In this document: in pieces, positions 1 through 64,000 of the stretch | How the letters are laid out: every line of letters begins with the position of its first letter | How positions within the stretch are numbered: position 1 is the first letter of the stretch | Assembly (NCBI GenBank): GCA_902774155.1 | Contig: CACYHF010000006.1 | Span: forward strand, 37,391-101,390 | Direction: 5' to 3' | Source: an uncultured Bacteroidia bacterium | GTDB taxonomy: Bacteria; Bacteroidota; Bacteroidia; Bacteroidales; UBA932 | DNA: 64,000 nt | Notes under the pieces: model-generated | What the model was told of the DNA's origin: nothing | Databases searched by the model: none | The model's input: only the letters and a program-made list of their open reading frames with translations | Translations under genes and position numbers: made by a program

Positions 1-1704
1 GCCGCTGCAGACGCCGCCGTTGCAGCCAATACGGCCTCGTCGGCCACTATGGCTCCGGTAGCTCCGGTGTATTCTGATTCCCTCCTGAACAGCGCCGCCC
101 GGGCCGATGCCCAGCTGGTTACGCTGGAAAACAGCAAACTGGAAGTCGTGTTCACCACCCGGGGCGGCCAGCCGTACTCGGTGCGGGTGAAGGATTACCT
201 TACCTATGGCAAGGAGCCGCTGTATCTGCTCCAGGCCGATCAGTCCCAACTGGGATTCGTGGTGTATGCGCCCACGGCCGTGGACACGCGGAAATTCACC
301 TTCCAGTATGTGGCCGAGGCCTCCACGGACAGCACCGTGGTGATGCGCCTTCCTTTCGCCACCGGCGGTTACATCGAGCAGAAGTACACGCTGGTCCAGG
401 ATTCCTATTCGGTGAATGAGACCGTCTCGCTGGTAGGGATGGGAGATTTGATTCCCCGCAACGTGGGCAGTATGGACGTAGACTTCGACGCCGTGATTCC
501 CCGTATGGAGAAGGGCTACAAGAACGAAACCCAGTACTCCCGCCTGAACTATTACTTCCCGGACGACAACAAGCCCGCCAGCATCGGCAACGGCCGCAGA
601 GGAGAGAAGCGTTTCAATAACAATATTGAATGGTTCGCCTTCCAGCAGCAGTTCTTCAGCGCCATTATGCGTGCGCCTAAGAACTTCAGCTACGGAGAGT
701 TCTCCATCGACTTCCTGCCCAAGGGAGACAAAGACCTTATGCACTGCCAGGCTGCCCTCCGGGCCGATATCACCCCCGGCGATAACATCCAGGTCCCCTT
801 CGAGTTCTACTTCGGTCCTAATGATTACAAGGGCCTGAAGGCCTACGGCCACGCTTATGAGAAGGTGATTCCGCTGGGTGGTAAGGTCATCGGCGTTTTC
901 ACCAAATACGTGATCATCCCGCTGTTCGACTGGCTGTCCAAGTTCATCTCCAGTTACGGCATCATTATCCTGTTAATGACCATCTTCATCAAGATCGTGG
1001 TGTTGCCGTTTGCGTACAAGAGCTATTCCTCATCGGCCAAGATGCAGGCACTGAAGCCTTATATGGAGAAGATCAACGCCAAGTATCCCAAGCAGGAAGA
1101 TGCTATGAAGAAGCAGCAGGAAACCATGGCCCTCTACAAGAAGGCTGGGGTTTCGCCTATGGGCGGCTGTCTGCCCATGCTTTTGCAGATGCCTATCCTG
1201 TGGGCTATGTTCCGCTTCTTCCCGGCTTCCATCCAGCTGCGCCAGCAGCCTTTCCTCTGGGCCGAAGACCTGAGCGCCTATGACGATATCATCCATTGGG
1301 GCACCAGCATCCTGGGTATGGACCATATCTCGCTCTTTGCGCTCCTGATGGCCGTTTCCATGTTCTTCTACTCCAAGATCATGCAGCAGCAGACTGCAGG
1401 GAACGACCCCAACGCCAAGATGATGCAGGCCATGAGCCTGTATATGATGCCCATCATGATGTTCTTCATCTGTAACAACCTGTCTTCGGGTCTCAGCTAT
1501 TATTATCTGCTCAGCAACCTCATCACCATGGTGGAAACCTGGGTTATCCGCAAGTGGATCATCAATCCCCAGGATGTGATCGCCAAGGTGGAGGCCGCCG
1601 ATAAAGAGAACAAACCGGCCCCCAAGAGCAAGTGGCAGCAGCGTCTGGAAGAAGCGCAGAAGATGCAGCGTGAGATGGAAAAGCAAAGAGGCAAGAAACG
1701 CTAA
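1..1704 (+). CDS. yidC: Membrane protein insertase YidC (5' partial)
   Basis: Frame is open from base 1; periplasmic domain followed by the YidC core (GIIILLMTIFIK, KMQALKP, GGCLPMLLQMP, YYLLSNL). Confidence 0.95.
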   Translation, partial: AAADAAVAANTASSATMAPVAPVYSDSLLNSAARADAQLVTLENSKLEVVFTTRGGQPYSVRVKDYLTYGKEPLYLLQADQSQLGFVVYAPTAVDTRKFTFQYVAEASTDSTVVMRLPFATGGYIEQKYTLVQDSYSVNETVSLVGMGDLIPRNVGSMDVDFDAVIPRMEKGYKNETQYSRLNYYFPDDNKPASIGNGRRGEKRFNNNIEWFAFQQQFFSAIMRAPKNFSYGEFSIDFLPKGDKDLMHCQAALRADITPGDNIQVPFEFYFGPNDYKGLKAYGHAYEKVIPLGGKVIGVFTKYVIIPLFDWLSKFISSYGIIILLMTIFIKIVVLPFAYKSYSSSAKMQALKPYMEKINAKYPKQEDAMKKQQETMALYKKAGVSPMGGCLPMLLQMPILWAMFRFFPASIQLRQQPFLWAEDLSAYDDIIHWGTSILGMDHISLFALLMAVSMFFYSKIMQQQTAGNDPNAKMMQAMSLYMMPIMMFFICNNLSSGLSYYYLLSNLITMVETWVIRKWIINPQDVIAKVEAADKENKPAPKSKWQQRLEEAQKMQREMEKQRGKKR

Positions 1705-2417
1705 TGATTGCCGGTAATTTACATTCCATTCTGGAGAAACTGCCATCAGGTGTTCAACTGGTGGCAGTTTCCAAATTCCATCCTGTTGAACAGATCAGGG
1801 AGGCTTATGCCGCCGGGCAGCGGGTTTTTGCCGAAAGCCGTCCGCAGGAACTGGCAGCCAAAGTTCCCCAAATGCCGGCCGATGTTCAGTGGCATTTTAT
1901 CGGCCATCTGCAAACCAATAAACTGAAACTGGTCCTCCCTTATGTTTCTCTGGTTCAGTCGGTTGACTCTATTCATCTGCTGGAAGCCATTAACAATTGG
2001 GCGCTGACCAACGGCCGGGTGGTGGACGTTCTCCTGGAACTTCATTTAGGCGCCGAAGAAACCAAACAAGGCTTCACGGAAGATGAAATTCTGGATATAG
2101 CCACGGCCGAAAAAAATTATTTTTCGCAAGACTTTGCGAAAAACCAATTTTCTTCGGCCAACGCAACGCCAACGCATGTTCCGCTGAAGGGCGTTAGGAT
2201 CCGGGGGCTGATGGGGATGGCTACCAATACGGAGGACATGAGTGTGGTGGAACGGGATTTCGAGCGGATCGAGGCGCTGTTCCGGAAAGTTCAAGCCATG
2301 GGATTGCCGGATTTCACGGAGCTGTCCATCGGCATGTCAGGGGACTGGCCGCTGGCGGTTCGTCACGGAGCCACCATGGTGCGGATCGGCACCGGTATTT
2401 TCGGCCCGCGGGTATAA
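1704..2417 (+). CDS. yggS: PLP homeostasis protein YggS/PLPBP, carrying an in-frame palindromic insert
   Basis: LVAVSKFHP, WHFIGHLQTNK, GLMGM, LSIGMSGD, GATMVRIGT motifs; TAATG overlap with yidC. Confidence 0.95.
   Translation: MIAGNLHSILEKLPSGVQLVAVSKFHPVEQIREAYAAGQRVFAESRPQELAAKVPQMPADVQWHFIGHLQTNKLKLVLPYVSLVQSVDSIHLLEAINNWALTNGRVVDVLLELHLGAEETKQGFTEDEILDIATAEKNYFSQDFAKNQFSSANATPTHVPLKGVRIRGLMGMATNTEDMSVVERDFERIEALFRKVQAMGLPDFTELSIGMSGDWPLAVRHGATMVRIGTGIFGPRV
2105..2159. repeat. AT-rich imperfect palindrome inside yggS, bounded by CGGCC direct repeats
   Basis: Left arm ggccgaaaaaaattatttttcgcaa, loop gact, right arm ttgcgaaaaaccaattttcttcggcc; CGGCC at 2104-2108 and 2155-2159. Confidence 0.85.
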
Positions 2418-2480
2418 GATACCCGGGGGGGTTGCTCCACTCAAAAAGAATGATTATCTTTGTATCCCAAGCCTTAACCT

Positions 2481-4284
2481 ATGAGTCAGAACAAAGATAT
2501 CATCCGCCGTTTCTCAGCCTGGTATTTCAGTAAACGGGTCCTGCCATATTGGGCTATCCTTTTAGCGGATTCCTTTATTGTATTCCTCTGCTGTGTTTTC
2601 ACTTTTTGGATAACGTATAAGATACAATCTTTGCTGGTGCACTGGCATGCTGTATTCTATACAGCCCTGATGTATTCTGCCATCAGTTGGATTGGTGCCC
2701 GCGTTTTCAAGACCTATTCAGGGGTACTGCGTTATTCCAGTTTCGTAGACCTGATGAAACTTACCTATGCCAATGGACTTTCCCTGGTCATTGTGCTGTT
2801 AGTTTCTCTTGTGCTCAGAAAGTTGGAGGTGAGCATGCTGGTGGCTTTGGAGCCTCTTCATACCATAGTGGTCTTCTTATTGTCCACGCTGCTGATGTGG
2901 GGTCTGAGAGTTTCGGTGAAATTCCTCTTCGATGCCACGAATACCGATTCCCAGGCAAAGCGGGCGCTGATTTACGGCGCTCTTACCGGTGGTGTCGGCT
3001 TGGCCAAGAATATCCGAACCCAGCGGTCCTCGGAGTTTGACATAAGAGGTTTCATCTCACACGAGCACCGCATCAAGGACATGAATTTGCTGGGTGTTCC
3101 CGTGTATACGCTGGAAGATGACCTTGAGGCCATTGTCAAGAAGCAACGTATCCAAGCCTTGCTGGTGAGTCCTGCCCGTGTGAACGAGTTCCGGGAAAAC
3201 CAGAAAGTGCAGGATATCATGATTGCCAACGGCGTCAAGATGTACATGGCACATGAGGCCACGGAGGCCACCGTGAAGGACGGAGAACTTCAGGTAGAGA
3301 AAATACCTCTGCAGGAGGTTAGTGTGGAGGATTTGCTGCCGCGTTCGGAAATCCGGGTGGATATGAACTCCGTGGGACAGCAATTGACTGGTAAACGGGT
3401 CCTTATTACGGGTTCGGCCGGTTCCATCGGCATGGAAATCGTCCGGCAGGTAGCTCGGTTCGGCCCTGAAAAGATGATGCTGCTGGACCAGGCCGAAACG
3501 CCCCAGCACGACGTCCGTCTGATGATGGCCCGTGATTTCCCCCAGATCTCCTGCGAGGTTGTGGTCACCAGCATCAGCCGCCGTACGCGGATGGAGTTCA
3601 TTTTCCAGGATTTCCGTCCGGATTATGTCTTCCATGCGGCCGCGTACAAACATGTGCCTATGATGGAGGACAACCCCAGCGAAGCCGTGCTCAACAATAT
3701 TTACGGTACCAAGGTCATCGCGGATCTGAGCGTCAAGTACGGGGTGAAGAAATTCGTGATGATTTCCACCGACAAAGCGGTGAATCCAAGGCAAGTCGGT
3801 CGAGTATACCCAGTTTGTTACCACCCGCTTCGGCAATGTGCTGGGCAGTAACGGCAGTGTGATTCCGCTGTTCAAGGAGCAGATCAAAAACGGCGGCCCT
3901 GTTACGGTAACCGACGAAAACATCGTCCGTTTCTTCATGCTCATTCCGGAAGCCTGCAAACTGGTACTGGAAGCCGGTACCAAAGGCAATGGTGGAGAGA
4001 TTTTCGTTTTTGACATGGGACAACCGGTAAAGATCGCCGACCTTGCCAAACGCATGATCGCCCTCTCCGGTGCCAAGGACGTGAAAATTGAATATACCGG
4101 CTTGAGGGAAGGGGAGAAACTCTATGAAGAGGTACTGAACGAACTGGAAAATACCAAACCCACTTTCCACGAAAAAATCCGCATCGCCCAGGTGCGCGAA
4201 TACGATTATGAAGACGTGTGCCGCGCCATTGACGATCTGGTGGAAACCGCCAAACACTTCGACGAGCAACAACTCCGTGTATGA
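2481..4284 (+). pseudogene. CapD/PglF-like nucleotide-sugar 4,6-dehydratase, split by an internal deletion and frameshift near 3785
   Basis: ORF 2481-3851 has TM region, GSAGSIG, HAAAYKHVP and STDKAVNP; frame 3784-4284 resumes IQGKSVEYTQFVTTRFGNVLGSNGSV; the catalytic M/YGxSK helix is missing. Confidence 0.85.
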
Positions 4285-4305
4285 AGTGTTGGATGTAAAG
4301 TAGCT

Positions 4306-5220
4306 ATGAATCTGCATATAACATCGGAGACGGGCCGTTTACGGGCAGTTGTACTCGGACTTCCCATTTCGCCCGGTGCCACCCCTTCGCTGGAGGAGAC
4401 CTTCGACAGCAAGTCCTATGAATCGGTTTTGCATGGGGTCTATCCGGCAGAGGAGGACATGGTTCGTGAGATGTGCGCCTTCGAAGCTATTCTGAAGAAG
4501 TACGATGTGGACGTGTACCGTCCCCGGCTGGTGAAAGACTGCAATCAGGTTTTCTCCCGGGACGTGGGCTTCGTCATCGACGACAAAATCATCGTCTCCA
4601 ACATCATTCCGGACCGCCAGGAGGAAATTGACGCCTACGAAGACATTTATCGGCAAATCCATTATAAGCAAATCTATAATCTGCCGGAATCCGTCCACGT
4701 GGAAGGCGGCGATGTGATTCTGTACAAGCAGTATATTTTCCTGGGACAGTACAATTTCCCGGATTATGCGCAGGTGAAGACGGCACGAACCAATCCGCTG
4801 GCCGTTGAGTATCTGCGCATGATTTTTCCGGAGCGCACCATCCTTCCGTTGAACCTGCTGAAAAGCGATACGGACCCTTATGAGGGTATCCTGCACCTGG
4901 ACTGCACTTTTATGCCCGTGGGACGCGATAAGGCCATTATCTACCGACGGGGATTCATGAATCCCCGAGATGCCGGTCATCTGATAGACATTTTCGGTGC
5001 GGAAAATGTCTTTGAAATCACCACGGAAGAAATGTATGCCATGAATACCAACGTCTTCTCCATCAGCGAGGATGTTGTGGTGGTGGAGGAGCATTTCTCC
5101 CGACTCATCCGTCATCTTCGCGATAAGTGGGGAATGACGGTGGAAACCGTTCCTTATCGGGAAATATCCAAGATGGGCGGCCTGCTGCGCTGCTCCACGC
5201 TTCCGTTAAGAAGAGATTAA
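4306..5220 (+). CDS. Amidinotransferase / arginine deiminase-family (pentein) protein
   Basis: FSRD, EGGD, LHLDC and C-terminal [11 protein letters not shown] catalytic motifs. Confidence 0.85.
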
Positions 5221-5227
5221 ATCAATA

Positions 5228-6229
5228 ATGGAAAACGCATTGAAAAACCGCAGTTTCCTGAAGCTGCTGGATTTTAGTCCGGAAGAACTCCGTTATCTCT
5301 TGGCCCTGGCACGGGACCTCAAGCAGGCCAAGAAAGCGGGTTCGGAGGTGCAACGCCTCCGGGGCCGGAACATCGCCCTTATTTTCGAAAAGACGTCCAC
5401 GCGTACCCGTTGCGCCTTCGAGACGGCGGCCCACGACCAGGGTGCCCATGTGACCTATCTGGGACCCACGGGTTCCCAGATCGGCATCAAAGAGTCCATG
5501 AAGGATACCGCGCGTGTGCTGGGACGGATGTTCGATGGCATCGAGTACCGCGGGTTTGCCCAGACAACGGTGGAAGAACTGGCGCGTTATGCCGGCGTCC
5601 CCGTCTGGAACGGCCTCACCGATGAAGCCCATCCCACACAGATCCTGGCCGATTTCCTCACCATGACCGAGCACAGCTCCAAACCCCTGGAGCAGATTCG
5701 GTACGCCTATCTGGGCGACGCCCGCTTTAATATGGGCAACTCGCTGCTGGTAGGGGGCGCCAAGATGGGGATGGATGTGCGGATGGTGGCGCCCAAGGAG
5801 TTGCAGCCGTCGGCCTGGCTCCAGGAGGAATGCCGGAAGATAGCCGCCCAGACCGGCGCCCGCATTACCGTCACGGACGATGTGGACGAAGGGGTGAAGG
5901 ACTGCGACTTCGTGTACACGGACATCTGGGTGTCCATGGGAGAGCCCGAGGGTGTGTGGAAAGAACGCATCGGCCTGCTGATGCCCTATCAGGTGAATGC
6001 TTCCCTGATGGCCCGTACCGGGAATCCCGCCTGCAAGTTCATGCACTGCCTGCCTGCCTACCACAACCGCGAAACCAAGGTAGGGGAGGAACTGTATCAG
6101 AAATTCGGTCTGGATGGGTTGGAAGTGACGGAAGAAGTGTTCGAAGGCCCGCAGAGCATTGTCTTCGACGAGGCCGAAAACCGTCTGCACACCATCAAGG
6201 CCGTGATGGTGGCCACACTTGGAGATTAG
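5228..6229 (+). CDS. argF: Ornithine carbamoyltransferase
   Basis: [32 protein letters not shown] motifs. Confidence 0.95.
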
Positions 6230-6253
6230 GAAATAATTGATTATATTGCGTTC

Positions 6254-6736
6254 ATGAGTAAAAAAAGATTTTCCATCGACTATGAGGAATTCGCTTCCGT
6301 ACAGGAGATGAGTCCGGAAGACCAGCAGTTGGTGGCTCTGGCCATAGAAGCGCAGAAAGGTTCCTATTCCCCGTATTCTCATTTCCAGGTGGGAGCTGCC
6401 TTGCGCCTGGAAGACGGAACCATCATCAAGGGCGCCAATCAGGAAAACGCCGCCTATCCATCGGGCCTGTGCGCAGAGCGTGTGGTCCTGTTCTATGCCG
6501 GTGCCAATTATCCCGACGTGGCGGCCGATACCCTTGCCATAGCAGGAAGCGATAAGGGCGTCCTTTGCGAAAGCCCGGCTTCGCCTTGCGGTGCCTGCCG
6601 TCAGGTAATGGCGGAAACCCAAAAACGTCACAGACATCCGCTGAAGACCATTTGGGTGGGGAGTAAGCGTATCCGTAAATTCTACAGCGTAGACGATATC
6701 CTGCCCTTCATCTTCGACAGCCTCAAAGTAGAATAA
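6254..6736 (+). CDS. cdd: Cytidine deaminase
   Basis: YSPYSHFQVGAA, CAER, PCGACRQ. Confidence 0.95.
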   Translation: MSKKRFSIDYEEFASVQEMSPEDQQLVALAIEAQKGSYSPYSHFQVGAALRLEDGTIIKGANQENAAYPSGLCAERVVLFYAGANYPDVAADTLAIAGSDKGVLCESPASPCGACRQVMAETQKRHRHPLKTIWVGSKRIRKFYSVDDILPFIFDSLKVE

Positions 6737-6741
6737 AAAAA

Positions 6742-6838
6742 GGGAAAGCCCCTTACATCGCACCGCTACAACCTCCTACCCTTGCTACATTCCTGTCCTG
6801 GGGGAGTTCAGAGGGAGCTGGTCGTGTAAGACTTTCCC
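6742..6838 (-). ncRNA. ffs: Signal recognition particle (4.5S) RNA
   Basis: Minus strand gggaaag...ctttccc closing stem; helix 8 CCAGG-ACA-GGAA-TGT-AGCA; TACCTTTG promoter at 6844-6851; followed by a U tract. Confidence 0.9.
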
Positions 6839-6864
6839 GGGCACAAAGGTAAGAAATCTTTTTC

Positions 6865-8055
6865 ATGATTGCAATTTATACCATCACCTCCGGTTTGCAC
6901 GATGAGCAATCCGTTTCCCGGCTCAGCGATTCCTTCCTGAAGGGGGTCTTCCCCGAGGGAGGTTTTTTGTATCAGGGAGCCGATTTCTCCGACTTCGGCA
7001 CCCATACGCTGGACCTGATTTATGTGCGCACCGGCGGTGCGGAAGGCATTTTCAAGAGCCTGCTGCCCGAAATGCGGGCGCGCGGAATCGGCCGTTTCTA
7101 TTTGCTCACTTCCGGAAAGAGCAATTCCCTGGCGGCTTCGCTGGAGATTCTTTCCTATCTGCAGCAGCAGGGGCTCAAGGGTGAAGTATTGCATGGCGGT
7201 CCCGCTTATATGCAGGAGCGTATCCAAATACTGGAACGGGTATCCCAGGCTCGTGCGAAACTGCAGGGCGCCCGTATTGGCGTAGTGGGGCAACCCTCGG
7301 ACTGGCTCATCGCCAGCCAGGCCGATCCTATGGCCATCAAGGACAAGTTGGGAGCTTCCCTGGTGGAAATTCCTATGGAAGAATTGTTGCTGGAAATCCC
7401 CCGGGCTCAGCAGAACGAGGCCCCGGCCGATGAACCGATGGCTCCGGCCGTCCGCCAGGCCTATCCCGGCGCTACCCAGATTTACCACGCACTGGAAAAG
7501 CTGGTGGAACGGTATGGTTTATCGGCCTTTACGCTCCGCTGTTTCGATTTGCTCACAGCGGTGGGCAACACCGGCTGCCTGGCGCTGGCTTCCTTCAACG
7601 CCGATGGCCTCCCGGCCTCCTGCGAAGGCGATGTCCCGGCGCTCCTGTCTATGATGGTGGCGCAGGCCGTGACCGGTTTTTCGGGCTTCCAGGCCAATCC
7701 CGCCCGCATTGACGTGGAAACGGGCCGAATGCTTTTCGCCCACTGCACCGTCCCGTTCAATATGGTGGGGAAGTGGCAGTACGACACCCATTTCGAGTCC
7801 GGCATCGGCGTGGGCATCCACGGCGAACTGCCGGAAGGCCCGGTGACGGTGTTCAAGCTGTCCGGCAAACTGGACCGTCACTTTGTAGCCGAAGGAGAAC
7901 TGCTTTATAATCAGTACGAAGACAATTTGTGCCGTACGCAGGTGATGCTGCAGCTCAAGCCGGAAGATGCCCGGTACTTCCTGACCCGTCCCATCGGCAA
8001 TCACCATATTATTCTTCCCGGTCACTGGCGGTCCGTTTTGGAGGAACTCCTATGA
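6865..8055 (+). CDS. L-fucose/L-arabinose isomerase-like protein
   Basis: LRCFDLL, ASCEGD, AHCTVP, THFESG motifs resemble the FucI/AraA superfamily C-terminal region. Confidence 0.6.
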   Translation: MIAIYTITSGLHDEQSVSRLSDSFLKGVFPEGGFLYQGADFSDFGTHTLDLIYVRTGGAEGIFKSLLPEMRARGIGRFYLLTSGKSNSLAASLEILSYLQQQGLKGEVLHGGPAYMQERIQILERVSQARAKLQGARIGVVGQPSDWLIASQADPMAIKDKLGASLVEIPMEELLLEIPRAQQNEAPADEPMAPAVRQAYPGATQIYHALEKLVERYGLSAFTLRCFDLLTAVGNTGCLALASFNADGLPASCEGDVPALLSMMVAQAVTGFSGFQANPARIDVETGRMLFAHCTVPFNMVGKWQYDTHFESGIGVGIHGELPEGPVTVFKLSGKLDRHFVAEGELLYNQYEDNLCRTQVMLQLKPEDARYFLTRPIGNHHIILPGHWRSVLEELL

Positions 8056-8453
8056 ACCTGGAACAGTTACTGGAACAGCATGGCGTGAAGCTTACGGCCA
8101 ACCGCCTGCGCATCGCCCGCGCCTTGGAAGAGGCGGGCCGCCCCCTGTCCCTGATGGAGTTGGAAGAGCGGCTGGATACCATCGATAAGAGCGGTGTGTT
8201 CCGTGCGCTCACGGCTTTCCGATCGGCCCATCTGGTACATATGCTGGAGGGAGACCCCATGCGCTACGAACTCTGCCGCAGCCGGCACGCCGACCACGAC
8301 GACGACCTTCACGTCCACTTTTATTGTGTCAAGTGCCACAATACCTATTGTCTGGAAGGAACGCCCATTCCGCCAGTGCAGGCGCCGGAGGGATATCAGG
8401 TGGAGGAATCCAGTTATCTGCTTAAAGGGATTTGCCCACGATGTGCTGAATGA
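8052..8453 (+). CDS. Fur-family transcriptional regulator
   Basis: GVKLTANRLRI HTH, HVHFYCVKC and GICPRC zinc motifs; ATG at 8052 overlaps the upstream stop. Confidence 0.85.
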   Translation: MNLEQLLEQHGVKLTANRLRIARALEEAGRPLSLMELEERLDTIDKSGVFRALTAFRSAHLVHMLEGDPMRYELCRSRHADHDDDLHVHFYCVKCHNTYCLEGTPIPPVQAPEGYQVEESSYLLKGICPRCAE

Positions 8454-9138
8454 CCAGTCCGGCCAGCGTGAAGCCGAAGATGCCCGTGATGGGCGCTAGG
8501 GTTCCGTTGGCGATGGCCTTTCCCGGGCCGGGGTCCTGTTCGGGTCCCAGATTGGGCAGCACTTCTTCGTCATAGACACACAGGAACGGCTTCGCGGGCA
8601 GCGTGCCGTTTTTTCTTAACCGTTTGCGGAGCGCTGCTCCCAGCGGACAACCGCGCACCTGGAAGAATTCGGCCACGCGAACCTTAGTGGGATCCATCTT
8701 GCAGGCGGCGCCCATAGAGGAGAAAAAGGCCCCGGGACAGGCCGCTGCCTCCAGGATCAGGTTGGCTTTATCGGTGAGGGAATCGATGGCGTCGATGATG
8801 CAATCGTAGGAAGCCAGGCCGAAATCGGCCCCTTTTTCATAGCGCGCCTGTAAGGCCGTAATCTCGCATAAGGGATTGATTTCCAGCAGTCTTTCCTTCA
8901 GCACTTCCACTTTGGGACGCCCCACCGTACGGGTGGTGGCGGGCAGTTGCCGGTTGATGTTGGTGATATCCACGCGGTCGGGATCCACCAGTGTAAGATG
9001 CCCCAGGCCGCTGCGGACCAGGGCTTCGGCACACCAGCTGCCCACACCGCCTACGCCCAGGAGAATCACGCGGGCATTGGTAAGCTTCCGGAGGCCATCG
9101 GCTCCCAGCAGGCGTTCCGTGCGGGCAAAGGCACTCAT
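8422..9138 (-). CDS. tcdA: tRNA threonylcarbamoyladenosine dehydratase (ThiF family)
   Basis: GVGGVGSW, DITNINRQ, IDAIDS, SSMGAA motifs. Confidence 0.85.
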   Translation of the reverse strand: MSAFARTERLLGADGLRKLTNARVILLGVGGVGSWCAEALVRSGLGHLTLVDPDRVDITNINRQLPATTRTVGRPKVEVLKERLLEINPLCEITALQARYEKGADFGLASYDCIIDAIDSLTDKANLILEAAACPGAFFSSMGAACKMDPTKVRVAEFFQVRGCPLGAALRKRLRKNGTLPAKPFLCVYDEEVLPNLGPEQDPGPGKAIANGTLAPITGIFGFTLAGLVIQHIVGKSL

Positions 9139-10004
9139 AACCAGGACTGAAGGACGGAGGATACGTCGCGCCAGATGGCTTCCTTGCCCAGCTCATTCAG
9201 GATTTCGTGACGCAGGCCGGGATATACCTGGCTGGTAACCGTCTGATAACCCCGTTTGCGCAGGAAGCTCACGGCCTGCGAGAACTGCTTTACCGAGCCG
9301 ATGCAGGGGTCTTCGCCCCCGGCAATGAAGTGGATGGGAAGGGTGGGCCGGGTTACTTTCCAGTCGTCGGGGTCGTAACATTCTTCCATCAGGCCCATCA
9401 GGCCCTTATATCCATTGGCCGTGAAGCGGAAACCGCATAAAGGGTCGTTGTTGTAGGCCATAACATTGGCTTTGTTGGTGGAAAGCCAGGCGTTTTCCAG
9501 CCCTTCTTCGGCGAATTTCTTGTTGTAGGCACCGGTGGAGAGTTTCTCCATCATTTCCGGCCGATAATGATCTCCGCGGAACAGGCCGATACAGCCTGCC
9601 AGCAGTTTACCCACGCCGGCGGCTGCATTTTTGGAGGGACTGCCGCAAACCACCAGGCCATCGATATCGGCATCGTACTTTTTGATAAAGCAGCGGACGA
9701 TGAGCGAACCCATACTGTGGCCGAAAAGGAATACCTTTATGCCGGGATACTGGGCACGCGTCCACAGCACCAGTTCCCGCGTGTCCTCTACCAGTTGGTC
9801 GTCTCCATTCTTGCCGAAGAAACCCAGTTCTTCTTTGGGACATTCGGCACCGTGTCCGCGCAAATCGGCGATCACGCACGCGAAACCTTGCTCGGAGAGC
9901 CAGGTCATAAAGGGGTGGTAGCGTTTTTGATGCTCAGCCATGCCGTGGACCAGGACTACAGCGGCTTTAGGGCTTTCGGGGGCGATGACAGTGGGGGTAT
10001 TCAT
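9135..10004 (-). CDS. Alpha/beta hydrolase (lysophospholipase-like)
   Basis: VHGMAEH, GHSMG nucleophile elbow, GEDP, RHEILNE. Confidence 0.85.
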   Translation of the reverse strand: MNTPTVIAPESPKAAVVLVHGMAEHQKRYHPFMTWLSEQGFACVIADLRGHGAECPKEELGFFGKNGDDQLVEDTRELVLWTRAQYPGIKVFLFGHSMGSLIVRCFIKKYDADIDGLVVCGSPSKNAAAGVGKLLAGCIGLFRGDHYRPEMMEKLSTGAYNKKFAEEGLENAWLSTNKANVMAYNNDPLCGFRFTANGYKGLMGLMEECYDPDDWKVTRPTLPIHFIAGGEDPCIGSVKQFSQAVSFLRKRGYQTVTSQVYPGLRHEILNELGKEAIWRDVSSVLQSWL

Positions 10005-10966
10005 CTTGTAAATCGTTCAAAGGATTCGGGGAGGGGAGAGTGGCAGCGTACCATTTTCTGACTGTAAGGGTTGCGGAACACCAGTGTGGCGGCGTGCAGG
10101 GCCAGCCGATGGATGGGATCCGTCTGGGCGCCGTATTTGTCGTCGCCGGCTACGGGATGGCCCAGATCGGCCGCGTGGACGCGGATCTGGTTCTTCCGGC
10201 CCGTTTCCAGGGAGAAGGCAGCCTGGGTGTAGTGGCGGGTACGTTGCAGAACTTTATAGTGCGTAATGGCCAGCTGGCCGTCTTTTACTTCGGTGGGACT
10301 GGAATACATCTTGAGCGATTTGGGACTCTCCACCAGCCAGCTTTGCACGGCTCCGCTGTCTTTCTCCACACTGCCTTCCAGCCAGGCTATATAGGTGCGT
10401 TCGGCTACCAATTCCTTCCATTTGCTTTGCAGGATGTCTTTGGCCCGCTCATCCTTGGCGAAAATCACGGCGCCGGAGGTGCCTTTGTCCAGGCGGTGCA
10501 CAATCCAGATCTTGGCCGTACTGCGGTCCGGTTCCCGTCCGCTCAGGAGGTCCTCCTTACGCTCCATACGCTTGTTCACCTTCACATAGGCGTTCAGGAT
10601 GGCGTACAAGGTGGTTTCCTTGTGACCGCTTTTGGCCGAACTGCCGCGGGCGGTGGATACGCTGAGCATACCGGAAGGTTTGTCCACCACCAGGTAATGC
10701 TCGTCCTCGAACAGGATTTTTACGCCGGCCTTTTCCACCTGTTCACGGGCGTCCGTGCGGGTGGCGCGGGCAATGGAGATACCTTTGGGCAGGATTTCCA
10801 GGGTATCGCCTTTTTTCAGCGGATAATCGAACGCGGTAACACTTCCCCCGTTCACCACCACCTGCCCCTTGGAGAGCATATTCTTGACGCTGGTGCGGGA
10901 TTGTTGGGGTAGCAGTTCGAATAGGGACGCAAGAAGGGCGCCGTCACGGGGGACTGCTATTTTCAT
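10001..10966 (-). CDS. RluA-family pseudouridine synthase with S4-like N-terminus
   Basis: VDKPSG, VHRLDKGTSG, LETGRKNQIRVH, GDDKYG. Confidence 0.92.
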   Translation of the reverse strand: MKIAVPRDGALLASLFELLPQQSRTSVKNMLSKGQVVVNGGSVTAFDYPLKKGDTLEILPKGISIARATRTDAREQVEKAGVKILFEDEHYLVVDKPSGMLSVSTARGSSAKSGHKETTLYAILNAYVKVNKRMERKEDLLSGREPDRSTAKIWIVHRLDKGTSGAVIFAKDERAKDILQSKWKELVAERTYIAWLEGSVEKDSGAVQSWLVESPKSLKMYSSPTEVKDGQLAITHYKVLQRTRHYTQAAFSLETGRKNQIRVHAADLGHPVAGDDKYGAQTDPIHRLALHAATLVFRNPYSQKMVRCHSPLPESFERFTR

Positions 10967-10970
10967 GGGA

Positions 10971-11483
10971 TTAGAAATTTTTTACGTAGTCGATGTCCTT
11001 CTTGAGCATCACCTTGGGCTCCATCTTGGACACTTTCTGGAAAAGCTTGAACTGATAGGCGGGCGAGAGGTACACGCGGTGTTCGTTCTTGCCCTTGCGC
11101 CACCATTTGTAGAACGCGATGGGGTCTGTGTCGTAAGGGATGCGGGCCTCGATTTCCGAACTGTAGCCGGGAAAGTCAATGATCATCTTGAGGCCGGTAA
11201 TCCGTTTGTAATACTCATAGTCCGCTCTCCGGAGCTTGGAGACAAGCGGGGCGAACACTTCCATCTGGTCTACCTGGAGGACTTTTTCCTTGACGATCAT
11301 CCGGTGGATACGAACCGGATCCTTATGGAGCCATTCCGTTAAACTGAGCGTCACCGGGCCATTTTCACAGTCCAGTGTTAAAAGGTCGGAGGAGAAATAA
11401 ATCTTTTCGCTATCCAACGGGGCGTATTCCATAATTTTTTGCGCGCTCGGGACAAATATATGAAATAATTTTCTTTTTTCCAC
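10971..11483 (-). CDS. Hypothetical protein (start may be the later Met, MEYAP)
   Basis: Only long ORF heading the rluA-hydrolase-tcdA run, 4 bp from the rluA start; no recognisable motif. Confidence 0.6.
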   Translation of the reverse strand: MEKRKLFHIFVPSAQKIMEYAPLDSEKIYFSSDLLTLDCENGPVTLSLTEWLHKDPVRIHRMIVKEKVLQVDQMEVFAPLVSKLRRADYEYYKRITGLKMIIDFPGYSSEIEARIPYDTDPIAFYKWWRKGKNEHRVYLSPAYQFKLFQKVSKMEPKVMLKKDIDYVKNF

Positions 11484-11541
11484 GAATTTTTTTATCTTTG
11501 AGGATGAAAAACGACAAAATACCCTTTAATTAATAAATACT

Positions 11542-11949
11542 ATGGCTTATAAAATCATCGACATCCAAGGTATCGGCCCCGTATACGCCGAAAAACTGAT
11601 TGCTGTTGGCATCGAAACCGTTCCTCAGCTTCTGGAGGCCGGCGCCGGCCCTAAAGGCCGTAAGGCTCTGGAAGAGAAAACCGGCATTCGCGGTGATCTC
11701 ATCCTCACCTGGGTCAATCACGCCGATCTTTTCCGCATCAAGGGCGTAGGCCCTCAGTTCTCCGAACTGCTGGAGGCCGCCGGTGTGGACACCGTGAAGG
11801 AACTCCGCAACCGCAACGCCGCCAACCTGGCCGCCAAGATGCTGGAAGTAAACGAGGCTAAGCACATTTGCAGGCGCACTCCCGTGGAGAAAGAAATCCA
11901 GAAGTACATTAACCTTGCCAAAGAACTGGAACCCGTTGTAACTTACTAA
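11542..11949 (+). CDS. DUF4332-like helix-hairpin-helix protein
   Basis: Two HhH repeats GIGPVYAEKL and GVGPQFSELLEAAGVDTV; strongly biased codon usage. Confidence 0.85.
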   Translation: MAYKIIDIQGIGPVYAEKLIAVGIETVPQLLEAGAGPKGRKALEEKTGIRGDLILTWVNHADLFRIKGVGPQFSELLEAAGVDTVKELRNRNAANLAAKMLEVNEAKHICRRTPVEKEIQKYINLAKELEPVVTY

Positions 11950-11968
11950 GCTATTGCTATTTAGTTAA

Positions 11969-12002
11969 AAAAGGTGGCTCAAAATGACGAGCCACCTTTT
12001 TT
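11969..12002. terminator. Intrinsic terminator after the DUF4332 gene
   Basis: aaaaggtggctc-aaaatgac-gagccacctttt inverted repeat. Confidence 0.8.
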
Positions 12003-12051
12003 ATTCATCAAAAAAAGCCTATATTTGTTCAAACCTAAAACGAATCCCGGC

Positions 12052-13416
12052 ATGACAGAATTGTCGTACAAACTTCCGAAACGCTATTCTTTCAAATCTA
12101 TTTGGAAGATCACTTTCCCCATCCTGGTAGCGTTGGTGATGGAAGAACTGCTGGGAATGACGGATACGGCTTTCCTGGGCCGCGTAGGGGAGATTGAGCT
12201 GGGTGCCTCTGCCATTGCAGGCGTATACTTCACCATCCTGTATATGCTGGGCTTTGGTTTCTCCATAGGGGTTCAAATCATCATTGGCCGTCGGAATGGA
12301 GAAGCATTTAAAACCGGAAAGGGCTTTGAATCCATCGGATGTATCTTCTGGCAGGGTGTATGGTTCCTGGTGGCTCTGGCATTAGTGACCATCGGCCTGT
12401 CGTTCTTCCTGTCTCCGCCGCTTCTCCGGTCCATCCTGAGTTCGGAGAACATCTATAATGCTTCCATCATCTATGTGAACTGGCGAATTCCGGGCCTGCT
12501 CTTTGCCTTTATGACCGCGCTGTTCCGCGCTTTCTACGTGGGAACGTGGGAGACATCCTGCCTCACCTGGAACTCCATCGTGTTGGTAAGCAGCAATATC
12601 CTGTTGGACTGGGTGCTCATCTTCGGCCATTGGGGTGCACCGGCTATGGGCATTCAGGGTGCCGCATTGGCCTCCACCATTTCGGAAGGCATTTCATTGG
12701 TCTTTTTCGTTATCTGGGCTGCCTTTACGGCCGATAAAAAATTCGCCCTCCATAAGCCGGTTAAACCTATGTGGGGGGAACTCAAGCAAATGTTCTCCAC
12801 TGCCTCTTGGGTGATGGTTGAGTATGTGCTGAATGTCTCGGTGTGGCTGCTTTTCTTCCTGTTTATCGAACATCTGGGCGAGGAGCAGCTGGCCATTGCC
12901 AACATTGTCCGGAGCATTTCCGAGGTGCCATTTGTTTTCTCGGCGGCCTTTGCCTCTACGGCTGCCTCCCTGGTGAGTAACATCATCGGAGAAGGCCATC
13001 CCGAAGGTGTGGTTTCCGTCATTCGGCGGGTGCTTTTACTCTGTACGGTAACCATGTTGCCTCTGCTGGCAATCTTCGCTCTGTTCCCGCACTGGATTAT
13101 CGGCCTGTTTACCGACATTCCTTCTCTGATCCAAGGTTCTGTCCCTACGCTTTTGGTGATGTGCGCCTGCACCCTCGTCACCTTGCCTTGGAATGTCTAT
13201 CTGCAGTCCGTTGCCGGAACGGGAGACACCCGTGTGTGCCTCCGCTTCGATGTGGTGGCTTTGTGCGTCTATGCGGTGTACTGCACCATCATCATCGGCA
13301 TCCTTAAATCCAGTATCGCCGTTTGCTGGACAGCCGATGGCGTCTATTCCCTCTGCATCTGGATTCAGTGTGTCATATACATCCACTGGAAAAATAAACG
13401 TCTCTACAACGCATAA
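12052..13416 (+). CDS. MATE family efflux transporter
   Basis: 12-TM pattern, TDTAFLGRVG, MGIQGAALASTISE; ATG at 12052 preferred over the ORF-track start. Confidence 0.9.
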   Translation: MTELSYKLPKRYSFKSIWKITFPILVALVMEELLGMTDTAFLGRVGEIELGASAIAGVYFTILYMLGFGFSIGVQIIIGRRNGEAFKTGKGFESIGCIFWQGVWFLVALALVTIGLSFFLSPPLLRSILSSENIYNASIIYVNWRIPGLLFAFMTALFRAFYVGTWETSCLTWNSIVLVSSNILLDWVLIFGHWGAPAMGIQGAALASTISEGISLVFFVIWAAFTADKKFALHKPVKPMWGELKQMFSTASWVMVEYVLNVSVWLLFFLFIEHLGEEQLAIANIVRSISEVPFVFSAAFASTAASLVSNIIGEGHPEGVVSVIRRVLLLCTVTMLPLLAIFALFPHWIIGLFTDIPSLIQGSVPTLLVMCACTLVTLPWNVYLQSVAGTGDTRVCLRFDVVALCVYAVYCTIIIGILKSSIAVCWTADGVYSLCIWIQCVIYIHWKNKRLYNA

Positions 13417-13427
13417 GATACCTACAA

Positions 13428-13458
13428 GAAAAGGATTGGCGTGTGTGCCAATCCTTTT
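13428..13458. terminator. Bidirectional intrinsic terminator
   Basis: aaaaggattggc-gtgtgt-gccaatcctttt between convergent genes. Confidence 0.85.
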
Positions 13459-13482
13459 CAATTTCTATAAGGCGTTGATTGT

Positions 13483-14055
13483 TTACTGGGCGTCAGGAGC
13501 GATAGACTTTTGGAACTCCTTCACCTGATTCTCAAAACGCTTGATACCGCAAAGGGCTACAATGTAACCTACGCCGATCAGCAGGATAGCGGTGCCGATG
13601 AGGGTGGAAAGGGTGACGGCGGACACGTCCGGATTGCGGAGGCCCAGGATACCCAGGACTACACCGGCGATACCAAAGAGGAGGAGGGCCCACCAGTAAG
13701 GGAATCCCACTTTCTTGTAGTCGAAGCTGTGGATGGCCACAAAAATGCCTTCTACGATGATCCAGATTACGAAGATAACCGGCAGCGACGCGGCAACGAA
13801 CAGGTTGTTGCACAGGAAGATGATACCGATGATAATCTCAAAGATGGCGCTGAGCACGCGGCTGGCGCTGTTGGGGAGGAACTTCTGGGTCTTGAAAGTG
13901 AAGATGAGCTTGGTGATACCAGACAGCAACGTGAGGCAGCCGATGGTCCAGGCGGTTGCAAAGAGGGTTGCGGCGGGTTCGCAGATGCACATAATGCCAA
14001 GGGCTATCAGGAGAACACCCGAAATGCCCAACCAGATTTTGCTAGATTTTTGCAT
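13483..14055 (-). CDS. HdeD/DUF308 family membrane protein
   Basis: Six hydrophobic segments in duplicated DUF308-like units. Confidence 0.8.
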   Translation of the reverse strand: MQKSSKIWLGISGVLLIALGIMCICEPAATLFATAWTIGCLTLLSGITKLIFTFKTQKFLPNSASRVLSAIFEIIIGIIFLCNNLFVAASLPVIFVIWIIVEGIFVAIHSFDYKKVGFPYWWALLLFGIAGVVLGILGLRNPDVSAVTLSTLIGTAILLIGVGYIVALCGIKRFENQVKEFQKSIAPDAQ

Positions 14056-14179
14056 TGGTTAAAGGGTTTAGTTTTTAATTAGTTTTGTCAAAACTATAAA
14101 AATTTTAATTAATCGCCAAATATTCAGCCTCTTTTCTGCAAACACATTTCAAATAAATAGTACTTTTGTGGAAGAATAG

Positions 14180-14335
14180 ATGAATGATATGAAAAAGATT
14201 GGACTTTTTTCCGCGGCTCTGGGTATTCCGGAGAAGGTGGTCCCGCTTTGTATCATTCCCGTGGGCGTTCCGGCCGAGGATCCCGCACCCAAGGACAAGT
14301 GGAAACCCGAGAACATTCACTGGGAACAGTGGTAA
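14180..14335 (+). pseudogene. Nitroreductase relic (start of gene joined directly to its C-terminus)
   Basis: Translates MNDMKKIGLFSAALGIPEKVVPLCIIPVGVPAEDPAPKDKWKPENIHWEQW; the tail matches nitroreductase C-termini; TACTTTTG promoter at 14161-14168. Confidence 0.7.
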
Positions 14336-14337
14336 GG

Positions 14338-15252
14338 CTATTGGTGTTGAAATACCTTAATTGAGGCACGGTAGTCAGAAGGAGACATACCCACTGCCCG
14401 CTTGAAGTATCGGCCAAACAGGGCCTGGCTGGGGAAATTCAGGTCAAATGCGATTTGCTGAATGGTGTTGACGGTTGAGGACAATTGCGCCTTGGCCTCC
14501 AGGATTACGTAATCTTCAATCCACTTCAAGGCCGATTTTCCACTGGCTTTCTTGACAAGCGTGGTCATGTATTTTGCCGTAATGTTCATCTTGTCGGCAT
14601 AAAAACCGACCTCTCGGTTTTCCTTGCAATGGAGATTCAGAAGTTGCAGAAACTGCATCATTACCTCCCCCTGCCGCTGACCCGTTTCTTTTTCCGGAGA
14701 AGATGGGGTGATGATCCGGCAGGACAAAAGATAGAACAACCGTGCTATAAGGCCGAAGATTTCCTCCATACCGGGGCTGTTGTCACTGCTCTGTATCAAG
14801 TTGTATGATAGTTCTGTAAGGGAGCGGAATACGCTTGCCATCTTTTCGTCCAACTGGTAAACGGGGTTAATTTGCACATTCCTGAGGAAAAGATAGGCGT
14901 CTCCAATGTTGATTCGGGACAGGAAGCGCTCCGACAGGACCAAAAAGGTCGCCTTAAAGGACTCGTCTACCTTTTGGGATTCCGCAATTTGTGAGGGAAG
15001 CGCTATCAGGAGAGAATTCTTCTGGAGATGGATGGGACGCAGGTTGACGGCTCCATAACCGTTTCCCTGGTGGCAGAGTATCACCAAAACTTGTTTGAGT
15101 TTATACGGCTCCCAGCTGCCTTTGAACTTGGGGTTATGAAGAATGAGGATATCTTCTTGAAAGAGTCCCCACCATTCTGTATGGGTCAGATCTATTCTGG
15201 ACATCTGGAGGTTGTCCAGCTGCTTTTGGTTGAGCTTTTCATTCTGGTTCAT
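14338..15252 (-). CDS. AraC family transcriptional regulator
   Basis: C-terminal double HTH (YADKMNITAKY; TIQQIAFDLNFPSQALFGRYFKRAVGMSPSDYR). Confidence 0.92.
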   Translation of the reverse strand: MNQNEKLNQKQLDNLQMSRIDLTHTEWWGLFQEDILILHNPKFKGSWEPYKLKQVLVILCHQGNGYGAVNLRPIHLQKNSLLIALPSQIAESQKVDESFKATFLVLSERFLSRINIGDAYLFLRNVQINPVYQLDEKMASVFRSLTELSYNLIQSSDNSPGMEEIFGLIARLFYLLSCRIITPSSPEKETGQRQGEVMMQFLQLLNLHCKENREVGFYADKMNITAKYMTTLVKKASGKSALKWIEDYVILEAKAQLSSTVNTIQQIAFDLNFPSQALFGRYFKRAVGMSPSDYRASIKVFQHQ

Positions 15253-15405
15253 GGGCCTGCACTATTTTTCTGCTAAATTAAGCAATTTTTCCACTTTTAA
15301 ATAGGTTGAAGGAAAAAATGAACAATTATAAGGAATTTATGAGAACAAAATTGCCGTAAATTAGAGTATTTTTGCTGCCCCAATATTAGCTCCCAAGCCA
15401 AAAAG

Positions 15406-16566
15406 ATGAAAATTCTATTTGTATTAAATAATTTCTACGTAAAGGGAAATGGTTTGTCCGCGTCGGCCCGTCGTACGGTTCAAGCACTCAGAGACGCAGG
15501 AGAGGAGGTCCGCGTTTTATCCGGTCCCAACCCGGATCCCAATGGCCCGCAGCCCGATTTCCTGCTCCCCGGTTTTTATTTCCCCCTATTCCAGCCTATC
15601 ATTGACGCTCACGGGTATCATTTCGCTTCCGGGGATAAACGCATCATTGAAGAGGCTGTCCGCTGGGCCGATGTAGTCCATCTGGAAGAGCCCTTTGTGC
15701 TGGAGATAAAAACCATCAAAATTGCCAAACGGCTTGGCAAGCCGTTAACAGGAACCTACCATCTTCATCCGGAGAATGTTTTCTGTTCCCTGGGTATGGG
15801 CTGGTGGCACGGGATTAACAGCTTTATGCTCAAATTATGGAGAGACTGGGTGTTTAACCACTGCGCCTTCGTTCAGTGTCCCACGCAGAACGTATTTGAG
15901 AGGCTTCAGCGCTATCATTTCTCTTCCAAACTAAAGGTTTTCTCCAACGGACTCATTCCGGACCGTTGTATCCGCCCGTCCGAAATGCCGGCCGATTATT
16001 TAGACCCTGAACGTCCCCTCAAAGTGGTGTACATCGGGCGCCTTTCCGTAGAAAAAGACCAGCCCACACTCATTGAGGCCATCCGCCATTCGGCATACGC
16101 CAATCGTATTCAGCTGCATTTCGCAGGGCAGGGACCCAAAGCCAAGGCCTATAAAAAGATGGCCATGAAGCTGTATGAGAAAGGAATTGTCAAATACAAA
16201 CCTGAATTTGGTTTCTACAACAGGGACGACTTACGCACCTTAGCTGCCGGGGCCGACCTCTGCATCCATTGCGCCACCATTGAAGTGGAAGGCCTTTCCA
16301 TCATGGAGGCACTTCAGCAGGCCGCCGTACCGGTTATTGCCGAAGGCTACCACACGGGTACATCTCAGTTTGCCCTGGATTCCAGGAGCATTTTCCCCGA
16401 AAAGGATCCCAAGGCACTGGCCGAAAAGATGGACTGGTGGCTCTCCCATCCGGAGGAGCGCTGGGAAGAAGGCAAGCGCTATGTCAAGTCTATGGAGCAG
16501 TATGACATTGCCAATTCGGTCCAGGCCCTTATCAAAATGTTTGAAGAAGCCATTCAGAATCAATGA
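15406..16566 (+). CDS. Glycosyltransferase, GT4 (GT-B)
   Basis: NGLSASARR, YIGRLSVEK, EVEGLSIMEA motifs. Confidence 0.85.
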   Translation: MKILFVLNNFYVKGNGLSASARRTVQALRDAGEEVRVLSGPNPDPNGPQPDFLLPGFYFPLFQPIIDAHGYHFASGDKRIIEEAVRWADVVHLEEPFVLEIKTIKIAKRLGKPLTGTYHLHPENVFCSLGMGWWHGINSFMLKLWRDWVFNHCAFVQCPTQNVFERLQRYHFSSKLKVFSNGLIPDRCIRPSEMPADYLDPERPLKVVYIGRLSVEKDQPTLIEAIRHSAYANRIQLHFAGQGPKAKAYKKMAMKLYEKGIVKYKPEFGFYNRDDLRTLAAGADLCIHCATIEVEGLSIMEALQQAAVPVIAEGYHTGTSQFALDSRSIFPEKDPKALAEKMDWWLSHPEERWEEGKRYVKSMEQYDIANSVQALIKMFEEAIQNQ

Positions 16567-17327
16567 CAGTACTGATTACAGGTGGAAGCTCCGGAATGGG
16601 CTTGGAATATGCACGGCAGCTTGCTGGCCGGGGATATGACCTTGTTCTTGTGAGCAACCGGGAAGAGGAGTTGGACACAGCAGCGGAAGCGCTGCGCGCG
16701 CAATTCCCGATCAATGTCACCACCCGTTTCCAGGATCTGGCCGCGCCGGATGCTGCCGACAGTCTGTTCGAATGGTGTCAGAAAGAAGAGATCCTTCCGG
16801 ATATCGTTATCAACAATGCCGGAATGTTCTTTTTCAAGGAACTACAACCTGAGGACCTGGAAAGGGCCCAGGCTATGGTAAACCTGCACATAGTCACGGT
16901 AACCCGGATGTGTATGCTTTTCGGCAATGCTATGAAACAGCGTGGAAACGGCTATATTCTGAACGTGTCTTCTATGGCCGCCCGCATTCCGGCACCGGGC
17001 ATTACAATCTATTCGGCCACAAAGGCTTACCTCAAGAGTTTCGGCAAGTCGCTCTCCTATGAACTCAGACCATATGGAGTAAGCATCACAACGGTTTGCC
17101 CGGCGGCCATCGCCACGCCGCTTTACCGGCTGAGCCCTGAAAAGATGCGCCTGGGTGTTCGTATCGGCCTTGTCAAAACCCCGAAGTGGCTGGTAAACAG
17201 GGCCATTCGCGCTATGTTCCGCCGTCGGCGGGTTGTGAGTCCCGGTTTTATGAACGTTTGGCTGCCGCCGCTCATTGCCCTGCTGCCCGGGCCGCTGGTA
17301 GCCTTTATCTGGAAAAAGATTAAATGA
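16563..17327 (+). CDS. SDR oxidoreductase (candidate 3-beta-HSDH)
   Basis: TGGSSGMG, NNAG, NVSS, YSATK; adjacent to a 5-alpha-reductase. Confidence 0.8.
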   Translation: MTVLITGGSSGMGLEYARQLAGRGYDLVLVSNREEELDTAAEALRAQFPINVTTRFQDLAAPDAADSLFEWCQKEEILPDIVINNAGMFFFKELQPEDLERAQAMVNLHIVTVTRMCMLFGNAMKQRGNGYILNVSSMAARIPAPGITIYSATKAYLKSFGKSLSYELRPYGVSITTVCPAAIATPLYRLSPEKMRLGVRIGLVKTPKWLVNRAIRAMFRRRRVVSPGFMNVWLPPLIALLPGPLVAFIWKKIK

Positions 17328-18094
17328 TGTTTGATCCACACACATTCAATATATTCTTGATAGCCATGGCCGCAATGGCCGTGGTGGTGTTTATCTCCCT
17401 GTACCGCGTGAATGCCGGATACGGCAGATTCTACACGCCCAAATGGGGGCTATCCGTAGACAACCACCTGGGATGGTTCCTGATGGAGGCACCGGTATTT
17501 GTGGCTATGCTGTTGCTTTGGTGGCTGTCTGACCGCCGAACCGATGTGGTCCGTCTGGTTTTCCTGCTTATTTTTGAGAGCCACTATTTCCACCGTTCGT
17601 TCATCTTCCCCACGCAACTCCGCGGACATGGCAGAATGCCTGTATCCATCATTTTATCGGGCGTGCTTTTCAATACCCTTAACGCCCTCATGCAGGGCGG
17701 ATGGATCTTCTACGTTTCCCCTGTGGAGCGCTATCCGCTATCCTGGCTCACAAGCTTTCCCTTCATCTGCGGCACGGCAGTATTCCTTGCCGGGATGTTC
17801 ATCAACATCCAGTCCGACAGTATTATCCGTAACCTGCGAAAGCCCGGGGATACTGCACACTACCTGCCCCGCGGCGGTATGTTCGGCTATGTAACCAGTG
17901 CCAATTACTTTGGAGAATTCCTGGAGTGGGTGGGCTTCGCCATCCTCACCTGGTCCTGGGCGGGGGCGGTCTTTGCGCTCTGGACCTTTGCCAACCTGGC
18001 GCCGCGCTCCGCGCGTATCCATGACCTTTATCGGCAGGAATTCCCCGGAGAGCTAAGTCCCCGCACCAAGCGCATCATTCCTTTCCTGTACTGA
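17324..18094 (+). CDS. 3-oxo-5-alpha-steroid 4-dehydrogenase (steroid 5-alpha-reductase)
   Basis: GWFLMEAP, HYFHRS, ANYFGEFLEW, NLAPR (SRD5A-like motifs). Confidence 0.85.
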   Translation: MMFDPHTFNIFLIAMAAMAVVVFISLYRVNAGYGRFYTPKWGLSVDNHLGWFLMEAPVFVAMLLLWWLSDRRTDVVRLVFLLIFESHYFHRSFIFPTQLRGHGRMPVSIILSGVLFNTLNALMQGGWIFYVSPVERYPLSWLTSFPFICGTAVFLAGMFINIQSDSIIRNLRKPGDTAHYLPRGGMFGYVTSANYFGEFLEWVGFAILTWSWAGAVFALWTFANLAPRSARIHDLYRQEFPGELSPRTKRIIPFLY

Positions 18095-18095
18095 T

Positions 18096-19331
18096 ATGGT
18101 TGAATCTCCTGTTTTCACGCCCTTCAATATCGGCCCTGTGACGTTGCGTAACAGGGTTATAAGGTCGGCGGCATTTGAGAACATGGCTTATGGCAACAGC
18201 CCGTCGGAGGACCTGTATAACTATCACGTGGCTGTGGCCCGGGGCGGCGTTGGAATGACTACATTGGCCTACGCGTCCGTGGACCGGAGCGGTCTTTCTT
18301 TTGACGGACAGCTCTGGATGCGGGAGGAGATAGTCCCCGGCCTTAGACGCATTACGGATGCAGTCCATGCCGAAGGCGCCAAGTGCTCCATCCAGTTGGG
18401 CCACTGCGGCAACATGACGCACCGCGCAACCTGCGGCTGCATGCCCGTAGGTGCATCAAGCGGCTTCAACCTGTATTCGCCCACCTTTGTGCGCGGCCTG
18501 AAAAAGGCCGAGATTGACGCTTTGGTGGAGGACTTCGGCCACGCCGTGGAGCTGGCGCGGGAGGCGGGTTTTGACTGCGTGGAGATCCACGCCGGACACG
18601 GCTACCTCATCAGTCAGTTCCTGTCGCCTTACACCAACCATCGCAAGGACGAGTACGGAGGCTCGCTGGAGAACCGCATGCGGCTTATGCAGCGCGTAAT
18701 CCGGCGCGTGATGGAGGCCGCCGGTAACGATATGGGCGTGATTGTGAAAATGAATATGCACGACGGATTCCGCCGTGGGATGCAGGAGACAGAATGCCTG
18801 GAAGTGGCCCGGGAGCTGGAGCGGCTGGGCGTACATGCCCTTGTGCTGTCGGCCGGTTTTGTGAGCAAAGCGCCTATGGAGGTAATGCGCGGGGCCATGC
18901 CGCTGCGTACCATGACGCACTATATGGATATGCGCAAGTTCTGGTGGCTCAAGGCTATGGTTCGGATTTTCGGCCGAATGATGGTTCCCACGGTCCCGTA
19001 TAAGGAAGCCTTTTTCCTGGAGGATGCGCTCAAGTTCCGCGCGGCCGTGAAGCTGCCGCTGATCTATGTTGGAGGGATGGTTTCCCTCCGGAAGATGGAG
19101 GAAGTTCTGGCCGATGGCTTTGACGGCCTGCAGATGGCCAGGGCGCTGATCCGGGACACAGATTTTGTAAACAAGCTCCATAGCGGAGAGATAGACTGCA
19201 GTCCGTGCGGGCACTCAAATTACTGTATCGGACGAATGTATACCCTGGAGATGAAATGCCATCACTGCGTGGCCGACCTTCCTGATCGGCTGCAACGGGA
19301 GGTGGAAAAGGAAGAGGAAAAATGGAAATAA
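18096..19331 (+). CDS. NADH:flavin oxidoreductase, OYE family (candidate 5-beta-reductase)
   Basis: LRNRVIRSAAFE, IQLGHCG, EIHAGHGYLISQFLSP, YGGSLENR, C-terminal Cys cluster. Confidence 0.85.
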   Translation: MVESPVFTPFNIGPVTLRNRVIRSAAFENMAYGNSPSEDLYNYHVAVARGGVGMTTLAYASVDRSGLSFDGQLWMREEIVPGLRRITDAVHAEGAKCSIQLGHCGNMTHRATCGCMPVGASSGFNLYSPTFVRGLKKAEIDALVEDFGHAVELAREAGFDCVEIHAGHGYLISQFLSPYTNHRKDEYGGSLENRMRLMQRVIRRVMEAAGNDMGVIVKMNMHDGFRRGMQETECLEVARELERLGVHALVLSAGFVSKAPMEVMRGAMPLRTMTHYMDMRKFWWLKAMVRIFGRMMVPTVPYKEAFFLEDALKFRAAVKLPLIYVGGMVSLRKMEEVLADGFDGLQMARALIRDTDFVNKLHSGEIDCSPCGHSNYCIGRMYTLEMKCHHCVADLPDRLQREVEKEEEKWK

Positions 19332-20134
19332 ACGAAAGAATCATCGTTACCGGTGCTACGGGAGGTATGGGCGCCGCAGCAGTAGAAGCCCTTGCCAAAG
19401 AGGGGCATCCCGTTCTGATGGCCTGCCGAAATCTGAAAAAGGCCCAGGCCACCCGGGCCGATATCCTGAGCCGCGTTCCTGGTGCCAAGCTGGAAATAGG
19501 GCTGGTGGACCTGGCCTCTTTGGACTCGGTACGGGCTTTTGCAGAAAGTGTCGAGCCTGGCTCGGTATCGGCCCTCTTTAACAACGCCGGCGTCATATCG
19601 AGAGGCTTCAGCATAACCGAAGACGGCCTTGAAAACACTTTCTCTGTGAACTACTTCGGTCCATCGCTGCTTACCCGGCTCCTGCTGCCCAAACTGCCGC
19701 AGGACGCCCATATTGTGAATATGGTTTCGCTAACCTGCCGGTTCGTCTCCATTGACGAAGCCTCCCTTCGGCCCACCGCAAAGGATTTCAGGCAGCTCAT
19801 TACCTATGCCCGAGCCAAGCGGGCGATGGTTTCCTTCTCCCAGGAACTGGCACGAAGGTACCCTCTCCTGCACGTCAATATGGCCGACCCGGGTGTGGTC
19901 GGCACCGATATGATCGACCTGGGCTGGTGGTTTGACCCTTTTGCCGATGTCTTGGTTAAGCCCTTCTTCAAGACGCCTCAATCTGGCGTCCAACCCGCTC
20001 TTCGCGCCCTCCGGGAAGAAAAGCAAAACCGTTATTATGTAGGAAAACAGTGCAAGGCCATTCCGGCACGGTACATCAACCCGTTTCTGGATAAAAGTAT
20101 ATGGGAAGAAACCCAGAAAATCATTAAGTTATGA
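19322..20134 (+). CDS. SDR oxidoreductase (retinol dehydrogenase-like)
   Basis: TGATGGMG, DLASL, NNAG, VNYFG, YARAK, ADPGVVGT. Confidence 0.85.
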   Translation: MEINERIIVTGATGGMGAAAVEALAKEGHPVLMACRNLKKAQATRADILSRVPGAKLEIGLVDLASLDSVRAFAESVEPGSVSALFNNAGVISRGFSITEDGLENTFSVNYFGPSLLTRLLLPKLPQDAHIVNMVSLTCRFVSIDEASLRPTAKDFRQLITYARAKRAMVSFSQELARRYPLLHVNMADPGVVGTDMIDLGWWFDPFADVLVKPFFKTPQSGVQPALRALREEKQNRYYVGKQCKAIPARYINPFLDKSIWEETQKIIKL

Positions 20135-20880
20135 AGAAAATATCCATTATCCTTACGTTTTTATGCCTGTGCCAATTCATCCAGGCACAGCAATTATACA
20201 ATATGAGCCTGGACGAATGGTCCAAACAAGGACGTACCTGGAATCCTTTCCCCAAAGATGCCAGCGAAAAGCAGCTTGTATGGGCCAGTGCTAACGGCGC
20301 TATGAAGGTTTTGGGTGTCAATACCACTATGCCGGAATATGAACACGTGGCTGTCCCGGGACAGGGGAAGGCCGCGGCCAAGATTGTGAGCCGGAAAGTA
20401 ACCTGGGCCTTTGCCGCTGGCAGTCTGTTTACGGGGCATTTTATCCGCGTGGTGAACTTCTCGGGGATAGAAATGGACAACGGAACGCCCTTTACGGGAC
20501 GTCCCAAAAGTTTGTCGGGTTATTATCACTACCAACCTGGCGTCATTAACTATGCCAAGGAACCTTGTCTTTCTATGAAGGGGAAAACGGACATCGGCCA
20601 AATTGAAGTGGCCCTGTACGACTGGCCCCAGGCTCTCCGTCAAGTGACAAATGAAGGCCACTTTGATCCTGAAGCCGACCCCCACCTGATTGGAAGGGGC
20701 GTGCTGAAATTAACCCGGGCGACAGACGGTTACGTCCATTTTGAGCTTCCCATTGAGTACAGAAGGGACGACAAACCCACCTTCGTGGGAATATGTTTTC
20801 TTTCCAGCGCCTTGGGAGAGTATTTTACTGGCAGCAGCGATACCGTCCTGTACGTTGATGAACTCCAATTCAACTATTAA
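20131..20880 (+). CDS. Secreted PCMD (putative carbohydrate metabolism domain) protein
   Basis: Signal peptide; WASAN, AAGSLFTG, PFTGRPKSLSGYYHYQPG, LYVDEL. Confidence 0.75.
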   Translation: MKKISIILTFLCLCQFIQAQQLYNMSLDEWSKQGRTWNPFPKDASEKQLVWASANGAMKVLGVNTTMPEYEHVAVPGQGKAAAKIVSRKVTWAFAAGSLFTGHFIRVVNFSGIEMDNGTPFTGRPKSLSGYYHYQPGVINYAKEPCLSMKGKTDIGQIEVALYDWPQALRQVTNEGHFDPEADPHLIGRGVLKLTRATDGYVHFELPIEYRRDDKPTFVGICFLSSALGEYFTGSSDTVLYVDELQFNY

Positions 20881-20882
20881 TA

Positions 20883-21827
20883 ATGAAGAAAATGAACATT
20901 CCCCTGATGGGCACGCTGTTGGTGTTGTCCATCATCGTATGCCCCATTTTGTATTTCACTGTGGGTCCGGCCTTGGATGAAACGCAGTTGGAAACGTTGA
21001 AAATACTGGGCATCATTTGCGCCTGCAGCGCTGCATTCTGCTTTATCGTGGGAGAGCTTACCGGTAACAACAGCCAGATGGATAAGCTTTGGAGTCTGCT
21101 GCCGATAGCCTATACCTGGGTGATTGCCGTTAAGGGCGGGATGAGCCTCCGGCTGGTGGTGATGGCTGTTCTGGCAACGCTGTGGGGGATTCGGCTCACC
21201 TTTAACTTCGCACGGAAGGGAGCCTACAAACTCAAATTCTGGGAAGGCGTGGAAGACTACCGTTGGGCGATTGTCCGCTCCGGTGCCCCCTTCCATAATA
21301 ACCGTTGGGCCTGGGCAGCTTTCGACCTGGGTTTCATCTCCGTCTACCAGAATGCGCTGGTTCTGATGACCATTTTCCCCGCCCTGGTTGCCATGTCATC
21401 GGCCGTTCCCTTCGGCTGGGTAGACGGTCTGGCCGCAGTTCTTATGCTGGGCTTCATCATCTGGGAAACCATTGCCGATGAGCAGCAGTGGGCTTTCCAG
21501 ACAAAGAAATGGTCCATGCTGAACGAGGGGAAGAAGCTGGAGGATCTTCCCGCTCCGTATAACAAAGGTTTCAATACCACAGGCCTTTGGGCCCGCAGCC
21601 GCCATCCCAACTATTTTGCCGAACAGGGCACCTGGGCGGCCTTCTATATCTTCTCCATCGGTGCGGGTATGGGAATCATCAACTGGAGCATCATCGGCGC
21701 CTTGCTCCTGATGGTCCTTTTCCAAGGCAGTTCCTCGCTGGCCGAGGAAATCAGCGGCGGGAAATATCCCGAGTATGACCAATACTGCCGCAGCGTTCCC
21801 CGTTTCTTCCCCGGGAAGCATATATAA
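20883..21827 (+). CDS. DUF1295 / steroid 5-alpha-reductase-family membrane protein
   Basis: DKLWSLLP, WGIRLTFN, EDYRW, ETIADEQ, GLWARSRHPNYF. Confidence 0.85.
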   Translation: MKKMNIPLMGTLLVLSIIVCPILYFTVGPALDETQLETLKILGIICACSAAFCFIVGELTGNNSQMDKLWSLLPIAYTWVIAVKGGMSLRLVVMAVLATLWGIRLTFNFARKGAYKLKFWEGVEDYRWAIVRSGAPFHNNRWAWAAFDLGFISVYQNALVLMTIFPALVAMSSAVPFGWVDGLAAVLMLGFIIWETIADEQQWAFQTKKWSMLNEGKKLEDLPAPYNKGFNTTGLWARSRHPNYFAEQGTWAAFYIFSIGAGMGIINWSIIGALLLMVLFQGSSSLAEEISGGKYPEYDQYCRSVPRFFPGKHI

Positions 21828-21829
21828 AC

Positions 21830-21860
21830 AAAAAAGTCGCTGAAAATCAGCGACTTTTTT
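21830..21860. terminator. Bidirectional terminator between the steroid operon and tRNA-Asp
   Basis: aaaaaagtcgctga-aaa-tcagcgactttttt. Confidence 0.85.
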
Positions 21861-21863
21861 AAG

Positions 21864-21938
21864 CGGTGCGGACGAGGCTCGAACTCGCGACCCCCGGCGT
21901 GACAGGCCGGTATTCTAAACCGACTGAACTACCGCACC
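21864..21938 (-). tRNA. tRNA-Asp (GTC)
   Basis: GGTGCGG acceptor stem, anticodon arm CCGGC-CTGTCAC-GCCGG, TTCGA T loop. Confidence 0.97.
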
Positions 21939-22024
21939 AAGTTTTCAGTGAACTTCCCTTCGGGATTACAAAGGTACAAACTATTTTTGAATCTGCAAGG
22001 GGTTCCTGAAACTTTTTCAAAAAA

Positions 22025-22450
22025 TTACTCAATCGTAATCTGTTTCTTGGCCTTCTCCACTTCCACCTTTTTCACCTTGGGCAGGTTTACGGTAAGGACG
22101 CCGTCCTCTACCTTGGCGCTGATGGCTTCACGGTTGGTGTCGTCGGGAAGGAGCATGGTCTGCTGGAATTTGGTGTAGGAGAACTCGCGGCGCACATAGT
22201 GGCCTTTCTTCTGTTCGTTCTCACTGCCTTTCTTTTCCATCTTGATTACCAGGTCGCCTTCTTCGTCCAGGTGGATATCGAAATCGGCCTTGGTCATACC
22301 GGGAGCGGCCAGCTCCAGCTGATAAGCGTCAGGGGTTTCCAGGACGTTGATGGCCGGGCAAGTGGCCTTGGGGCGCTCCATCCAGGTATTGTCAAAGAAA
22401 TCGTTGAAGATGTCGGGCATCCAATTCTGATTGTGTCTTACAGGTAACAT
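22025..22450 (-). CDS. Hsp20 / alpha-crystallin small heat shock protein
   Basis: PAINVLET, LAAPG, RREFSY, ISAKVEDGVLTVNLPK. Confidence 0.93.
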   Translation of the reverse strand: MLPVRHNQNWMPDIFNDFFDNTWMERPKATCPAINVLETPDAYQLELAAPGMTKADFDIHLDEEGDLVIKMEKKGSENEQKKGHYVRREFSYTKFQQTMLLPDDTNREAISAKVEDGVLTVNLPKVKKVEVEKAKKQITIE

Positions 22451-22500
22451 AACTAAAACCTCCTATATTTTTTATGTTTAACTTTCTGCCTCTTGATTTG

Positions 22501-22516
22501 GCAAATCCGGGACCAA
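22501..22516 (-). promoter_or_regulatory. Candidate sigma54-type -24/-12 promoter for hsp20
   Basis: Minus strand TTGGTCCCGGATTTGC has GG-N10-GC spacing. Confidence 0.45.
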
Positions 22517-22632
22517 GGGCCGAAAACGCGAAAAAAACAGACAAGCTGGCAGGTTCGCTTGCCAAAATGGCCGAAAGAATGCCAAAATCCAGAAAATAAT
22601 CGTACTTTTGTTATTCACTAATCTATTTGTTT

Positions 22633-23256
22633 ATGGAAGAGGCTCCGCTCCAGCACTGGTATGCGCTGAAACTGTTCTACAACAAGGTTTTCGAAATGGA
22701 AAGCCTGTTGCAGCAGCGGGGCATGGAAACCTATCTGGCGGTCCAGTCCGTCCGCCTGAAAGGGGCGGCGCACCTGGCTGCACGGAAGCGGCTGGCCGAT
22801 GTATCGGCCCCCAAAGACCATCGCTATGTTGTGGAGGGCGCAGAGATCTATGCGCGGAAGCCGCTGGTGACCTCACTCCTCTTTGTCTATGCCACCACGG
22901 CGGAGATTGCCGAGATTGACAAACTGCTCCGGGAACCTACCGCTATGGGGCGCGCCAAAGGCTTTGTGTACAAGACGGCCGATTTTACCACTTTCGCCAC
23001 CATCCCGGCCAAGCAGATGGAACAGTTCCGCCTGGTGGTGGATTCCGGCGCCGGCGGTTTGGAGTTTTTTGCCGATGACGACTTCACGCGTTATAAACAA
23101 GGTTCGCGCGTGCGGGTAACTTCGGGGCCGATGAAAGGCGCCGAGGGTTACATCAAGCGCATCCGCCGCGACCGTCGCCTCCTGGTGTGCATCGAAGGCA
23201 TCATAGCCGTGGCCACGTCCTATATCCCGCCGGAACAATTGGAAATCGTTTCATAA
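22633..23256 (+). CDS. UpxY/NusG-family transcription antiterminator
   Basis: [13 protein letters not shown] domain, [12 protein letters not shown] motif [13 protein letters not shown]. Confidence 0.85.
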
Positions 23257-23260
23257 CGCT

Positions 23261-26068
23261 ATGCCCGCAGAAGGAAACATACTGGTCAAGAAGGCCCGCG
23301 TGAACAACCTGAAGGACATTACGGTGGAGATTCCCCGTAACCGGCTGGTTGTGATCACCGGCGTCTCCGGCAGCGGAAAGAGTTCCCTGGCGTTTGACAC
23401 GCTCTTTGCCGAAGGGCAGCGACGTTTTGCGGAGAGCCTCTCGTCCTATGCCCGCCAGTTCCTGGGCCGTATGGTAAAACCGGATGTGGAAACCATTGAG
23501 GGCATTCCGCCGGCCATCGCCATCGAGCAGCGCGTGAACATCCGGAATCCCCGTTCCACGGTGGCCACCACCACGGAAATCTACGACTATCTGCGCATCC
23601 TCTTCGCCCGTATCGGCCGCACATATTCGCCCGTGAGCGGGGAGGAGGTGAAGGCCCACACGGTACAGGATGTCCTGGAAGCCTTGTCGGCCCCGGGCGC
23701 CTATTATATCCTGGCCGATTTGCATTGGGACGCGCGCGAAGACAAGGTGGAACTGATGCTCGTCCTCAAGGAAGAGGGCTACGGCCGCCTGTTTTCTCCT
23801 TCCGAGAACAAGATTTATCAGATTGAAGAAGTCCTGCAGCTGGATGGCCGCTATCCGGCCGGATTGATGCTGCTGGTGGACCGCGTGAAGACTTCCGGTC
23901 CGCTGGACGAGGACCTGCGCACCCGTCTGCACAGTTCCGTCCAGGCCGCCTTTGACAAAGGCAACGGCGACATGGCCCTTTCCGAAGTGCGAAGCGGGGG
24001 CTGTGAGATAGTGCACTTCTGCTCCCGCTTTGAGCGCGATGGAATGGTGTTCAGGCAGCCGGACGAATATTTGTTCTCCTTCAACAGCCCGCTGGGCGCC
24101 TGTCCCGTTTGCGGCGGCCTGGGTAAGATTGTGGGCGTGAGCGAAGATCTGGTGGTGCCGGACAAGACCAAGAGCATATATGACGGAGCCATTGCCTGCT
24201 GGCGCGGGGATAAGATGGGCTGGTTCAAGGACCAGGTGGTGAGAAACTCGGAGAAATACGGCATTCCCATCTTTGAGCCTTATTGCAAACTTACACCGGA
24301 GCAGAAACGCATCCTCTGGGAGGCCCGCTCCGTTATGGGCGACGAATCCACCATCGTAGGCATCAACGAGTTCTTCGAGTGGGTGGAAAGCAATCGCTAC
24401 AAGGTGCAGTACAAATATATGTTAAGCCGATATTCCGGCCGTACCACCTGTCACGCCTGCGGCGGCAGCCGCCTGCGCCCGGAAGCCTTGTATGTAAAAA
24501 TCTGCGGCAAGACCATCCACGACCTTCTCTCTATGACCGTGGATGAACTGCTGGTGTGGTTCCACCAATGTGAATTAACGGCTTATGAGGCAGAGATTGC
24601 CGGGAAGGCCATTGAGGAAATCCAGTACCGCTTGCAGTGTATCCAGGATGTAGGCTTGGGTTATCTTACGCTGAGCCGCACCATGAATACGCTTTCCGGC
24701 GGCGAGAGCCAGCGGGTGAACCTGGTAACGGCCTTGGGCAGTTCCCTGGTGGGCTCCCTGTATATCCTGGATGAACCTTCCATCGGCCTGCATCCCCGCG
24801 ACACGGACCGGCTCATTGCTGTACTCAAGCGCCTGCGCGACATTGGCAATACCGTGGTGGTGGTGGAGCACGACCCTGAGATTATCCGGGCGGCGGACTG
24901 CCTCATAGACCTGGGACCCCGGGCCGGCGTGAACGGCGGCGAGGTGGTGTTCCAGGGGATGCCCGGTCAAGCCGGGCATGACGAGGAAGAGCGTTCCCTG
25001 ACGCTGCAGTACCTGGCGGGTATTCGCAAGCGGTATGTGCGGGAAAAGAACCCCTGGCGCTATTCCATTACCGTGCAGGGGGCTATGCAGAACAACCTCA
25101 AGGACATTGACGTACAGTTCCCGCTGAATGCCTTTACCGTGGTTACCGGCGTTTCCGGCAGCGGAAAGAGCTCCCTGGTGGGCGATATCCTGTATCCGGC
25201 CCTGCACCGGCTCCTGAACGAGACAGGAGACCTGCCCGGTACCTTCAAGGGCCTTGCCGGCGACGTGAACCGCATCTCCCGGGTGGAGTATGTGGATCAG
25301 AATCCCATCGGCCGGAGTTCCCGCTCCAACGCCGTCACCTATTTAAAGGTATACGACGACATCCGCAAGCTCCTGAGCGATCAGCAATATGCCCGGATTA
25401 ACGGCTTCACGCCCAGTTATTTCTCCTTCAACCAGGACGGCGGCCGTTGTCCGGAATGTCAGGGCGACGGCTTTGTGAAAATCGGCATGCAGTTCATGGC
25501 CGATGTCACCATGGTGTGCGAAAGCTGCGGTGGCAAGCGCTTCAAGCCCGAAATCCTGGAAGTACGTTACCAGGGTCTGAACGTGGACGATATCCTGAAT
25601 CTGAGCGTGGACCAGGCCATTGCCTTTTTCCGGGCGCAGAAGGAGCCGGCCGCCCAGACCATCGCAGACAAACTCCAGCCCCTGGTGGACGTGGGCCTGG
25701 GCTATATCAAGCTGGGACAGCCTTCCAGCACGCTTTCCGGCGGCGAAAGCCAGCGCATCAAGCTGGCCTATTTCCTCTCGCTGGCCGAGGGTGGCCGGGA
25801 GCGGATCCTGTTCATCTTCGACGAACCCACCACCGGCCTGCATTTCTACGATGTGGAAAAACTCCTGCGGGCTTTTGACGTGCTCATCGGCAAGGAACAT
25901 ACGGTGATTGTGGTGGAACACAACCTGGATGTGATTCGCAGCGCCGACTGGGTGATCGACCTGGGACCGGACGCCGGCGACCGGGGCGGGGAAGTGGTGT
26001 TTGCCGGAACGCCGGAACGCCTGATGGCCGAGGGAGATACATTCACAGCCCAATACCTGCGCGTATGA
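23261..26068 (+). CDS. uvrA: Excinuclease ABC subunit UvrA
   Basis: Two ABC modules (GVSGSGKS twice, LSGGESQR twice), CxxC zinc fingers. Confidence 0.95.
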
Positions 26069-26901
26069 AGCGGATAGCAGCCCTTACCATGGTCCGTAAC
26101 GACGATTTCTACCTGCGCAAGTGGGTAGAATATTATGGCGGACAGTTGGGAAAAGAGAATCTGTACATCTACTTCGACGGCCTGGACCAGGCCATCCCCC
26201 CTTTCTGCGAAGGAACCCACGGCGTCTGTCTCCCCAAAGTGGGAACGGATGTAGTATCCAACGACAAAGGCCGGGTGGCGGTTTTGAGCGCCAAGGCAGC
26301 CGAGCTGTTTGCCGCTGGATATGAACTGGTGATAGGAACGGATGCCGATGAATTCCTGGTTCCGGACCCGGAGCTGGGGAAAAGCCTGCCGGCTTTTCTG
26401 TCCGGCCTTGAGATCCGGGGCTGTGCTTCGGCCCTGGGCTTGGACGTGGGGCAGAAACTGGGGGAGGAAGGAGCTATCTGTGAAACGGAGCCTTTCCTGA
26501 GCCAGCGGCATTATGCCCAGCTGGGCACGCGCTATACCAAAGCCTGCATCCTGGCGAAACCCTTGGAATGGGGCAGCGGCTTCCATCGGGTGCGTGGCCA
26601 CAACTTCCATATTGTCAAGGGCTTATACCTGTTTCATTTGGGATATTTCGATATGGGACGTATTGAGGCGCGTTTTCAGGATCAGGACCGTCTTGCCCTT
26701 GGCTGGGAGCGTCATCTGAAGAAACGTTCCCGTACCATCCGCTTGGTTTCTCGCTTGAAAGCCCGGGATTTCGAACGCTGGACCCGTTGGGCCCGCTACT
26801 GTCAGACCTTGCTGCGGCCGCCGTATGCCTGGAACAAACCGGCCCTGCTGGGCTTGAAAATCATTGTCCGGATTCCGGACCGTTTCCAGCAGTTGCTGTA
26901 A
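26065..26901 (+). CDS. Glycosyltransferase family 2-like protein
   Basis: ALTMVRNDDFYLRKWVEYY, TDADEFL DxD motif. Confidence 0.75.
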   Translation: MKRIAALTMVRNDDFYLRKWVEYYGGQLGKENLYIYFDGLDQAIPPFCEGTHGVCLPKVGTDVVSNDKGRVAVLSAKAAELFAAGYELVIGTDADEFLVPDPELGKSLPAFLSGLEIRGCASALGLDVGQKLGEEGAICETEPFLSQRHYAQLGTRYTKACILAKPLEWGSGFHRVRGHNFHIVKGLYLFHLGYFDMGRIEARFQDQDRLALGWERHLKKRSRTIRLVSRLKARDFERWTRWARYCQTLLRPPYAWNKPALLGLKIIVRIPDRFQQLL

Positions 26902-27871
26902 GGGTTTCCGCCTTAGCCAGAATACTTTCTACGGAGATGTCCCTCAGGCAGGGGCAGTCTCCCAGGCGGCATTTCCCTTCTCCGTACACGCTGCAAGGGC
27001 GGCAGGGGAGGTCCAGTTGGAGGTAATTGCGGGCGGGATCGGCCCCCCAGGCCGAATAGCCCACGGCGGGGTGGGTGGAACCCCAGATGGCCAGCAGGGG
27101 TGCTCCGGCGAGCGAAGCCATATGCATAGCCGAGGAATCCATCGTGATGACGAGGTCCAGCCGGGCCATCAGGGACACTTCGCCGGCCAGGTCGGTTTTT
27201 TTGAAGACGGGAACCACGTTGGGACAGGCCGAAGCCATACGCTGGCAAAAGGCCAGTTCCTCGCCGCCGCCGGAGAAAAGGAATACCTTGTCATAGCGGG
27301 CGGCCAGGGCTTTCACCAGTTCTGTGCGGTGGGGCTCCGGATAGATTTTTAACTCCGAGGCGGCGAAGGGCGCGTAGCCCACCCATCGGCCTGTTTTTTC
27401 GCCGAAAACGGCAGGCATGGGTGCTTCCCAGCGGGCGAGCGCCGGCGGTGCAACAGGATAACCCAATTCGGCGAAAACATCGCAGAAGCGCAGCACGTTG
27501 TTCTCCAGCCAGACCAGCTGTTTGTTGCGGGGCCGCAGAAGCGGACGGCGCTGGGCATAGCGCTGCCGATACTTGGCGCAGGGGACGCCCTTGATGCCCA
27601 TAACCAGGCGAACCAGCTTGCCGCGAAACTCGTTTCGCAAATCGGCTACACAGTCCGGCTGCGCGGCGCGGATATCCTTCATCAGCTGGCGAAAGTCTTT
27701 GATTTCAATGAATTGCAGCCCTTCGATGCCGGTGAAAAAGGCGGGCATGCGCGGCTTGGTGGCAATGACAATCTCCAGTTCCGGATAGGTTTGGCGCAAC
27801 GCCCGTACGGCATGGACCAGCATGGCCACGTCGCCGATTCCGGCGCTCCGGAGGATGAGGATGCGGGCCAT
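26861..27871 (-). CDS. Glycosyltransferase family 9 (heptosyltransferase-like)
   Basis: Starts MARILILRSAGIGDV; TMDSSAMHMAS, WGSTHP, PCRPCS; TAATG coupling to the upstream gene. Confidence 0.88.
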   Translation of the reverse strand: MARILILRSAGIGDVAMLVHAVRALRQTYPELEIVIATKPRMPAFFTGIEGLQFIEIKDFRQLMKDIRAAQPDCVADLRNEFRGKLVRLVMGIKGVPCAKYRQRYAQRRPLLRPRNKQLVWLENNVLRFCDVFAELGYPVAPPALARWEAPMPAVFGEKTGRWVGYAPFAASELKIYPEPHRTELVKALAARYDKVFLFSGGGEELAFCQRMASACPNVVPVFKKTDLAGEVSLMARLDLVITMDSSAMHMASLAGAPLLAIWGSTHPAVGYSAWGADPARNYLQLDLPCRPCSVYGEGKCRLGDCPCLRDISVESILAKAETLTATAGNGPESGQ

Positions 27872-28473
27872 TACTTCTTGGCGTAGAGCACCGGATTGGT
27901 ATCGGTGTCGTTGTACATCTTCATCTGCTTGTACACCTTCATACGCTTGGTGCCGGCGGAGAGGTCTTCCAGCAGTTCGGTGATGGACTGCGTAAGGTCT
28001 TCCCGCTGGGTGAGCAGCACCTGCAGTTTCGCTGCGCAACGGGCGCGGTGTTCGGCCGATGCATCGGGACGCGTGGCTTCGGCCTGCATATGGTAGATTT
28101 TGAGCGCCAGGATGGAGAGCCGGTCGATGGCCCAGGCGGGCGTTTCCGTGTTCACGCGGGCATCGGCTTTTGGCGTAACCTCTTGGAACTGTTGCAGGTA
28201 ATACGAGTCGATGTATTCCACCATATCGGTGCGGTCCTGGTTGGACTTGTCGATGCGGCGCTTGATGGCCAGGGCCTCCACCGGCTGGATGTCCGGATCC
28301 CGGATGATGTCTTCCAGATGCCACTGCACGGTGTCAATCCAGCATTTCTGATAGAGCAGGAAGGCCAGGGAGCCTTTCTCATAGGGATTGGGGCAGGAGG
28401 TGTCGATGTTGTCGGTGGTATGATAATCGGCGATGACACGGTCAAACAACCGGTTGAAGTCGGTGGGTTTCAT
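27871..28473 (-). CDS. DUF4254 domain protein
   Basis: KCWIDTVQWHLEDIIR, KRRIDKSNQDRTD, ETPAWAIDRLSIL; usual neighbour of GT9 in Bacteroidota. Confidence 0.8.
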   Translation of the reverse strand: MKPTDFNRLFDRVIADYHTTDNIDTSCPNPYEKGSLAFLLYQKCWIDTVQWHLEDIIRDPDIQPVEALAIKRRIDKSNQDRTDMVEYIDSYYLQQFQEVTPKADARVNTETPAWAIDRLSILALKIYHMQAEATRPDASAEHRARCAAKLQVLLTQREDLTQSITELLEDLSAGTKRMKVYKQMKMYNDTDTNPVLYAKK

Positions 28474-28474
28474 G

Positions 28475-29515
28475 CTAAATCATTTCTTGATAAATCTTCC
28501 AATACGCGCTGGCGGCCTTGTCCCAGGTGAAGCGCGACAGATGGGCGTCGATGGCCGTCCGGGACAGATTTGCCTGCAAACCCTGTTCCAAAACGGCCTG
28601 CATAGCTTCGGGTTGGAAGGCGTGATCAAAATAAAAGACACAGTCTCCGCCCACCTCGGGCAGCGAAGTGCGGTCCGAGCAAAAGACAGGCTTGTAATAT
28701 TGCAGGGCCTCCAGTACCGGCAAGCCGAACCCTTCGGCCAGGGAAGGAAAGAGGAAGGCCTGGCAATGCTGCAGGTACCAGTGTTTCTCGGCGGTATGCA
28801 CCGGGCCGATGAACTTGACCCGCTCCTCCACTTTCCAGCGGCGCGCTTCCAGAAGAATCTCCTGGGCATAGGCTTTGTCTTCCACCGGACCGGCGATGAG
28901 GAGGTCCAGGTCGTTGCCCACCAGCAGGGGCGGGAGCACGTGCACGTTCTTGTTTCGGCTGATGCGGTTGATATTCAAGAGGAAAGGCCGTTCGGGAACC
29001 ACAGCCGGCGCCTGCACGCTGGCGGGGCAGGCCTCGGTTCCGTTGTACACCACGTCCACGGACTTCCCCTTGGTGTCGAAGTAGGTCAGGATATCCCTTT
29101 TGGATGCTTCCGAGATGGTGACGATACGCGTGGCACGACGAATGACTTGCTGGTACAGCCTCCGGTGGTGGGCCCGCCTGGGGTTGGATTCCTCCATATG
29201 CATAAAGTTCACATCGTGAATGGTGACGAGCACCGGTATGCGTGAGCTGGGCCAATACTTGGATTGTTGGCTGGCACAGTGCCACAGGGCGGTATGGGCC
29301 GGTACCGGCAGATAGAACTTCTGGCAGGAGTGCCAGCGCAAATAGTCTACCGACGGGCCGAAACTACCTATGAAGGCTTCCGGAACATAGAGGGACAGCC
29401 GGGGGGCGTCCGATGGCGACTGATTCACCAGGGAGCGGGCCAGGTTGTTACAGTAACTGTGGAAACCGGTAAAGGGCTTCCGAAGTTGCTCACAGTCGAA
29501 AACAAGGGTCCTCAT
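28475..29515 (-). CDS. Glycosyltransferase GT4 (MtfB-like)
   Basis: [36 protein letters not shown]. Confidence 0.88.
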
Positions 29516-29576
29516 TGGGCGCAAAGGTAAAAAAAAAGGCGGTTTTTCTAAAATTTATCAGTACTTTTGCGATACG

Positions 29577-30482
29577 ATGAAAGGAATAGTACTCGCCGGT
29601 GGCTCCGGCACCCGTCTGTACCCCATTACCAAAGGGGTTTCAAAGCAGTTGCTTCCCATCTATGACAAGCCCATGGTGTATTATCCCGTGAGCGTGCTTA
29701 TGCTGGCGGGAATCCGGGATATTCTGGTGATTTCAACGCCGCAGGATCTGCCCGGTTTCCAACGTCTGCTGGGCGACGGATCCAGTTTCGGCGTGCATCT
29801 TTCCTATGCGGAGCAGCCTTCTCCGGACGGTCTGGCACAGGCCTTTATCATTGGGGCGGATTTTATCGGCGACGACAGTGCCTGCCTCGTGCTGGGCGAC
29901 AATATCTTCCACGGCGCGGGTTTTGGCGGCCTGCTGCGCGAAGCCGTCCGTGCGGCCGAAGAAGAAGCCAAGGCCACCGTGTTCGGCTATTGGGTCAGTG
30001 ACCCCCAGCGTTATGGCGTGGCCGAATTCGACAAGGACGGCAATTGCCTTTCCATTGAGGAAAAGCCTGCTCAGCCCAAGAGCAACTATGCCGTTGTGGG
30101 CTTGTATTTCTATCCCAACAAAGTGGTGGATGTTGCCCGTCATATCAAGCCTTCTGCCCGGGGCGAACTGGAAATCACCACGGTGAACCAGGTTTTCCTG
30201 CAGGCCGGAGAACTCAAGGTCCAGACATTGGGCCGCGGGTTCGCCTGGCTGGATACGGGCACGCACGACTCCCTGGCCGAGGCTTCCATCTATATCGAAA
30301 CCATCGAGAAACGGCAAGGTCTCAAGGTGGCCTGCCTGGAGGCCATCGGCCTGCAAAAAGGCTGGGTCTCACCGGAACAGGTCCGTGCTGCAGCCGCTCC
30401 TATGGCCAAGAACCAATATGGACAGTATCTGCTTAAGGTCGCCGATGAAGTAGAGAAAAACGGCCCGTTCAGTTATGATTAA
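29577..30482 (+). CDS. rfbA: Glucose-1-phosphate thymidylyltransferase
   Basis: [39 protein letters not shown]. Confidence 0.97.
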
Positions 30483-31053
30483 CGTCATTGAAACACATAT
30501 TCCCGGCGTATTCATCATCGAGCCCAAGGTGTTTGGGGATGCGCGGGGGTACTTTATGGAATCCTGGTCCCAGCGGGACTTCGACGCAGCCGTGCGTCCC
30601 ATCCGCTTTGTCCAGGACAACGAGAGCAAAAGCCGTTACGGGGTGCTCCGGGGCTTGCATTTCCAAAAGGGGAGGTATGCCCAGAGCAAACTGGTGCGTG
30701 TGGTAAGCGGCCGCGTGTTGGACATCGCCGTAGATATCCGCGTGGGTTCGCCTACTTTCGGCCAGTATGTGGCTTGTGAACTGTCAGACCAGAATCATCG
30801 GCTGTTCTTTATTCCCCGCGGTTTCGCGCACGGCTTTTCCGTCTTGAGCCAGGAAGCCGTTTTCCAGTACAAGTGCGACAATCTCTATGAACCTTCGGCG
30901 GAGGGGGCCATTGCCTGGGACGATCCTGCTCTGGGCATAGACTGGGGGCTTCCGAAGGCCGATATCCTTTTGTCGGAGAAAGATCAGCACCACCTGCCGT
31001 TAAGGGAGGCCGATGGCCTGTTTGACTATTACATAGATTATTACGCCCTATGA
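30475..31053 (+). CDS. rfbC: dTDP-4-dehydrorhamnose 3,5-epimerase
   Basis: [27 protein letters not shown]. Confidence 0.97.
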
Positions 31054-31889
31054 AAGTCCTGGTAACCGGAGCCAACGGCCAGTTAGGGATGAGCCTGAGG
31101 AGGATTGCATCCTTCCTTTTCACCGATGTGGAAGAGCTGGACATCACGGACCTGGCGGCCGTGCGGAATATGGTGGCCCGGGAACAGGTGGATTGTATTG
31201 TAAACTGTGCGGCCTATACCAACGTAGATGCGGCCGAAGATAATCCCGCGCTGGCGGAACTCCTGAACGCCAGGGCCGTGGAGAATCTGGCCGTGGCTAT
31301 GAAGGAAGTGGATGGCTTGCTGGTACATATCTCAACGGACTATGTCTTTGGCGCAGAGGTGCTTAATACGCCCATCCCGGAGACACAGCATCCGGCGCCG
31401 CTGGCCGTGTACGGCCGTACCAAGTGGCAAGGAGAAGAGGCCATCCTGCGCAGCGGTGTGCGTCACATCATCCTGCGCACAGCATGGCTCTACAGCGAGT
31501 ATGGGAAGAATTTCGTCAAAACCATGTTGCGTCTGACGGCCGAAAAACCCAGCCTGAAGGTGGTATGCGACCAAGTGGGCACGCCCACCTATGCCGGAGA
31601 CCTGGCCGCCGCCATTCTCCGGATTCTGGAGAATCCCAGGGAAGGCATCTATCATTATACCAACGAGGGTGTCTGCTCCTGGTTTGACTTTGCCAAAGCC
31701 ATTGCCTCCCTTGCCGGGAACGATGCCTGCGACATCCAGCCCTGTCGAAGCCACGAATTTCCGTCCAATGTGCATCGGCCGGCCTATTCTGTCCTGGACA
31801 AAAGCCTGGTGAAAGCCACTTTCGGCCTGCAGATCCCTTACTGGCTGGATTCGCTCCGCCTCTGTGTGGCGCAACTCAAGGATCAATAA
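31050..31889 (+). CDS. rfbD: dTDP-4-dehydrorhamnose reductase
   Basis: TGANGQLG, NCAAYTNVD, ISTDYVF, YGRTK, DQVGTPT. Confidence 0.97.
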   Translation: MKVLVTGANGQLGMSLRRIASFLFTDVEELDITDLAAVRNMVAREQVDCIVNCAAYTNVDAAEDNPALAELLNARAVENLAVAMKEVDGLLVHISTDYVFGAEVLNTPIPETQHPAPLAVYGRTKWQGEEAILRSGVRHIILRTAWLYSEYGKNFVKTMLRLTAEKPSLKVVCDQVGTPTYAGDLAAAILRILENPREGIYHYTNEGVCSWFDFAKAIASLAGNDACDIQPCRSHEFPSNVHRPAYSVLDKSLVKATFGLQIPYWLDSLRLCVAQLKDQ

Positions 31890-33138
31890 CCAGCACGGCC
31901 AGCGTATCGCGGTTCACCGGAGGACCGGCCTGGAAATACACCACGGCCGATCCGCCTTTCCACGTGTGGATGGTGAGTCCGTTCCCGTCCGGATCCACGG
32001 TATAACTGTATAGCTCGGCCACGCGGGGATCATCGTCGTGAGCCAGCGGCTCTATGTACATAGGGGTTCCGGGCGGTTCTACTTCACACCAGAGATGGAA
32101 ATCATCGCCGGAACGGCATTCATTGTAGGCGGCCGGATGCAGGTTGAAGCGGGTTTGTCCTTCCAGGCCACTCTTGTCTACGCGCCAACTGTCTTCCTGC
32201 AGTCCGTCGCCTTCGGGCCGGACAGTAATCCGGTACCGGACATTCCTGAAAACGTCAAAGTTGTTCAGGTTCTCTCCCAGATAGAAACGGTAGATGAGGT
32301 ATTCTCCTGCACGGGAATGGAGCGAGGGGGAGTTATATTCGGCCCTGAGCTCAATATAGGAACAGACTTCCTGATAGCGGCCGTCGGTGAATACCTTTCC
32401 GCTGTCGGTGGTAACGTGCTCCAGAAGGTCTCCCTGGGCATTTTCCAGCAAATACACGTTCACAGGGCCGCTCATTCCCAGGGTTTCGTCCTGGTTCAAG
32501 GCCGCTACCTGCGACCAGTTCTTCGTATAACCGTTGCCGAAAACCTGCGTGGCGCCTTCGGCCTTGCTGGTTCCGAACAGTCGCACGGAGTTGGGACAGC
32601 CGCCCACCCGGACTTCCCGTACGGTGAACGTGACCTCCGGGTTCAGGGCCCGCCGGTCGACGCGCAGTTCAATCTTCGCCATAAGCCTTTCCAGGGGGAG
32701 CTCGACCATTCCGTCCGCGCCCAGAGCCACGTTGTCCAGGTGGGCGGCCATCGGCATCCCCGGGGTGAATTCGTCGGGATAGGCCATGTGATAACGGTAG
32801 GAAAGCGCTTCCTCCAGCGAACGGCAGGGGAGTTCGTAACCCAGATTGGCGGCTGCCAGAATGGTATAGGGGACATCCTGCAGCAGGCGTGTCTTGTAAC
32901 AGACCTTCCCGTTTTCCAGGACCAATTGCCTGCGGGTAAGAAACACTTTCTCTTCCAGTATTCCGAAGGAATTGAAAATGAGAAGGTTGTAGTCTGTAAT
33001 CAGGGTTTCGTCCGGGTCAACGGCACGCGTGACGGCAGCACCGGTGGTTAAACAAATGGTTGAATTGATGCGCTTGTCGGGCGTTGTCATCCGCGTGCAC
33101 GCGACCAGGAACAACAATAGGATACAGGTTCTCTTCAT
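31876..33138 (-). CDS. Fimbrillin-like (DUF4906/FimB-Mfa2 type) lipoprotein
   Basis: Lipobox LVAC, TRA processing-type motif, LERLMAKIEL, YRFYLG...RNVRYRITV. Confidence 0.65.
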   Translation of the reverse strand: MKRTCILLLFLVACTRMTTPDKRINSTICLTTGAAVTRAVDPDETLITDYNLLIFNSFGILEEKVFLTRRQLVLENGKVCYKTRLLQDVPYTILAAANLGYELPCRSLEEALSYRYHMAYPDEFTPGMPMAAHLDNVALGADGMVELPLERLMAKIELRVDRRALNPEVTFTVREVRVGGCPNSVRLFGTSKAEGATQVFGNGYTKNWSQVAALNQDETLGMSGPVNVYLLENAQGDLLEHVTTDSGKVFTDGRYQEVCSYIELRAEYNSPSLHSRAGEYLIYRFYLGENLNNFDVFRNVRYRITVRPEGDGLQEDSWRVDKSGLEGQTRFNLHPAAYNECRSGDDFHLWCEVEPPGTPMYIEPLAHDDDPRVAELYSYTVDPDGNGLTIHTWKGGSAVVYFQAGPPVNRDTLAVLVIDP

Positions 33139-33141
33139 GTT

Positions 33142-34155
33142 TTAGTACGTAACCGTATAAGGCTCCCACTCTTCCCAGGGGAGCGTTTGGGTTTCCAGGA
33201 CAAAGGCGCCGCTCACCGTGGGGATGTCGGGACTGGGCGAACCCATCCGGCGCAGGGTGATGTCCAGTTCCACACAGGTGTCCGGTTTCAGATCCCCCAG
33301 GGGAATGGGATAGTAACAGGTAATGGGGCCGATGGTTCCCGCCAGCACCAGATGTGTTTGGGTGCCGGGGTAGCAGTAAAAGGTTTTCTCTGGGAAGATG
33401 CGCTGGAGGCCGATTTCCCCGCACCCGTCCTGCCACAGCATTTCCGGTTCTGGCAGCCGCCGGACAGCCACGCTGTCCAGGTAGCCGGGATTCATCCAGG
33501 AAACCGGTCCGTTGTCTCCTGTATCCAGTGGCAGGCATTCGGAGCCTGCGTAGGTAAGAAAGAGCTGTTGATTGTAAAAGGTACCTCCTACGTAGGGCCT
33601 TCCAATGAAATCACAGGAGACGGAACGGATCCGGATAGCGGTGAGCATAGGATGCAGCTCCAGCACGGCTTGGCGGGATGCGCCGTCGGGCAGCAGGAGC
33701 GTGCCATATAATAGGGGAGAACGGGCCGAATCCCGTTCCAGGGAGAAACAGTGTTTGCAGAGGTCGCCATAGGTGCGGATCCGGTTCCAGCTGTCTACTT
33801 CTCCAGTTTTGCCGGACAGGGCCACCAGGCGCTTGGCGCCTGTGCCCGAGAGCCCGTAAAGGGTCTGCTGCAGGTCGGTTACCTGCTGGTAGGAATCCAG
33901 CAGCTGTACGCCCACGGTATCGAAGAAGAACAGGTCTACGGCCTCCGGAACGGAACTCTTGGTGTCCAGGGAGAGGAGGACGGCCTTTGTGTTGGGCAGC
34001 AATGTCTCTTGCGTACACGAAGAAAAAAAGGCCGGCGACTGCAGGAAAGCAGCCAATGTTGCCGCAGAGGCGCAGCGGGCGAAATGCTCGAAGAAGTAGT
34101 GGTGTCGTGGTAAAGTCTTGAATGAAAACCGGCCTGTATTTTTGCTTCGTGTCAT
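33142..34155 (-). CDS. Fimbrillin-like lipoprotein (type V pilus accessory subunit)
   Basis: FSSC lipobox, TK motif, DLFFFD...LLDSYQ; co-oriented with the DUF4906-type gene. Confidence 0.55.
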   Translation of the reverse strand: MTRSKNTGRFSFKTLPRHHYFFEHFARCASAATLAAFLQSPAFFSSCTQETLLPNTKAVLLSLDTKSSVPEAVDLFFFDTVGVQLLDSYQQVTDLQQTLYGLSGTGAKRLVALSGKTGEVDSWNRIRTYGDLCKHCFSLERDSARSPLLYGTLLLPDGASRQAVLELHPMLTAIRIRSVSCDFIGRPYVGGTFYNQQLFLTYAGSECLPLDTGDNGPVSWMNPGYLDSVAVRRLPEPEMLWQDGCGEIGLQRIFPEKTFYCYPGTQTHLVLAGTIGPITCYYPIPLGDLKPDTCVELDITLRRMGSPSPDIPTVSGAFVLETQTLPWEEWEPYTVTY

Positions 34156-34213
34156 GGGCTGCTGTGTTTTGTCTGCAGCAAAGCTAAAACAGGCGCCACC
34201 ATTTCTCCAAGCA

Positions 34214-34305
34214 TCGTAAAAAAGAAAGTGTTGTTTCAGGTGATTTTCCGTGAAACAACACTTTTTCTGAAGGTAAATCGTAAGAAAAAATACACTTTCT
34301 TACGA
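34214..34305. terminator. Two tandem hairpins downstream of nqrF
   Basis: 14-bp IR at 34225-34238/34251-34264 and 10-bp IR at 34278-34287/34296-34305. Confidence 0.75.
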
Positions 34306-34321
34306 ATTCTTGGACCTTGGA

Positions 34322-35596
34322 CTAACCGCCGAAGTTGTCAAAGAGGATGCTCTCAGGGGCAACGCCCAGGCTGTCCAGAAGGTCGCAGACGCACTTGGTC
34401 ATCATAGGCGGACCGCACATAAAGTACTTGATATCCTCGGGAGCCTCGTGGTTCTTGAGGTAGGTTTCGTTCATCACGTTGTGTACGAAACCAGGGGTGT
34501 ACTTCACGCCGGCGGCATCGGCTGCCGGGTCCGGACGGTCCAGGGCCAGATGGAAGTGGAAGTTCGGGAAGTCTTTCTCGATTTCGGCGAAGTCTTCCAG
34601 ATAGAAGGCTTCCACCAGGGCGCGGGCGCCATAGAAGAAGTGCACTTCCTTCTTGGTCTTGAGGGTCTTGAACAGGTGCATAATGTGGCTGCGGAGGGGA
34701 GCCATACCGGCGCCACCGCCTACGAATACGTATTCCTGGCTGTCGGGATCGTCCTTCGGGAGGAGGAATTCTCCGTAAGGGCCGGAAATCATCACCTTAT
34801 CGCCCGGCTTGCGGGAGAATACATAGGTGGAAGCGATACCCGGAGGCACACCCGGCACAAACTTGAAGACGCCCTTGGGCTGGGTGCGGTCGAACGGAGG
34901 AGTTGCGATACGCACGTTCAGTTTGATGAGGTCTTTCTCGGCCGGATACGAGGCCATGGAATAGGCACGGATGGTGGGCACGGTGTTCTTGAACTTCAGG
35001 CCGGTGATGCCGTACTTGTCCCAGTCGCCCTTGTAGATATCGGCCACGCCCATATCGGAGAAGTCGGCCTCATACTCGGGAATGTCAATCTGGATGTACT
35101 CACCGGACTTGAAGTCGATGTGCTCGCCTTCCGGGAGTTTTACGGTGAATTCCTTGATGAAGGTGGCTACGTTCTCGTTGGAGATCACTTCGCACTCCAG
35201 CTTCTTCACGCTGAGGGCGCTCTCCGGAACGGCAATCTGGATGTTGTCCTTCACCTTCACCTGGCAGCCCAGGCGCCAGCCTTCCTTGATCTGCTTGCGG
35301 GAGAAGAAGCCCGTTTCAGTGGGAAGGATGGTTCCGCCGCCTTCCAGCACCTGCAGTTTGCACTGGCCGCAGTTGGCCTTACCGCCGCAGGCGGAGGGGA
35401 GGAAGATGCCGTGATCGGCCAGGGTGTGCATGACGTCGCCGCCGGGGGTCACTTCCAGTTCCTTGGTGCCGTTGTTGATGTTGATCTTAACGGTGCCGGA
35501 CGGGGTGACGGCGGCCTTGATGACCAGCAGGAGGGCCACCAGAATCAGGGTCACTACTGTAATGACGATGATGGAGAAAAGAATTGTATTACCCAT
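34322..35596 (-). CDS. nqrF: Na+-translocating NADH:quinone reductase subunit F
   Basis: PSACGGKANCGQC 2Fe-2S, RAYSMAS, GGGAGMAP, CGPPMM. Confidence 0.97.
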   Translation of the reverse strand: MGNTILFSIIVITVVTLILVALLLVIKAAVTPSGTVKININNGTKELEVTPGGDVMHTLADHGIFLPSACGGKANCGQCKLQVLEGGGTILPTETGFFSRKQIKEGWRLGCQVKVKDNIQIAVPESALSVKKLECEVISNENVATFIKEFTVKLPEGEHIDFKSGEYIQIDIPEYEADFSDMGVADIYKGDWDKYGITGLKFKNTVPTIRAYSMASYPAEKDLIKLNVRIATPPFDRTQPKGVFKFVPGVPPGIASTYVFSRKPGDKVMISGPYGEFLLPKDDPDSQEYVFVGGGAGMAPLRSHIMHLFKTLKTKKEVHFFYGARALVEAFYLEDFAEIEKDFPNFHFHLALDRPDPAADAAGVKYTPGFVHNVMNETYLKNHEAPEDIKYFMCGPPMMTKCVCDLLDSLGVAPESILFDNFGG

Positions 35597-35609
35597 AGTT
35601 TCGTCCTCC

Positions 35610-36206
35610 TTACAGTGCAATACCCATAAAGGTCATGAAGGCAAGGCCCATCAGACCCACGGTGATAAAGGTGATACCCAGGCCTTTCAGCGCGGCAGGA
35701 ACGTTGGAGTAGCTCATCTTCTCGCGGATGGCGGCCAGGGCCACGATGGCCAGGAACCAGCCGATACCGGAACCCAGGGCATACACGGTGGCCTCGCCGA
35801 TGTTCAGGAAGTCTTTCTGCTGCATGAACAGGGAACCGCCCAGGATGGCGCAGTTCACGGCGATAAGCGGCAGGAAGATACCCAGCGCGGAATAGAGTTC
35901 GGGAGAGAACTTCTCCACTACCATTTCTACGATCTGTACGATGGCGGCGATGACGGCGATGAAGACGATGAAGCTGAGGAAGCTCAGGTCCACCCCTTCG
36001 ATCAGGGCATCGGGTGCCAGCACATAGGTGTTGAGCAGGTAGTTGATGGGAAGCGTGACCAACAGCACGAAGATGACCGCGACACCCAGGCCAGCAGCTG
36101 TCTTCACATTCTTCGATACCGCCAGGAATGAGCACATTCCCAGGAAGTAAGCGAAGATCATGTTGTCCACAAAGATGGACTTGACGAATAAGCTAAGATA
36201 TTCCAT
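35610..36206 (-). CDS. nqrE: NQR subunit E
   Basis: [22 protein letters not shown]; operon position. Confidence 0.97.
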
Positions 36207-36218
36207 AAGGCGTCGGGG

Positions 36219-36833
36219 TTATTTTTCTTGCAGGTCTTTCTGGATGGAACGTTGCACCCACACGATGCATCCCAGCAGGATGAGGGCGAAGGGCGGCAGG
36301 ATCACCAGGTTGTTGGGAACATAACCAAAGCGGTTCAGGATGTCGATGCCGAACAGGGTTCCGCTGCCCAGGAGCTCGCGGAAGAAGGCAACGATGATGA
36401 GGATGAGGCCGTAGCCGGCGCCGTTGGCCACACCGTCCAGGAAGCTGGGCCAGGGCTTGTTGCCCAGGGCGAAAGCCTCGATGCGGCCCATCACGATACA
36501 GTTGGTAATGATGAGGCCGATATAGACGGACAGCTGCTTGTCAATGGCGTAGGTGGCTTCGAAGCTCTTGAGGACCTGGTCCACCAGGATTACCATCATG
36601 GCCACCACTACCAGCTGGACGATGATACGTACACGGCCGGGAATGGTGTTTCTCAGGAGCGAGAGGATGAGGCTGGAAATACCGCAGACCACAATCACGG
36701 AGAGGGCCATGACCAGCGCGCCCTTCAGGGTGACGGTAACCGCCAGCGAAGAGCAGATACCCAGCACCAGGACGGTAATGGGATTCCCCTTGAAAATGGG
36801 GTTCAGAATGGTTTCTTTCAGTTTTGCATCCAT
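36219..36833 (-). CDS. nqrD: NQR subunit D
   Basis: LGICSSLAVT, LIITNCIVMGR. Confidence 0.97.
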   Translation of the reverse strand: MDAKLKETILNPIFKGNPITVLVLGICSSLAVTVTLKGALVMALSVIVVCGISSLILSLLRNTIPGRVRIIVQLVVVAMMVILVDQVLKSFEATYAIDKQLSVYIGLIITNCIVMGRIEAFALGNKPWPSFLDGVANGAGYGLILIIVAFFRELLGSGTLFGIDILNRFGYVPNNLVILPPFALILLGCIVWVQRSIQKDLQEK

Positions 36834-36836
36834 GGC

Positions 36837-37685
36837 TTATTCCTCCTCACATTTGTGCTGTTCACAATCATGGGCCTCTTCTTTACAATCGTGGGCCTCT
36901 TTGCCTTCGCAGCAGGACTTCTGGCAGGATTTCTCCTGGGCCAGGAAGTACTTGGCATAGGCGGCGAGCCAGGTGTCGATGGCGGCATCCAGGCCCTGGG
37001 AAGTCATGGTGGCACCGGTGATGGCGTCTATCTTGTTGTCCGCCACGGACTTGCCTTCGGCATCCTTGGGAGCGCCACCCTTCACGATTTCAATGACATT
37101 GGCCTGGCCGAAATCGGCCACTTCGCCCACGAACTCCTTCTGGAAGGAAGGGTCGTCCTTGATCTTGGCACCCAGGCCGGCGGTCTCGGATTCGTGGTCG
37201 AAGTAGGCGCCGGTCATGGTAGCCGTGCCGTTCTCGAACGAGATGTATCCCCAGATGGGACCCCACAGGCCGGCGCCGTAGATGGGCACCACCGTGCGGC
37301 CGTTCTTGAAGATGAACACGGGGAGTTCGGGTTCGCCCGTCTTGTTGGGACCGCCCTTGATGTTGTAGTTCTCACGTTTGAGCTGCTTAGGGCTGTAGAC
37401 GTCAATGCCTTCCAGCTCCCTTACCACCTGACCGTCCAGGTTGATCACGAACGCCTTGTCAATTTCCTGGGCATATTTGTCCAGTTTGGCGGCATTGCCC
37501 AGCTTGTCCAGTTCGGCCTTGGTGCCGTATTGGGCGCTGGTGAGCATCTGGGAGATGGTTTCCGCCTTTTCGTTGGCATCCTGCTTGGCCTTGAGGCTTT
37601 GGGATACGAAGGCAAGGAGTGCAGCTACCAGCACCACGATAACAGTGGTGTAGATAACGGTATATACGTTGTTATTGGTATTCAT
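36837..37685 (-). CDS. nqrC: NQR subunit C with a Cys/His-rich tail
   Basis: GLWGPIWGY, HESETAGLG, DAITGATMTS FMN site. Confidence 0.95.
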   Translation of the reverse strand: MNTNNNVYTVIYTTVIVVLVAALLAFVSQSLKAKQDANEKAETISQMLTSAQYGTKAELDKLGNAAKLDKYAQEIDKAFVINLDGQVVRELEGIDVYSPKQLKRENYNIKGGPNKTGEPELPVFIFKNGRTVVPIYGAGLWGPIWGYISFENGTATMTGAYFDHESETAGLGAKIKDDPSFQKEFVGEVADFGQANVIEIVKGGAPKDAEGKSVADNKIDAITGATMTSQGLDAAIDTWLAAYAKYFLAQEKSCQKSCCEGKEAHDCKEEAHDCEQHKCEEE

Positions 37686-37697
37686 AGCACAGTTCCT

Positions 37698-38852
37698 TTA
37701 GGCGGTTAAAGCTTTTTTGGCACGGCGGCTGGTGTGTGTGCTCACTACGCAATGGTCGATGAGCGGAGCCATGGTGTTCATAAGCAGGATGGCCAGCATC
37801 ATGCCTTCCATATAACCGGGGTTCCACAGACGCACCACCACGGCCAGGGCACCTACCAGGAAGCCGTAGATCCACTTGCCGGTTTCCGTCTGGGCGGCGG
37901 TAACAGGGTCGGTGGCCATGAAGACGGAGCCGAAGAGGAAGCCGCCCATAACCAGCTGATAATAGCAGGGCACTGCCGTGGCACCGGCCAGTTGGCCCAG
38001 CCAGCCAACGAGGAGGCCGCCGGCGAGGGAGCTAACCATAATCTTCCAGGAGGCTACGCCGGTCCAGACCAGGATGAGGGCGCCGATGAGGATGGCGATT
38101 ACGCTGGTTTCACCGGTGCTGCCGGGGATGAAACCCCAGACCATATCCATAAAGGAATACTGGCCCACAGCACCTGTGGCGGCGTCGAAGGCGCCGTCGT
38201 GGGCGATGGCTAGCGGCGTGGCAGCGCTGATGGCATCCACGTCCTTAAGGGCGGGGACCCAGGTCTTGGAAACCCATACGCTGGAGCCGGACATGCTGGA
38301 AGGATAGGAGAAGAACAGGAAGGCGCGGGCCACCAGGGCCGGGTTCCAGATATTCATACCGGTGCCGCCGAAGACCTCTTTCACAAAGAGGACGCTGAAG
38401 GCCACGGCCAGGGCCACCATCCACAGCGGAACATCCACCGGGACGATGAGCGGAATCAGGAAGCCCGTGACGAGGTATCCCTCGTTCACTTCTTCGCCGC
38501 GGATCTGGGCGCTGCCGAATTCAATGGCAAGGCCCACTGCATAGGAGACCACGAACAGCGGAAGCATCCGGAGCAGTCCATACCAGAACATATGCCAGAA
38601 GTTCCAATCCAGTCCGTACAGGGTAGAAGTCTGGAGACCCACGTTGTACATGCCGAAGAGGGCCGCGGGAACCAGTGCGATCACAACCATGATCATCACG
38701 CGCTTGAGGTCGATACCGTCGCGTACGTGGGCGCCCTTAGCGGTAACGGTGCCGGGAACACGCAGGAAGGTGTCGAAAGCGTCAATAGAAGAGTGAAGCC
38801 AGTACAGCTTGCCGCCTTTCTCAAAAAGGCCAGGTTTCTTTTCGTCTGCCAT
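37698..38852 (-). CDS. nqrB: NQR subunit B
   Basis: HVRDGIDLKR, KEVFGGTG, DAISAATPL, MATDPV. Confidence 0.97.
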   Translation of the reverse strand: MADEKKPGLFEKGGKLYWLHSSIDAFDTFLRVPGTVTAKGAHVRDGIDLKRVMIMVVIALVPAALFGMYNVGLQTSTLYGLDWNFWHMFWYGLLRMLPLFVVSYAVGLAIEFGSAQIRGEEVNEGYLVTGFLIPLIVPVDVPLWMVALAVAFSVLFVKEVFGGTGMNIWNPALVARAFLFFSYPSSMSGSSVWVSKTWVPALKDVDAISAATPLAIAHDGAFDAATGAVGQYSFMDMVWGFIPGSTGETSVIAILIGALILVWTGVASWKIMVSSLAGGLLVGWLGQLAGATAVPCYYQLVMGGFLFGSVFMATDPVTAAQTETGKWIYGFLVGALAVVVRLWNPGYMEGMMLAILLMNTMAPLIDHCVVSTHTSRRAKKALTA

Positions 38853-38855
38853 AGC

Positions 38856-40148
38856 TTATGCCATTTCTTTGATCATGAGGTCGATACCCTTTTGGATAAT
38901 GGCCTGGATCTCGTTCTTGGAAGGGTCTACATAGTCGCACAGGGCGAGGTCTTCGGGAAGGACTTCATAAATGCCGAATTTCTCCATCTTTTCGATGTCG
39001 CCGGCCAGGCAGGCCTTGATGAGGTAGATGGGGAAGATGTCCATGGGGGTGACATCCTCGAAGCATTTGGTTTCCACGAAGGCGCGGGGACCGCCGTGCA
39101 GGTTGGTGTCCATGTTGTACCAGGAACTGCTGTGCACCTTGGGGCGGAAAGGCTTGGCCCAGCCGAACCATTCGCGCTCATAGCCTTCCTGCAGGAGGGT
39201 GAGCTGGTTCTGGAAGAAGCCCAGGTAACCTTCGGCGCCCAGGATTTCACCGGTGAGGACGTCGCCGCCGATGACGCGGACACCCTGAGCGGCAGCCGTG
39301 ATGGCTTTCACAGGGGTGCCGGAGAGGCACTGCACATAGCCGGTCTTAGGGGCGGCGGGGCCGGTGACGGCCACCTTGCGCGTGAGATCCAGCTTGCCGG
39401 TGTTGATGACATGGCCGATGGCAGCCAGGTGCAGCAGGGAGAGGGTCCATACAAGGTCGCCCTTCATGACAGGGGCGATGTGGCTGATCTGTACGCCCAC
39501 GTTGCCGGCCGGATGGGGACCGCTCACCGTGTGCAGCGTGGCGTTTTTCAGCTGGGCAAACGTATTGGCGCCCTTTTTTACGGAAACATGGACCGGAGCC
39601 ACCAGGGACAGTGCATCGATACCCGCCTGGATGTCCTTGAGGGCATCTCCCAGGGTGAATTCGAGGTCTGCGGCCAGGGGCGCCGTGGAGAAGGAGGATA
39701 CGAAAATTGCCTTGGGCGTGTCTTCGGGACCGGCCATCACGCCGTAGGGGCGCTGGATAAGCGCTCCCCAAAGGCCGCTCTTCAGGAGAAGGTCTTTGGT
39801 TTCGGCCGCCGATGCGGGAGCCTTGGTCCCGAAGTCCACGTACTCCTGCTTGGCATCGGCCTTCACGACAACTGCCAGCAATTTTCTCTTTTCGCCGCGG
39901 ACGACCTGCTGAACCGTGCCACTGACGGGCGAGGTGAGAAGAATCTCCGGACGTTGTTTGTCGGCCATCACGGGGGAACCTGCCTTTACGGTGTCGCCTT
40001 CCTTCACCAGCAAGCGGGGCACCAGGCCCTTGAAGTCGGTGGGTTTGACGGCAACGATGTCAGGACTCACGGTTTGGATGACTTCCGGGGCGGCAGCACC
40101 CTTCACGGGGATGTTGAGGCCCTTTTTCAAATCGAGATTGTTTGACAT
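38856..40148 (-). CDS. nqrA: NQR subunit A
   Basis: LKKGLNIP, SPVSGTV, GPHPAGNVG, EDLALCDYVDPSK. Confidence 0.95.
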   Translation of the reverse strand: MSNNLDLKKGLNIPVKGAAAPEVIQTVSPDIVAVKPTDFKGLVPRLLVKEGDTVKAGSPVMADKQRPEILLTSPVSGTVQQVVRGEKRKLLAVVVKADAKQEYVDFGTKAPASAAETKDLLLKSGLWGALIQRPYGVMAGPEDTPKAIFVSSFSTAPLAADLEFTLGDALKDIQAGIDALSLVAPVHVSVKKGANTFAQLKNATLHTVSGPHPAGNVGVQISHIAPVMKGDLVWTLSLLHLAAIGHVINTGKLDLTRKVAVTGPAAPKTGYVQCLSGTPVKAITAAAQGVRVIGGDVLTGEILGAEGYLGFFQNQLTLLQEGYEREWFGWAKPFRPKVHSSSWYNMDTNLHGGPRAFVETKCFEDVTPMDIFPIYLIKACLAGDIEKMEKFGIYEVLPEDLALCDYVDPSKNEIQAIIQKGIDLMIKEMA

Positions 40149-40227
40149 TATTGATATGGTTTTGTGTATTTGCTAAAATACTTCGCGAAGTTACGAAATT
40201 TTTACTAATTTCGCGTTATAAATATGG

Positions 40228-42564
40228 GTGGACATGAGTGAGATTTTGAGCGAGCTGAATGAAGAGCAGCAAAGGGCTGTTACCTGTACGGAAGGCCCTG
40301 TACTCATTGTGGCGGGAGCAGGGTCGGGAAAGACCCGCGTATTAACCTCCAGAATAGCATATCTGATAGAAAAAGGGGTCCCGCCGGAGCGGATCCTGGC
40401 CCTCACTTTTACCAAGAAGGCGGCCGGGGAAATGAAGGAGCGGATTGCCCTGATGGTGGGGGAGCGGCAAGCACGCCGCCTCTGGATGGGGACATTCCAC
40501 TCCGTCTTCATCCGTTTCCTTCGGGAATATGCCTCCCTCATCGGCTTCCCGGCCACGTTTACCATCTATGACACGGCCGATTCCGTGAGCGCCGTCAAGA
40601 CGGTGATCAAGCAATTGGAACTGGACGACAAACTGTATAAGCCCAAGGAGGTACTCTCCCAGATTTCCAGAGCCAAGAACGACTTGGTAACCCCCACGCC
40701 CTATATGAACGGGGCCGGCGGTTTCCGCGAAGACGACGCCCGCAAGAAGAAGCCGGAGATTTACCGGATCTATGCCCGCTATTGCGAATTGTGCCGGCAA
40801 TCGGGCGTGATGGACTTCGACGATATCCTCTTGTACCTGAATATCTTACTGCGTCAAAGTCCGGAAGCGCTGGCCGATATTTCCGGCCGTTTCAGCTACA
40901 TCCTGGTGGATGAGTACCAGGATACCAACTTTGCTCAGTATGTAATCCTGAAGAAACTGGCTGGCGGTCATCAGAATATTTGCGTAGTGGGGGACGATTC
41001 CCAGTCTATCTATGGCTTCCGAGGTGCTCAGATTCAGAATATCTTGAACTTCCAGAAAGACTTCCCGGGCACCCGGCTGTTCCGGCTGGAAAGGAACTAC
41101 CGCAGCACCCAGACCATCGTGAACGCGGCCAATTCGCTCATCGCCCACAACGAAGGCCGCATCCCTAAGCAGTGCGTCTCCATGGGCGAAAAAGGGGAGG
41201 TGATCCACCTGGTGCGCTCCTACACGGAACAGGAGGAAGCCCTGCAAATCGCATCGGCCATCCTCACGCGCATGCGATTGGAACAGGCCGAATATGAAGA
41301 TTTCGCCATCCTGTATCGCACCAACGCCCAGTCCCGTGCCCTGGAAGAGCAGTTGCGCCGGCGGAATATCCCTTATATGATTTATTCCGGCAACTCTTTC
41401 TTTGAGCGGGCCGAGGTAAAAGACGTGATGGCCTATTTCAAACTGGCCGTGAACCTCAAGGACGATGAATCCTTCAAGCGGGTGGTGAACAAGCCGGCCC
41501 GCGGCATTGGCGACACTTCCATCCAGGCGCTTTCGCAGGCGGCGCTCGCATCCCGCGTCTCGCTCTATGAGGCCGCGGCCCTGCCGGACCTGGAGCGCTT
41601 CGGCCTCCGGAACGCTGCGGTACAGAAAATCCGCGCCTTTTGCACGCTGATGGAAAATGCGGCCGCGGAGGCTGCCCACGGCGACGCCTACGATGTGGCT
41701 ATGTCCCTGGCCCGCGAGAGCGGCATCTACCTGTTCTACAAGGCCGATACTTCGGTGGAGGGGCAATCCCGCTTTGCCAACGTGGAAGAATTGCTGAACA
41801 GCATAAAAGCGTATTTGGAAGAAGTGGAGGCCGATGCCCTCGATGAAAAACCGCAGGTTACGCTGGCAGATTATCTGGAAAACGTCTCATTGCTGGCCAA
41901 TGTGGACGTAGCGGAGGACGAGACCTCCAATAAAGTGGCCCTGATGACGGTGCACACGGCAAAAGGTCTGGAATTTCCTTATGTATTTGTGGCCGGCATG
42001 GAGGAGAACCTGTTTCCCTCTGGCGGCTGGATGGAGACCCCGCAGGAGTTGGAAGAAGAACGGCGGCTGTTCTATGTGGCCCTTACCCGGGCCAAGCGGG
42101 CGGTATCGCTATCCTATGCCGAAACCCGTATGCGCAACGGCAAGCACGAATCCAATGCCCCCAGCCGCTTCCTGCGGGAACTGGCACCGCAGTATTTGGA
42201 CAAACCTATCCTGAAAGATGACCTGCGCCGGGCGGCCGAAGATGACACAGATTTCGGGGGCTTCCGTTGGGGCAGACCTAGGACTGAACGGGAGATACCC
42301 GCCTACGCAAAGAAAAAGGTCGAAGTCCCGGTAAGCCTCTCCCGTCCTGTCGTGGAGGACAGGCCGCCGCTCATTGACCCGAATTTTGTGCCGGATCCTA
42401 TGTCCAGTTTCCGGGTGGGAGACCAGATTGAGCACAATCGCTTTGGGGCAGGAAAAGTCCTTGAGATTACGGGGAAGGTTCCAGACTTAAAGGCAAAAAT
42501 CTTATTTGAGAAATACGGTGAAAAACTTTTGCTCTTAAAATTTGCAAAAATTCATCATAAATAG
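40228..42564 (+). CDS. uvrD: UvrD/PcrA ATP-dependent DNA helicase
   Basis: AGAGSGKT, VDEYQDTN, VGDDSQSIY, LMTVHTAKGLEF, EERRLFYVALTRA. Confidence 0.93.
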   Translation: MDMSEILSELNEEQQRAVTCTEGPVLIVAGAGSGKTRVLTSRIAYLIEKGVPPERILALTFTKKAAGEMKERIALMVGERQARRLWMGTFHSVFIRFLREYASLIGFPATFTIYDTADSVSAVKTVIKQLELDDKLYKPKEVLSQISRAKNDLVTPTPYMNGAGGFREDDARKKKPEIYRIYARYCELCRQSGVMDFDDILLYLNILLRQSPEALADISGRFSYILVDEYQDTNFAQYVILKKLAGGHQNICVVGDDSQSIYGFRGAQIQNILNFQKDFPGTRLFRLERNYRSTQTIVNAANSLIAHNEGRIPKQCVSMGEKGEVIHLVRSYTEQEEALQIASAILTRMRLEQAEYEDFAILYRTNAQSRALEEQLRRRNIPYMIYSGNSFFERAEVKDVMAYFKLAVNLKDDESFKRVVNKPARGIGDTSIQALSQAALASRVSLYEAAALPDLERFGLRNAAVQKIRAFCTLMENAAAEAAHGDAYDVAMSLARESGIYLFYKADTSVEGQSRFANVEELLNSIKAYLEEVEADALDEKPQVTLADYLENVSLLANVDVAEDETSNKVALMTVHTAKGLEFPYVFVAGMEENLFPSGGWMETPQELEEERRLFYVALTRAKRAVSLSYAETRMRNGKHESNAPSRFLRELAPQYLDKPILKDDLRRAAEDDTDFGGFRWGRPRTEREIPAYAKKKVEVPVSLSRPVVEDRPPLIDPNFVPDPMSSFRVGDQIEHNRFGAGKVLEITGKVPDLKAKILFEKYGEKLLLLKFAKIHHK

Positions 42565-42587
42565 TTGTATTAGAGAATTCTTTTCTC

Positions 42588-42595
42588 TATATTTG
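42588..42595 (+). promoter_or_regulatory. Bacteroidota sigma70 -7 element (TATATTTG) with no downstream ORF
   Basis: TAnnTTTG at 42588-42595; TTG at 42565-42567 (20-nt spacer). Confidence 0.65.
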
Positions 42596-42600
42596 TACCG

Positions 42601-42671
42601 AAGTTTTTCATAGTTTAAGTTTAGGTTAAGTAACCGGCCTCCCGCAGTGATGTGAGAGGCCGGTGAGTTTT
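42601..42671 (+). ncRNA. Candidate small RNA with a GTTTTTCATAG seed and GNRA hairpin
   Basis: Own promoter; single-stranded 5' part complementary to ...ACTATGAAAAAC; stem 42633-42641/42656-42664 with GTGA loop. Confidence 0.6.
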
Positions 42672-42699
42672 AAGAGGTATTGCCGTGGGATAATTAGTC

Positions 42700-44214
42700 C
42701 TAACCGCAGTAGAAATACTGAGCCACCAGACGGCGCATGAGTTTGGTGTCGTTGCGGGCCTCGTAGTGGAGGTTGGCGTCGTTGTGCGCCCTCAGGGCTT
42801 TCAGAATGCCATCTATCATTCGGGGACGGAAGACATCGGCCTCCTCATAGATGGCACGGTCTTTTTCCAGGAAATTAGCAGATTCCGTGCAGCATGTGGG
42901 CAGCTGTGCCAGGGTGGCCAGACGGGCTGCATTTTCCTTTTTATGGATGTCCATATCCACGTAGGTTTCGGCTGCCAGCTTGAGGGCTTGCTCGCGCGGC
43001 ATCTCCAATCCCTTGCGGGCGGCCACGCACAAACCGGCCATCAGCTGGTAAATATCGGCGCTGCAGTCCGGGCTGCGCATCTCGAAGGTTTGCTTGCCGG
43101 TGGTGTCGTGATCGGTCTGCTGTTCCAGGGGATTGGCGGCGGAGCACATATCGGTGCCGCTGCTCCAGCCCAGGGGAACGCGGACCAGGGCGCTGCGGTT
43201 GCAATCTCCCCAGCAAACGTTGGTGGGTGCTTCCTGGTGGGGGACCAGCCGGAAGTAGGAAGTAGGGTTCTTATTGCCGAAAGCCGTGATGGACGGTGCC
43301 AGAGTCATCAGGCCGGCGATGGCGGCGCGGGCTTCCTCGGAGAGCTTTCCATCGGCCCCTAACGTGACGTTGCGGCCGTCTTTCATCAGCCGCATATGGA
43401 TATGCATCCCGCTTCCGGCCTTGCCGGTGGTAATCTTGGGGGCAAAGGAGACGTCCAGATTGTTCCTGTAAGCCAGGTTGCGGATCACCCATTTGGCCAG
43501 CAGAAGCTGGTCGGCCGCGGTTTCCACCGGGTTGGGCAGGAATTCTATCTCGTTTTGTTCGTATACCTTGCCGTCCAGGGTGAAATTGCCCACTTCGCTG
43601 TGACCGTACTTGATCTGGCCGCCGGTCTTGGCCACGTGGTCCATACAGGCGCGGCGGAAGTCGTTCAGTTTGGCAAAGGGCTCGCTTTCGTGGTAGCCCT
43701 TCTGGTCCGTGGCGGGGAAGAGGCTGTCTTCTTCGCAAATCACATAGTATTCCAGCTCTCCCATAGCCTCGAACTGCAGCCCGGTGCTTTCCTCAAAGGC
43801 TTTTTCGGCCCGCATGAGGGTGGCGTGCGGTGCGCAGTCGAAGGGCTGCCCATCCTTATTGAAGAAACTGCAGAGGAAGCAGATGGTGGGTATTTCGTTG
43901 AACGGATCCACGAAGGCTGTGCGGTAGCGGGGAATCACGTAGAGGTCGCTGTTGCCGGCTTCAATGAAGGAGGGGAAGAGGCTGGATCCGTCTACGCGTT
44001 CGCCTTCCGTGAGGATGGTTTCGGCGTAGGCGAGGTTGTTGACGGTGAAATTGAGGGTCTTGACCCGTCCGTCCTCGGCCGGATACATGAAATCAATCAT
44101 GCGGATGCCTTTCTCACAGATAAAGTTCAGGATATCTTCACGGGTGAATTCTTCCGGGGATTTTTCCAGGAAAGCCACAACCTCGTTGGGGTTCAGCTCG
44201 ATATTTTTGTTCAT
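42700..44214 (-). CDS. glnA: Glutamine synthetase (type I-like)
   Basis: RVDGSS, GELEYY, GHSEVG, GKAGSGMHIH, SYFRLVPHQEAP, FEMRSPD. Confidence 0.93.
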   Translation of the reverse strand: MNKNIELNPNEVVAFLEKSPEEFTREDILNFICEKGIRMIDFMYPAEDGRVKTLNFTVNNLAYAETILTEGERVDGSSLFPSFIEAGNSDLYVIPRYRTAFVDPFNEIPTICFLCSFFNKDGQPFDCAPHATLMRAEKAFEESTGLQFEAMGELEYYVICEEDSLFPATDQKGYHESEPFAKLNDFRRACMDHVAKTGGQIKYGHSEVGNFTLDGKVYEQNEIEFLPNPVETAADQLLLAKWVIRNLAYRNNLDVSFAPKITTGKAGSGMHIHMRLMKDGRNVTLGADGKLSEEARAAIAGLMTLAPSITAFGNKNPTSYFRLVPHQEAPTNVCWGDCNRSALVRVPLGWSSGTDMCSAANPLEQQTDHDTTGKQTFEMRSPDCSADIYQLMAGLCVAARKGLEMPREQALKLAAETYVDMDIHKKENAARLATLAQLPTCCTESANFLEKDRAIYEEADVFRPRMIDGILKALRAHNDANLHYEARNDTKLMRRLVAQYFYCG

Positions 44215-44223
44215 AGTTATGGG

Positions 44224-44742
44224 TTAGTTATTGATAAATTCCCTGTAATTCTCCTGCAGGATGATATCGGCCTCGGTGGAGGCGTCAATCACGGATTGGA
44301 GATAACTGTTGATGCTATAGATGCCCTGCATCCTTTTGGCAGGAGCGGTGGCATTGTTCCCGCCGGAAGAGATGGAGCCTTTTTGGAAGCGCATATACAT
44401 ATGCCAGCTGGTACCGTCCAAAACCTGCACGCTGGGCCAGTAGGATTCCTTGATGCGATAAAGCTTATGCTGATAGGCCAGGGTGCCGATATGCTCCAGG
44501 ACCTCCTGGGGGGCTTTGATGACCACCACGTCCGGGCCCTGATCTTTGATCCAGGCTATCCTTACTTGCCCGGAGGCGTCCTTCTGCACCTGGTAAAAGG
44601 TGAAGGGGTAGACCATGGTGCCGCTATAGCGATACTCATAATACACCGCATCACCTTCCGGTTTGTGGTTCTTCCCACTGGACTTTGTATAGAGCCCGCC
44701 TAACAGCGGCAGGATTATGGAGAAGGCGAATAAGGTCTTCAT
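44224..44742 (-). CDS. Hypothetical exported protein
   Basis: Hydrophobic N-terminal signal; fills the gap between glnA and GH51; no recognised domain. Confidence 0.6.
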   Translation of the reverse strand: MKTLFAFSIILPLLGGLYTKSSGKNHKPEGDAVYYEYRYSGTMVYPFTFYQVQKDASGQVRIAWIKDQGPDVVVIKAPQEVLEHIGTLAYQHKLYRIKESYWPSVQVLDGTSWHMYMRFQKGSISSGGNNATAPAKRMQGIYSINSYLQSVIDASTEADIILQENYREFINN

Positions 44743-44876
44743 GCGTTCTTTTAGTTTTAGCGGCGTGAAGATACTAACATTTCCTTAAACTACCAAATGA
44801 AGATTGTGGGCTCCGGAAGCTCGAACGGCATGAGCTTTGCGGCTTCGTTTCATTTTGGAAACCATGAAAACCAACC

Positions 44877-46826
44877 ATGAAACGATTCGCTTTTTCCCTT
44901 CTTCTTTCGGCAGTTCTTCCTCTCTTTGCATCGGCTCAAACGTTTGATATCCATCTGGATCAACCCGGTGCGGCCATTCAGCCCACCATGTATGGCATTT
45001 TCTTCGAGGATATCAACTTCGCGGCCGATGGCGGCTTGTATGCCGAACTGGTCAAAAACCGCTCTTTCGAATACCTGAACAACCCCCTCCAGGGTTGGAA
45101 GGCTTTTGGGAAGGTGCAGGTAAGGGAGGACGGGCCTTTTGACCGCTGTCCCCACTATGTCCGTCTGACAGACCCCGGGCATCCGCATAAAATCACCGGA
45201 CTGGAGAATGAGGGATACTTCGGTATCGGCCTTAAGGAAGGGGCGCAGTATCGTTTTTCCGTCTGGGCCCGGGTTCCGGAGGGTGGCTCTTCAGAACTTC
45301 GGATAGTTTTGGTCCAGCCGGCATCTATGGCGGAGTCGCAGATCCTATGTGAGAAAAAGATGGAAGTCAAGGGGATAGAATGGACGCAGTATGAAGTGCT
45401 GCTTACTGCTCCTTGCACCTTGGACAAAGCAGCGTTGCGCATCTTCCTTTCCGGCAATCGTGCCACCGTGGACTTGGAGCATGTTTCCCTGTTCCCGGTG
45501 GATACGTGGATGGGGCATCGTAACGGGATGCGCAAAGACCTGGCGCAGGCGCTGTACGACCTTCACCCCGGCATCTTCCGTTTCCCTGGCGGCTGCATTG
45601 TGGAAGGAACCGATCTGGATACCCGCTACAATTGGAAGAACACTGTGGGCCCCGTGGAGAACCGGCCCCTTAACGTAAATCGCTGGCAGTATTGCTTCGA
45701 TTTCCGCTTTTTCCCGGATTATTACCAGAGTTACGGCCTGGGCTTTTATGAATTCTTCCAGCTTAGCGAGGAATTGGGGAGTGAGCCGCTTCCCATCCTC
45801 AGTTGTGGCCTGGCCTGCCAGTTCCAGAACGACAGTATGGACGCGCACGTGCCCATTGATCAGCTGGATCCTTATATCCAGGACGCCCTGGATCTGATAG
45901 AGTTTGCCAACGGCCCCGTGAACTCAACCTGGGGAAAGGTTCGGGCCGATATGGGGCACCCCGCGCCCTTCAATCTCAAGTACATCGGCATCGGCAATGA
46001 GCAGTGGGGGAGGGAGTATCCGGAACGGCTGGCCCCTTTTGTGAAAGCGATCCGGGCGGCCCATCCGGAAATCAAGATCGTGGGGTCCGCCGGTCCTTTC
46101 CCGGAAGGGGAGGAATTCGAGAGGCTCTGGTCGGAAATGCAGCTTATGGGGGCCGATCTGGTGGACGAGCATTATTACCGGAGCTATGAATGGTTCCTGT
46201 CCCAGGCCGGCCGATACGATGCGTATGGCCGCAGCGGCCCCAAGGTGTTTGCCGGAGAGTATGCCTGCCACGCGGATGGAAAGAAATACAACCACTACTA
46301 TGCGTCCCTGATGGAGGCGGCCTTTATGACTGGGCTGGAACGGAATGCCGATCTGGTACAGATGGCCACCTATGCCCCTTTATTCGCCCACGTGGAAGGC
46401 TGGCAGTGGCGTCCGGACCTCATTTGGTTCGACAATCTGCGCACGGTCAGGACGGCCAGCTGGTATGTGCAGCAGCTCTATTCCCGGTATAAAGGTGAGC
46501 AGGTCGTACCTTTAACCTTGAACGGAAAGCCGGTTTCCGGGGCCGATGGGCTATACGCATCGGCCGTACGGGAAGGGGACAAGGTTTACGTGAAGGTGGT
46601 GAATACGTCCGAAAAACAGCAAGACCTGGTTCTGAACTTTGGTAGAAAAAACGTCAGGGCTACATCTTCCATTCTATTTACATCCGATCGTCTTTACGAA
46701 GACAATACCGTGGATGAACCGAATCTCATCGTTCCCCGGGAAGTCGCATTCCAGGGAGAAGGAACCCAAGTGAGTATTGTGGTGAATCCGCTCAGTTTTG
46801 CTATCTTTATCCTGCAGATTAAGTAA
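44877..46826 (+). CDS. Alpha-L-arabinofuranosidase, GH51
   Basis: MYGIFFEDINFAADGGLYAE, RFPGGC, IGIGNEQW, DEHYY, FAGEYA, MATYAPLF. Confidence 0.93.
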   Translation: MKRFAFSLLLSAVLPLFASAQTFDIHLDQPGAAIQPTMYGIFFEDINFAADGGLYAELVKNRSFEYLNNPLQGWKAFGKVQVREDGPFDRCPHYVRLTDPGHPHKITGLENEGYFGIGLKEGAQYRFSVWARVPEGGSSELRIVLVQPASMAESQILCEKKMEVKGIEWTQYEVLLTAPCTLDKAALRIFLSGNRATVDLEHVSLFPVDTWMGHRNGMRKDLAQALYDLHPGIFRFPGGCIVEGTDLDTRYNWKNTVGPVENRPLNVNRWQYCFDFRFFPDYYQSYGLGFYEFFQLSEELGSEPLPILSCGLACQFQNDSMDAHVPIDQLDPYIQDALDLIEFANGPVNSTWGKVRADMGHPAPFNLKYIGIGNEQWGREYPERLAPFVKAIRAAHPEIKIVGSAGPFPEGEEFERLWSEMQLMGADLVDEHYYRSYEWFLSQAGRYDAYGRSGPKVFAGEYACHADGKKYNHYYASLMEAAFMTGLERNADLVQMATYAPLFAHVEGWQWRPDLIWFDNLRTVRTASWYVQQLYSRYKGEQVVPLTLNGKPVSGADGLYASAVREGDKVYVKVVNTSEKQQDLVLNFGRKNVRATSSILFTSDRLYEDNTVDEPNLIVPREVAFQGEGTQVSIVVNPLSFAIFILQIK

Positions 46827-46840
46827 TAGCAAAAATAAAC

Positions 46841-47905
46841 ATGAACCTCTCAGCGCTTACATTGGACCGGGAAGGGCTGGCTGCCGCCATCGCCTGTGAA
46901 GACGCCGCTTTCGAGGCGGCGCTTTGCGAGGCCGCTTACCGGGTCAAAGTGGAGACTGTGGGCCCGGAAGTCTATCTGCGCGGGCTCATCGAGATTTCCA
47001 ACCGCTGTGTCAAGGATTGCCTGTATTGCGGTATCCGTCGGGATATCCGCTGCCCGCGTTACGAACTCTCTGAGGAAGAAGTGCTTACCACGGCGATGAT
47101 AGCGGCGGAGCGCCATTTCGGGTCCGTTGTCATACAGGGCGGCGAGCGAACCGACGCAGCTTTTATCGGCAAGATCACCCGCCTGCTGAAGGCTATCAAG
47201 TCCATCGATACCGGGGAGGATCCGCCGCTGGGGATTACCCTTTCGCTGGGCGAGCAGTCTCGTGAGATTTATGAGGAATGGTTCGATGCCGGCGCGCATC
47301 GCTATCTGCTGCGTATAGAGTCCAGCAATCCGGACCTTTACCGCAAGATTCATCCCGACGACCCCCTGCACGCCTACGACCGTCGCCTGCAGGCGCTTTA
47401 CAACCTGAAGGAAATCGGCTACCAGGCCGGCACGGGCGCAATGATCGGCCTGCCTTTCCAGACGGCGGAAGACCTGGCCGATGACCTTCTGTTCTACAAG
47501 GAGTTTGACGCCCCTATGGTGGGAATGGGACCGTATAACCCCCATCCGGAGACGCCCCTGACGCTATCCGGCGCCCCATATCCTTCTGCCGAAAGGCGCT
47601 TCGCCCTGGGACTCAAGATGATTGCGCTGCTGCGCCTGCTGATGCCGGATATCAACATCGCCGCGGCCACGGCCCTGGAGATTCTGGATCCCCGCGGCCG
47701 CGAAAAGGGCGTTCTTTCCGGTGCCAACGTGGTGATGCCCAACATTACGCCGCAGGAGCAGATGACCAAGTACAATCTCTACGACCGCAAAACCCTGAAC
47801 GCCAGTGATGTATCTGACTTGGCCGATAAAGGAATCCCCATCGGCTACGGCCGCTGGGGCGATTCCCTCAGTTCTTTACGGGCAGCATGCCTCCCAGGAT
47901 GGTGA
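46841..47905 (+). CDS. hydE: [FeFe]-hydrogenase maturase HydE (radical SAM)
   Basis: RGLIEISNRCVKDCLYCGIR, YLLRIESS, GANVVMPN, YNLYD. Confidence 0.85.
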   Translation: MNLSALTLDREGLAAAIACEDAAFEAALCEAAYRVKVETVGPEVYLRGLIEISNRCVKDCLYCGIRRDIRCPRYELSEEEVLTTAMIAAERHFGSVVIQGGERTDAAFIGKITRLLKAIKSIDTGEDPPLGITLSLGEQSREIYEEWFDAGAHRYLLRIESSNPDLYRKIHPDDPLHAYDRRLQALYNLKEIGYQAGTGAMIGLPFQTAEDLADDLLFYKEFDAPMVGMGPYNPHPETPLTLSGAPYPSAERRFALGLKMIALLRLLMPDINIAAATALEILDPRGREKGVLSGANVVMPNITPQEQMTKYNLYDRKTLNASDVSDLADKGIPIGYGRWGDSLSSLRAACLPGW

Positions 47906-48416
47906 AGGCACGGTCTCCGCTGGCGAAGGTGCGGCGCTGGATTGTCATTTCTATCATACTGAAATGAAGGAAATAATAATAGCCGTCTTCATAGTCGCCC
48001 CAGTAATATCCGTCCCAGCCGTCATTTACCGGGAGGAAAACAGCTTGGGCTAGATGATCATCGGTGAAAGTGTACCTGTTATAATCTGCATCACTGACTT
48101 TTCCGTCGCTTGCGAGAGAAACCTCCACAAAGCCATCGATACCTACAGCGCTGAAAAGTATCCCTTTGACGCCGTTGTAGGTGCCGTAGTATTTGGTATA
48201 GACATTCATAAGTTTGTTCAACTGGTCTGCACTAGGGGCAGAAAAGCCTTCCGGAGCGCTTTGCCCGGCACCTCCCAGATAGCAGACAACCGGCTGACGG
48301 GCCCATTTCACAAAGTGAAGCGTAATATAATCCTCTCCTTCTTCTCCGCTGGAAGGACGCGAACAGGACGAGAGCGCCAACAGGCACATCAAGGCAAGGC
48401 AAAATATCCTTTTCAT
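47868..48416 (-). CDS. Hypothetical lipoprotein
   Basis: MKRIFCLALMCLLALSSC lipobox; looks lower in GC than the flanks; 38-bp convergent overlap with hydE. Confidence 0.65.
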   Translation of the reverse strand: MKRIFCLALMCLLALSSCSRPSSGEEGEDYITLHFVKWARQPVVCYLGGAGQSAPEGFSAPSADQLNKLMNVYTKYYGTYNGVKGILFSAVGIDGFVEVSLASDGKVSDADYNRYTFTDDHLAQAVFLPVNDGWDGYYWGDYEDGYYYFLHFSMIEMTIQRRTFASGDRAFTILGGMLPVKN

Positions 48417-48432
48417 AAGACAAACATCATCC

Positions 48433-48768
48433 CTATTCAGATTGCCGAATTAGTGCAAACTGGTCCAAATACTTGTTCAATGATAAAAGTTCGGTGAGGT
48501 CGCGGGAAAGGAAAGCGGCACAGAACACTTCCCGGAAGCGGCAGAGTTCCTTCCAGAGAGCGCTTCTTTGGGATGGAGTATCAACCCTGCCATATTTGAT
48601 TGTAAGGTCGATAAGTTCCTGCGCTCGGGCGAAAGCCCCCTCTGCACGGCTTTCCTTACCGGCTTCCAGCGCTTTCAGTATACGGGATGTTTCACTGCCG
48701 ATGTTGGCCATCTGCTGCGGGAACGTCAATTCGGCCCAACGGCCGTTTTCCAGGGTCGCGTGCTGCAT
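48433..48768 (-). CDS. Hypothetical helical protein, partner of DUF5674
   Basis: GRWAELTFPQQMANIGSETSR...ELIDLTI...ELCRFRE; starts 1 bp after the DUF5674 stop. Confidence 0.7.
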   Translation of the reverse strand: MQHATLENGRWAELTFPQQMANIGSETSRILKALEAGKESRAEGAFARAQELIDLTIKYGRVDTPSQRSALWKELCRFREVFCAAFLSRDLTELLSLNKYLDQFALIRQSE

Positions 48769-48769
48769 T

Positions 48770-49111
48770 CTATCTGATAATGAAATGTGCTACAATCTTT
48801 TCTATCGCTTCCCTGGTCTCAGGATTGGAAATCCCGCGTGATGGATTACCCTGCCAGGATCGGATGTTGATGAGCGAATCGTACTCGATGAAATCCTCTC
48901 CCTCCTCATTTGGATACAGGTTGAATCCCCAAAGGTTCTCCTGAGCGGAGCCATTCTCCAATAGCAGGCGTTCTAAATCGGCATGCAATTCCGCGTCGAG
49001 GGCAAGAATGCCCATACTGACATCGGCGACGCATTTGATCATATCACCAAAGGTATTCCCGGCGAGTGAACGGAGCTCTTCTCTGGATATGGGCTGTTGA
49101 AGGATTTGCAT
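48770..49111 (-). CDS. DUF5674-family protein
   Basis: MIKCVAD, DAELHADLE.LLLENGS.QENLWGFNLYP, IEYDSLINIR; TATCTTTG promoter at about 49126-49133. Confidence 0.75.
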   Translation of the reverse strand: MQILQQPISREELRSLAGNTFGDMIKCVADVSMGILALDAELHADLERLLLENGSAQENLWGFNLYPNEEGEDFIEYDSLINIRSWQGNPSRGISNPETREAIEKIVAHFIIR

Positions 49112-49170
49112 AATCTTCTTTTTTGCAAAGATACAAAAAAAGGAAAAACCTTTCGATTCTTCCTTTTTAG

Positions 49171-49243
<73 letters not shown>

Positions 49244-49364
49244 GTATGGGAATGCAAAGATAAGGCGTTTTTTTGAAAAATCCAAATTTATCTAAACAGG
49301 AGGCGTTATTTGTTATTTGTCGGATTCTTCGTAACTTCGTAAACAGAAGAAAAGATCACGTCAA

Positions 49365-51101
49365 TTGCCGCCGTTCCGTAATTCTCATATCATTCGCCAT
49401 ACGCTAAGGCATTACTTGGTGGCGGCCATTTTTGCCGGCATCATTATCCAGCTGAACAGCACCATAGACAGTATGGTTGCCGGGCAGTTTATTGGGGCCG
49501 ATGCTGTTTCGGTCATCATTCTGGCCCTGCCGCTGGTGAACATCCTTATGCTTCCCGGCACCATTCTCCTGATGGGAGCAACACTTTTGATTGCTCCGGC
49601 TTTCGGAAACCAGGATTACACCCGTGTGAACCGAATTCTCACGGTGGGATTGGCATCGGCCCTGGTGGTGAGCGGAATCTTTACGGTCGTCCTGGCCGTT
49701 TATGCGGGGCCGGTATCCCTTTTCATAACCACGGATGAGCGCTTGCAGCCCATGCTGCAGGATTATCTTCCTTTTGCTTTTGTGGGAAGCTTCTTCGGCC
49801 TTTTTGCCTGCGCTGGCAGCCAGTTTGTTCAGATTAGTGGCCGTCCACGGCTGGTTGCTTGGTTTGTGGGAATCTTCGGGGTCTTAAACCTGGCCTTGGA
49901 TATTCTCTTTGTACGCGTAATGGGAATGGGCATCCGGGGAGCGGCTGCGGGCACTTCCGCTGCAGCAGTTCTGGGCTTTCTGGTGATGGTGCCGTATCTG
50001 CTGCGGGAGCCTCGTCCTTATCGTTTATGTTGGCCGGAATGGTCCAGTGCCGGCAAGTATTTCCGGGAAATCCTGTCCCGGGGAACCCCAGCCGCCATGA
50101 CGGGCGTTTCCATGATCATCCTTAATTTGGGACTCAATACCCTGGTTCTGAATAGACTGGGGGCCGACGGCATGTTCACGCTGAGTATCTGCATGCAACT
50201 ACTGATGATCTGTATGCTGGTGCTCACGGCAACGGGAGGTACCATAACGGGGCTGGGGGGCATCCTTTCCGGAGAGGAGGACTGGGATGGCGTAGGCCGG
50301 CTCATCTCTCTCATCCTGAGGTTGTCGCTGGGGCTGGCGCTTGTTGCATCCGTTTTGCTTCTGGCTTTCCCTGCCCGGGCGGCTTCGCTTTTCGGGGCCG
50401 ATGCAACCCTGGCGCAGCTATCGGCTTTGCCGCTCCGGATTTTCAGCGGAGTCTTCCTTCCTGCTACGGTGCTAATGACGCAGGCCAGCGCCTTCCTGCT
50501 GGTTAAGCGGGGGCGCCTGGCTGCCCTGCTGCAGGCGGGCATCGTAATCTGTACTCTGCCGCTGGCTCTGGCCTTTTCCCGCTGGAACCTGTGGGTGGCC
50601 CTGCCGCTGGGAATGTTGCTCCCCATGCTGGGGGGACTGGCGGCATCGGCCCTTATCTCCCATAAGGAAGGGATGTTGCATCCAGTCTGGCTTATCCCCG
50701 TGGGAGATACTCGGCATTCTTTTACCGTAAGTGTGGCCTATTCTCAGGAAAGCGTCTCTAAGCAGTTTCTCCTTCTTTGTAAGAGACTGGATGCTATGCG
50801 GCTTTCTCCAACTGAGAATACGGCTGTAACTCATTGCGTAGAAGAAATGATGCTGCACCAGTTGGAGATGGGGCAGGAATGCGGGCTGAAGAGAAGCTTT
50901 GATGTGGGAATCGTGGACGGAGACCAGCGTTTTACCATCCTGGTCAAAGCGGCTGGAAAGGCCTTCAATCCTTTGCACGTATATGGAAAGGACTCTCCGG
51001 ATGCGTTGAGCCTCCGTATTGTTGAGGGCTTTTGCCGGGATGTGAACTACCGCTATGCCAGCGGAGTCAATTGCGTCTACCTGAATTTCGACAAAGAATA
51101 A
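49365..51101 (+). CDS. MATE transporter fused to a degenerate C-terminal HATPase_c/RsbW-like domain
   Basis: MATE TMs (MGIRGAAAGTS) followed by a soluble tail HCVEEMM...AGKAFNPL...LRIVEGF...VNYRYASGVN; start uncertain (TTG). Confidence 0.75.
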   Translation: MPPFRNSHIIRHTLRHYLVAAIFAGIIIQLNSTIDSMVAGQFIGADAVSVIILALPLVNILMLPGTILLMGATLLIAPAFGNQDYTRVNRILTVGLASALVVSGIFTVVLAVYAGPVSLFITTDERLQPMLQDYLPFAFVGSFFGLFACAGSQFVQISGRPRLVAWFVGIFGVLNLALDILFVRVMGMGIRGAAAGTSAAAVLGFLVMVPYLLREPRPYRLCWPEWSSAGKYFREILSRGTPAAMTGVSMIILNLGLNTLVLNRLGADGMFTLSICMQLLMICMLVLTATGGTITGLGGILSGEEDWDGVGRLISLILRLSLGLALVASVLLLAFPARAASLFGADATLAQLSALPLRIFSGVFLPATVLMTQASAFLLVKRGRLAALLQAGIVICTLPLALAFSRWNLWVALPLGMLLPMLGGLAASALISHKEGMLHPVWLIPVGDTRHSFTVSVAYSQESVSKQFLLLCKRLDAMRLSPTENTAVTHCVEEMMLHQLEMGQECGLKRSFDVGIVDGDQRFTILVKAAGKAFNPLHVYGKDSPDALSLRIVEGFCRDVNYRYASGVNCVYLNFDKE

Positions 51102-51102
51102 G

Positions 51103-52476
51103 CTACCCTATAAATTCCAGGATGGCGGGGAGGTCGCAGACAGGGAAAGCCTTCTGTTCGCCGGACACCAAATTCTTGATATTCACCGTTTTGGCTTCCA
51201 TTTCATTGCTGCCGTTGATGGAGATGAACGGAATGGCCTTCCTGTCGGCGTAGTCGAACTGCTTCTTGAGCTTGGTGGCTTCCGGATATACTTCCACCGA
51301 CACGCCGGCTTCGCGGAGCGCCTTGGCGATGGGAAGCACATAACGGAGTTCATAGGCTCCCATAACGGCGAAGAGCAGGGTGGTGGACTGTTCCAGGCTG
51401 GCGGGGAAGAGATCCAGGCCGGTGAGGACGTCGTAGATGCGGTCGGCGCCGAAGGAGATGCCCACACCGGAAAGATCCGGAAGGCCGAAGATGCCGGTGA
51501 GGTTGTCGTAGCGGCCGCCACCGCAGATGCTGCCAATCTCCCAGTCCAGCGCCTTCACCTCGAAGATGGCGCCGGTGTAATAGTTGAGACCGCGGGCCAG
51601 GGACAGATCCATCTCTACGGGGGCCGATATGCCGGCTGCGGCCATCAGGCCGAAGAGTTCTTCCAGTTCGTCCAGGCCCTTCAGGCCGATTTCAGACACT
51701 ACGCCCGAGGCGCTTCCGCCGTTAAACAGCGAGCGCATAGCGGAGAGTTTCTCCTCGAGGGAGCCCTGCAGGGACAGAATCTGCTCGATGACGGCTATGC
51801 CTTCGGCCGCCAGCCCTTTATCGGCCATCTCTTCCTTCACCTTTTCCAGGCCGATTTTATCCAGTTTATCGATGGCCACGGTGATGTCCACCACCTTGTC
51901 CGGGGCGCCGGCAATTTCGGCGAACCCTGTGAGCACCTTGCGGTTGTTGATGTGGATGCCCACACGCACGCCCAGTTTGCCGAAAACGGCGTCCACCATC
52001 TGCACCAGCTCCAGTTCATTGACCTGGGAGCGGGAGCCGATGACATCTACGTCGCACTGGTAAAACTCGCGGTAGCGGCCCTTTTGGGGACGGTCGGCCC
52101 GCCAGACGGGCTGGATCTGGAAACGCTTGAAAGGGAAGGAGATATCGTTCTGGTGCTGCACCACATAGCGGGCGAAAGGCACGGTGAGGTCATAGCGAAG
52201 GCCTTTCTCGCAAATCTGGGATACCAGGGGTTTATCGGCATCCACGCCGGCCATAAAGTCGCCCGAGTTCAGGATGCGGAACAGAAGTTTGTCGCCTTCT
52301 TCGCCATATTTGCCCAGCAGGGTGGAAAGGTTCTCCAGGGCCGGCGTCTCTATTTGCTGATAGCCGTAGGTACGGAAAACGCTGCGGATGGTGTCGAATA
52401 TATAGTTGCGGCGGGCCATTTCCTTCTGGCCGAAGTCGCGCGTGCCTTTCGGGATACTGGGCTTCTGGATGGACAT
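51103..52476 (-). CDS. hisS: Histidine--tRNA ligase
   Basis: [33 protein letters not shown]. Confidence 0.97.
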
Positions 52477-52529
52477 AAAGCAAATTTTTTACAAAAATAA
52501 GAAAAAATGCTTATATTTGTTGTCCCATT

Positions 52530-52605
52530 GCGAGATTAGCTCAGTTGGTAGAGCGTTGGCTTCCCAAGCCGAAGGTCGCGAGTTCGAGCCTCGTATCTCG
52601 CTCCA
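52530..52605 (+). tRNA. tRNA-Gly (CCC), CCA encoded
   Basis: GCGAGAT/ATCTCGC acceptor stem, TT-CCC-AA anticodon loop, TATATTTG promoter at 52512-52519. Confidence 0.97.
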
Positions 52606-52703
52606 ATTATTCTACTCCGTCTACTTAGACGGAATCAGACTCCTTATCAGGAAAATGGTCTGATGAAAGTAGTGATCCCAAGTATTAGCTAGGCAGATTG
52701 CCC

Positions 52704-53579
52704 CTATTCAGATTGCTCGTAATAATAAGAGTAGTCAATGCCTTTCATGAAGGTTTCGCGGTCATCAATCTTGTTGGTAAGAGCGTCCGAGAGGAGCGCC
52801 TTAATGGGTACCGGATCAACCACACTGCGACGCATCGCTTCCAGATAGGAGTTCTTGTCTATCCGGCTCCAGTCAACACATTTCTTGAGTGAACGGCGAA
52901 GCATCAGGTCTAGCCAAATGCGTGTGCTGCGCCCGTTGCCTTCCATAAATGGATGGGCAACATTCATCTCCACGTACTTGTCTGCTATCTCATCGAAAGT
53001 TGTTTCCGGCATCTTCTCGATGCTCGGAAGAATCGTAGGGAAGTGCAGGGCGTTAGCGAAAGTAAAACCTCCTTTACTGATATTCTTGGTGCGGATCTGA
53101 CCGGCAAAGTCATACAAACCGCCGAAGATATAGGCGTGAATCTGCTGAAGACACTTGACGGTACCAGGTTCCAGAGAGTCAAGTAGTCCGCTTTCAAACA
53201 GGTCATACGCCTTCTTTTTGCTCTGCCCATCAATAGTATTGTCGCTGTAAGTGAACCAATCCAGGAAAACATTCGCCCGATTGGCCGGATAGTGCTTGGC
53301 CAGCGTCTGGACACACTCTGTGTCCAGTGCATCAGAAGCCCGCTGCTTCCCGTCTGGAGCCTCGAACTTGAAGTCGTGAGTGACACTCACGAGTTGCACG
53401 CCCTCCCCGGTGAGCTTCCGCTTGAGCCAGCGCCAATAGTTGCTGGCCTTCACATAATCTTCTTCATCATTGATGGCGCGGATAATGTCTATGGCCGAGA
53501 ACCACCATTTGGAATGATCTTCATCCCAAACAGCACGGACCTCACGATCGTTATAGAAGCGTATGGATTTCTTAGGCAT
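52704..53579 (-). CDS. Class III-type Fic protein with a Bro-N-like N-terminal domain
   Basis: [12 protein letters not shown] Fic motif; C-terminal SYYYEQ inhibitory-type motif; N-terminal EVRAVWD...WWFSAIDII. Confidence 0.88.
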
Positions 53580-53645
53580 ATAATTCAAGATGTTATTTAA
53601 TTCAAATTGAACATGTTGTGGACTGTCATATGCGGATCAGGAGAA

Positions 53646-54083
53646 TCATTGATTATATGGATGAAGAACCGCGGTAATTGATATTACAACGAGCTTTTCG
53701 CTACAGCGTGTCAATGCCACGTAAAAATGCCTGGGGGCGTCGAATTTCTGAGCATTCAAGATAACGACGTTATCAAATTCGAGCCCTTTTGTCAAAAGCG
53801 TGGTGCCAATACTTTTCTGCATAACCTTCCTTCCTTTTCTGCGTAAAACATTCCTATCCGGCTCTTCCTTGGGGGCCGATGACGTCTTTGCAGCCATCCG
53901 CGAACGGCTTGCAACGCTGAATTTTACTTCTTGCGCTGGAACTGCCCGTATTTCCGCTTCATCGGCCAAATCAAAGGAGACCTGCCGACAATGCATGGAT
54001 ATAGGAGACCACCCCGGAAACAGATACGCGCGTATCTCCGGAGTCAAGGCGTCCAGCAGTGCTCGCTGTTTTCTTGCATTCAT
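53646..54083 (-). pseudogene. Chimeric ORF ending in a UvrD-like (GajB-type) helicase C-terminus
   Basis: Tail GTTLLTKGLEFDNVVIL...FYVALTRCSEKLVVIS; no Walker A; N-terminal 75 aa are unrelated and appear more GC-rich. Confidence 0.65.
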
Positions 54084-54366
54084 GGTACTAAGATAGCGAT
54101 TTTTTCTAAATTGCCAGCCCGGTTCGCGCTTGCGCCGGGCTTTGGCACAAAATGTATCATCCTGATTATCATTTACTTATGAAACAGTGCTAATCCCGTA
54201 CCTCGTTTTTTGGAGGGGGGCGGGATTTCTTGTTTTTGTAAGTATCTGATAATGATGTGTTTATGAAAAACATGAATCCCGCGGAATACTTTTTCCTCTC
54301 CCCGATGCAAGATTTGAAGGATTGAGGTGTTTTAAGGATAGACACGGATTATGATAGGGTAAAAAT

Positions 54367-55599
54367 ATGAATCGTTTTGGACTATTGGCTGCTATGGCCG
54401 TTTTATTGACAGGGAGTCTGTCTTGTGGGAAGTTGAATGGTGACGATCCCAAGAACAACCCTTACAAGCGCCTGGACTTGACCACCAAATCGGTAGAATT
54501 CGTCCAAAAGGGCAATACCTTTGCCTTTGATTTCATTGACCGGATTAACTCGTTGGAAGAGGGCGACTTCTTTATCTCTCCGTTAAGTATGCAGTTACTG
54601 CTAGGGATGATTTTGGACGGTGCCCAGAACGGGACTGCCGATGAAATCTGCAAGGTGTTGGGCTACGGCGCAGGAGAAGTGAACGCCGTGAACGAGTACA
54701 GCCTGTCCATGCTGGAGCAGCTACCTTCACTTGACAAAAAGACCAAGCTCTCTATTGCCAATGCCATTTTCGCGAACAAACAGTATTCCTTGAAGGACGA
54801 CTACAAGAGTACAGTGGGGAAGTATTACCAGGCCGAGGTTGCCAATCTCGATTTCTCTAACGAGGCAGCCTCTTTAAAAGCCATCAACGGCTGGTGCGAT
54901 AAACAGACCAATGGGATGATTCCTAAGGTTTTAGACAAAGTATCCCCGGGTACGCTTGCCTACCTGCTCAATGCCATGTATTTCAAAAGTGAATGGAAAG
55001 AGAAATTCTCCAAAAACAATACTGTTAACGAAGTCTTCACGACTGAAGACGGGGGCACTAAAAAGGTGCCGATGATGAAGAACAATGAGCACTTCCAGTA
55101 CCAGGATAATGATGATTTCCGGGTAGTAAACCTTCCGTATGGCAATGGGGCTTTCAGCATGCTCGTTATCCTCCCTCAGACCGGGAAAACCCTTGCCGAT
55201 GTTTCATCAGCCCTCAAGAGCTCCGATTGGACTGAATTCCGGCAGAGTATGGTCCGCTGCGACGTGAACCTTTGGCTGCCCAAGTTCGAGACCAAATACT
55301 CTATAAAGCTTAACGATATCCTTTCCGATATGGGAATGCCCTCTTCCTTCAGTCCTATTGATGCCGATTTCAAAGCCATGTCGGATATGGCCCTGTGTCT
55401 GAGTTTCGTCAAGCAGGATGCCGTTATCAAGGTGGATGAAGAGGGAACGGAGGCAGCCGCGGTTTCAGTCGTCGGAATGGACGCTGCCGCCGCCCCCGGT
55501 GAGCACATCGTTTTCCACGCCGACCATCCCTTCCTCTACCTGATTACGGAATCAAGTACCGGCGCCATCCTCTTTGCCGGGAAATACAGCGGAAAATAA
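54367..55599 (+). CDS. Serpin (lipoprotein serine-protease inhibitor)
   Basis: LSC lipobox, FISPLS, NAMYFKSEW, LPKFE, VDEEGTEAAA hinge, FHADHPFLYLI. Confidence 0.93.
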   Translation: MNRFGLLAAMAVLLTGSLSCGKLNGDDPKNNPYKRLDLTTKSVEFVQKGNTFAFDFIDRINSLEEGDFFISPLSMQLLLGMILDGAQNGTADEICKVLGYGAGEVNAVNEYSLSMLEQLPSLDKKTKLSIANAIFANKQYSLKDDYKSTVGKYYQAEVANLDFSNEAASLKAINGWCDKQTNGMIPKVLDKVSPGTLAYLLNAMYFKSEWKEKFSKNNTVNEVFTTEDGGTKKVPMMKNNEHFQYQDNDDFRVVNLPYGNGAFSMLVILPQTGKTLADVSSALKSSDWTEFRQSMVRCDVNLWLPKFETKYSIKLNDILSDMGMPSSFSPIDADFKAMSDMALCLSFVKQDAVIKVDEEGTEAAAVSVVGMDAAAAPGEHIVFHADHPFLYLITESSTGAILFAGKYSGK

Positions 55600-55608
55600 T
55601 AAAGACGC

Positions 55609-56979
55609 TTAATCCGATGCCGGTACCGAAAGGAAATAGATCCAGTAGGTATCGGCATATTTCTTTTGTACCTCGGCTGGCGACAGGCGGGAGGCGGCGC
55701 TCTGGAAGTCCGCGTAGCGCCGGCGAGTGGCTTCACTGACGGGCAGCGGGGGATTGCCGCCTAATAGAAGCGCCTCTTCATAGTAGCGTGGAAGGGTGGG
55801 ATAGCGATCCTGGACGCTGAGCAGCAGCGACTGGAAGCGGTCCAGTTTGCGCTGCAGGAGCAGCGTGCACAAGATCCGGTCCACGGCGGCAGGGGAGCGC
55901 ATCCCATTGGATTCCAGCAATAGCAGATTGTACAAGGGGTCGTGGGAGATGAGGGGCACCGTTTTCCGGAATCCCACGCTGTCGGGCGCATGCGGCGTCC
56001 CTTGCTCCATGAGCGCGTTAAAGTGACTCACATACTGCCCGTGCAGGGTGCTCCGGGACAGGATGGTGCCGAACTTTCGAGCTAAGGCGTAATTCCCCAT
56101 CTGGTAGTTATCGGCCAGCAAATGCCTCAGTACCAGGAAGCTGAGCCCGTGGTCCTGGAGGGTGGCCAACTGCGCAAAGTTATGGATGGCTTCGTTGGGG
56201 CAGTGCAGGGTCTCGTAGAGCATGGCCTTGAAAAAGAGCACCGTTTCGTTGTCTTCCAGCTGGTTGAAATCGAAATCGGCCTGCTCGTGGAGGGGGTATA
56301 GGAAGAGGCGGTTGGCCAGCTGGCCTTTTTCGCCGAGTGCCAGGCCGGCGAAGGGCAGCAGGCTGCGGTCCAGGGCAGTTTCGGCCGGGGTGGCGATAGC
56401 CAGGACGCGGTCCCAGTCGTAATTGGCCACAGCCACACGCAGTTCCGCCGTCTTTTCCGTTTCCCGAAGCTTGGGATTCAGGCCGATAAACAGGCAAACG
56501 CCAGCCGTAAGGAAGAGAGCCCCGCCCAGTTCCCATGCCAAGGGAAGGCTTTTAGCTTTCTTCCGTTGCAGCAGCCGGGACAAAGCCCAGACGGCCAAGA
56601 GGATCAAAAGGACAAAGACGCCCCGCCGTGCAGTAGGCGCCATAGCAATCACCACCCACAACCCGCAGGCGCAGGCGGCGGCCAGGACATCCCAGCCCAA
56701 TCCCAGCCGCGAAAAAATGCTTCGCGTGAGGAAATAGGCCAGCACCACACCCAGAGACACAATGAGCGGCGCATATACGCTGAAACGGAAGAACTGAGTG
56801 AGGAAATCGCCGATAACCCCGGAAATCGGGAGCGAGCCCCTGAACATGGAGGAGAAATAGTCCCCGGTGTTAAGGAACAAACCTGTATACTCCTGGTAGA
56901 TAAATGTATAACGCTGCAGCAGCCAGGTACACAGGAAGGACCCGGCAAAGAGAATCAGGGGAGCGAAGAACTTTTTCAT
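55609..56979 (-). CDS. DUF6057-like membrane protein
   Basis: YQEYTGLFL, GDFLTQFF, TM N-half and TPR-like C-half, YWIYF; standard partner of the adjacent TolB-like gene. Confidence 0.65.
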   Translation of the reverse strand: MKKFFAPLILFAGSFLCTWLLQRYTFIYQEYTGLFLNTGDYFSSMFRGSLPISGVIGDFLTQFFRFSVYAPLIVSLGVVLAYFLTRSIFSRLGLGWDVLAAACACGLWVVIAMAPTARRGVFVLLILLAVWALSRLLQRKKAKSLPLAWELGGALFLTAGVCLFIGLNPKLRETEKTAELRVAVANYDWDRVLAIATPAETALDRSLLPFAGLALGEKGQLANRLFLYPLHEQADFDFNQLEDNETVLFFKAMLYETLHCPNEAIHNFAQLATLQDHGLSFLVLRHLLADNYQMGNYALARKFGTILSRSTLHGQYVSHFNALMEQGTPHAPDSVGFRKTVPLISHDPLYNLLLLESNGMRSPAAVDRILCTLLLQRKLDRFQSLLLSVQDRYPTLPRYYEEALLLGGNPPLPVSEATRRRYADFQSAASRLSPAEVQKKYADTYWIYFLSVPASD

Positions 56980-58328
56980 AGGCCGAAGAGTTTACTGACG
57001 GCAGGGGAAAGTTCACCGGGATCGCCCTGTACGAATTCCGGAATGTTGTAGGATTTGAGCCGCAGCGTGTTGTGCTCCGGGTGCTTCTGGGGTAACAGGA
57101 AAGGCTTGGTGAAATGGCCTTCCCCGTCGAAGTGGGAGAGGAACAGGCGGGTATAGCGTCCGTCCAGGCGGCGGCTGGAGAAAATGACCCAGCGTCCGTT
57201 GCCGGACCAGGAATGATAGCTGTCGGTGTCTTCGCTGCAAAGTTCGTCCACGCGCCGAAGGGCGCCGCTTTCCAGATCCATCAGCCACAGATCGGCCTCC
57301 TGGTGCCAGATAGGGAAGGTTCCATAGGCCGATGCCGTGAACAGCAGCCACTTACCATAAATACGGGGGAAGGAAACCGACAGGCTGTCGCTGGCAAAAA
57401 CGGTCCAGGGTTCGCCTTGGAAAGCACCGTCCTGGAAGCGGATGGCCTTGAGTGCATACCGAATCTGCGCACGGTTGGGGCCGATATCGGATATCTGAGG
57501 GGCACTGCAATAATAAAGGATCTCTCCGTCCGGTGACCAGGCCGGGAAGGTCTCCATCTCCTCCTCGTTGAACAGGGTCGGATGCGTGGTGATGGCGTCT
57601 GTCTGCAGGTCCATCAGCATAAGGTCGGAGAAGTGGTCGAACACTTCCACCGGCTGGGAACCCCGGATAGGAAAACTCTGCTGGGTGGAATTGGAGGAAA
57701 ACGCCACATATCGGCCGGAAGGATGCCAGGCGGGATAGGTGCCCTGCCGCTTGAGCCCCACGGTGGCCAGGTTCAGGATGCGCAGGGAATCGCCGTTACG
57801 GAATACGGTGCCGCCGCCTTTCCCGCGGGCATGGAACAGCATCCGGGAAGGATCCCCGCCGGGGAAGGTGTGGCAGTTGACGCAGCCTCCGCCCACGGCA
57901 TCGTTGCGCACTATAGCTTTTTCTTTGTATGATGCCAGTTCGCGGGAGTAGAGCCCCATGTCTTTCCATCCCTCGTAATTGGGCTCGATAAGCCGATAGG
58001 CGATATAAGGTTCAATGGCGTCTTCGGAGATATAAACCTTGAAGGGCGCATAGGCCGTTCCTACGGAACTTCCTTTTGCCCAGGCTTTTACAGAATATAA
58101 CAGCGTGTTTCCCTCTTGCTTTACGGTATAGGACATTTCCCGTCCGTCGGCCATCTCAAAGGAAAGGAGGCCGGCCATGGAAGAGGGAACCGTGACTTCC
58201 GTATAGTCCGGGAAGATTTCCGGGAGGGCGTCGCTCTCCTGGAAATGGACCTGGCTGCAACTGCCCGCAAGGACCGCCGTGACGGCCATACCCGCGAGCG
58301 CAGAGAATAACAGCTTGAATCTAAACAT
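56976..58328 (-). CDS. TolB-like / PD40 beta-propeller lipoprotein
   Basis: AGSC lipobox, PEIFPDY, CVNCH, YPAWHPSG, FPAWSPDG, DSYHSWSGNG. Confidence 0.75.
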   Translation of the reverse strand: MFRFKLLFSALAGMAVTAVLAGSCSQVHFQESDALPEIFPDYTEVTVPSSMAGLLSFEMADGREMSYTVKQEGNTLLYSVKAWAKGSSVGTAYAPFKVYISEDAIEPYIAYRLIEPNYEGWKDMGLYSRELASYKEKAIVRNDAVGGGCVNCHTFPGGDPSRMLFHARGKGGGTVFRNGDSLRILNLATVGLKRQGTYPAWHPSGRYVAFSSNSTQQSFPIRGSQPVEVFDHFSDLMLMDLQTDAITTHPTLFNEEEMETFPAWSPDGEILYYCSAPQISDIGPNRAQIRYALKAIRFQDGAFQGEPWTVFASDSLSVSFPRIYGKWLLFTASAYGTFPIWHQEADLWLMDLESGALRRVDELCSEDTDSYHSWSGNGRWVIFSSRRLDGRYTRLFLSHFDGEGHFTKPFLLPQKHPEHNTLRLKSYNIPEFVQGDPGELSPAVSKLFGL

Positions 58329-58422
58329 GCTGCGAAGGTAAAAAATTACCCACTGGAATCCAATTTTTTCAACAAAATATGGTTATCTTTGTAATCTTGA
58401 AACAAGATTAGAAGCCTGTACC

Positions 58423-59679
58423 ATGATTGTCAAAACTTTTGTTCTTAAGCCGCAATCCATCGACACCATCGCCAGCCTGTGCGATGCCCAGACCATCGCT
58501 GTCATCCGTCCTCAACGAAAGATCGAGGCCGTATTCCGGGATGCCATCGGCAAAACCATCCGGGAGAAAAAGCAGGCCAGTGCAGAGATAGTTGCCATTC
58601 GCGGCTATTTCCAGGGCATGTCTGAGGATCCCGCCTATCAGCAGGACGTGGAAGAGACCGTAGACGCTATCGCCACCTATTTGCGCGAGGCCATGTATGT
58701 ACAGACTTCCCCCGTGGCTATCGAAGACTATGTGATGGCCAAGTGCTCTCGTCTGTGCGCCGAAGCCGTGAACCAGCGCGTGAAAGGCACGCTCATCGAT
58801 GGTACGGAGCTCATGCTTTGCAACACCGCCGAAGGAGGGGAGACCCACTTCGACTGGACTGCGTCCAAGCAGCAGATTGCCCAGCGTTGCCTTTCCAGCA
58901 AAAAGCTGGTCATTTCCGGCGGCTATGGCCGCACCCATTCCGGTTATGTGGTCCGGATCGGCAAGGACGGCGCCCACCTCATGGCCGCCCTCATTGCCTC
59001 GGTCCTCAAGGCTCAGAGCATTGAATTCCACATCGAGGCTAAAGGCATCGACGGCATCCCCGCCATGACCTACGACGAAGCCGCACACTACTGCGCTTCT
59101 TCCCGCGCGCCCTTCGCTTCATCGGCCATCTGGCCGGCCAAGAATGCGGGCATCCCCATCCTGGTGAAAGATATTGAGGATGAAGCATTTGACGGAACGC
59201 TCATTTCCACCGGATCGGCCCATACCACTGCTGTTTTGGCCGATAAAGAGATGGCCCTGATCACTGTGTATGGCACCGGCCTGCTGGGTCGCGTGGGTAT
59301 GTCCGGCTCCATTTTCTCCTGCCTGGCCGCCCAGGGCATCAACGTGCGTTTCATCGCCCAGACTTCTTCCGAATACAGCATCAGCTTTGCCGTGGCGGAG
59401 GCCGATAAAGACCGCGCCGGCAAGGCCATCCGCGGTCTGTTCAAGGACAATCCGCTGCTGCCCCTGGACGATGTTGTGGTGCTGAATCAGGCCGTGGGCA
59501 TCGTGACCGTTTTCGGTAGCCGGATGCGCAACCTGCCCGGCACTTCCGGCGCCGTCTTCGGCAAACTCGGAGCCGCCGGCATCAACATCATCGCCAGCGC
59601 CCAGGGCGGGGAAGAGCTCTCCATCTCCTTGGTAGTGGATGAGGCCGATACCGACAAAGCCGTCACCCTTTTGAAGTAA
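58423..59679 (+). CDS. Aspartokinase-like protein with degenerate kinase motifs and two ACT domains
   Basis: Two ACT domains (INVRFIAQTSSEYSISFAV; INIIASAQGGEELSISLVV); no KFGGTS; GKDGAH replaces GRGGSD. Confidence 0.75.
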   Translation: MIVKTFVLKPQSIDTIASLCDAQTIAVIRPQRKIEAVFRDAIGKTIREKKQASAEIVAIRGYFQGMSEDPAYQQDVEETVDAIATYLREAMYVQTSPVAIEDYVMAKCSRLCAEAVNQRVKGTLIDGTELMLCNTAEGGETHFDWTASKQQIAQRCLSSKKLVISGGYGRTHSGYVVRIGKDGAHLMAALIASVLKAQSIEFHIEAKGIDGIPAMTYDEAAHYCASSRAPFASSAIWPAKNAGIPILVKDIEDEAFDGTLISTGSAHTTAVLADKEMALITVYGTGLLGRVGMSGSIFSCLAAQGINVRFIAQTSSEYSISFAVAEADKDRAGKAIRGLFKDNPLLPLDDVVVLNQAVGIVTVFGSRMRNLPGTSGAVFGKLGAAGINIIASAQGGEELSISLVVDEADTDKAVTLLK

Positions 59680-59693
59680 TCATTCAGGTATTA

Positions 59694-59731
59694 AAAAAGA
59701 TTCCCGGAGAGTTTCCCCGGGAATCTTTTTT
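59694..59731. terminator. Bidirectional intrinsic terminator
   Basis: aaaaaagattcccgg-agagtttcc-ccgggaatctttttt. Confidence 0.85.
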
Positions 59732-59743
59732 ATTTGTAATCAA

Positions 59744-60934
59744 TTACTTGATAATTCCTTCTTCCTTAAACACTTTAGTTAAGGCAGTCACGGCGCGGTC
59801 CACTTGCTCACGCGTATGGGTGGCCATCAGCGAGAAGCGGATGAGGGTATCCTGCGGGGCGCATGCCGGCGGGATTACGCTGTTGATGAACACGCCTTCG
59901 TCGAAGGCCCGCTTGGTCACGATGAAGGTCTTTTCCAGGTCGCGCACATAGAGCGGGATGATGGGGCTTTCCGTCTCACCGATTTCGAAACCGGCTTCCT
60001 TGAAGCGACGCAGAGCGTAATTGGTAACATCCCACAGATTGGTGATGCGCTCCGGCTCCTTCTGGATGATGTGCAGAGCCTCCAGGGCCGATGCCGTAGC
60101 TGCTGGGGTGTCGGAAGCCTGGAAGATATAGGTACGGGCAGTATGGCGAAGCCAGTTAATGATTACGCTATCGGCCGCGATGAAACCGCCGATGGCCGCC
60201 AGGCTCTTGGAGAAGGTGCCCATGATCAGGTCCACATCTTTGGTGAGGCCGAAATGGTTGCAAACGCCGCGGCCCTGTTTGCCGAAGACGCCCAGGCCGT
60301 GGGCTTCGTCCACCATGATCACCACATTGTCGTACTTGTGCTTAAGTTCCACGATTTCCGGAAGCTTGGCAAGATCGCCCTCCATGGAGAAAACGCCGTC
60401 CACTATGATGAGTTTCACGGCGTTCTTGGGGCAGCGGCGCAGGCAGCGCTCCAAGTCCTTCATGTCGTTGTGCTTGTAGTGCAGACCCTTGGCGAAACTC
60501 AGGCGCCGGCCATCCACGATGGAGGCGTGGTCACGGTCGTCGCAGATAATGAAGTCGTCCTTGGTAAGGAGTTGGGGAATCACGCCGCTGTTCACGGTGA
60601 AACCGGTGCTGAACACCAGGGCTTCGTCCTTGCCCACGAAATCGGCCAGCTCTTTCTCCAGCTGCACGTGGATATCCAGGGTGCCGTTCAGAAAACGCGA
60701 ACCGGCGCAGCCGGAACCGTATTTTTTCAGGGCCTCGATGCCTGCGTTGATCACGCGTTCATCGCCGGTAAGGCCTGTATAGGCGTTGGAACCGAACATC
60801 ATGATCTGGTGACCGTCCATGGTCACTTCGGTTCCCTGCTTGCTGGTTATCTGGCGGAAATAGGGATAGATCCCCTTTTCCATCATCTTCTGGGGAAGGT
60901 CATATTTGGCCAGTCTGGCATGTAATAATCCCAT
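59744..60934 (-). CDS. spt: Serine palmitoyltransferase (AOS family, PLP-dependent)
   Basis: GIYPYFR, FGSNAYTGL, GCAGSRFLNGT, DEAHG, GTFSKS; matches Bacteroidota SPT rather than BioF. Confidence 0.8.
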   Translation of the reverse strand: MGLLHARLAKYDLPQKMMEKGIYPYFRQITSKQGTEVTMDGHQIMMFGSNAYTGLTGDERVINAGIEALKKYGSGCAGSRFLNGTLDIHVQLEKELADFVGKDEALVFSTGFTVNSGVIPQLLTKDDFIICDDRDHASIVDGRRLSFAKGLHYKHNDMKDLERCLRRCPKNAVKLIIVDGVFSMEGDLAKLPEIVELKHKYDNVVIMVDEAHGLGVFGKQGRGVCNHFGLTKDVDLIMGTFSKSLAAIGGFIAADSVIINWLRHTARTYIFQASDTPAATASALEALHIIQKEPERITNLWDVTNYALRRFKEAGFEIGETESPIIPLYVRDLEKTFIVTKRAFDEGVFINSVIPPACAPQDTLIRFSLMATHTREQVDRAVTALTKVFKEEGIIK

Positions 60935-61044
60935 ATATAGTAATAGGTTTTAGTCAAAATAATCATGCAAAAATACGAAAAAATATTAAATCGCCGATAT
61001 CTGCCGTTTTTTTTCGTATCTTTGACACCTATTTTTGAAACACT

Positions 61045-62679
61045 ATGGAAGAGCGCAAACTGAATTTCCTGGAGGAAATCATTGAAAAGGATTTGGCCGA
61101 TGGCAAGGTGGACAGCATCATGACCCGCTTCCCGCCGGAACCCAACGGCTATCTGCACCTGGGACATGCCAAGAGCATCTGCCTGAACTTCGGCCTGGCG
61201 CAGAAGTATGGCGGCAAGACCAACCTGCGGTATGACGACACCAATCCCACCAAAGAGGATACGGAATACGTAGACTCCATCAAGGAAGACATCCAGTGGC
61301 TGGGTTTCCAGTGGGATAAGGAGCTGTACGCCAGCGATTACTTCGACCAGCTGTACCAGTGGGCAGAGGATCTGATCATGCGTGGCCTGGCCTATGTGGA
61401 CGATCAGACCCAGGAGGAAATCCGCGTGAACCGCGGTACCGTGGACAAGCCCGGCACGCCCAGTCCCTGGCGGGACCGTACGCCGGAAGAGAACCTGAAA
61501 CTGTTCCGGGAAATGAAGGCCGGCAAGTATGCGGAAGGGGAGAAGGTGCTCCGTGCCAAGATCGATATGGCCCATCCCAACATGATGTTCCGCGATCCGC
61601 TGTTGTACCGCATCAAGTTTGCCCATCACCACCGTACCGGCGACAAATGGTGCATCTACCCCATGTACGACTACACCCACGGCCAGTGCGATTCCATCGA
61701 GCATATCACGCACTCCATCTGCACCCTGGAGTTCGATGTTCACCGTCCGCTGTACGATTGGTTCATCGAAACGCTGGGCATCTATCCCTCTCATCAGTAT
61801 GAGTTTGCGCGCTTGAACCTCACGTACACCTTGATGTCCAAGCGCAAGTTGCTGGAACTGGTGCAGAAGGGCCTGGTGAGCGGTTGGGACGACCCTCGTA
61901 TGCCCACGCTCTGCGGCGTCCGCCGGCGTGGTTACACGGCCAATGCCCTCCGTATGTTCTGTGACAAAATCGGCGTCTCCAAGCGCGATCAGCTTATGGA
62001 TATCCAGCTGCTGGAATGGTGCGTACGCCAGGATCTGAACGAGCGTTCCAATCGCTATATGGTGGTGCAGGACCCCATCAAGCTCACCATCACCAACTGG
62101 CCGGAAGGCAAGGTGGAATGGTTCGACTGCCCGCTGAACCCCGCGGACCCTGAAGGCGCCAAGCGCAAGGTTCCGTTCACCGGCGAACTCCTGATTGAAA
62201 AGGCCGATTTCATGGAGGATGCTCCCAAGAAGTTCTTCCGTCTGAAACCGGACGGTGAAGTCCGTCTCAAGTACACCTACATCGTCAAGTGCAATGAGGT
62301 AATCAAGGACGGAAACGGAGAGGTAGTGGAGCTCAAGTGCACCTACGATCCTTCTCCCGAATACCGTCCCGTGAAGGGCACCATCCACTGGGTAAGCGCC
62401 GCGCACGCCCAGGAACTGGAACTGCGCAACTACGACCGCCTCTTCACCCTGGCCGATATGAGCCAGGTGCCCGAAGACAAGGACTACAAGGATTTCCTGA
62501 ATCCGGAGAGCCTGGTCATCGGCAAGGGTTGGGCCGAACCTGCCCTGTCGGAAGACAACTCCGGCATCGCCGTGCAGTTCGAACGCACCGGCTATTACGT
62601 GAAGGATAAAGATTCAACGCCGCAGCATGTTGTATTCAACAAGACCACGGCGTTGAAAGATTCCTACAAACCGGAATAG
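61045..62679 (+). CDS. glnS: Glutamine--tRNA ligase
   Basis: RFPPEPNGYLHLGH, MSKRKL, QFERTGYY. Confidence 0.97.
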   Translation: MEERKLNFLEEIIEKDLADGKVDSIMTRFPPEPNGYLHLGHAKSICLNFGLAQKYGGKTNLRYDDTNPTKEDTEYVDSIKEDIQWLGFQWDKELYASDYFDQLYQWAEDLIMRGLAYVDDQTQEEIRVNRGTVDKPGTPSPWRDRTPEENLKLFREMKAGKYAEGEKVLRAKIDMAHPNMMFRDPLLYRIKFAHHHRTGDKWCIYPMYDYTHGQCDSIEHITHSICTLEFDVHRPLYDWFIETLGIYPSHQYEFARLNLTYTLMSKRKLLELVQKGLVSGWDDPRMPTLCGVRRRGYTANALRMFCDKIGVSKRDQLMDIQLLEWCVRQDLNERSNRYMVVQDPIKLTITNWPEGKVEWFDCPLNPADPEGAKRKVPFTGELLIEKADFMEDAPKKFFRLKPDGEVRLKYTYIVKCNEVIKDGNGEVVELKCTYDPSPEYRPVKGTIHWVSAAHAQELELRNYDRLFTLADMSQVPEDKDYKDFLNPESLVIGKGWAEPALSEDNSGIAVQFERTGYYVKDKDSTPQHVVFNKTTALKDSYKPE

Positions 62680-62715
62680 CGTGGGCGTAAGTCCCTTATT
62701 AACAGAATTTTACAT

Positions 62716-62750
62716 AAATGACTCCCCTCTGAAAAAGAGGGGAGTCATTT
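62716..62750. terminator. Bidirectional terminator between glnS and fucP
   Basis: Perfect 15-bp stem aaatgactcccctct-gaaaa-agaggggagtcattt. Confidence 0.88.
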
Positions 62751-62775
62751 GCATAAGTAATTGTTAATCTGACTG

Positions 62776-64000
62776 TTATGTCCACGGGGCGGCCAATTTC
62801 CGGGCCCGGTAGCCGTAAACCGCTACAATTGCGAAGCAGACAAGCGGCAGGACGAAGGATGCGTTCACGGCCGGATGGCCCATGACCGTACCCAGGTCTA
62901 TGATGGCGCCCTGCAGCGGCGGCATCAGCGCGCCGCCCACAATGGCCATCACCAGGAACGAGGCTCCCAGGGTGGTGTCGCGGCTGTCCACCTTCTCCAG
63001 CGCAATACCGTAGATGGTGGGGAACATCAGCGACATAAAGAAACTCACTCCTACCAGGCAGTAGAGGCCCGCCTTGCCAACGATGAAGATGGTCCCCAGC
63101 GTGCAGAGGGCGGCCCCAATCCCGAAGATGGTGAGCATCTTGCGGGAATCCAGATATTTCATCAGCATGGTGGAAAGGAAACGGCTCACCAGGAACAGGC
63201 ACATAGCCACGATGTTGTAGATCTGCGCGGTGGCCTTGTTGATGCCCAGGTAGTCGGCATACTGGATGATGAAGGTCCAGGTCATAATCTGGGCGGCCAC
63301 GTAGAAGAGCTGGGTGAGTACGCCTTCGCGGTATATCTTGTTGTGCCAGAGGTTCCCCAGCGTTTCCCGCGTAGTGTGCCCCTTGCCTGCGGCCTTCTGT
63401 TCCTCTCCCTCCGTCTTGGGCATCCGGGTAACGGCAATCACGATGAATACCAGTACCACCACCAGGCCGATTACCACATAGGGATTCCGGATTACGGCCA
63501 GGTCGTGAACACGGATTTCGGCTTTCTCGGCCTCCGAAAGGGTGGGGAAGATGATGGCACCGGCTGCGTCGCGCCGGTCCGACCACAGTTGGGGCAGCAC
63601 CACGAACGAGGCCACGGACATACCGCAGAGGGAACCCAGCGGATTGAAAGTCTGGGCCAGATTAAGCCTCCGGGTGGAGGTTTCTTTGCTGCCCAGAGAC
63701 AGGATGAACGGATTGGCCGTTGTTTCCAGGAAAGCCAGGCCGAAGGTGAGGATATAGAGCGAAATGCAGAAGAAGGAGAACTGTTGATAGGCAGCCGCGG
63801 GGATGAACAGGAACGCCCCCATGGCATACAGTCCCAATCCCAGCAGGATAGAGCTCTTGTAGGAGAACTTCCGGATAAACAGCGCAGCCGGGATGGCCAT
63901 GGTGGCATAGCCTCCGTAGAAGGCGAATTGCACCAGGGAGGCTTTGGCCGCCGACAGTTCCATCACCGTCTGGAAGGCGGCAACCATAGGGTTGGTGATG
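62776..64000 (-). CDS. fucP: L-fucose:H+ symporter family MFS permease (5' partial)
   Basis: ITNPMV, VQFAFYGGY, LETTANP, RLNLAQTFNPLG, SLMFPTIY, MAIVGGA. Confidence 0.88.
   Translation of the reverse strand, partial: ITNPMVAAFQTVMELSAAKASLVQFAFYGGYATMAIPAALFIRKFSYKSSILLGLGLYAMGAFLFIPAAAYQQFSFFCISLYILTFGLAFLETTANPFILSLGSKETSTRRLNLAQTFNPLGSLCGMSVASFVVLPQLWSDRRDAAGAIIFPTLSEAEKAEIRVHDLAVIRNPYVVIGLVVVLVFIVIAVTRMPKTEGEEQKAAGKGHTTRETLGNLWHNKIYREGVLTQLFYVAAQIMTWTFIIQYADYLGINKATAQIYNIVAMCLFLVSRFLSTMLMKYLDSRKMLTIFGIGAALCTLGTIFIVGKAGLYCLVGVSFFMSLMFPTIYGIALEKVDSRDTTLGASFLVMAIVGGALMPPLQGAIIDLGTVMGHPAVNASFVLPLVCFAIVAVYGYRARKLAAPWT

What the first reader, a model, noticed from the sequence alone, without database searches (positions are those of the whole stretch)
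2104..2159. Palindromic element inserted in frame inside the conserved gene yggS
Seen: a 51-bp segment (2109-2159, 17/51 = 33% GC in a GC-rich gene) forms a roughly 25-bp imperfect hairpin with a GACT loop. It is bounded by a CGGCC direct repeat (2104-2108, 2155-2159). It adds exactly 17 codons (EKNYFSQDFAKNQFSSA), and removing it leaves a clean frame (ATA|NAT). Known: Rickettsia palindromic elements and some REP/MITE families insert in frame into genes and create new peptide loops. Inference: this is a footprint of a non-autonomous palindromic repeat family in this lineage that colonises coding sequences, probably at GGCC sites. It sits in the variable loop before the GLM strand of the TIM barrel.
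Basis: partly seen in the sequence, partly recalled or inferred. Interest (0 to 1): 0.72.

Follow-up and report, generated by a model that had tools for sequence, protein, structure and literature searches.

The report
In-frame palindromic repeat inside yggS
The hairpin in yggS is one copy of a small palindromic repeat family that sits in frame inside many housekeeping genes of uncultured rumen Bacteroidales, much like the Rickettsia palindromic elements, so it is a new family of a known kind of selfish DNA.

Summary
The hairpin is real: 2105-2159, DNA fold -21 kcal/mol, z = -7, inside a YggS gene. It is not unique. The genome holds 13 copies, 11-12 of them inside long ORFs (YggS, ATP synthase gamma, MutY, RibF, a GT2 glycosyltransferase, CitC-CitG, CitX, HAD-YbaK). 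More than 80 further copies lie in at least 33 rumen or gut Bacteroidales MAGs. An AT-rich core (AAATTATTTTT / AAAAACCAATTT) is shared, and the stems around it covary. Near-identical strains carry a yggS allele that lacks exactly 57 bp (19 codons, not 51 bp/17), bounded by a 4-nt repeat, GCCA. Metatranscriptome contigs keep the insert joined to yggS. AlphaFold places it in a low-confidence loop before the VRIRGLMGM strand. The same loops of YggS, AtpG and GT2 carry other, unrelated palindromic repeats in sister lineages. No transposase, parent IS or Rfam family could be linked to it. Whether the yggS polymorphism arose by insertion or by slippage deletion is unresolved. Verdict: a new family of RPE/REP-like intragenic palindromic repeats.

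The parts
1704..2417 (+). Host gene: YggS-family PLP-binding protein (237 aa, stop included)
   Evidence: ORF. Pfam PF01168, E = 3.9e-17. PDB PipY/YggS matches split into query residues 2-125 and 160-236. AF2 TIM barrel with mean pLDDT 89.8.
2104..2160 (+). 57-bp segment (19 codons) present here and absent from the empty-site allele. Its placement is ambiguous by 4 nt (2100-2156 to 2104-2160).
   Evidence: Alignment with L193/L194 (allele P0014): one clean 57-bp gap and one SNP in about 190 nt.
2105..2159 (+). Imperfect hairpin ('type A' element): arms 2105-2129 / 2134-2159, loop GACT 2130-2133
   Evidence: Fold -21 kcal/mol, z = -7.07; inverted repeat I5.
2114..2124 (+). Conserved 5' core block AAATTATTTTT
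   Evidence: Present in all copies collected with the core pattern. It pairs with 2139-2150, leaving A2119 unpaired opposite CC 2144-2145.
2139..2150 (+). Conserved 3' core block AAAAACCAATTT
2100..2103 (+). GCCA, left copy of the 4-nt direct repeat bounding the indel
2157..2160 (+). GCCA, right copy of the 4-nt direct repeat bounding the indel
2160..2177 (+). 'Tail' motif AACGCAACGCCAACGCAT (NATPTH). It recurs right after the hairpin in unrelated genes and is present in the hairpin-less allele.

Best explanation
The segment is an intact copy of a short palindromic repeat of about 55-57 bp with no coding capacity, here called type A. The family lives in uncultured rumen and gut Bacteroidales. 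It has an AT-rich imperfect duplex core (AAATTATTTTT / AAAAACCAATTT, with a conserved A versus CC asymmetry), a variable apical stem-loop and a variable basal stem. In a longer form it also has a 5' motif CC[TC][AG]CGG and a 3' tail (A/T)CGCAACGCCAACGCAC. Copies are dispersed in unrelated genes, mostly inside coding sequence, and are read through in frame. Five of the six reading frames through the element are open, and the frame giving ..ENYFSQGFAKNQFS.. predominates. In yggS the element adds 19 residues to a surface loop between a helix and the VRIRGLMGM strand. The gene therefore stays intact, the insert stays in the mRNA, and it is most likely translated as a floppy loop.

Shown: the repeat family, the in-frame positions, an allele without the hairpin, empty sites in orthologues, stem covariation and retention in RNA contigs.

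Inferred: that copies spread by transposition-like mobilisation in trans, probably by an enzyme that recognises the folded single-stranded hairpin by shape rather than sequence (a HUH/Y1-type or similar enzyme; this step is a guess). Also inferred: that selection keeps only insertions in tolerant loops and open frames. Hairpins can also be lost precisely by slippage between the short repeats that flank them.
For: - Copy number in the genome: nhmmer finds 13 copies with E < 1e-9 (blastn).
- In-frame positions: 11-12 copies lie in long ORFs with confirmed Pfam identities. These are YggS, GT2, MutY, AtpG, CitC-CitG (4 copies, both orientations), CitX, RibF (2 tandem copies) and HAD-tRNA_edit.
- Read-through: the one copy that would be read in the frame carrying TAA has TAT instead, and the G010 orthologue shares this change.
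Almost all are rumen or gut Bacteroidales MAGs from at least 33 assemblies. In 72 of 80 copies the longest spanning ORF is at least 120 aa, and 37 use the NYFS..KNQF frame.
- Patchy distribution: 1 of 24 same-genus genomes and none of the 300 other sampled genomes of the family have it.
- Covariation: 24 pairs over 61 distinct copies are 88.3% paired, against 75.0% in shuffles (0/500) and 35-61% when the pairing is slid. There are 225 double-sided changes against 89 in shuffles (own count).
- Empty sites: the yggS allele P0014 differs by a clean 57-bp gap. Distant alleles lack the tail as well (P0029). MutY of G010 and G007 lacks the insert.
- RNA: metatranscriptome contigs join the yggS flanks and the insert with 0-2 differences, and no joint skips the insert.
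- Structure: the barrel is confident, pLDDT is about 50 at residues 141-160, and the insert lies between helix 126-140 and strand 164-172. PDB homologues have 12 residues where this protein has 34.
- No Rfam family matches the element.
Against: - No mobilising gene was found. None of the four Y1_Tnp ORFs of this genome, and 1 of 26 Y1_Tnp matches in 8 copy-rich MAGs (a weak hit), has a type A hairpin nearby.
- No isolated half-sites point to a parent IS, and there is no true copy in viral contigs.
- No consistent target duplication is seen. Only one locus could be compared at nucleotide level.
- The yggS polymorphism does not prove a recent insertion. Filled and hairpin-less alleles are intermixed on the allele tree (at least 3 changes forced; P0005 and P0018 are identical outside the loop). 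The 4-nt repeats flanking a hairpin are the classic substrate for slippage deletion.
- Translation of the insert has not been shown.
- The RNA evidence comes from assembled contigs, and DNA carry-over cannot be excluded.
- The pattern search fixed the 23 core bases, so core invariance is partly by construction.
Confidence: 0.77

Rival explanations
1. The element in yggS is old and immobile today. The hairpin-less allele arose by precise deletion (replication slippage between the GCCA repeats across the hairpin), possibly several times, and recombination then spread the alleles. The family would be a decaying relic rather than an active invader.
For: - Filled and tail-only alleles are intermixed on the yggS tree, and one pair is identical outside the loop.
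- The tail motif, which belongs to the repeat family, remains in the hairpin-less allele.
- A hairpin-less tail element also exists at C72:2893.
- The AtpG copy is conserved across species of 74-99% identity and shows decay (a 27-nt loss here; P0137).
Against: - Copies sit in unrelated genes with near-identical cores.
- Distribution among species is very patchy.
- GT2 carries the long form in two lineages of 72% identity, while intermediate lineages lack it.
- Some spread must therefore have happened. This rival concerns timing, not nature.
Confidence: 0.4
2. The hairpin is a functional nucleic-acid motif kept by host selection, such as a binding site for a host protein, an mRNA stability or processing signal, or a recombination or replication signal. 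It would not be selfish DNA.
For: - The stems covary strongly around a conserved asymmetric core.
- Some subfamilies sit just outside genes.
- The hairpin is very abundant in one metatranscriptome (depth about 11,000 over the hairpin in X4, from many loci).
Against: - Most copies in this genome are inside coding sequence, in several frames and both orientations.
- Presence varies between near-identical strains.
- It is absent from nearly all relatives.
- No Rfam family matches.
- The T-run precedes the GC stem and the A-run follows it, so it is not terminator-like on either strand (sequence).
Confidence: 0.1
3. It is a protein-level module: a peptide motif (NYFSQGFAKNQF) selected for function and moved between proteins by recombination.
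For: One reading frame dominates (10 of 12 intragenic copies here; 37 of 80 in MAGs).
Against: - The same DNA is read in at least five frames and also occurs between genes.
- Variation preserves base pairing rather than amino acids (for example QGFA, CSCS, GRCP, EGFP in the middle).
- AF2 gives low confidence for the segment.
Confidence: 0.02
4. It is a local replication error (a template-switch quasi-palindrome) or an assembly artefact unique to this contig.
For: Palindromes can arise by strand switching.
Against: - There are 13 copies here and dozens elsewhere with the same core.
- The identical allele occurs in independent ENA, NCBI, JGI and Logan assemblies and in RNA contigs.
Confidence: 0.01

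Closest known systems
Rickettsia palindromic elements (RPE; Ogata et al. 2000, as described in PMC10969869 and PMC3733652)
   Same: Both are short palindromic repeats inserted in frame in unrelated housekeeping genes. Both leave the genes intact, add a peptide segment, use one dominant reading frame and are found at tolerated protein positions.
   Different: - The host phylum differs: Bacteroidota from the rumen, not obligate intracellular Alphaproteobacteria.
- This element is shorter, at 55-57 bp (about 100 bp in the long form), against about 100-150 bp for RPE-1.
- No sequence relation to the RPE families is known, and none was tested here.
- It has an AT-rich conserved core with covarying GC stems.
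- The same loops are shared with other repeat families.
Intragenic REPs: GTAG- and CGTC-tagged palindromic repeats with RAYT transposases (Di Nocera et al. 2013, PMC3733652)
   Same: Both are small imperfect palindromes in many copies, and some lie inside ORFs, including DNA repair genes. Several families can coexist in one genome. Y1-type transposase genes are present in this genome, and one of them is flanked by its own REP-like hairpins.
   Different: - There is no constant GTAG or CGTC tag.
- Most copies in this genome are intragenic rather than extragenic.
- No RAYT gene is flanked by this hairpin.
Bacterial MITEs (for example Correia/NEMIS, ERIC, Nezha)
   Same: Both are small non-autonomous elements made essentially of two inverted arms, are dispersed, are sometimes intragenic with in-frame fusions, and show presence/absence polymorphism.
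   Different: - No parent IS with matching ends was found.
- No regular target duplication is seen, only a 4-nt repeat at one locus.
- The outermost arms vary between copies while staying complementary, which is unusual for transposase-bound TIRs.
Integron attC sites (from my own knowledge, not tested)
   Same: In both, structure is conserved rather than sequence. Both are an imperfect hairpin with conserved unpaired bases that could mark one strand.
   Different: There is no R/L box consensus (GTTRRRY), no cassette array and no integrase nearby, and these copies lie inside genes.

Membership tests
RPE-like in-frame palindromic repeats (the general kind) | Repeated palindromic sequence present in many unrelated loci | tested here: met
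   13 copies in the genome and more than 80 in other MAGs.
RPE-like in-frame palindromic repeats (the general kind) | Inserted inside ORFs without breaking the frame, with host genes recognisable and full length | tested here: met
   yggS, atpG, mutY, ribF and others are intact.
RPE-like in-frame palindromic repeats (the general kind) | Orthologues or alleles without the insert | tested here: met
   The yggS allele P0014 lacks 57 bp. MutY of G010 and G007 and the short-loop YggS orthologues lack the insert.
RPE-like in-frame palindromic repeats (the general kind) | Insert is translated and lies on the protein surface | tested here: inconclusive
   The insert is retained in RNA contigs. The AF2 loop has pLDDT about 50 and lies outside the barrel core. 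There are no peptide data.
Rickettsia RPE families 1-10 (strict membership) | Sequence similarity to an RPE consensus | not tested
   No RPE sequences were compared. Host phylum and element size differ, so I do not file it as a member.
REP/REPIN with RAYT | GTAG (or CGTC) tetranucleotide at one end of the palindrome | tested here: not met
   The 5' flank is CC[TC][AG]CGG. CTAC (GTAG on the other strand) occurs in only some copies.
REP/REPIN with RAYT | A Y1 transposase (RAYT) gene flanked by the same repeats | tested here: not met
   None of the 4 Y1_Tnp ORFs in this genome is flanked by type A, and the one on C41 has different hairpins. Among 26 Y1_Tnp matches in 8 MAGs, 1 weak case has a copy within 600 nt. 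Draft MAGs may miss such genes.
MITE | Terminal inverted repeats and small size, with no coding capacity | tested here: met
   The 55-nt element consists of two arms of 25-26 nt.
MITE | Target-site duplication of fixed length | tested here: inconclusive
   A 4-nt repeat GCCA bounds the yggS indel. No pattern is evident at the other copies, and no further nucleotide-level empty sites were obtained.
MITE | Parent IS with the same ends | tested here: not met
   No isolated half-sites in the genome. The assembly is a draft, 92% complete.
Described structured RNA family (Rfam) | Match to a covariance model | tested here: not met
   No match to the element at E <= 1 in 8 loci carrying copies.

The most novel reading that the evidence does not exclude
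Rumen Bacteroidales may host a structure-specific, attC-like single-strand DNA recombination or transposition system. Its modular hairpin cassettes (type A, the GC-rich type B and others) would home into one another or into already colonised sites. This would explain why the very same loops of YggS, AtpG and GT2 carry different nested palindromes in sister lineages, and it would make those loops hypervariable protein segments.
Probability: 0.12. Interest if true: 0.8.

Novelty: new member of a known kind. Interest (0 to 1): 0.55.

Why it matters
Frequent in-frame colonisation of housekeeping genes by palindromic selfish DNA is best known from Rickettsia, and intragenic REPs have since been reported in several other bacteria. 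This case shows the same phenomenon, with several coexisting families, in abundant free-living uncultured rumen Bacteroidales. Three consequences follow.

- It explains many odd low-complexity loops in MAG-predicted proteins (NYFSQGFAKNQF, SRPLPL.., HSERSEES..). These can mislead annotation, alignment and structure prediction.
- It offers natural insertion-tolerance maps for conserved enzymes.
- It provides strain-level markers, such as the filled versus hairpin-less yggS alleles.

The covarying stems around a fixed asymmetric core point to an unidentified enzyme that reads hairpin shape, and that enzyme is worth finding.

Tried and rejected
- **Target duplication and GGCC target.** I rejected CGGCC as a target duplication and GGCC as the target. 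The stem base is itself palindromic and the empty site reads AGCC|AACG.
- **Rfam.** The scan of 8 loci found nothing on the element.
- **RAYT/Y1 transposase link.** Y1_Tnp ORFs exist, but none is associated with type A.
- **Parent IS.** The search for isolated half-sites found none.
- **Transposon between two copies.** The inverted pair in L082 encloses a serpin-like ORF and a sigma-factor-like ORF, with no transposase-like ORF (identified by eye, no family search run).
- **Phage vector.** The one viral-contig match is an AT-rich chance hit without stems.
- **Outer stem as an inverted copy of the target flank.** This is not supported at yggS, where the stem words are absent from the empty allele.
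- **More empty sites from DNA runs.** Laying public DNA contigs on the CitC/CitX and HAD loci gave broken contigs and unclear joints and no clean empty site.
- **RNA splicing or bypass of the insert.** No skipping joint appears in the RNA contigs, and the TAA to TAT change in the stop-containing frame argues for read-through.
- **Intrinsic terminator.** The T-run is 5' and the A-run 3' of the GC stem on both strands.
- **Earlier notes of this scan.** They held nothing on this element.

Full report

Window 2100-2165 folds as single-stranded DNA into one long imperfect hairpin at 2105-2159. Its energy is -21 kcal/mol, against -7.1 +/- 2.0 for dinucleotide shuffles (z = -7.07, none of 200 shuffles as good). 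A repeat scan finds the arms independently. The hairpin lies inside a 237-aa ORF, 1704-2417 on the + strand. This ORF is a YggS-family PLP-binding protein (Pfam PF01168; PDB PipY/YggS). Segment 2109-2159 is 33% GC, against 54% for the rest of the gene. The sequence-level observation is therefore correct. Only one copy lies in the window.

**2. It is a repeat family.**

The window is C6:37391-101390 of a 2.43-Mb draft genome of 88 contigs and 56% GC. Short-word BLAST and then an nhmmer profile find 13 copies with E < 1e-9.

Eleven or twelve of them lie inside long ORFs whose Pfam identities I confirmed:
- YggS
- a GT2 glycosyltransferase
- MutY
- ATP synthase gamma
- a CitC-CitG fusion with four copies in both orientations
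- CitX
- RibF, with two tandem copies
- a HAD-YbaK fusion

One copy follows a stop codon directly.

Ten of the twelve intragenic copies are read as ..E(E/K)NYFSQGFAKNQFS... The element is open in five of its six frames. The one copy that sits in the sixth frame has TAT where the consensus would give TAA, and the G010 orthologue shares this change. That argues the element is read through by ribosomes.

**3. Anatomy.**

All copies share the blocks AAATTATTTTT and AAAAACCAATTT. These pair with each other, leaving a conserved A opposite CC. The apical stem-loop between the blocks and the 6-9 bp basal stem outside them differ between copies but stay complementary. Examples of basal stems are GGCCGAAG/CTTCGGCC, GGCATCAGG/CCCGATGCC, GCATTAG/CTAATGC and GCAGAG/CTCTGC.

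I measured this on 61 distinct gapless copies:

| Measure | Observed | Control |
|---|---|---|
| Cells paired, 24 proposed pairs | 88.3% | 75.0% in shuffles (0/500 reach it); 35-61% when slid |
| Double-sided changes | 225 | 89 in shuffles |

These figures are; my own count agrees. One caveat applies: the 23 core bases were fixed by the search pattern.

Many copies also carry a 5' motif CC[TC][AG]CGG and a 3' tail (A/T)CGCAACGCCAACGCAC. Some add an outer stem, giving an element of about 100 nt. In the window the tail is 2160-2177 (NATPTH).

No Rfam family matches the element. The T-run lies 5' and the A-run 3' of the GC stem on both strands, so it is not terminator-like.

**4. Distribution.**

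- Of 24 same-genus genomes, only G010 has the element, with 5 copies, two of them at sites orthologous to the CitC copies.
- In a sample of 300 other genomes from 37 genera of the family, none has it.
Nearly all are 'Bacteroidales bacterium' MAGs from cattle, yak, buffalo, deer, reindeer and similar hosts, including two Candidatus Cryptobacteroides. At least 33 assemblies appear among the 80 loci shown.
- In those MAGs, 72 of 80 copies have a longest spanning ORF of at least 120 aa, and 37 use the NYFS..KNQF frame. Some GC-stemmed subfamilies sit at gene ends and are intergenic.
- Viral contigs gave only one AT-rich chance match.

A wide but very patchy spread fits a mobile element.

**5. Empty sites.**

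Most YggS orthologues have about 11 residues between 'EIL' and 'VRIRG' where this protein has 33.

Among close homologues, a 218-aa allele (P0014, P0018, P0023 and others) reads ..EILAIA|NATPTHVPLKG... Its DNA (L193/L194) matches the window over about 190 nt except for one SNP and one clean 57-bp gap. The gap is bounded by the 4-nt repeat GCCA. The variable unit is therefore the 57-bp hairpin (19 codons). The site is AGCC|AACG, not GGCC, and the tail is present without the hairpin. More distant alleles (P0029..DILAGEASPAVRIRG..) lack the tail as well.

MutY of G010 and G007 lacks its insert.

On a tree of yggS alleles with the loop masked, filled and hairpin-less alleles are intermixed, with at least three changes forced. 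P0005 and P0018 are identical outside the loop, and two filled alleles sit on otherwise 'no-element' backbones. The locus therefore recombines and/or changes state repeatedly. I cannot tell insertion from precise slippage deletion between the GCCA repeats. A hairpin-less tail element at C72:2893 fits the deletion route. The case for mobility rests on the dispersed copies and their patchy spread, not on this polymorphism alone.

**6. Fate in RNA and protein.**

Four metatranscriptome assemblies contain contigs that join the yggS flanks to the insert. X4 record 28 covers 2022-2170 with 0 differences, and X3 record 20 covers 1950-2196 with 2. No joint skips the insert. These are assembled contigs, and DNA carry-over cannot be excluded.

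AlphaFold2 with a 53-sequence alignment gives a confident TIM barrel (mean pLDDT 89.8, pTM 0.86). The insert (residues 134-152) and tail (153-158) lie between helix 126-140 and strand 164-172 (VRIRGLMGM). Mean pLDDT is 51 and 49 for residue blocks 141-150 and 151-160. PipY (5nlc) aligns to residues 2-125 and 160-236 and has 12 residues where this protein has 34.

**7. Hot loops and other families.**

In G010 (81% identical YggS) and G007 (69%), the same loop holds different GC-rich palindromes. G010 has 29-nt arms enclosing 107 nt, and G007 has 26-nt arms enclosing 71 nt. These 'type B' sequences are themselves repeated 10-20 times in G000, G010 and G007, both in ORFs and between genes. Other YggS alleles carry inserts of up to about 65 residues, and one further indel pair is of type B (P0034 versus P0026).

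The AtpG loop carries type A plus tail in species of 74-99% identity. The copy in this genome has lost 27 nt, and P0137 is decayed. Other lineages carry different repeat peptides in that loop.

The GT2 loop carries type A in two lineages of 72% identity but not in intermediate ones. Elsewhere it carries type B or other families.

Either very few loops tolerate insertions, or the elements home to colonised sites. I could not separate these two explanations.

**8. Mechanism of spread.**

I looked for a partner gene.
- The genome has four Y1_Tnp (IS200/IS605-like) ORFs of about 310 aa. One is flanked by its own, different REP-like hairpins, and none is flanked by type A.
- In 8 MAGs rich in copies, 1 of 26 Y1_Tnp matches has a copy within 600 nt, and that hit is weak.
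- There are no isolated half-sites of a parent IS.
- There is no transposase-like ORF between the one inverted pair I examined.

The fixed asymmetric core with free-to-vary stems suggests recognition of a folded single strand, as with REP/RAYT, IS200/IS605 ends or attC. That is inference only.

**9. Comparison with known elements, and novelty.**

Intragenic, in-frame palindromic repeats are known. Examples are the RPEs of Rickettsia and intragenic GTAG/CGTC REPs in several phyla (PMC3733652; PMC10969869). The element here behaves like those. It lacks the GTAG/CGTC tag, has no RAYT association, and is mostly intragenic in this genome. I found no description of such repeats in Cryptobacteroides/UBA932 or rumen Bacteroidales. 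I file it as a new family of a known kind.

**10. Verdict.**

The hairpin, the frame and the loop position are right, but the boundaries and the 'direct repeat' are wrong. The family, the in-frame colonisation and the empty allele hold up. The GGCC target and a linked RAYT do not.

Noticed in passing
L033:1898-2062 (G010 yggS); L029:1895-2017 (G007 yggS); G000 C11:42295-42422, C17:35708-35815, C22:45200-45254 and 82074-82121, C2:3036-3112, 7808-7907, 13190-13256, C15:19271-19358, C62:2729-2797: A second, GC-rich palindromic repeat family ('type B', with motifs such as GGCCACCCTCGGCC..AAGAGGGAGGGGCC..GGGAGGGGTCGCGAAGCGAC). It has 10-20 copies per genome in three species, some in frame in long ORFs, and it occupies the same yggS loop in sister species.
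   Followed up: partly
AtpG proteins P0123, P0137, P0138, P0153; GT2 proteins P0242, P0243, P0253, P0274: In different lineages, the same single loop of ATP synthase gamma and of the GT2 glycosyltransferase is occupied by at least three unrelated repeat-encoded peptides (NYFSQGFAKNQF, SRPLPL.., VILSESEES, VIPGSDR..). The cause could be hot-spot targeting or a tolerance filter.
   Followed up: partly
G000 C13:57121-57200 (L006, about 2620-2700), inside ribF: Directly after two tandem type A copies, ribF carries a short tandem array, CATTCTGAGCAT.., read as HSEHSYC about four times and ending in HSERSEES. This is another repeat word that recurs next to type A copies in MAGs (L148, L150).
   Followed up: no
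G000 C41, Y1_Tnp ORF (match at C41:14801-15133, - strand) and its flanks: A 319-aa Y1-transposase-like ORF is flanked on both sides by a different hairpin (AAATCGATTAC..N8-10..GTAATCGATTT). It looks like a RAYT with its own REPs.
   Followed up: no
L205 about 1655-1675 (G010 mutY, - strand): At the place where G000 MutY has its type A insert, G010 has a perfect 19-bp palindrome, GTCTTCGGC-C-GCCGAAGAC. It is made of the same words as the type A basal stem but in swapped order. These words are common in the genome, so it may be chance.
   Followed up: partly
window 2481-4284: The CapD-like polysaccharide biosynthesis gene downstream of yggS is split into two overlapping ORFs (2481-3851 and 3838-4284). 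The near-identical contigs L193/L194 have one 653-aa gene there. This is a frameshift or an assembly error in this genome.
   Followed up: no
L007:2846 (G000 C18, right behind the HAD-YbaK type A copy): One public DNA assembly (X15) has 30 extra bases (TGAAGACCTGAACGTTGACGAAAAGGCCGG) inserted directly after the element. The edge of this copy is therefore also variable between strains.
   Followed up: no
window 2109-2133: This copy has an A7 run (GAAAAAAAT), read in frame as A_AAA_AAT, 7 nt upstream of the inner stem. Formally this resembles a -1 frameshift site, and the -1 frame ends soon at a TAG. Other copies have GAAGAAAAT, so it is probably incidental. A homopolymer here is also a likely site of indel errors.
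   Followed up: no
L082:2602-4095: A 497-aa ORF that follows a sigma-factor-like ORF (no family search was run on either) in a buffalo rumen MAG contains one intact type A composite element and at least one further degenerate composite copy, both read in frame.
   Followed up: no

Follow-up and report, generated by a model that had tools for sequence, protein, structure and literature searches.

The window analysed here is a 64,000-nt stretch of a contig from an uncultured Bacteroidia bacterium of the order Bacteroidales. Open reading frames and Pfam matches place seven genes at 15406-21827, all on the same strand, with neighbours that either overlap or are separated by no more than 2 bp; from the glycosyltransferase gene GT4 to the DUF1295 gene, read 5' to 3', the junctions measure -4, -4, +1, -10, -4 and +2 bp. 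The features of the locus are:

14161-14337 (+): 51-codon C-terminal remnant of a nitroreductase gene, its frame ending in GIPEKVVPLCIIPVGVPAEDPAPKDKWKPENIHWEQW and a stop; at the left border of the AraC-GT4 rearrangement
14338-15252 (-): AraC-family regulator (HTH_18, E 1e-18), divergent from the operon
15253-15405 (no strand): divergent control region shared by AraC and GT4, a 153-bp spacer with a -7 box
15406-16566 (+): GT4, first gene of the operon (Glyco_transf_4 and Glycos_transf_1)
16563-17327 (+): SDR1 (adh_short, E 4e-38)
17324-18094 (+): 5-alpha-reductase, 5AR (PF02544, E 6e-42)
18096-19331 (+): OYE reductase (PF00724, E 1e-58)
19322-20134 (+): SDR2 (adh_short, E 7e-24)
20131-20880 (+): PCMD protein (PF13201, E 4e-34), with a signal peptide
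20883-21827 (+): DUF1295 protein (PF06966, E 5e-41)
21829-21861 (no strand): bidirectional intrinsic terminator hairpin with a perfect 15-bp stem and A/T runs on both sides

The first-pass annotation of this DNA had described a co-oriented run of seven genes, closed by a single terminator and divergent from an AraC gene, and the reading frames, Pfam domains and hairpin bear this out. The hairpin is abutted by a tRNA-Asp gene (21863-21938, -). At the other end, the spacer between AraC and GT4 contains one Bacteroidetes-type -7 box, TATTTTTG (15367-15374, +), 32 nt 5' of the GT4 start; the motif occurs 44 times on the two strands of the 64,000-nt window, and a search for the full promoter motif inside the operon returned none. 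The stop codon of GT4 falls within the ATGA of the SDR1 start. In three independent ruminant metagenome runs, AraC(-)-GT4(+)-SDR1 is contained in a single contig, so this order is no assembly artefact. RNA-library contigs bridge the GT4/SDR1, OYE/SDR2, SDR2/PCMD and PCMD/DUF1295 junctions, in poly(A) libraries of low depth where DNA carry-over is possible.

Four of the seven genes, SDR1-5AR-OYE-SDR2, can be assigned by homology and order-wide synteny to the known Bacteroidales steroid A-ring cluster, in keeping with the earlier claim that a 5AR, a 5-beta-reductase (OYE) and an SDR form the core. 5AR matches PDB 7C83 (E 4e-47) and human SRD5A2 (PDB 7BW1, E 2.5e-38), and its E55 (WFLMEAP) and Y88 (HYFHR) align with human QELPSF and HYFHR, a Glu/Tyr pair that we take to be the catalytic residues of SRD5A2; by these similarities the protein, encoded once in the genome, is a true SRD5A1/2-type enzyme. 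SDR1 is a classical SDR with TGxxxGxG at residue 6, YSATK at residue 150 and a hydrophobic C-terminal tail, making it a candidate 3-hydroxysteroid dehydrogenase. OYE has a C-terminal Cys cluster (residues 368, 371, 377, 388 and 391) and no FAD/NAD domain, matches the BaiCD model with E 2e-58 at a score far under the model cut-off, and is a candidate 5-beta-reductase. SDR2 resembles retinol-dehydrogenase/LPOR SDRs, with PRK06197 as its closest NCBIfam model.

The arrangement of this cassette is widely shared. OYE lies directly downstream of 5AR (1-bp gap) with the SDRs flanking the pair, and it adjoins 5AR in 57 of 58 related loci, which also contain SDR1 (47/58), SDR2 (50/58) and a PCMD protein (30/58). 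Among sampled 5AR homologues of at least 46% identity across the order, OYE follows in 7/7 and at least one SDR is present in 6/7; in these seven other genomes, from six families, identities are 51-63% for 5AR, 56-65% for OYE and 43-48% for SDR1. Stand-alone 5AR-like proteins of 31-43% identity form a separate class, distinct from the cluster 5AR. Since SDR1, 5AR, OYE, SDR2 and, in about half of the loci, PCMD belong to the known cluster, SDR2 does not qualify as the extra gene it had been taken for. We likewise considered and rejected the PCMD protein as an addition. By this comparison, the real additions are AraC, GT4 and DUF1295, which are found beside the steroid cassette in the closest relatives only.

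Does the cassette act on steroids in this organism? One might suppose that its substrate is an endogenous non-steroid isoprenoid or lipid, for example a polyprenol, quinone or sphingoid intermediate that is reduced and then glycosylated, and that the steroid activity in human-gut strains is a side reaction. The SRD5A/DUF1295 superfamily does include polyprenol and enoyl reductases (as in the match to art-1), conservation of the cassette is higher than one would expect of a xenobiotic pathway (5AR 66-94%, OYE 69-92%), and the cluster is also present where bile is absent. However, 5AR scores 164 and 135 bits against SRD5A1/2 and PbSRD5A but 34 bits against TECR-type enzymes, the cluster is patchy, unlike a housekeeping pathway (20 of 37 genomes of the genus), and deletion of the P. 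merdae cluster is reported to abolish bile-acid conversion only. We therefore consider a non-steroid role unlikely.

The habitat bears on which steroids would be used. The closest relatives are MAGs recovered from the rumen, reticulum, omasum and abomasum, and bile enters downstream of the ruminant forestomachs. The first-pass annotation had proposed an isoalloLCA-type bile-acid pathway extended by glycosylation of the bile-acid 3-beta-hydroxyl. It is supported by the substrates validated for the putatively orthologous cassette (3-oxoLCA, 3-oxo-delta4-LCA and 3-oxoalloLCA) and by the 'gut' label of the cattle, goat and sheep metagenome runs that hold the sequence, among which hindgut samples are possible. 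With the nearest relatives living upstream of bile entry, no description of bacterial bile-acid glycosides in our literature search, and neutral sterols as the substrates of enzymes of the cholesterol glucosyltransferase (CGT) type, bile acids are improbable substrates here. Plant sterols or sapogenins are the likelier candidates, given that this bacterium and its relatives originate from the forestomachs of ruminants. In the rumen, sapogenins of the diosgenin type are known to be turned into smilagenone, smilagenin, epismilagenin and tigogenin, conversions described without assigned genes.

The nearest characterised homologue of GT4, by C-domain similarity, is the cholesterol alpha-glucosyltransferase of Helicobacter pylori, HP0421/CapJ. 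Against the CGT catalytic domain (PDB 3QHP, the structure of CapJ, product of the H. pylori CGT gene HP0421), GT4 gives E 1.8e-29 and 106 bits, with 42% identity over 163 residues, a likeness covering the C-domain only, the part of CGT held in the PDB; the runner-up PDB match reaches 34 bits and all curated NCBIfam GT4 models stay at or below 38 bits. The EX7E motif is retained (E293..E301). The family is broad (214 clusters at E<=1e-30), and its members are often fused to a PlsC-type acyltransferase (PF01553), marking GT4 as a lipid glycosyltransferase, for which a 3-beta-hydroxysterol would be one conceivable acceptor and UDP-glucose one conceivable donor. GT4 does not form one clade with HpCGT in a FastTree phylogeny of the C-domain (124 sequences, ~160 columns): HpCGT joins P0410, P0462 and P0454, beside acyltransferase-fused members, while the GT4 of the window forms a clade apart together with its two paralogues. 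Full-length CGT was not among the best 150 family representatives. The acyltransferase-fused tree neighbours of HpCGT suggest glycerolipid chemistry, and this placement, like the separate clade of the window GT4, speaks against a steroid-glycoside role.

That GT4 makes ordinary membrane glycolipids, on diacylglycerol or ceramide as acceptor, is nearly as likely as steroid glycosylation. The PCMD protein would then help to handle the glycolipid, the cassette would work alone with no steroid glycoside formed, and the placement of GT4 and PCMD beside it could quite possibly reflect an inherited neighbourhood and a chance inversion. The frequent PlsC-type fusions fit this reading, as does the history of HP0421, which Lebrun et al. 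are reported to have found through its likeness to diacylglycerol alpha-glucosyltransferases. So does the presence of three GT4 paralogues in the genome, the 64-67% type residing in a housekeeping YebC-esterase-GT4 locus. On the other hand, curated diacylglycerol-glycosyltransferase models give GT4 just 20-24 bits.

Distribution weighs on the same choice. GT4 is located outside polysaccharide loci and is rare, occurring in 9 of 401 genomes of the order. The synteny survey that the first-pass annotation had proposed for the GT4 link found the gene in 3 of 58 related steroid clusters; it is thus not a general cluster member, which is one half of what that annotation had named as refuting its idea, and its lack from the other 55 favours the glycolipid alternative. 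Within the genus, GT4 and 5AR show no co-occurrence (counts 8/4/12/13, p = 0.32, kinship ignored), again as that alternative would have it. GT4 does co-occur with DUF1295 (both 7, GT4 only 5, DUF1295 only 3, neither 22; Fisher p = 0.006); this count, like those of adjacency between GT4 and the cassette, treats related genomes as independent.

What a pure glycolipid role leaves unexplained is the arrangement at the cassette. The window type of GT4 lies near it in four arrangements: directly adjacent in the window, across AraC in L001, L002 and L004, at 6 kb in L006/7 and at 3.4 kb in L149/150. In L001, L002 and L004 the AraC orthologues (75-89% identity) abut SDR1 in its orientation, and the AraC-GT4 segment has been inverted at least two times among close relatives. 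The shared spacer is retained in both orientations, as is the tight ATGA junction with SDR1, which the glycolipid alternative likewise does not account for. The related locus L147 has the window layout minus the cassette, of which a 127-bp SDR2 remnant is left; there, the nitroreductase gene is complete and lies upstream of AraC. The 14161-14337 remnant has no Pfam match, its length being too small for one.

The PCMD protein links GT4 indirectly to the steroid cluster. It matches PF13201 over residues 28-246, scoring 119 bits where the cut-off is 28, carries a predicted N-terminal signal peptide (MKKISIILTFLCLCQFIQAQ), is the sole PCMD protein encoded in this genome, and has as PDB relatives only uncharacterised structural-genomics entries, e.g. 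3HBZ. In three genomes (G000, G385, G080) the gene is single-copy and each time adjoins a GT4-family gene or shares an operon with one; relatives also adjoin GT4 in G006, G027 and L144-148, making this rare gene a constant GT4 neighbour in four families. AraC is also divergent from GT4-PCMD in L147/148 and G385. No 5AR was found in the incomplete genomes G006 and G027 despite their GT4-PCMD pairs, which speaks for the glycolipid alternative; against it, 27 of the 30 PCMD-bearing 5AR clusters have no GT4, PCMD being divergent there, and the alternative offers no reason for a rare PCMD gene in them. A partner common to GT4 pairs and GT4-less steroid clusters is an indirect functional link.

DUF1295 is a predicted polytopic membrane protein of the sterol-reductase/ICMT superfamily. 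Its AF2 model (pLDDT 74.6) folds most like a sterol reductase, with delta14-sterol reductase (MaSR1, PDB 4QUV) as the best match (prob 1.0, E 0.013, TMq just 0.45) and ICMT as the second (TMq 0.31); reductase and methyltransferase chemistry would both be compatible. With ERG4/ERG24 sterol reductases and ICMT it appears to share the polytopic fold and a C-terminal RHPNY... cofactor region, while its score against Pfam ERG4_ERG24 (E 4e-4, 19.7 bits, C-terminal part only) falls under the cut-off of 27. In L157/158, an SDR2 copy of 87% identity has DUF1295 as its only translationally coupled partner.

We propose that the operon combines three modules, each also found separately in relatives. In the first, the steroid A-ring cassette SDR1-5AR-OYE-SDR2, OYE and 5AR would interconvert 3-oxo-4-ene steroids with 5-beta and 5-alpha 3-ketones, and the SDRs would set the 3-hydroxyl. 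The second, AraC<>GT4...PCMD, would be controlled by AraC at the divergent promoter region; GT4 would be a membrane-associated retaining lipid glycosyltransferase of the H. pylori CGT family, and PCMD its exported partner, whose probable role in the envelope is to bind the lipid or the attached sugar head group. The third is SDR2-DUF1295, whose sterol-reductase-like protein may saturate an additional C=C bond. From the position of GT4 at the head of the cassette we infer a single metabolic flow, including its substrates and step order: plant steroids (phytosterols, steroidal sapogenins and their 3-oxo-4-ene forms) would be taken up, saturated to flat 3-beta-hydroxy-5-alpha, or 5-beta, stanols, and glycosylated at the 3-hydroxyl to a stanyl glycoside kept as a membrane lipid or a detoxified conjugate. 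The earlier idea of glycosylation thus loses the conservation of GT4 in the cluster and survives as a hypothesis because GT4 is a CGT homologue and shares its PCMD partner with steroid clusters. We put the probability of a composite operon making glycosylated plant-derived stanols at about 0.4. A known A-ring gene set joined to a regulator, an exported protein and a CGT-related enzyme hints at sugar-tagged plant steroids.

Finally, we would like to place this operon beside known systems. The isoalloLCA cluster 5AR-5BR-3beta-HSDH (Bacdor_03091/90/89, experimentally validated, Parmer_04016-18 and BVU_1964-66; Li et al. 2021, 10.1101/2021.01.08.425963; Sato et al. 2021) is substrate-inducible. 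In gene order the operon resembles it in the SRD5A-type reductase followed by an OYE flavin reductase, the SDRs alongside and the tight coupling, a synteny that reaches across families of the order. It differs in having two SDRs and an exported PCMD protein, common in herbivore-gut lineages, in the added AraC regulator, CGT-like GT4 and DUF1295, and in a forestomach host whose substrate is probably no bile acid.

Like H. pylori CGT, GT4 would be a retaining GT-B enzyme, and both are encoded by stand-alone genes outside polysaccharide loci, with similar catalytic C-domains and an EX7E motif; the two presumably belong to one length class (~386-389 aa). In contrast to CGT, GT4 falls, by C-domain comparison, in a different clade within a large family, shares an operon with steroid reductases and is accompanied by PCMD, whereas the enzyme acting next in H. 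pylori is the acyltransferase HP0499. The hosts also differ, a commensal here and a cholesterol-auxotrophic pathogen there. A further system is BT0416 (BtSULT) of Bacteroides thetaiotaomicron, which shares no homology with GT4, is unlinked to the 5AR cluster and adds sulfate rather than sugar. According to a review, BT0416 sulfates the 3-hydroxyl of flat 5-alpha or 3-beta steroids, e.g. isoalloLCA and cholesterol, providing a precedent for steroid 3-hydroxyl conjugation in Bacteroidota.

ORF listing and domain scans of the window bore out the genes and coordinates listed in the first-pass annotation:

Genes of the operon and the divergent regulator, from ORF listing and domain scans
14338–15252, minus strand: AraC
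15406–16566, plus strand: GT4
16563–17327, plus strand: SDR1
17324–18094, plus strand: SRD5A-type 5-alpha-reductase (5AR)
18096–19331, plus strand: OYE flavin reductase
19322–20134, plus strand: SDR2
20131–20880, plus strand: PCMD protein with signal peptide
20883–21827, plus strand: DUF1295

From GT4 to DUF1295 the junctions measure, in order, −4, −4, +1, −10, −4 and +2 bp. The gene set ends, as had been claimed, in a single terminator, a perfect hairpin at 21829–21861 that adjoins tRNA-Asp on the opposite strand. A Bacteroidetes-type −7 box, TATTTTTG, lies at 15367 in the AraC/GT4 spacer and is the only such box nearby; a motif scan found no full promoter motif within the operon, and a sigma70-type promoter scan is uninformative for Bacteroidota. 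The order AraC-GT4-SDR1 is real, as single contigs from independent metagenomes of cattle, sheep and other ruminants span these genes. RNA-library contigs cross four of the six operon junctions, GT4/SDR1 among them, at low depth and with DNA carry-over possible. In three RNA-library runs, 3 nt are missing at 20878, the extreme end of the PCMD gene, probably through strain variation. Three modules are probably joined here in one transcript by transcriptional fusion: the SDR1-5AR-OYE-SDR2 cassette, the divergent AraC and GT4 with PCMD, and the SDR2-DUF1295 pair.

Among 58 related loci with enough flank to tally cluster members, OYE accompanies 5AR in 57, SDR2 in 50, SDR1 in 47, a PCMD protein in 30 (in 27 of them a divergent subtype with 24% identity to the window's protein) and a PF00756 esterase in seven, while DUF1295 (four loci with L003), GT4 and AraC reach three each. 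At these frequencies SDR2 and the PCMD protein are not the additions they had been taken for, and the synteny survey of the GT4 link, with its three loci in 58, does not make GT4 a conserved member of the cluster. By its sequence, 5AR belongs with the true SRD5A1/2 homologues: it matches the SRD5A-type structure 7C83 (E 4e-47) and human SRD5A2 (E 2.5e-38), a TECR-type enzyme only at 1.8e-7, and its Glu and Tyr line up with those of the steroid-ketone site in SRD5A. PDB searches with SDR1 and SDR2 returned generic SDRs only. Across 401 sampled genomes of the order, 5AR copies fall into two classes. Those with at least 46% identity are followed by OYE in seven of seven fetched loci and by SDRs in six of seven; a 5AR-like class with 31–43% identity stands alone. 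These SRD5A-like genes without OYE or SDR neighbours (L124–L128 and L136–L139, from genomes G312, G332, G101, G053, G387, G114, G163, G246 and G348) belong mostly to Bacteroidales with large genomes and could be mistaken for bile-acid 5AR in surveys. The B. thetaiotaomicron control genome was positive for PF02544 and PF13201 but yielded no locus.

Specific to the window's lineage is the AraC-GT4 segment, which flanks the cassette only here and in three of the related loci, L001, L002 and L004. In those three the two-gene segment has the opposite orientation, with AraC as leader gene and GT4 divergent; window 14347–16564 aligns to L001 9240 to 7034 (segment coordinates: window 14338–16566, L001 7034–9240, L004 7000–9218, L147 6943–9151). 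In both orientations, the gene adjoining SDR1 terminates within SDR1's own ATGA. Loci L147 and L148 have the window orientation, with GT4 joined straight to PCMD. What separates the two genes there is 127 bp left over from the 3' end of SDR2 (L147 9155–9282, same in L148), which marks these loci as a deletion derivative that, judging from this remnant, lost the whole SDR1-5AR-OYE-SDR2 cassette and kept AraC, GT4 and PCMD. L147 is 88% identical to L004 and the window is nearer to L001, and because the members of both close pairs differ in orientation, the segment must have inverted at least twice. An invertible switch found no support: no long inverted repeats flank the segment, only short imperfect similarity around ATTG...TGAA. 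No recombinase was found near it, and contigs from four DNA runs, in which rare variants, and so a minority orientation, would drop out, show one orientation and no strand-switch joints. Between hdeD and AraC, a 51-codon C-terminal nitroreductase remnant (14161–14337, plus strand) is a rearrangement scar at the AraC-side junction; L147 has an intact nitroreductase gene upstream of AraC.

But what does GT4 glycosylate? Its closest solved relative is 3QHP (E 1.8e-29, 42% identity over 163 residues, EX7E motif kept), followed in the PDB search by a match at 1.8e-7; curated NCBIfam GT4 models reach 38 bits at most. The 3QHP entry is deposited as CapJ of Helicobacter pylori; in a review, the CGT knockout is delta-CapJ and HP0421 is the cholesterol alpha-glucosyltransferase (CGT). 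The GT4 family comprises 214 clusters at E≤1e-30, and its best 150 representatives do not include full-length H. pylori CGT; the closest of them to the 3QHP fragment reaches 57% identity. A PlsC-type acyltransferase domain (PF01553) is present at the C-terminus of many of the family's proteins, those of about 600 residues, and marks the family as glycosyltransferases of lipids rather than polysaccharides. Such fusions include P0394, P0401, P0405, P0413, P0415 and P0425, and P0416 is an N-terminal CutC fusion; in the literature searched we found neither a description of these fusions nor a report of CGT-like enzymes in Bacteroidales. In a C-domain tree, H. pylori CGT is nested in the GT4 family, apart from the window's GT4, so its sterol specificity is not transferable by homology alone. 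GT4 is found in 12 of 37 genomes of the genus and in only 9 of 401 of the order, which dismisses a housekeeping gene of the whole order. None of the three copies in the window's genome lies in a polysaccharide locus, and a capsule or polysaccharide transferase was likewise rejected.

The genes that accompany GT4 bear on the same question. PCMD, a domain of unknown function, is specific to Bacteroidales, and its predicted structure reaches a pLDDT of 48.8. The gene is scarce: it is single-copy in the window's genome, G385 and G080, and in all three it shares an operon with a GT4-family gene or directly adjoins one: AraC(−) GT4(+) PCMD(+) in G385; GT4 at C5:3420–4574 and PCMD at C5:5039–5812 in G080. 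The adjacency recurs in G006, G027, L144–L146 (genes overlap) and L147/L148, and three or more families of the order are represented among these cases. For genomes of about 2,000 genes, we put the probability that a single-copy PCMD gene adjoins, by chance, any of one to three GT4 genes at a few per thousand in each genome, with shared ancestry uncorrected. Since PCMD proteins are also embedded in 27 GT4-less steroid clusters, a shared ligand class is the simplest common denominator of these contexts. The main rival reading, nearly as likely as steroid glycosylation, is that GT4 and PCMD serve the synthesis of a common glycoglycerolipid or glycosphingolipid and are no more than neighbours of the cassette. 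A window-type GT4 (73–76% identity) lies 3.4–6 kb from the cassette in L149/L150 and L006/L007, with differing intervening genes, and a second subtype (64–67% identity) is coupled to an exported PF00756 esterase next to yebC. Coupling of this 'putative esterase' to GT4-family genes recurs, with either gene first (L152–L156; L104, L109, L112, L114, L116, L121, L140), one subtype forming a conserved recF-yebC-esterase-GT4 locus; the window genome has an orthologue at C11, away from the operon. PF00756 includes sugar-6-O-acyl transferases (antigen 85), and by this analogy an acyl-glycolipid pathway is conceivable.

DUF1295 follows the cassette in the window and in just three related loci, L001, L002 and L003; in L026 it lies nearby. 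It is 80–93% conserved among more than 120 clusters and patchy, with 10 of 37 genomes of the genus, so a universal housekeeping gene was discarded. Genomes of the genus tend to carry DUF1295 and GT4 together (odds ratio 10, p = 0.006), with no such association between DUF1295 and 5AR (p = 0.72). In L157/L158 (6192–7930), SDR2 (87% identical) and DUF1295 (90% identical) form a pair alone, overlapping by 4 bp, with uvrA downstream as in the window. The AF2 model (pLDDT 74.6) is nearest to the delta14-sterol reductase MaSR1 (4QUV, TMq 0.45), then to the methyltransferase ICMT (0.31), making the protein tentatively reductase-like.

The window's MAG has 2.43 Mb in 88 contigs, and the best 80 5AR-encoding loci all come from uncultured Bacteroidales, most of them sampled in cattle, yak, goat, sheep, buffalo and deer (rumen, reticulum, omasum or abomasum); a few are from horse faeces, and two are labelled Candidatus Cryptobacteroides. 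Bile joins the gut downstream of these four organs, and the bile acids first suggested are therefore unlikely as natural substrate. The bile-acid version of the pathway is improbable, well behind both glycosylation of neutral plant steroids and the glycolipid rival; no report of bacterial bile-acid glycosides was found in the literature searched. An endogenous non-steroid substrate is about as improbable. In sheep, hepatogenous photosensitisation is linked to the long-known turnover of diosgenin-type sapogenins in the rumen. Published rumen chemistry leads from diosgenin to smilagenone, smilagenin, epismilagenin and tigogenin, with genes not assigned. In L071, L074 and L075, from horse-faeces MAGs, a secreted six-hairpin glycoside hydrolase (MGH1-like/rhamnosidase-like, 484 aa) lies between OYE and SDR1, compatible with steroid glycosides such as saponins as substrates. 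In the next-closest clade (L006 and L007, 7213–9147), a small TonB-dependent receptor (644 aa) lies immediately upstream of SDR1, and a genus relative (L115, G028:C32, 546–7998) groups a putative bile-acid:sodium-symporter-like transporter, an AraC homologue, two putative DUF3298-like lipoproteins, a PhzF-like protein and DUF1295.

The most likely flow, to which we give a probability of roughly 0.4, would start with uptake of neutral plant steroids, which would be saturated and epimerised and then glycosylated at the 3-OH. It fits the known ruminal diosgenin conversion and the precedent of BT0416 of B. thetaiotaomicron, described in a review as sulfating the 3-OH of flat steroids. More tentatively still, and somewhat behind the glycolipid rival, one may imagine a hitherto undescribed sterol system of herbivore-gut Bacteroidales in which the AraC-controlled, CGT-like GT4 and the exported PCMD protein would take up plant or host 3-beta-hydroxysteroids and make steryl or stanyl alpha-glycosides destined for the bacterial envelope. 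In the window species, the co-transcribed cassette and sterol-reductase-like DUF1295 would first flatten and saturate unsaturated or 3-oxo steroids, and these genes would explain ruminal sapogenin conversion. Steryl alpha-glycosides for the envelope have so far been known only from cholesterol-scavenging pathogens (Helicobacter, Borrelia, mycoplasmas).

If GT4 does glycosylate steroids, steryl-glycoside synthesis would no longer be confined to a few pathogens but would take in abundant gut commensals. PCMD gains a candidate function, and the operon offers candidates for the genes behind steroid conversion in the rumen, where phytosterols and steroidal sapogenins are hydrogenated and epimerised; this conversion matters for faecal stanol biomarkers and saponin-related liver disease of grazing animals. 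Should GT4 turn out to make an ordinary glycolipid, three findings stand: the "isoalloLCA" cassette occurs widely in places free of bile acid, its usual form contains two SDRs and in many cases also a PCMD protein, and it is assembled in a modular way.

Finally, we would like to place the operon beside known systems. The core cassette is already known: the 5AR class with at least 46% identity shares its gene order with the validated cluster, published as Bacdor_03091 (5AR), Bacdor_03090 (5BR) and Bacdor_03089 (3-beta-HSDH) (Li et al., 10.1101/2021.01.08.425963). The proposal that the core trio is of this steroid A-ring type is supported, and we file the core as a member of the validated cluster type on homology and synteny. 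The same work lists Neocallimastigomycota (rumen fungi) and Metamonada among the carriers of 5AR homologues (Figure S5B legend, 10.1101/2021.01.08.425963), which hints at transfer of the reductase gene within gut ecosystems. New are the physical and probably transcriptional fusion of this core with a CGT-like lipid glycosyltransferase, the GT4-PCMD and SDR2-DUF1295 pairings, and the recurrent inversion; should GT4 act on steroids, sugar would be a new type of conjugation in microbial steroid metabolism, beside the known sulfate and acyl groups.
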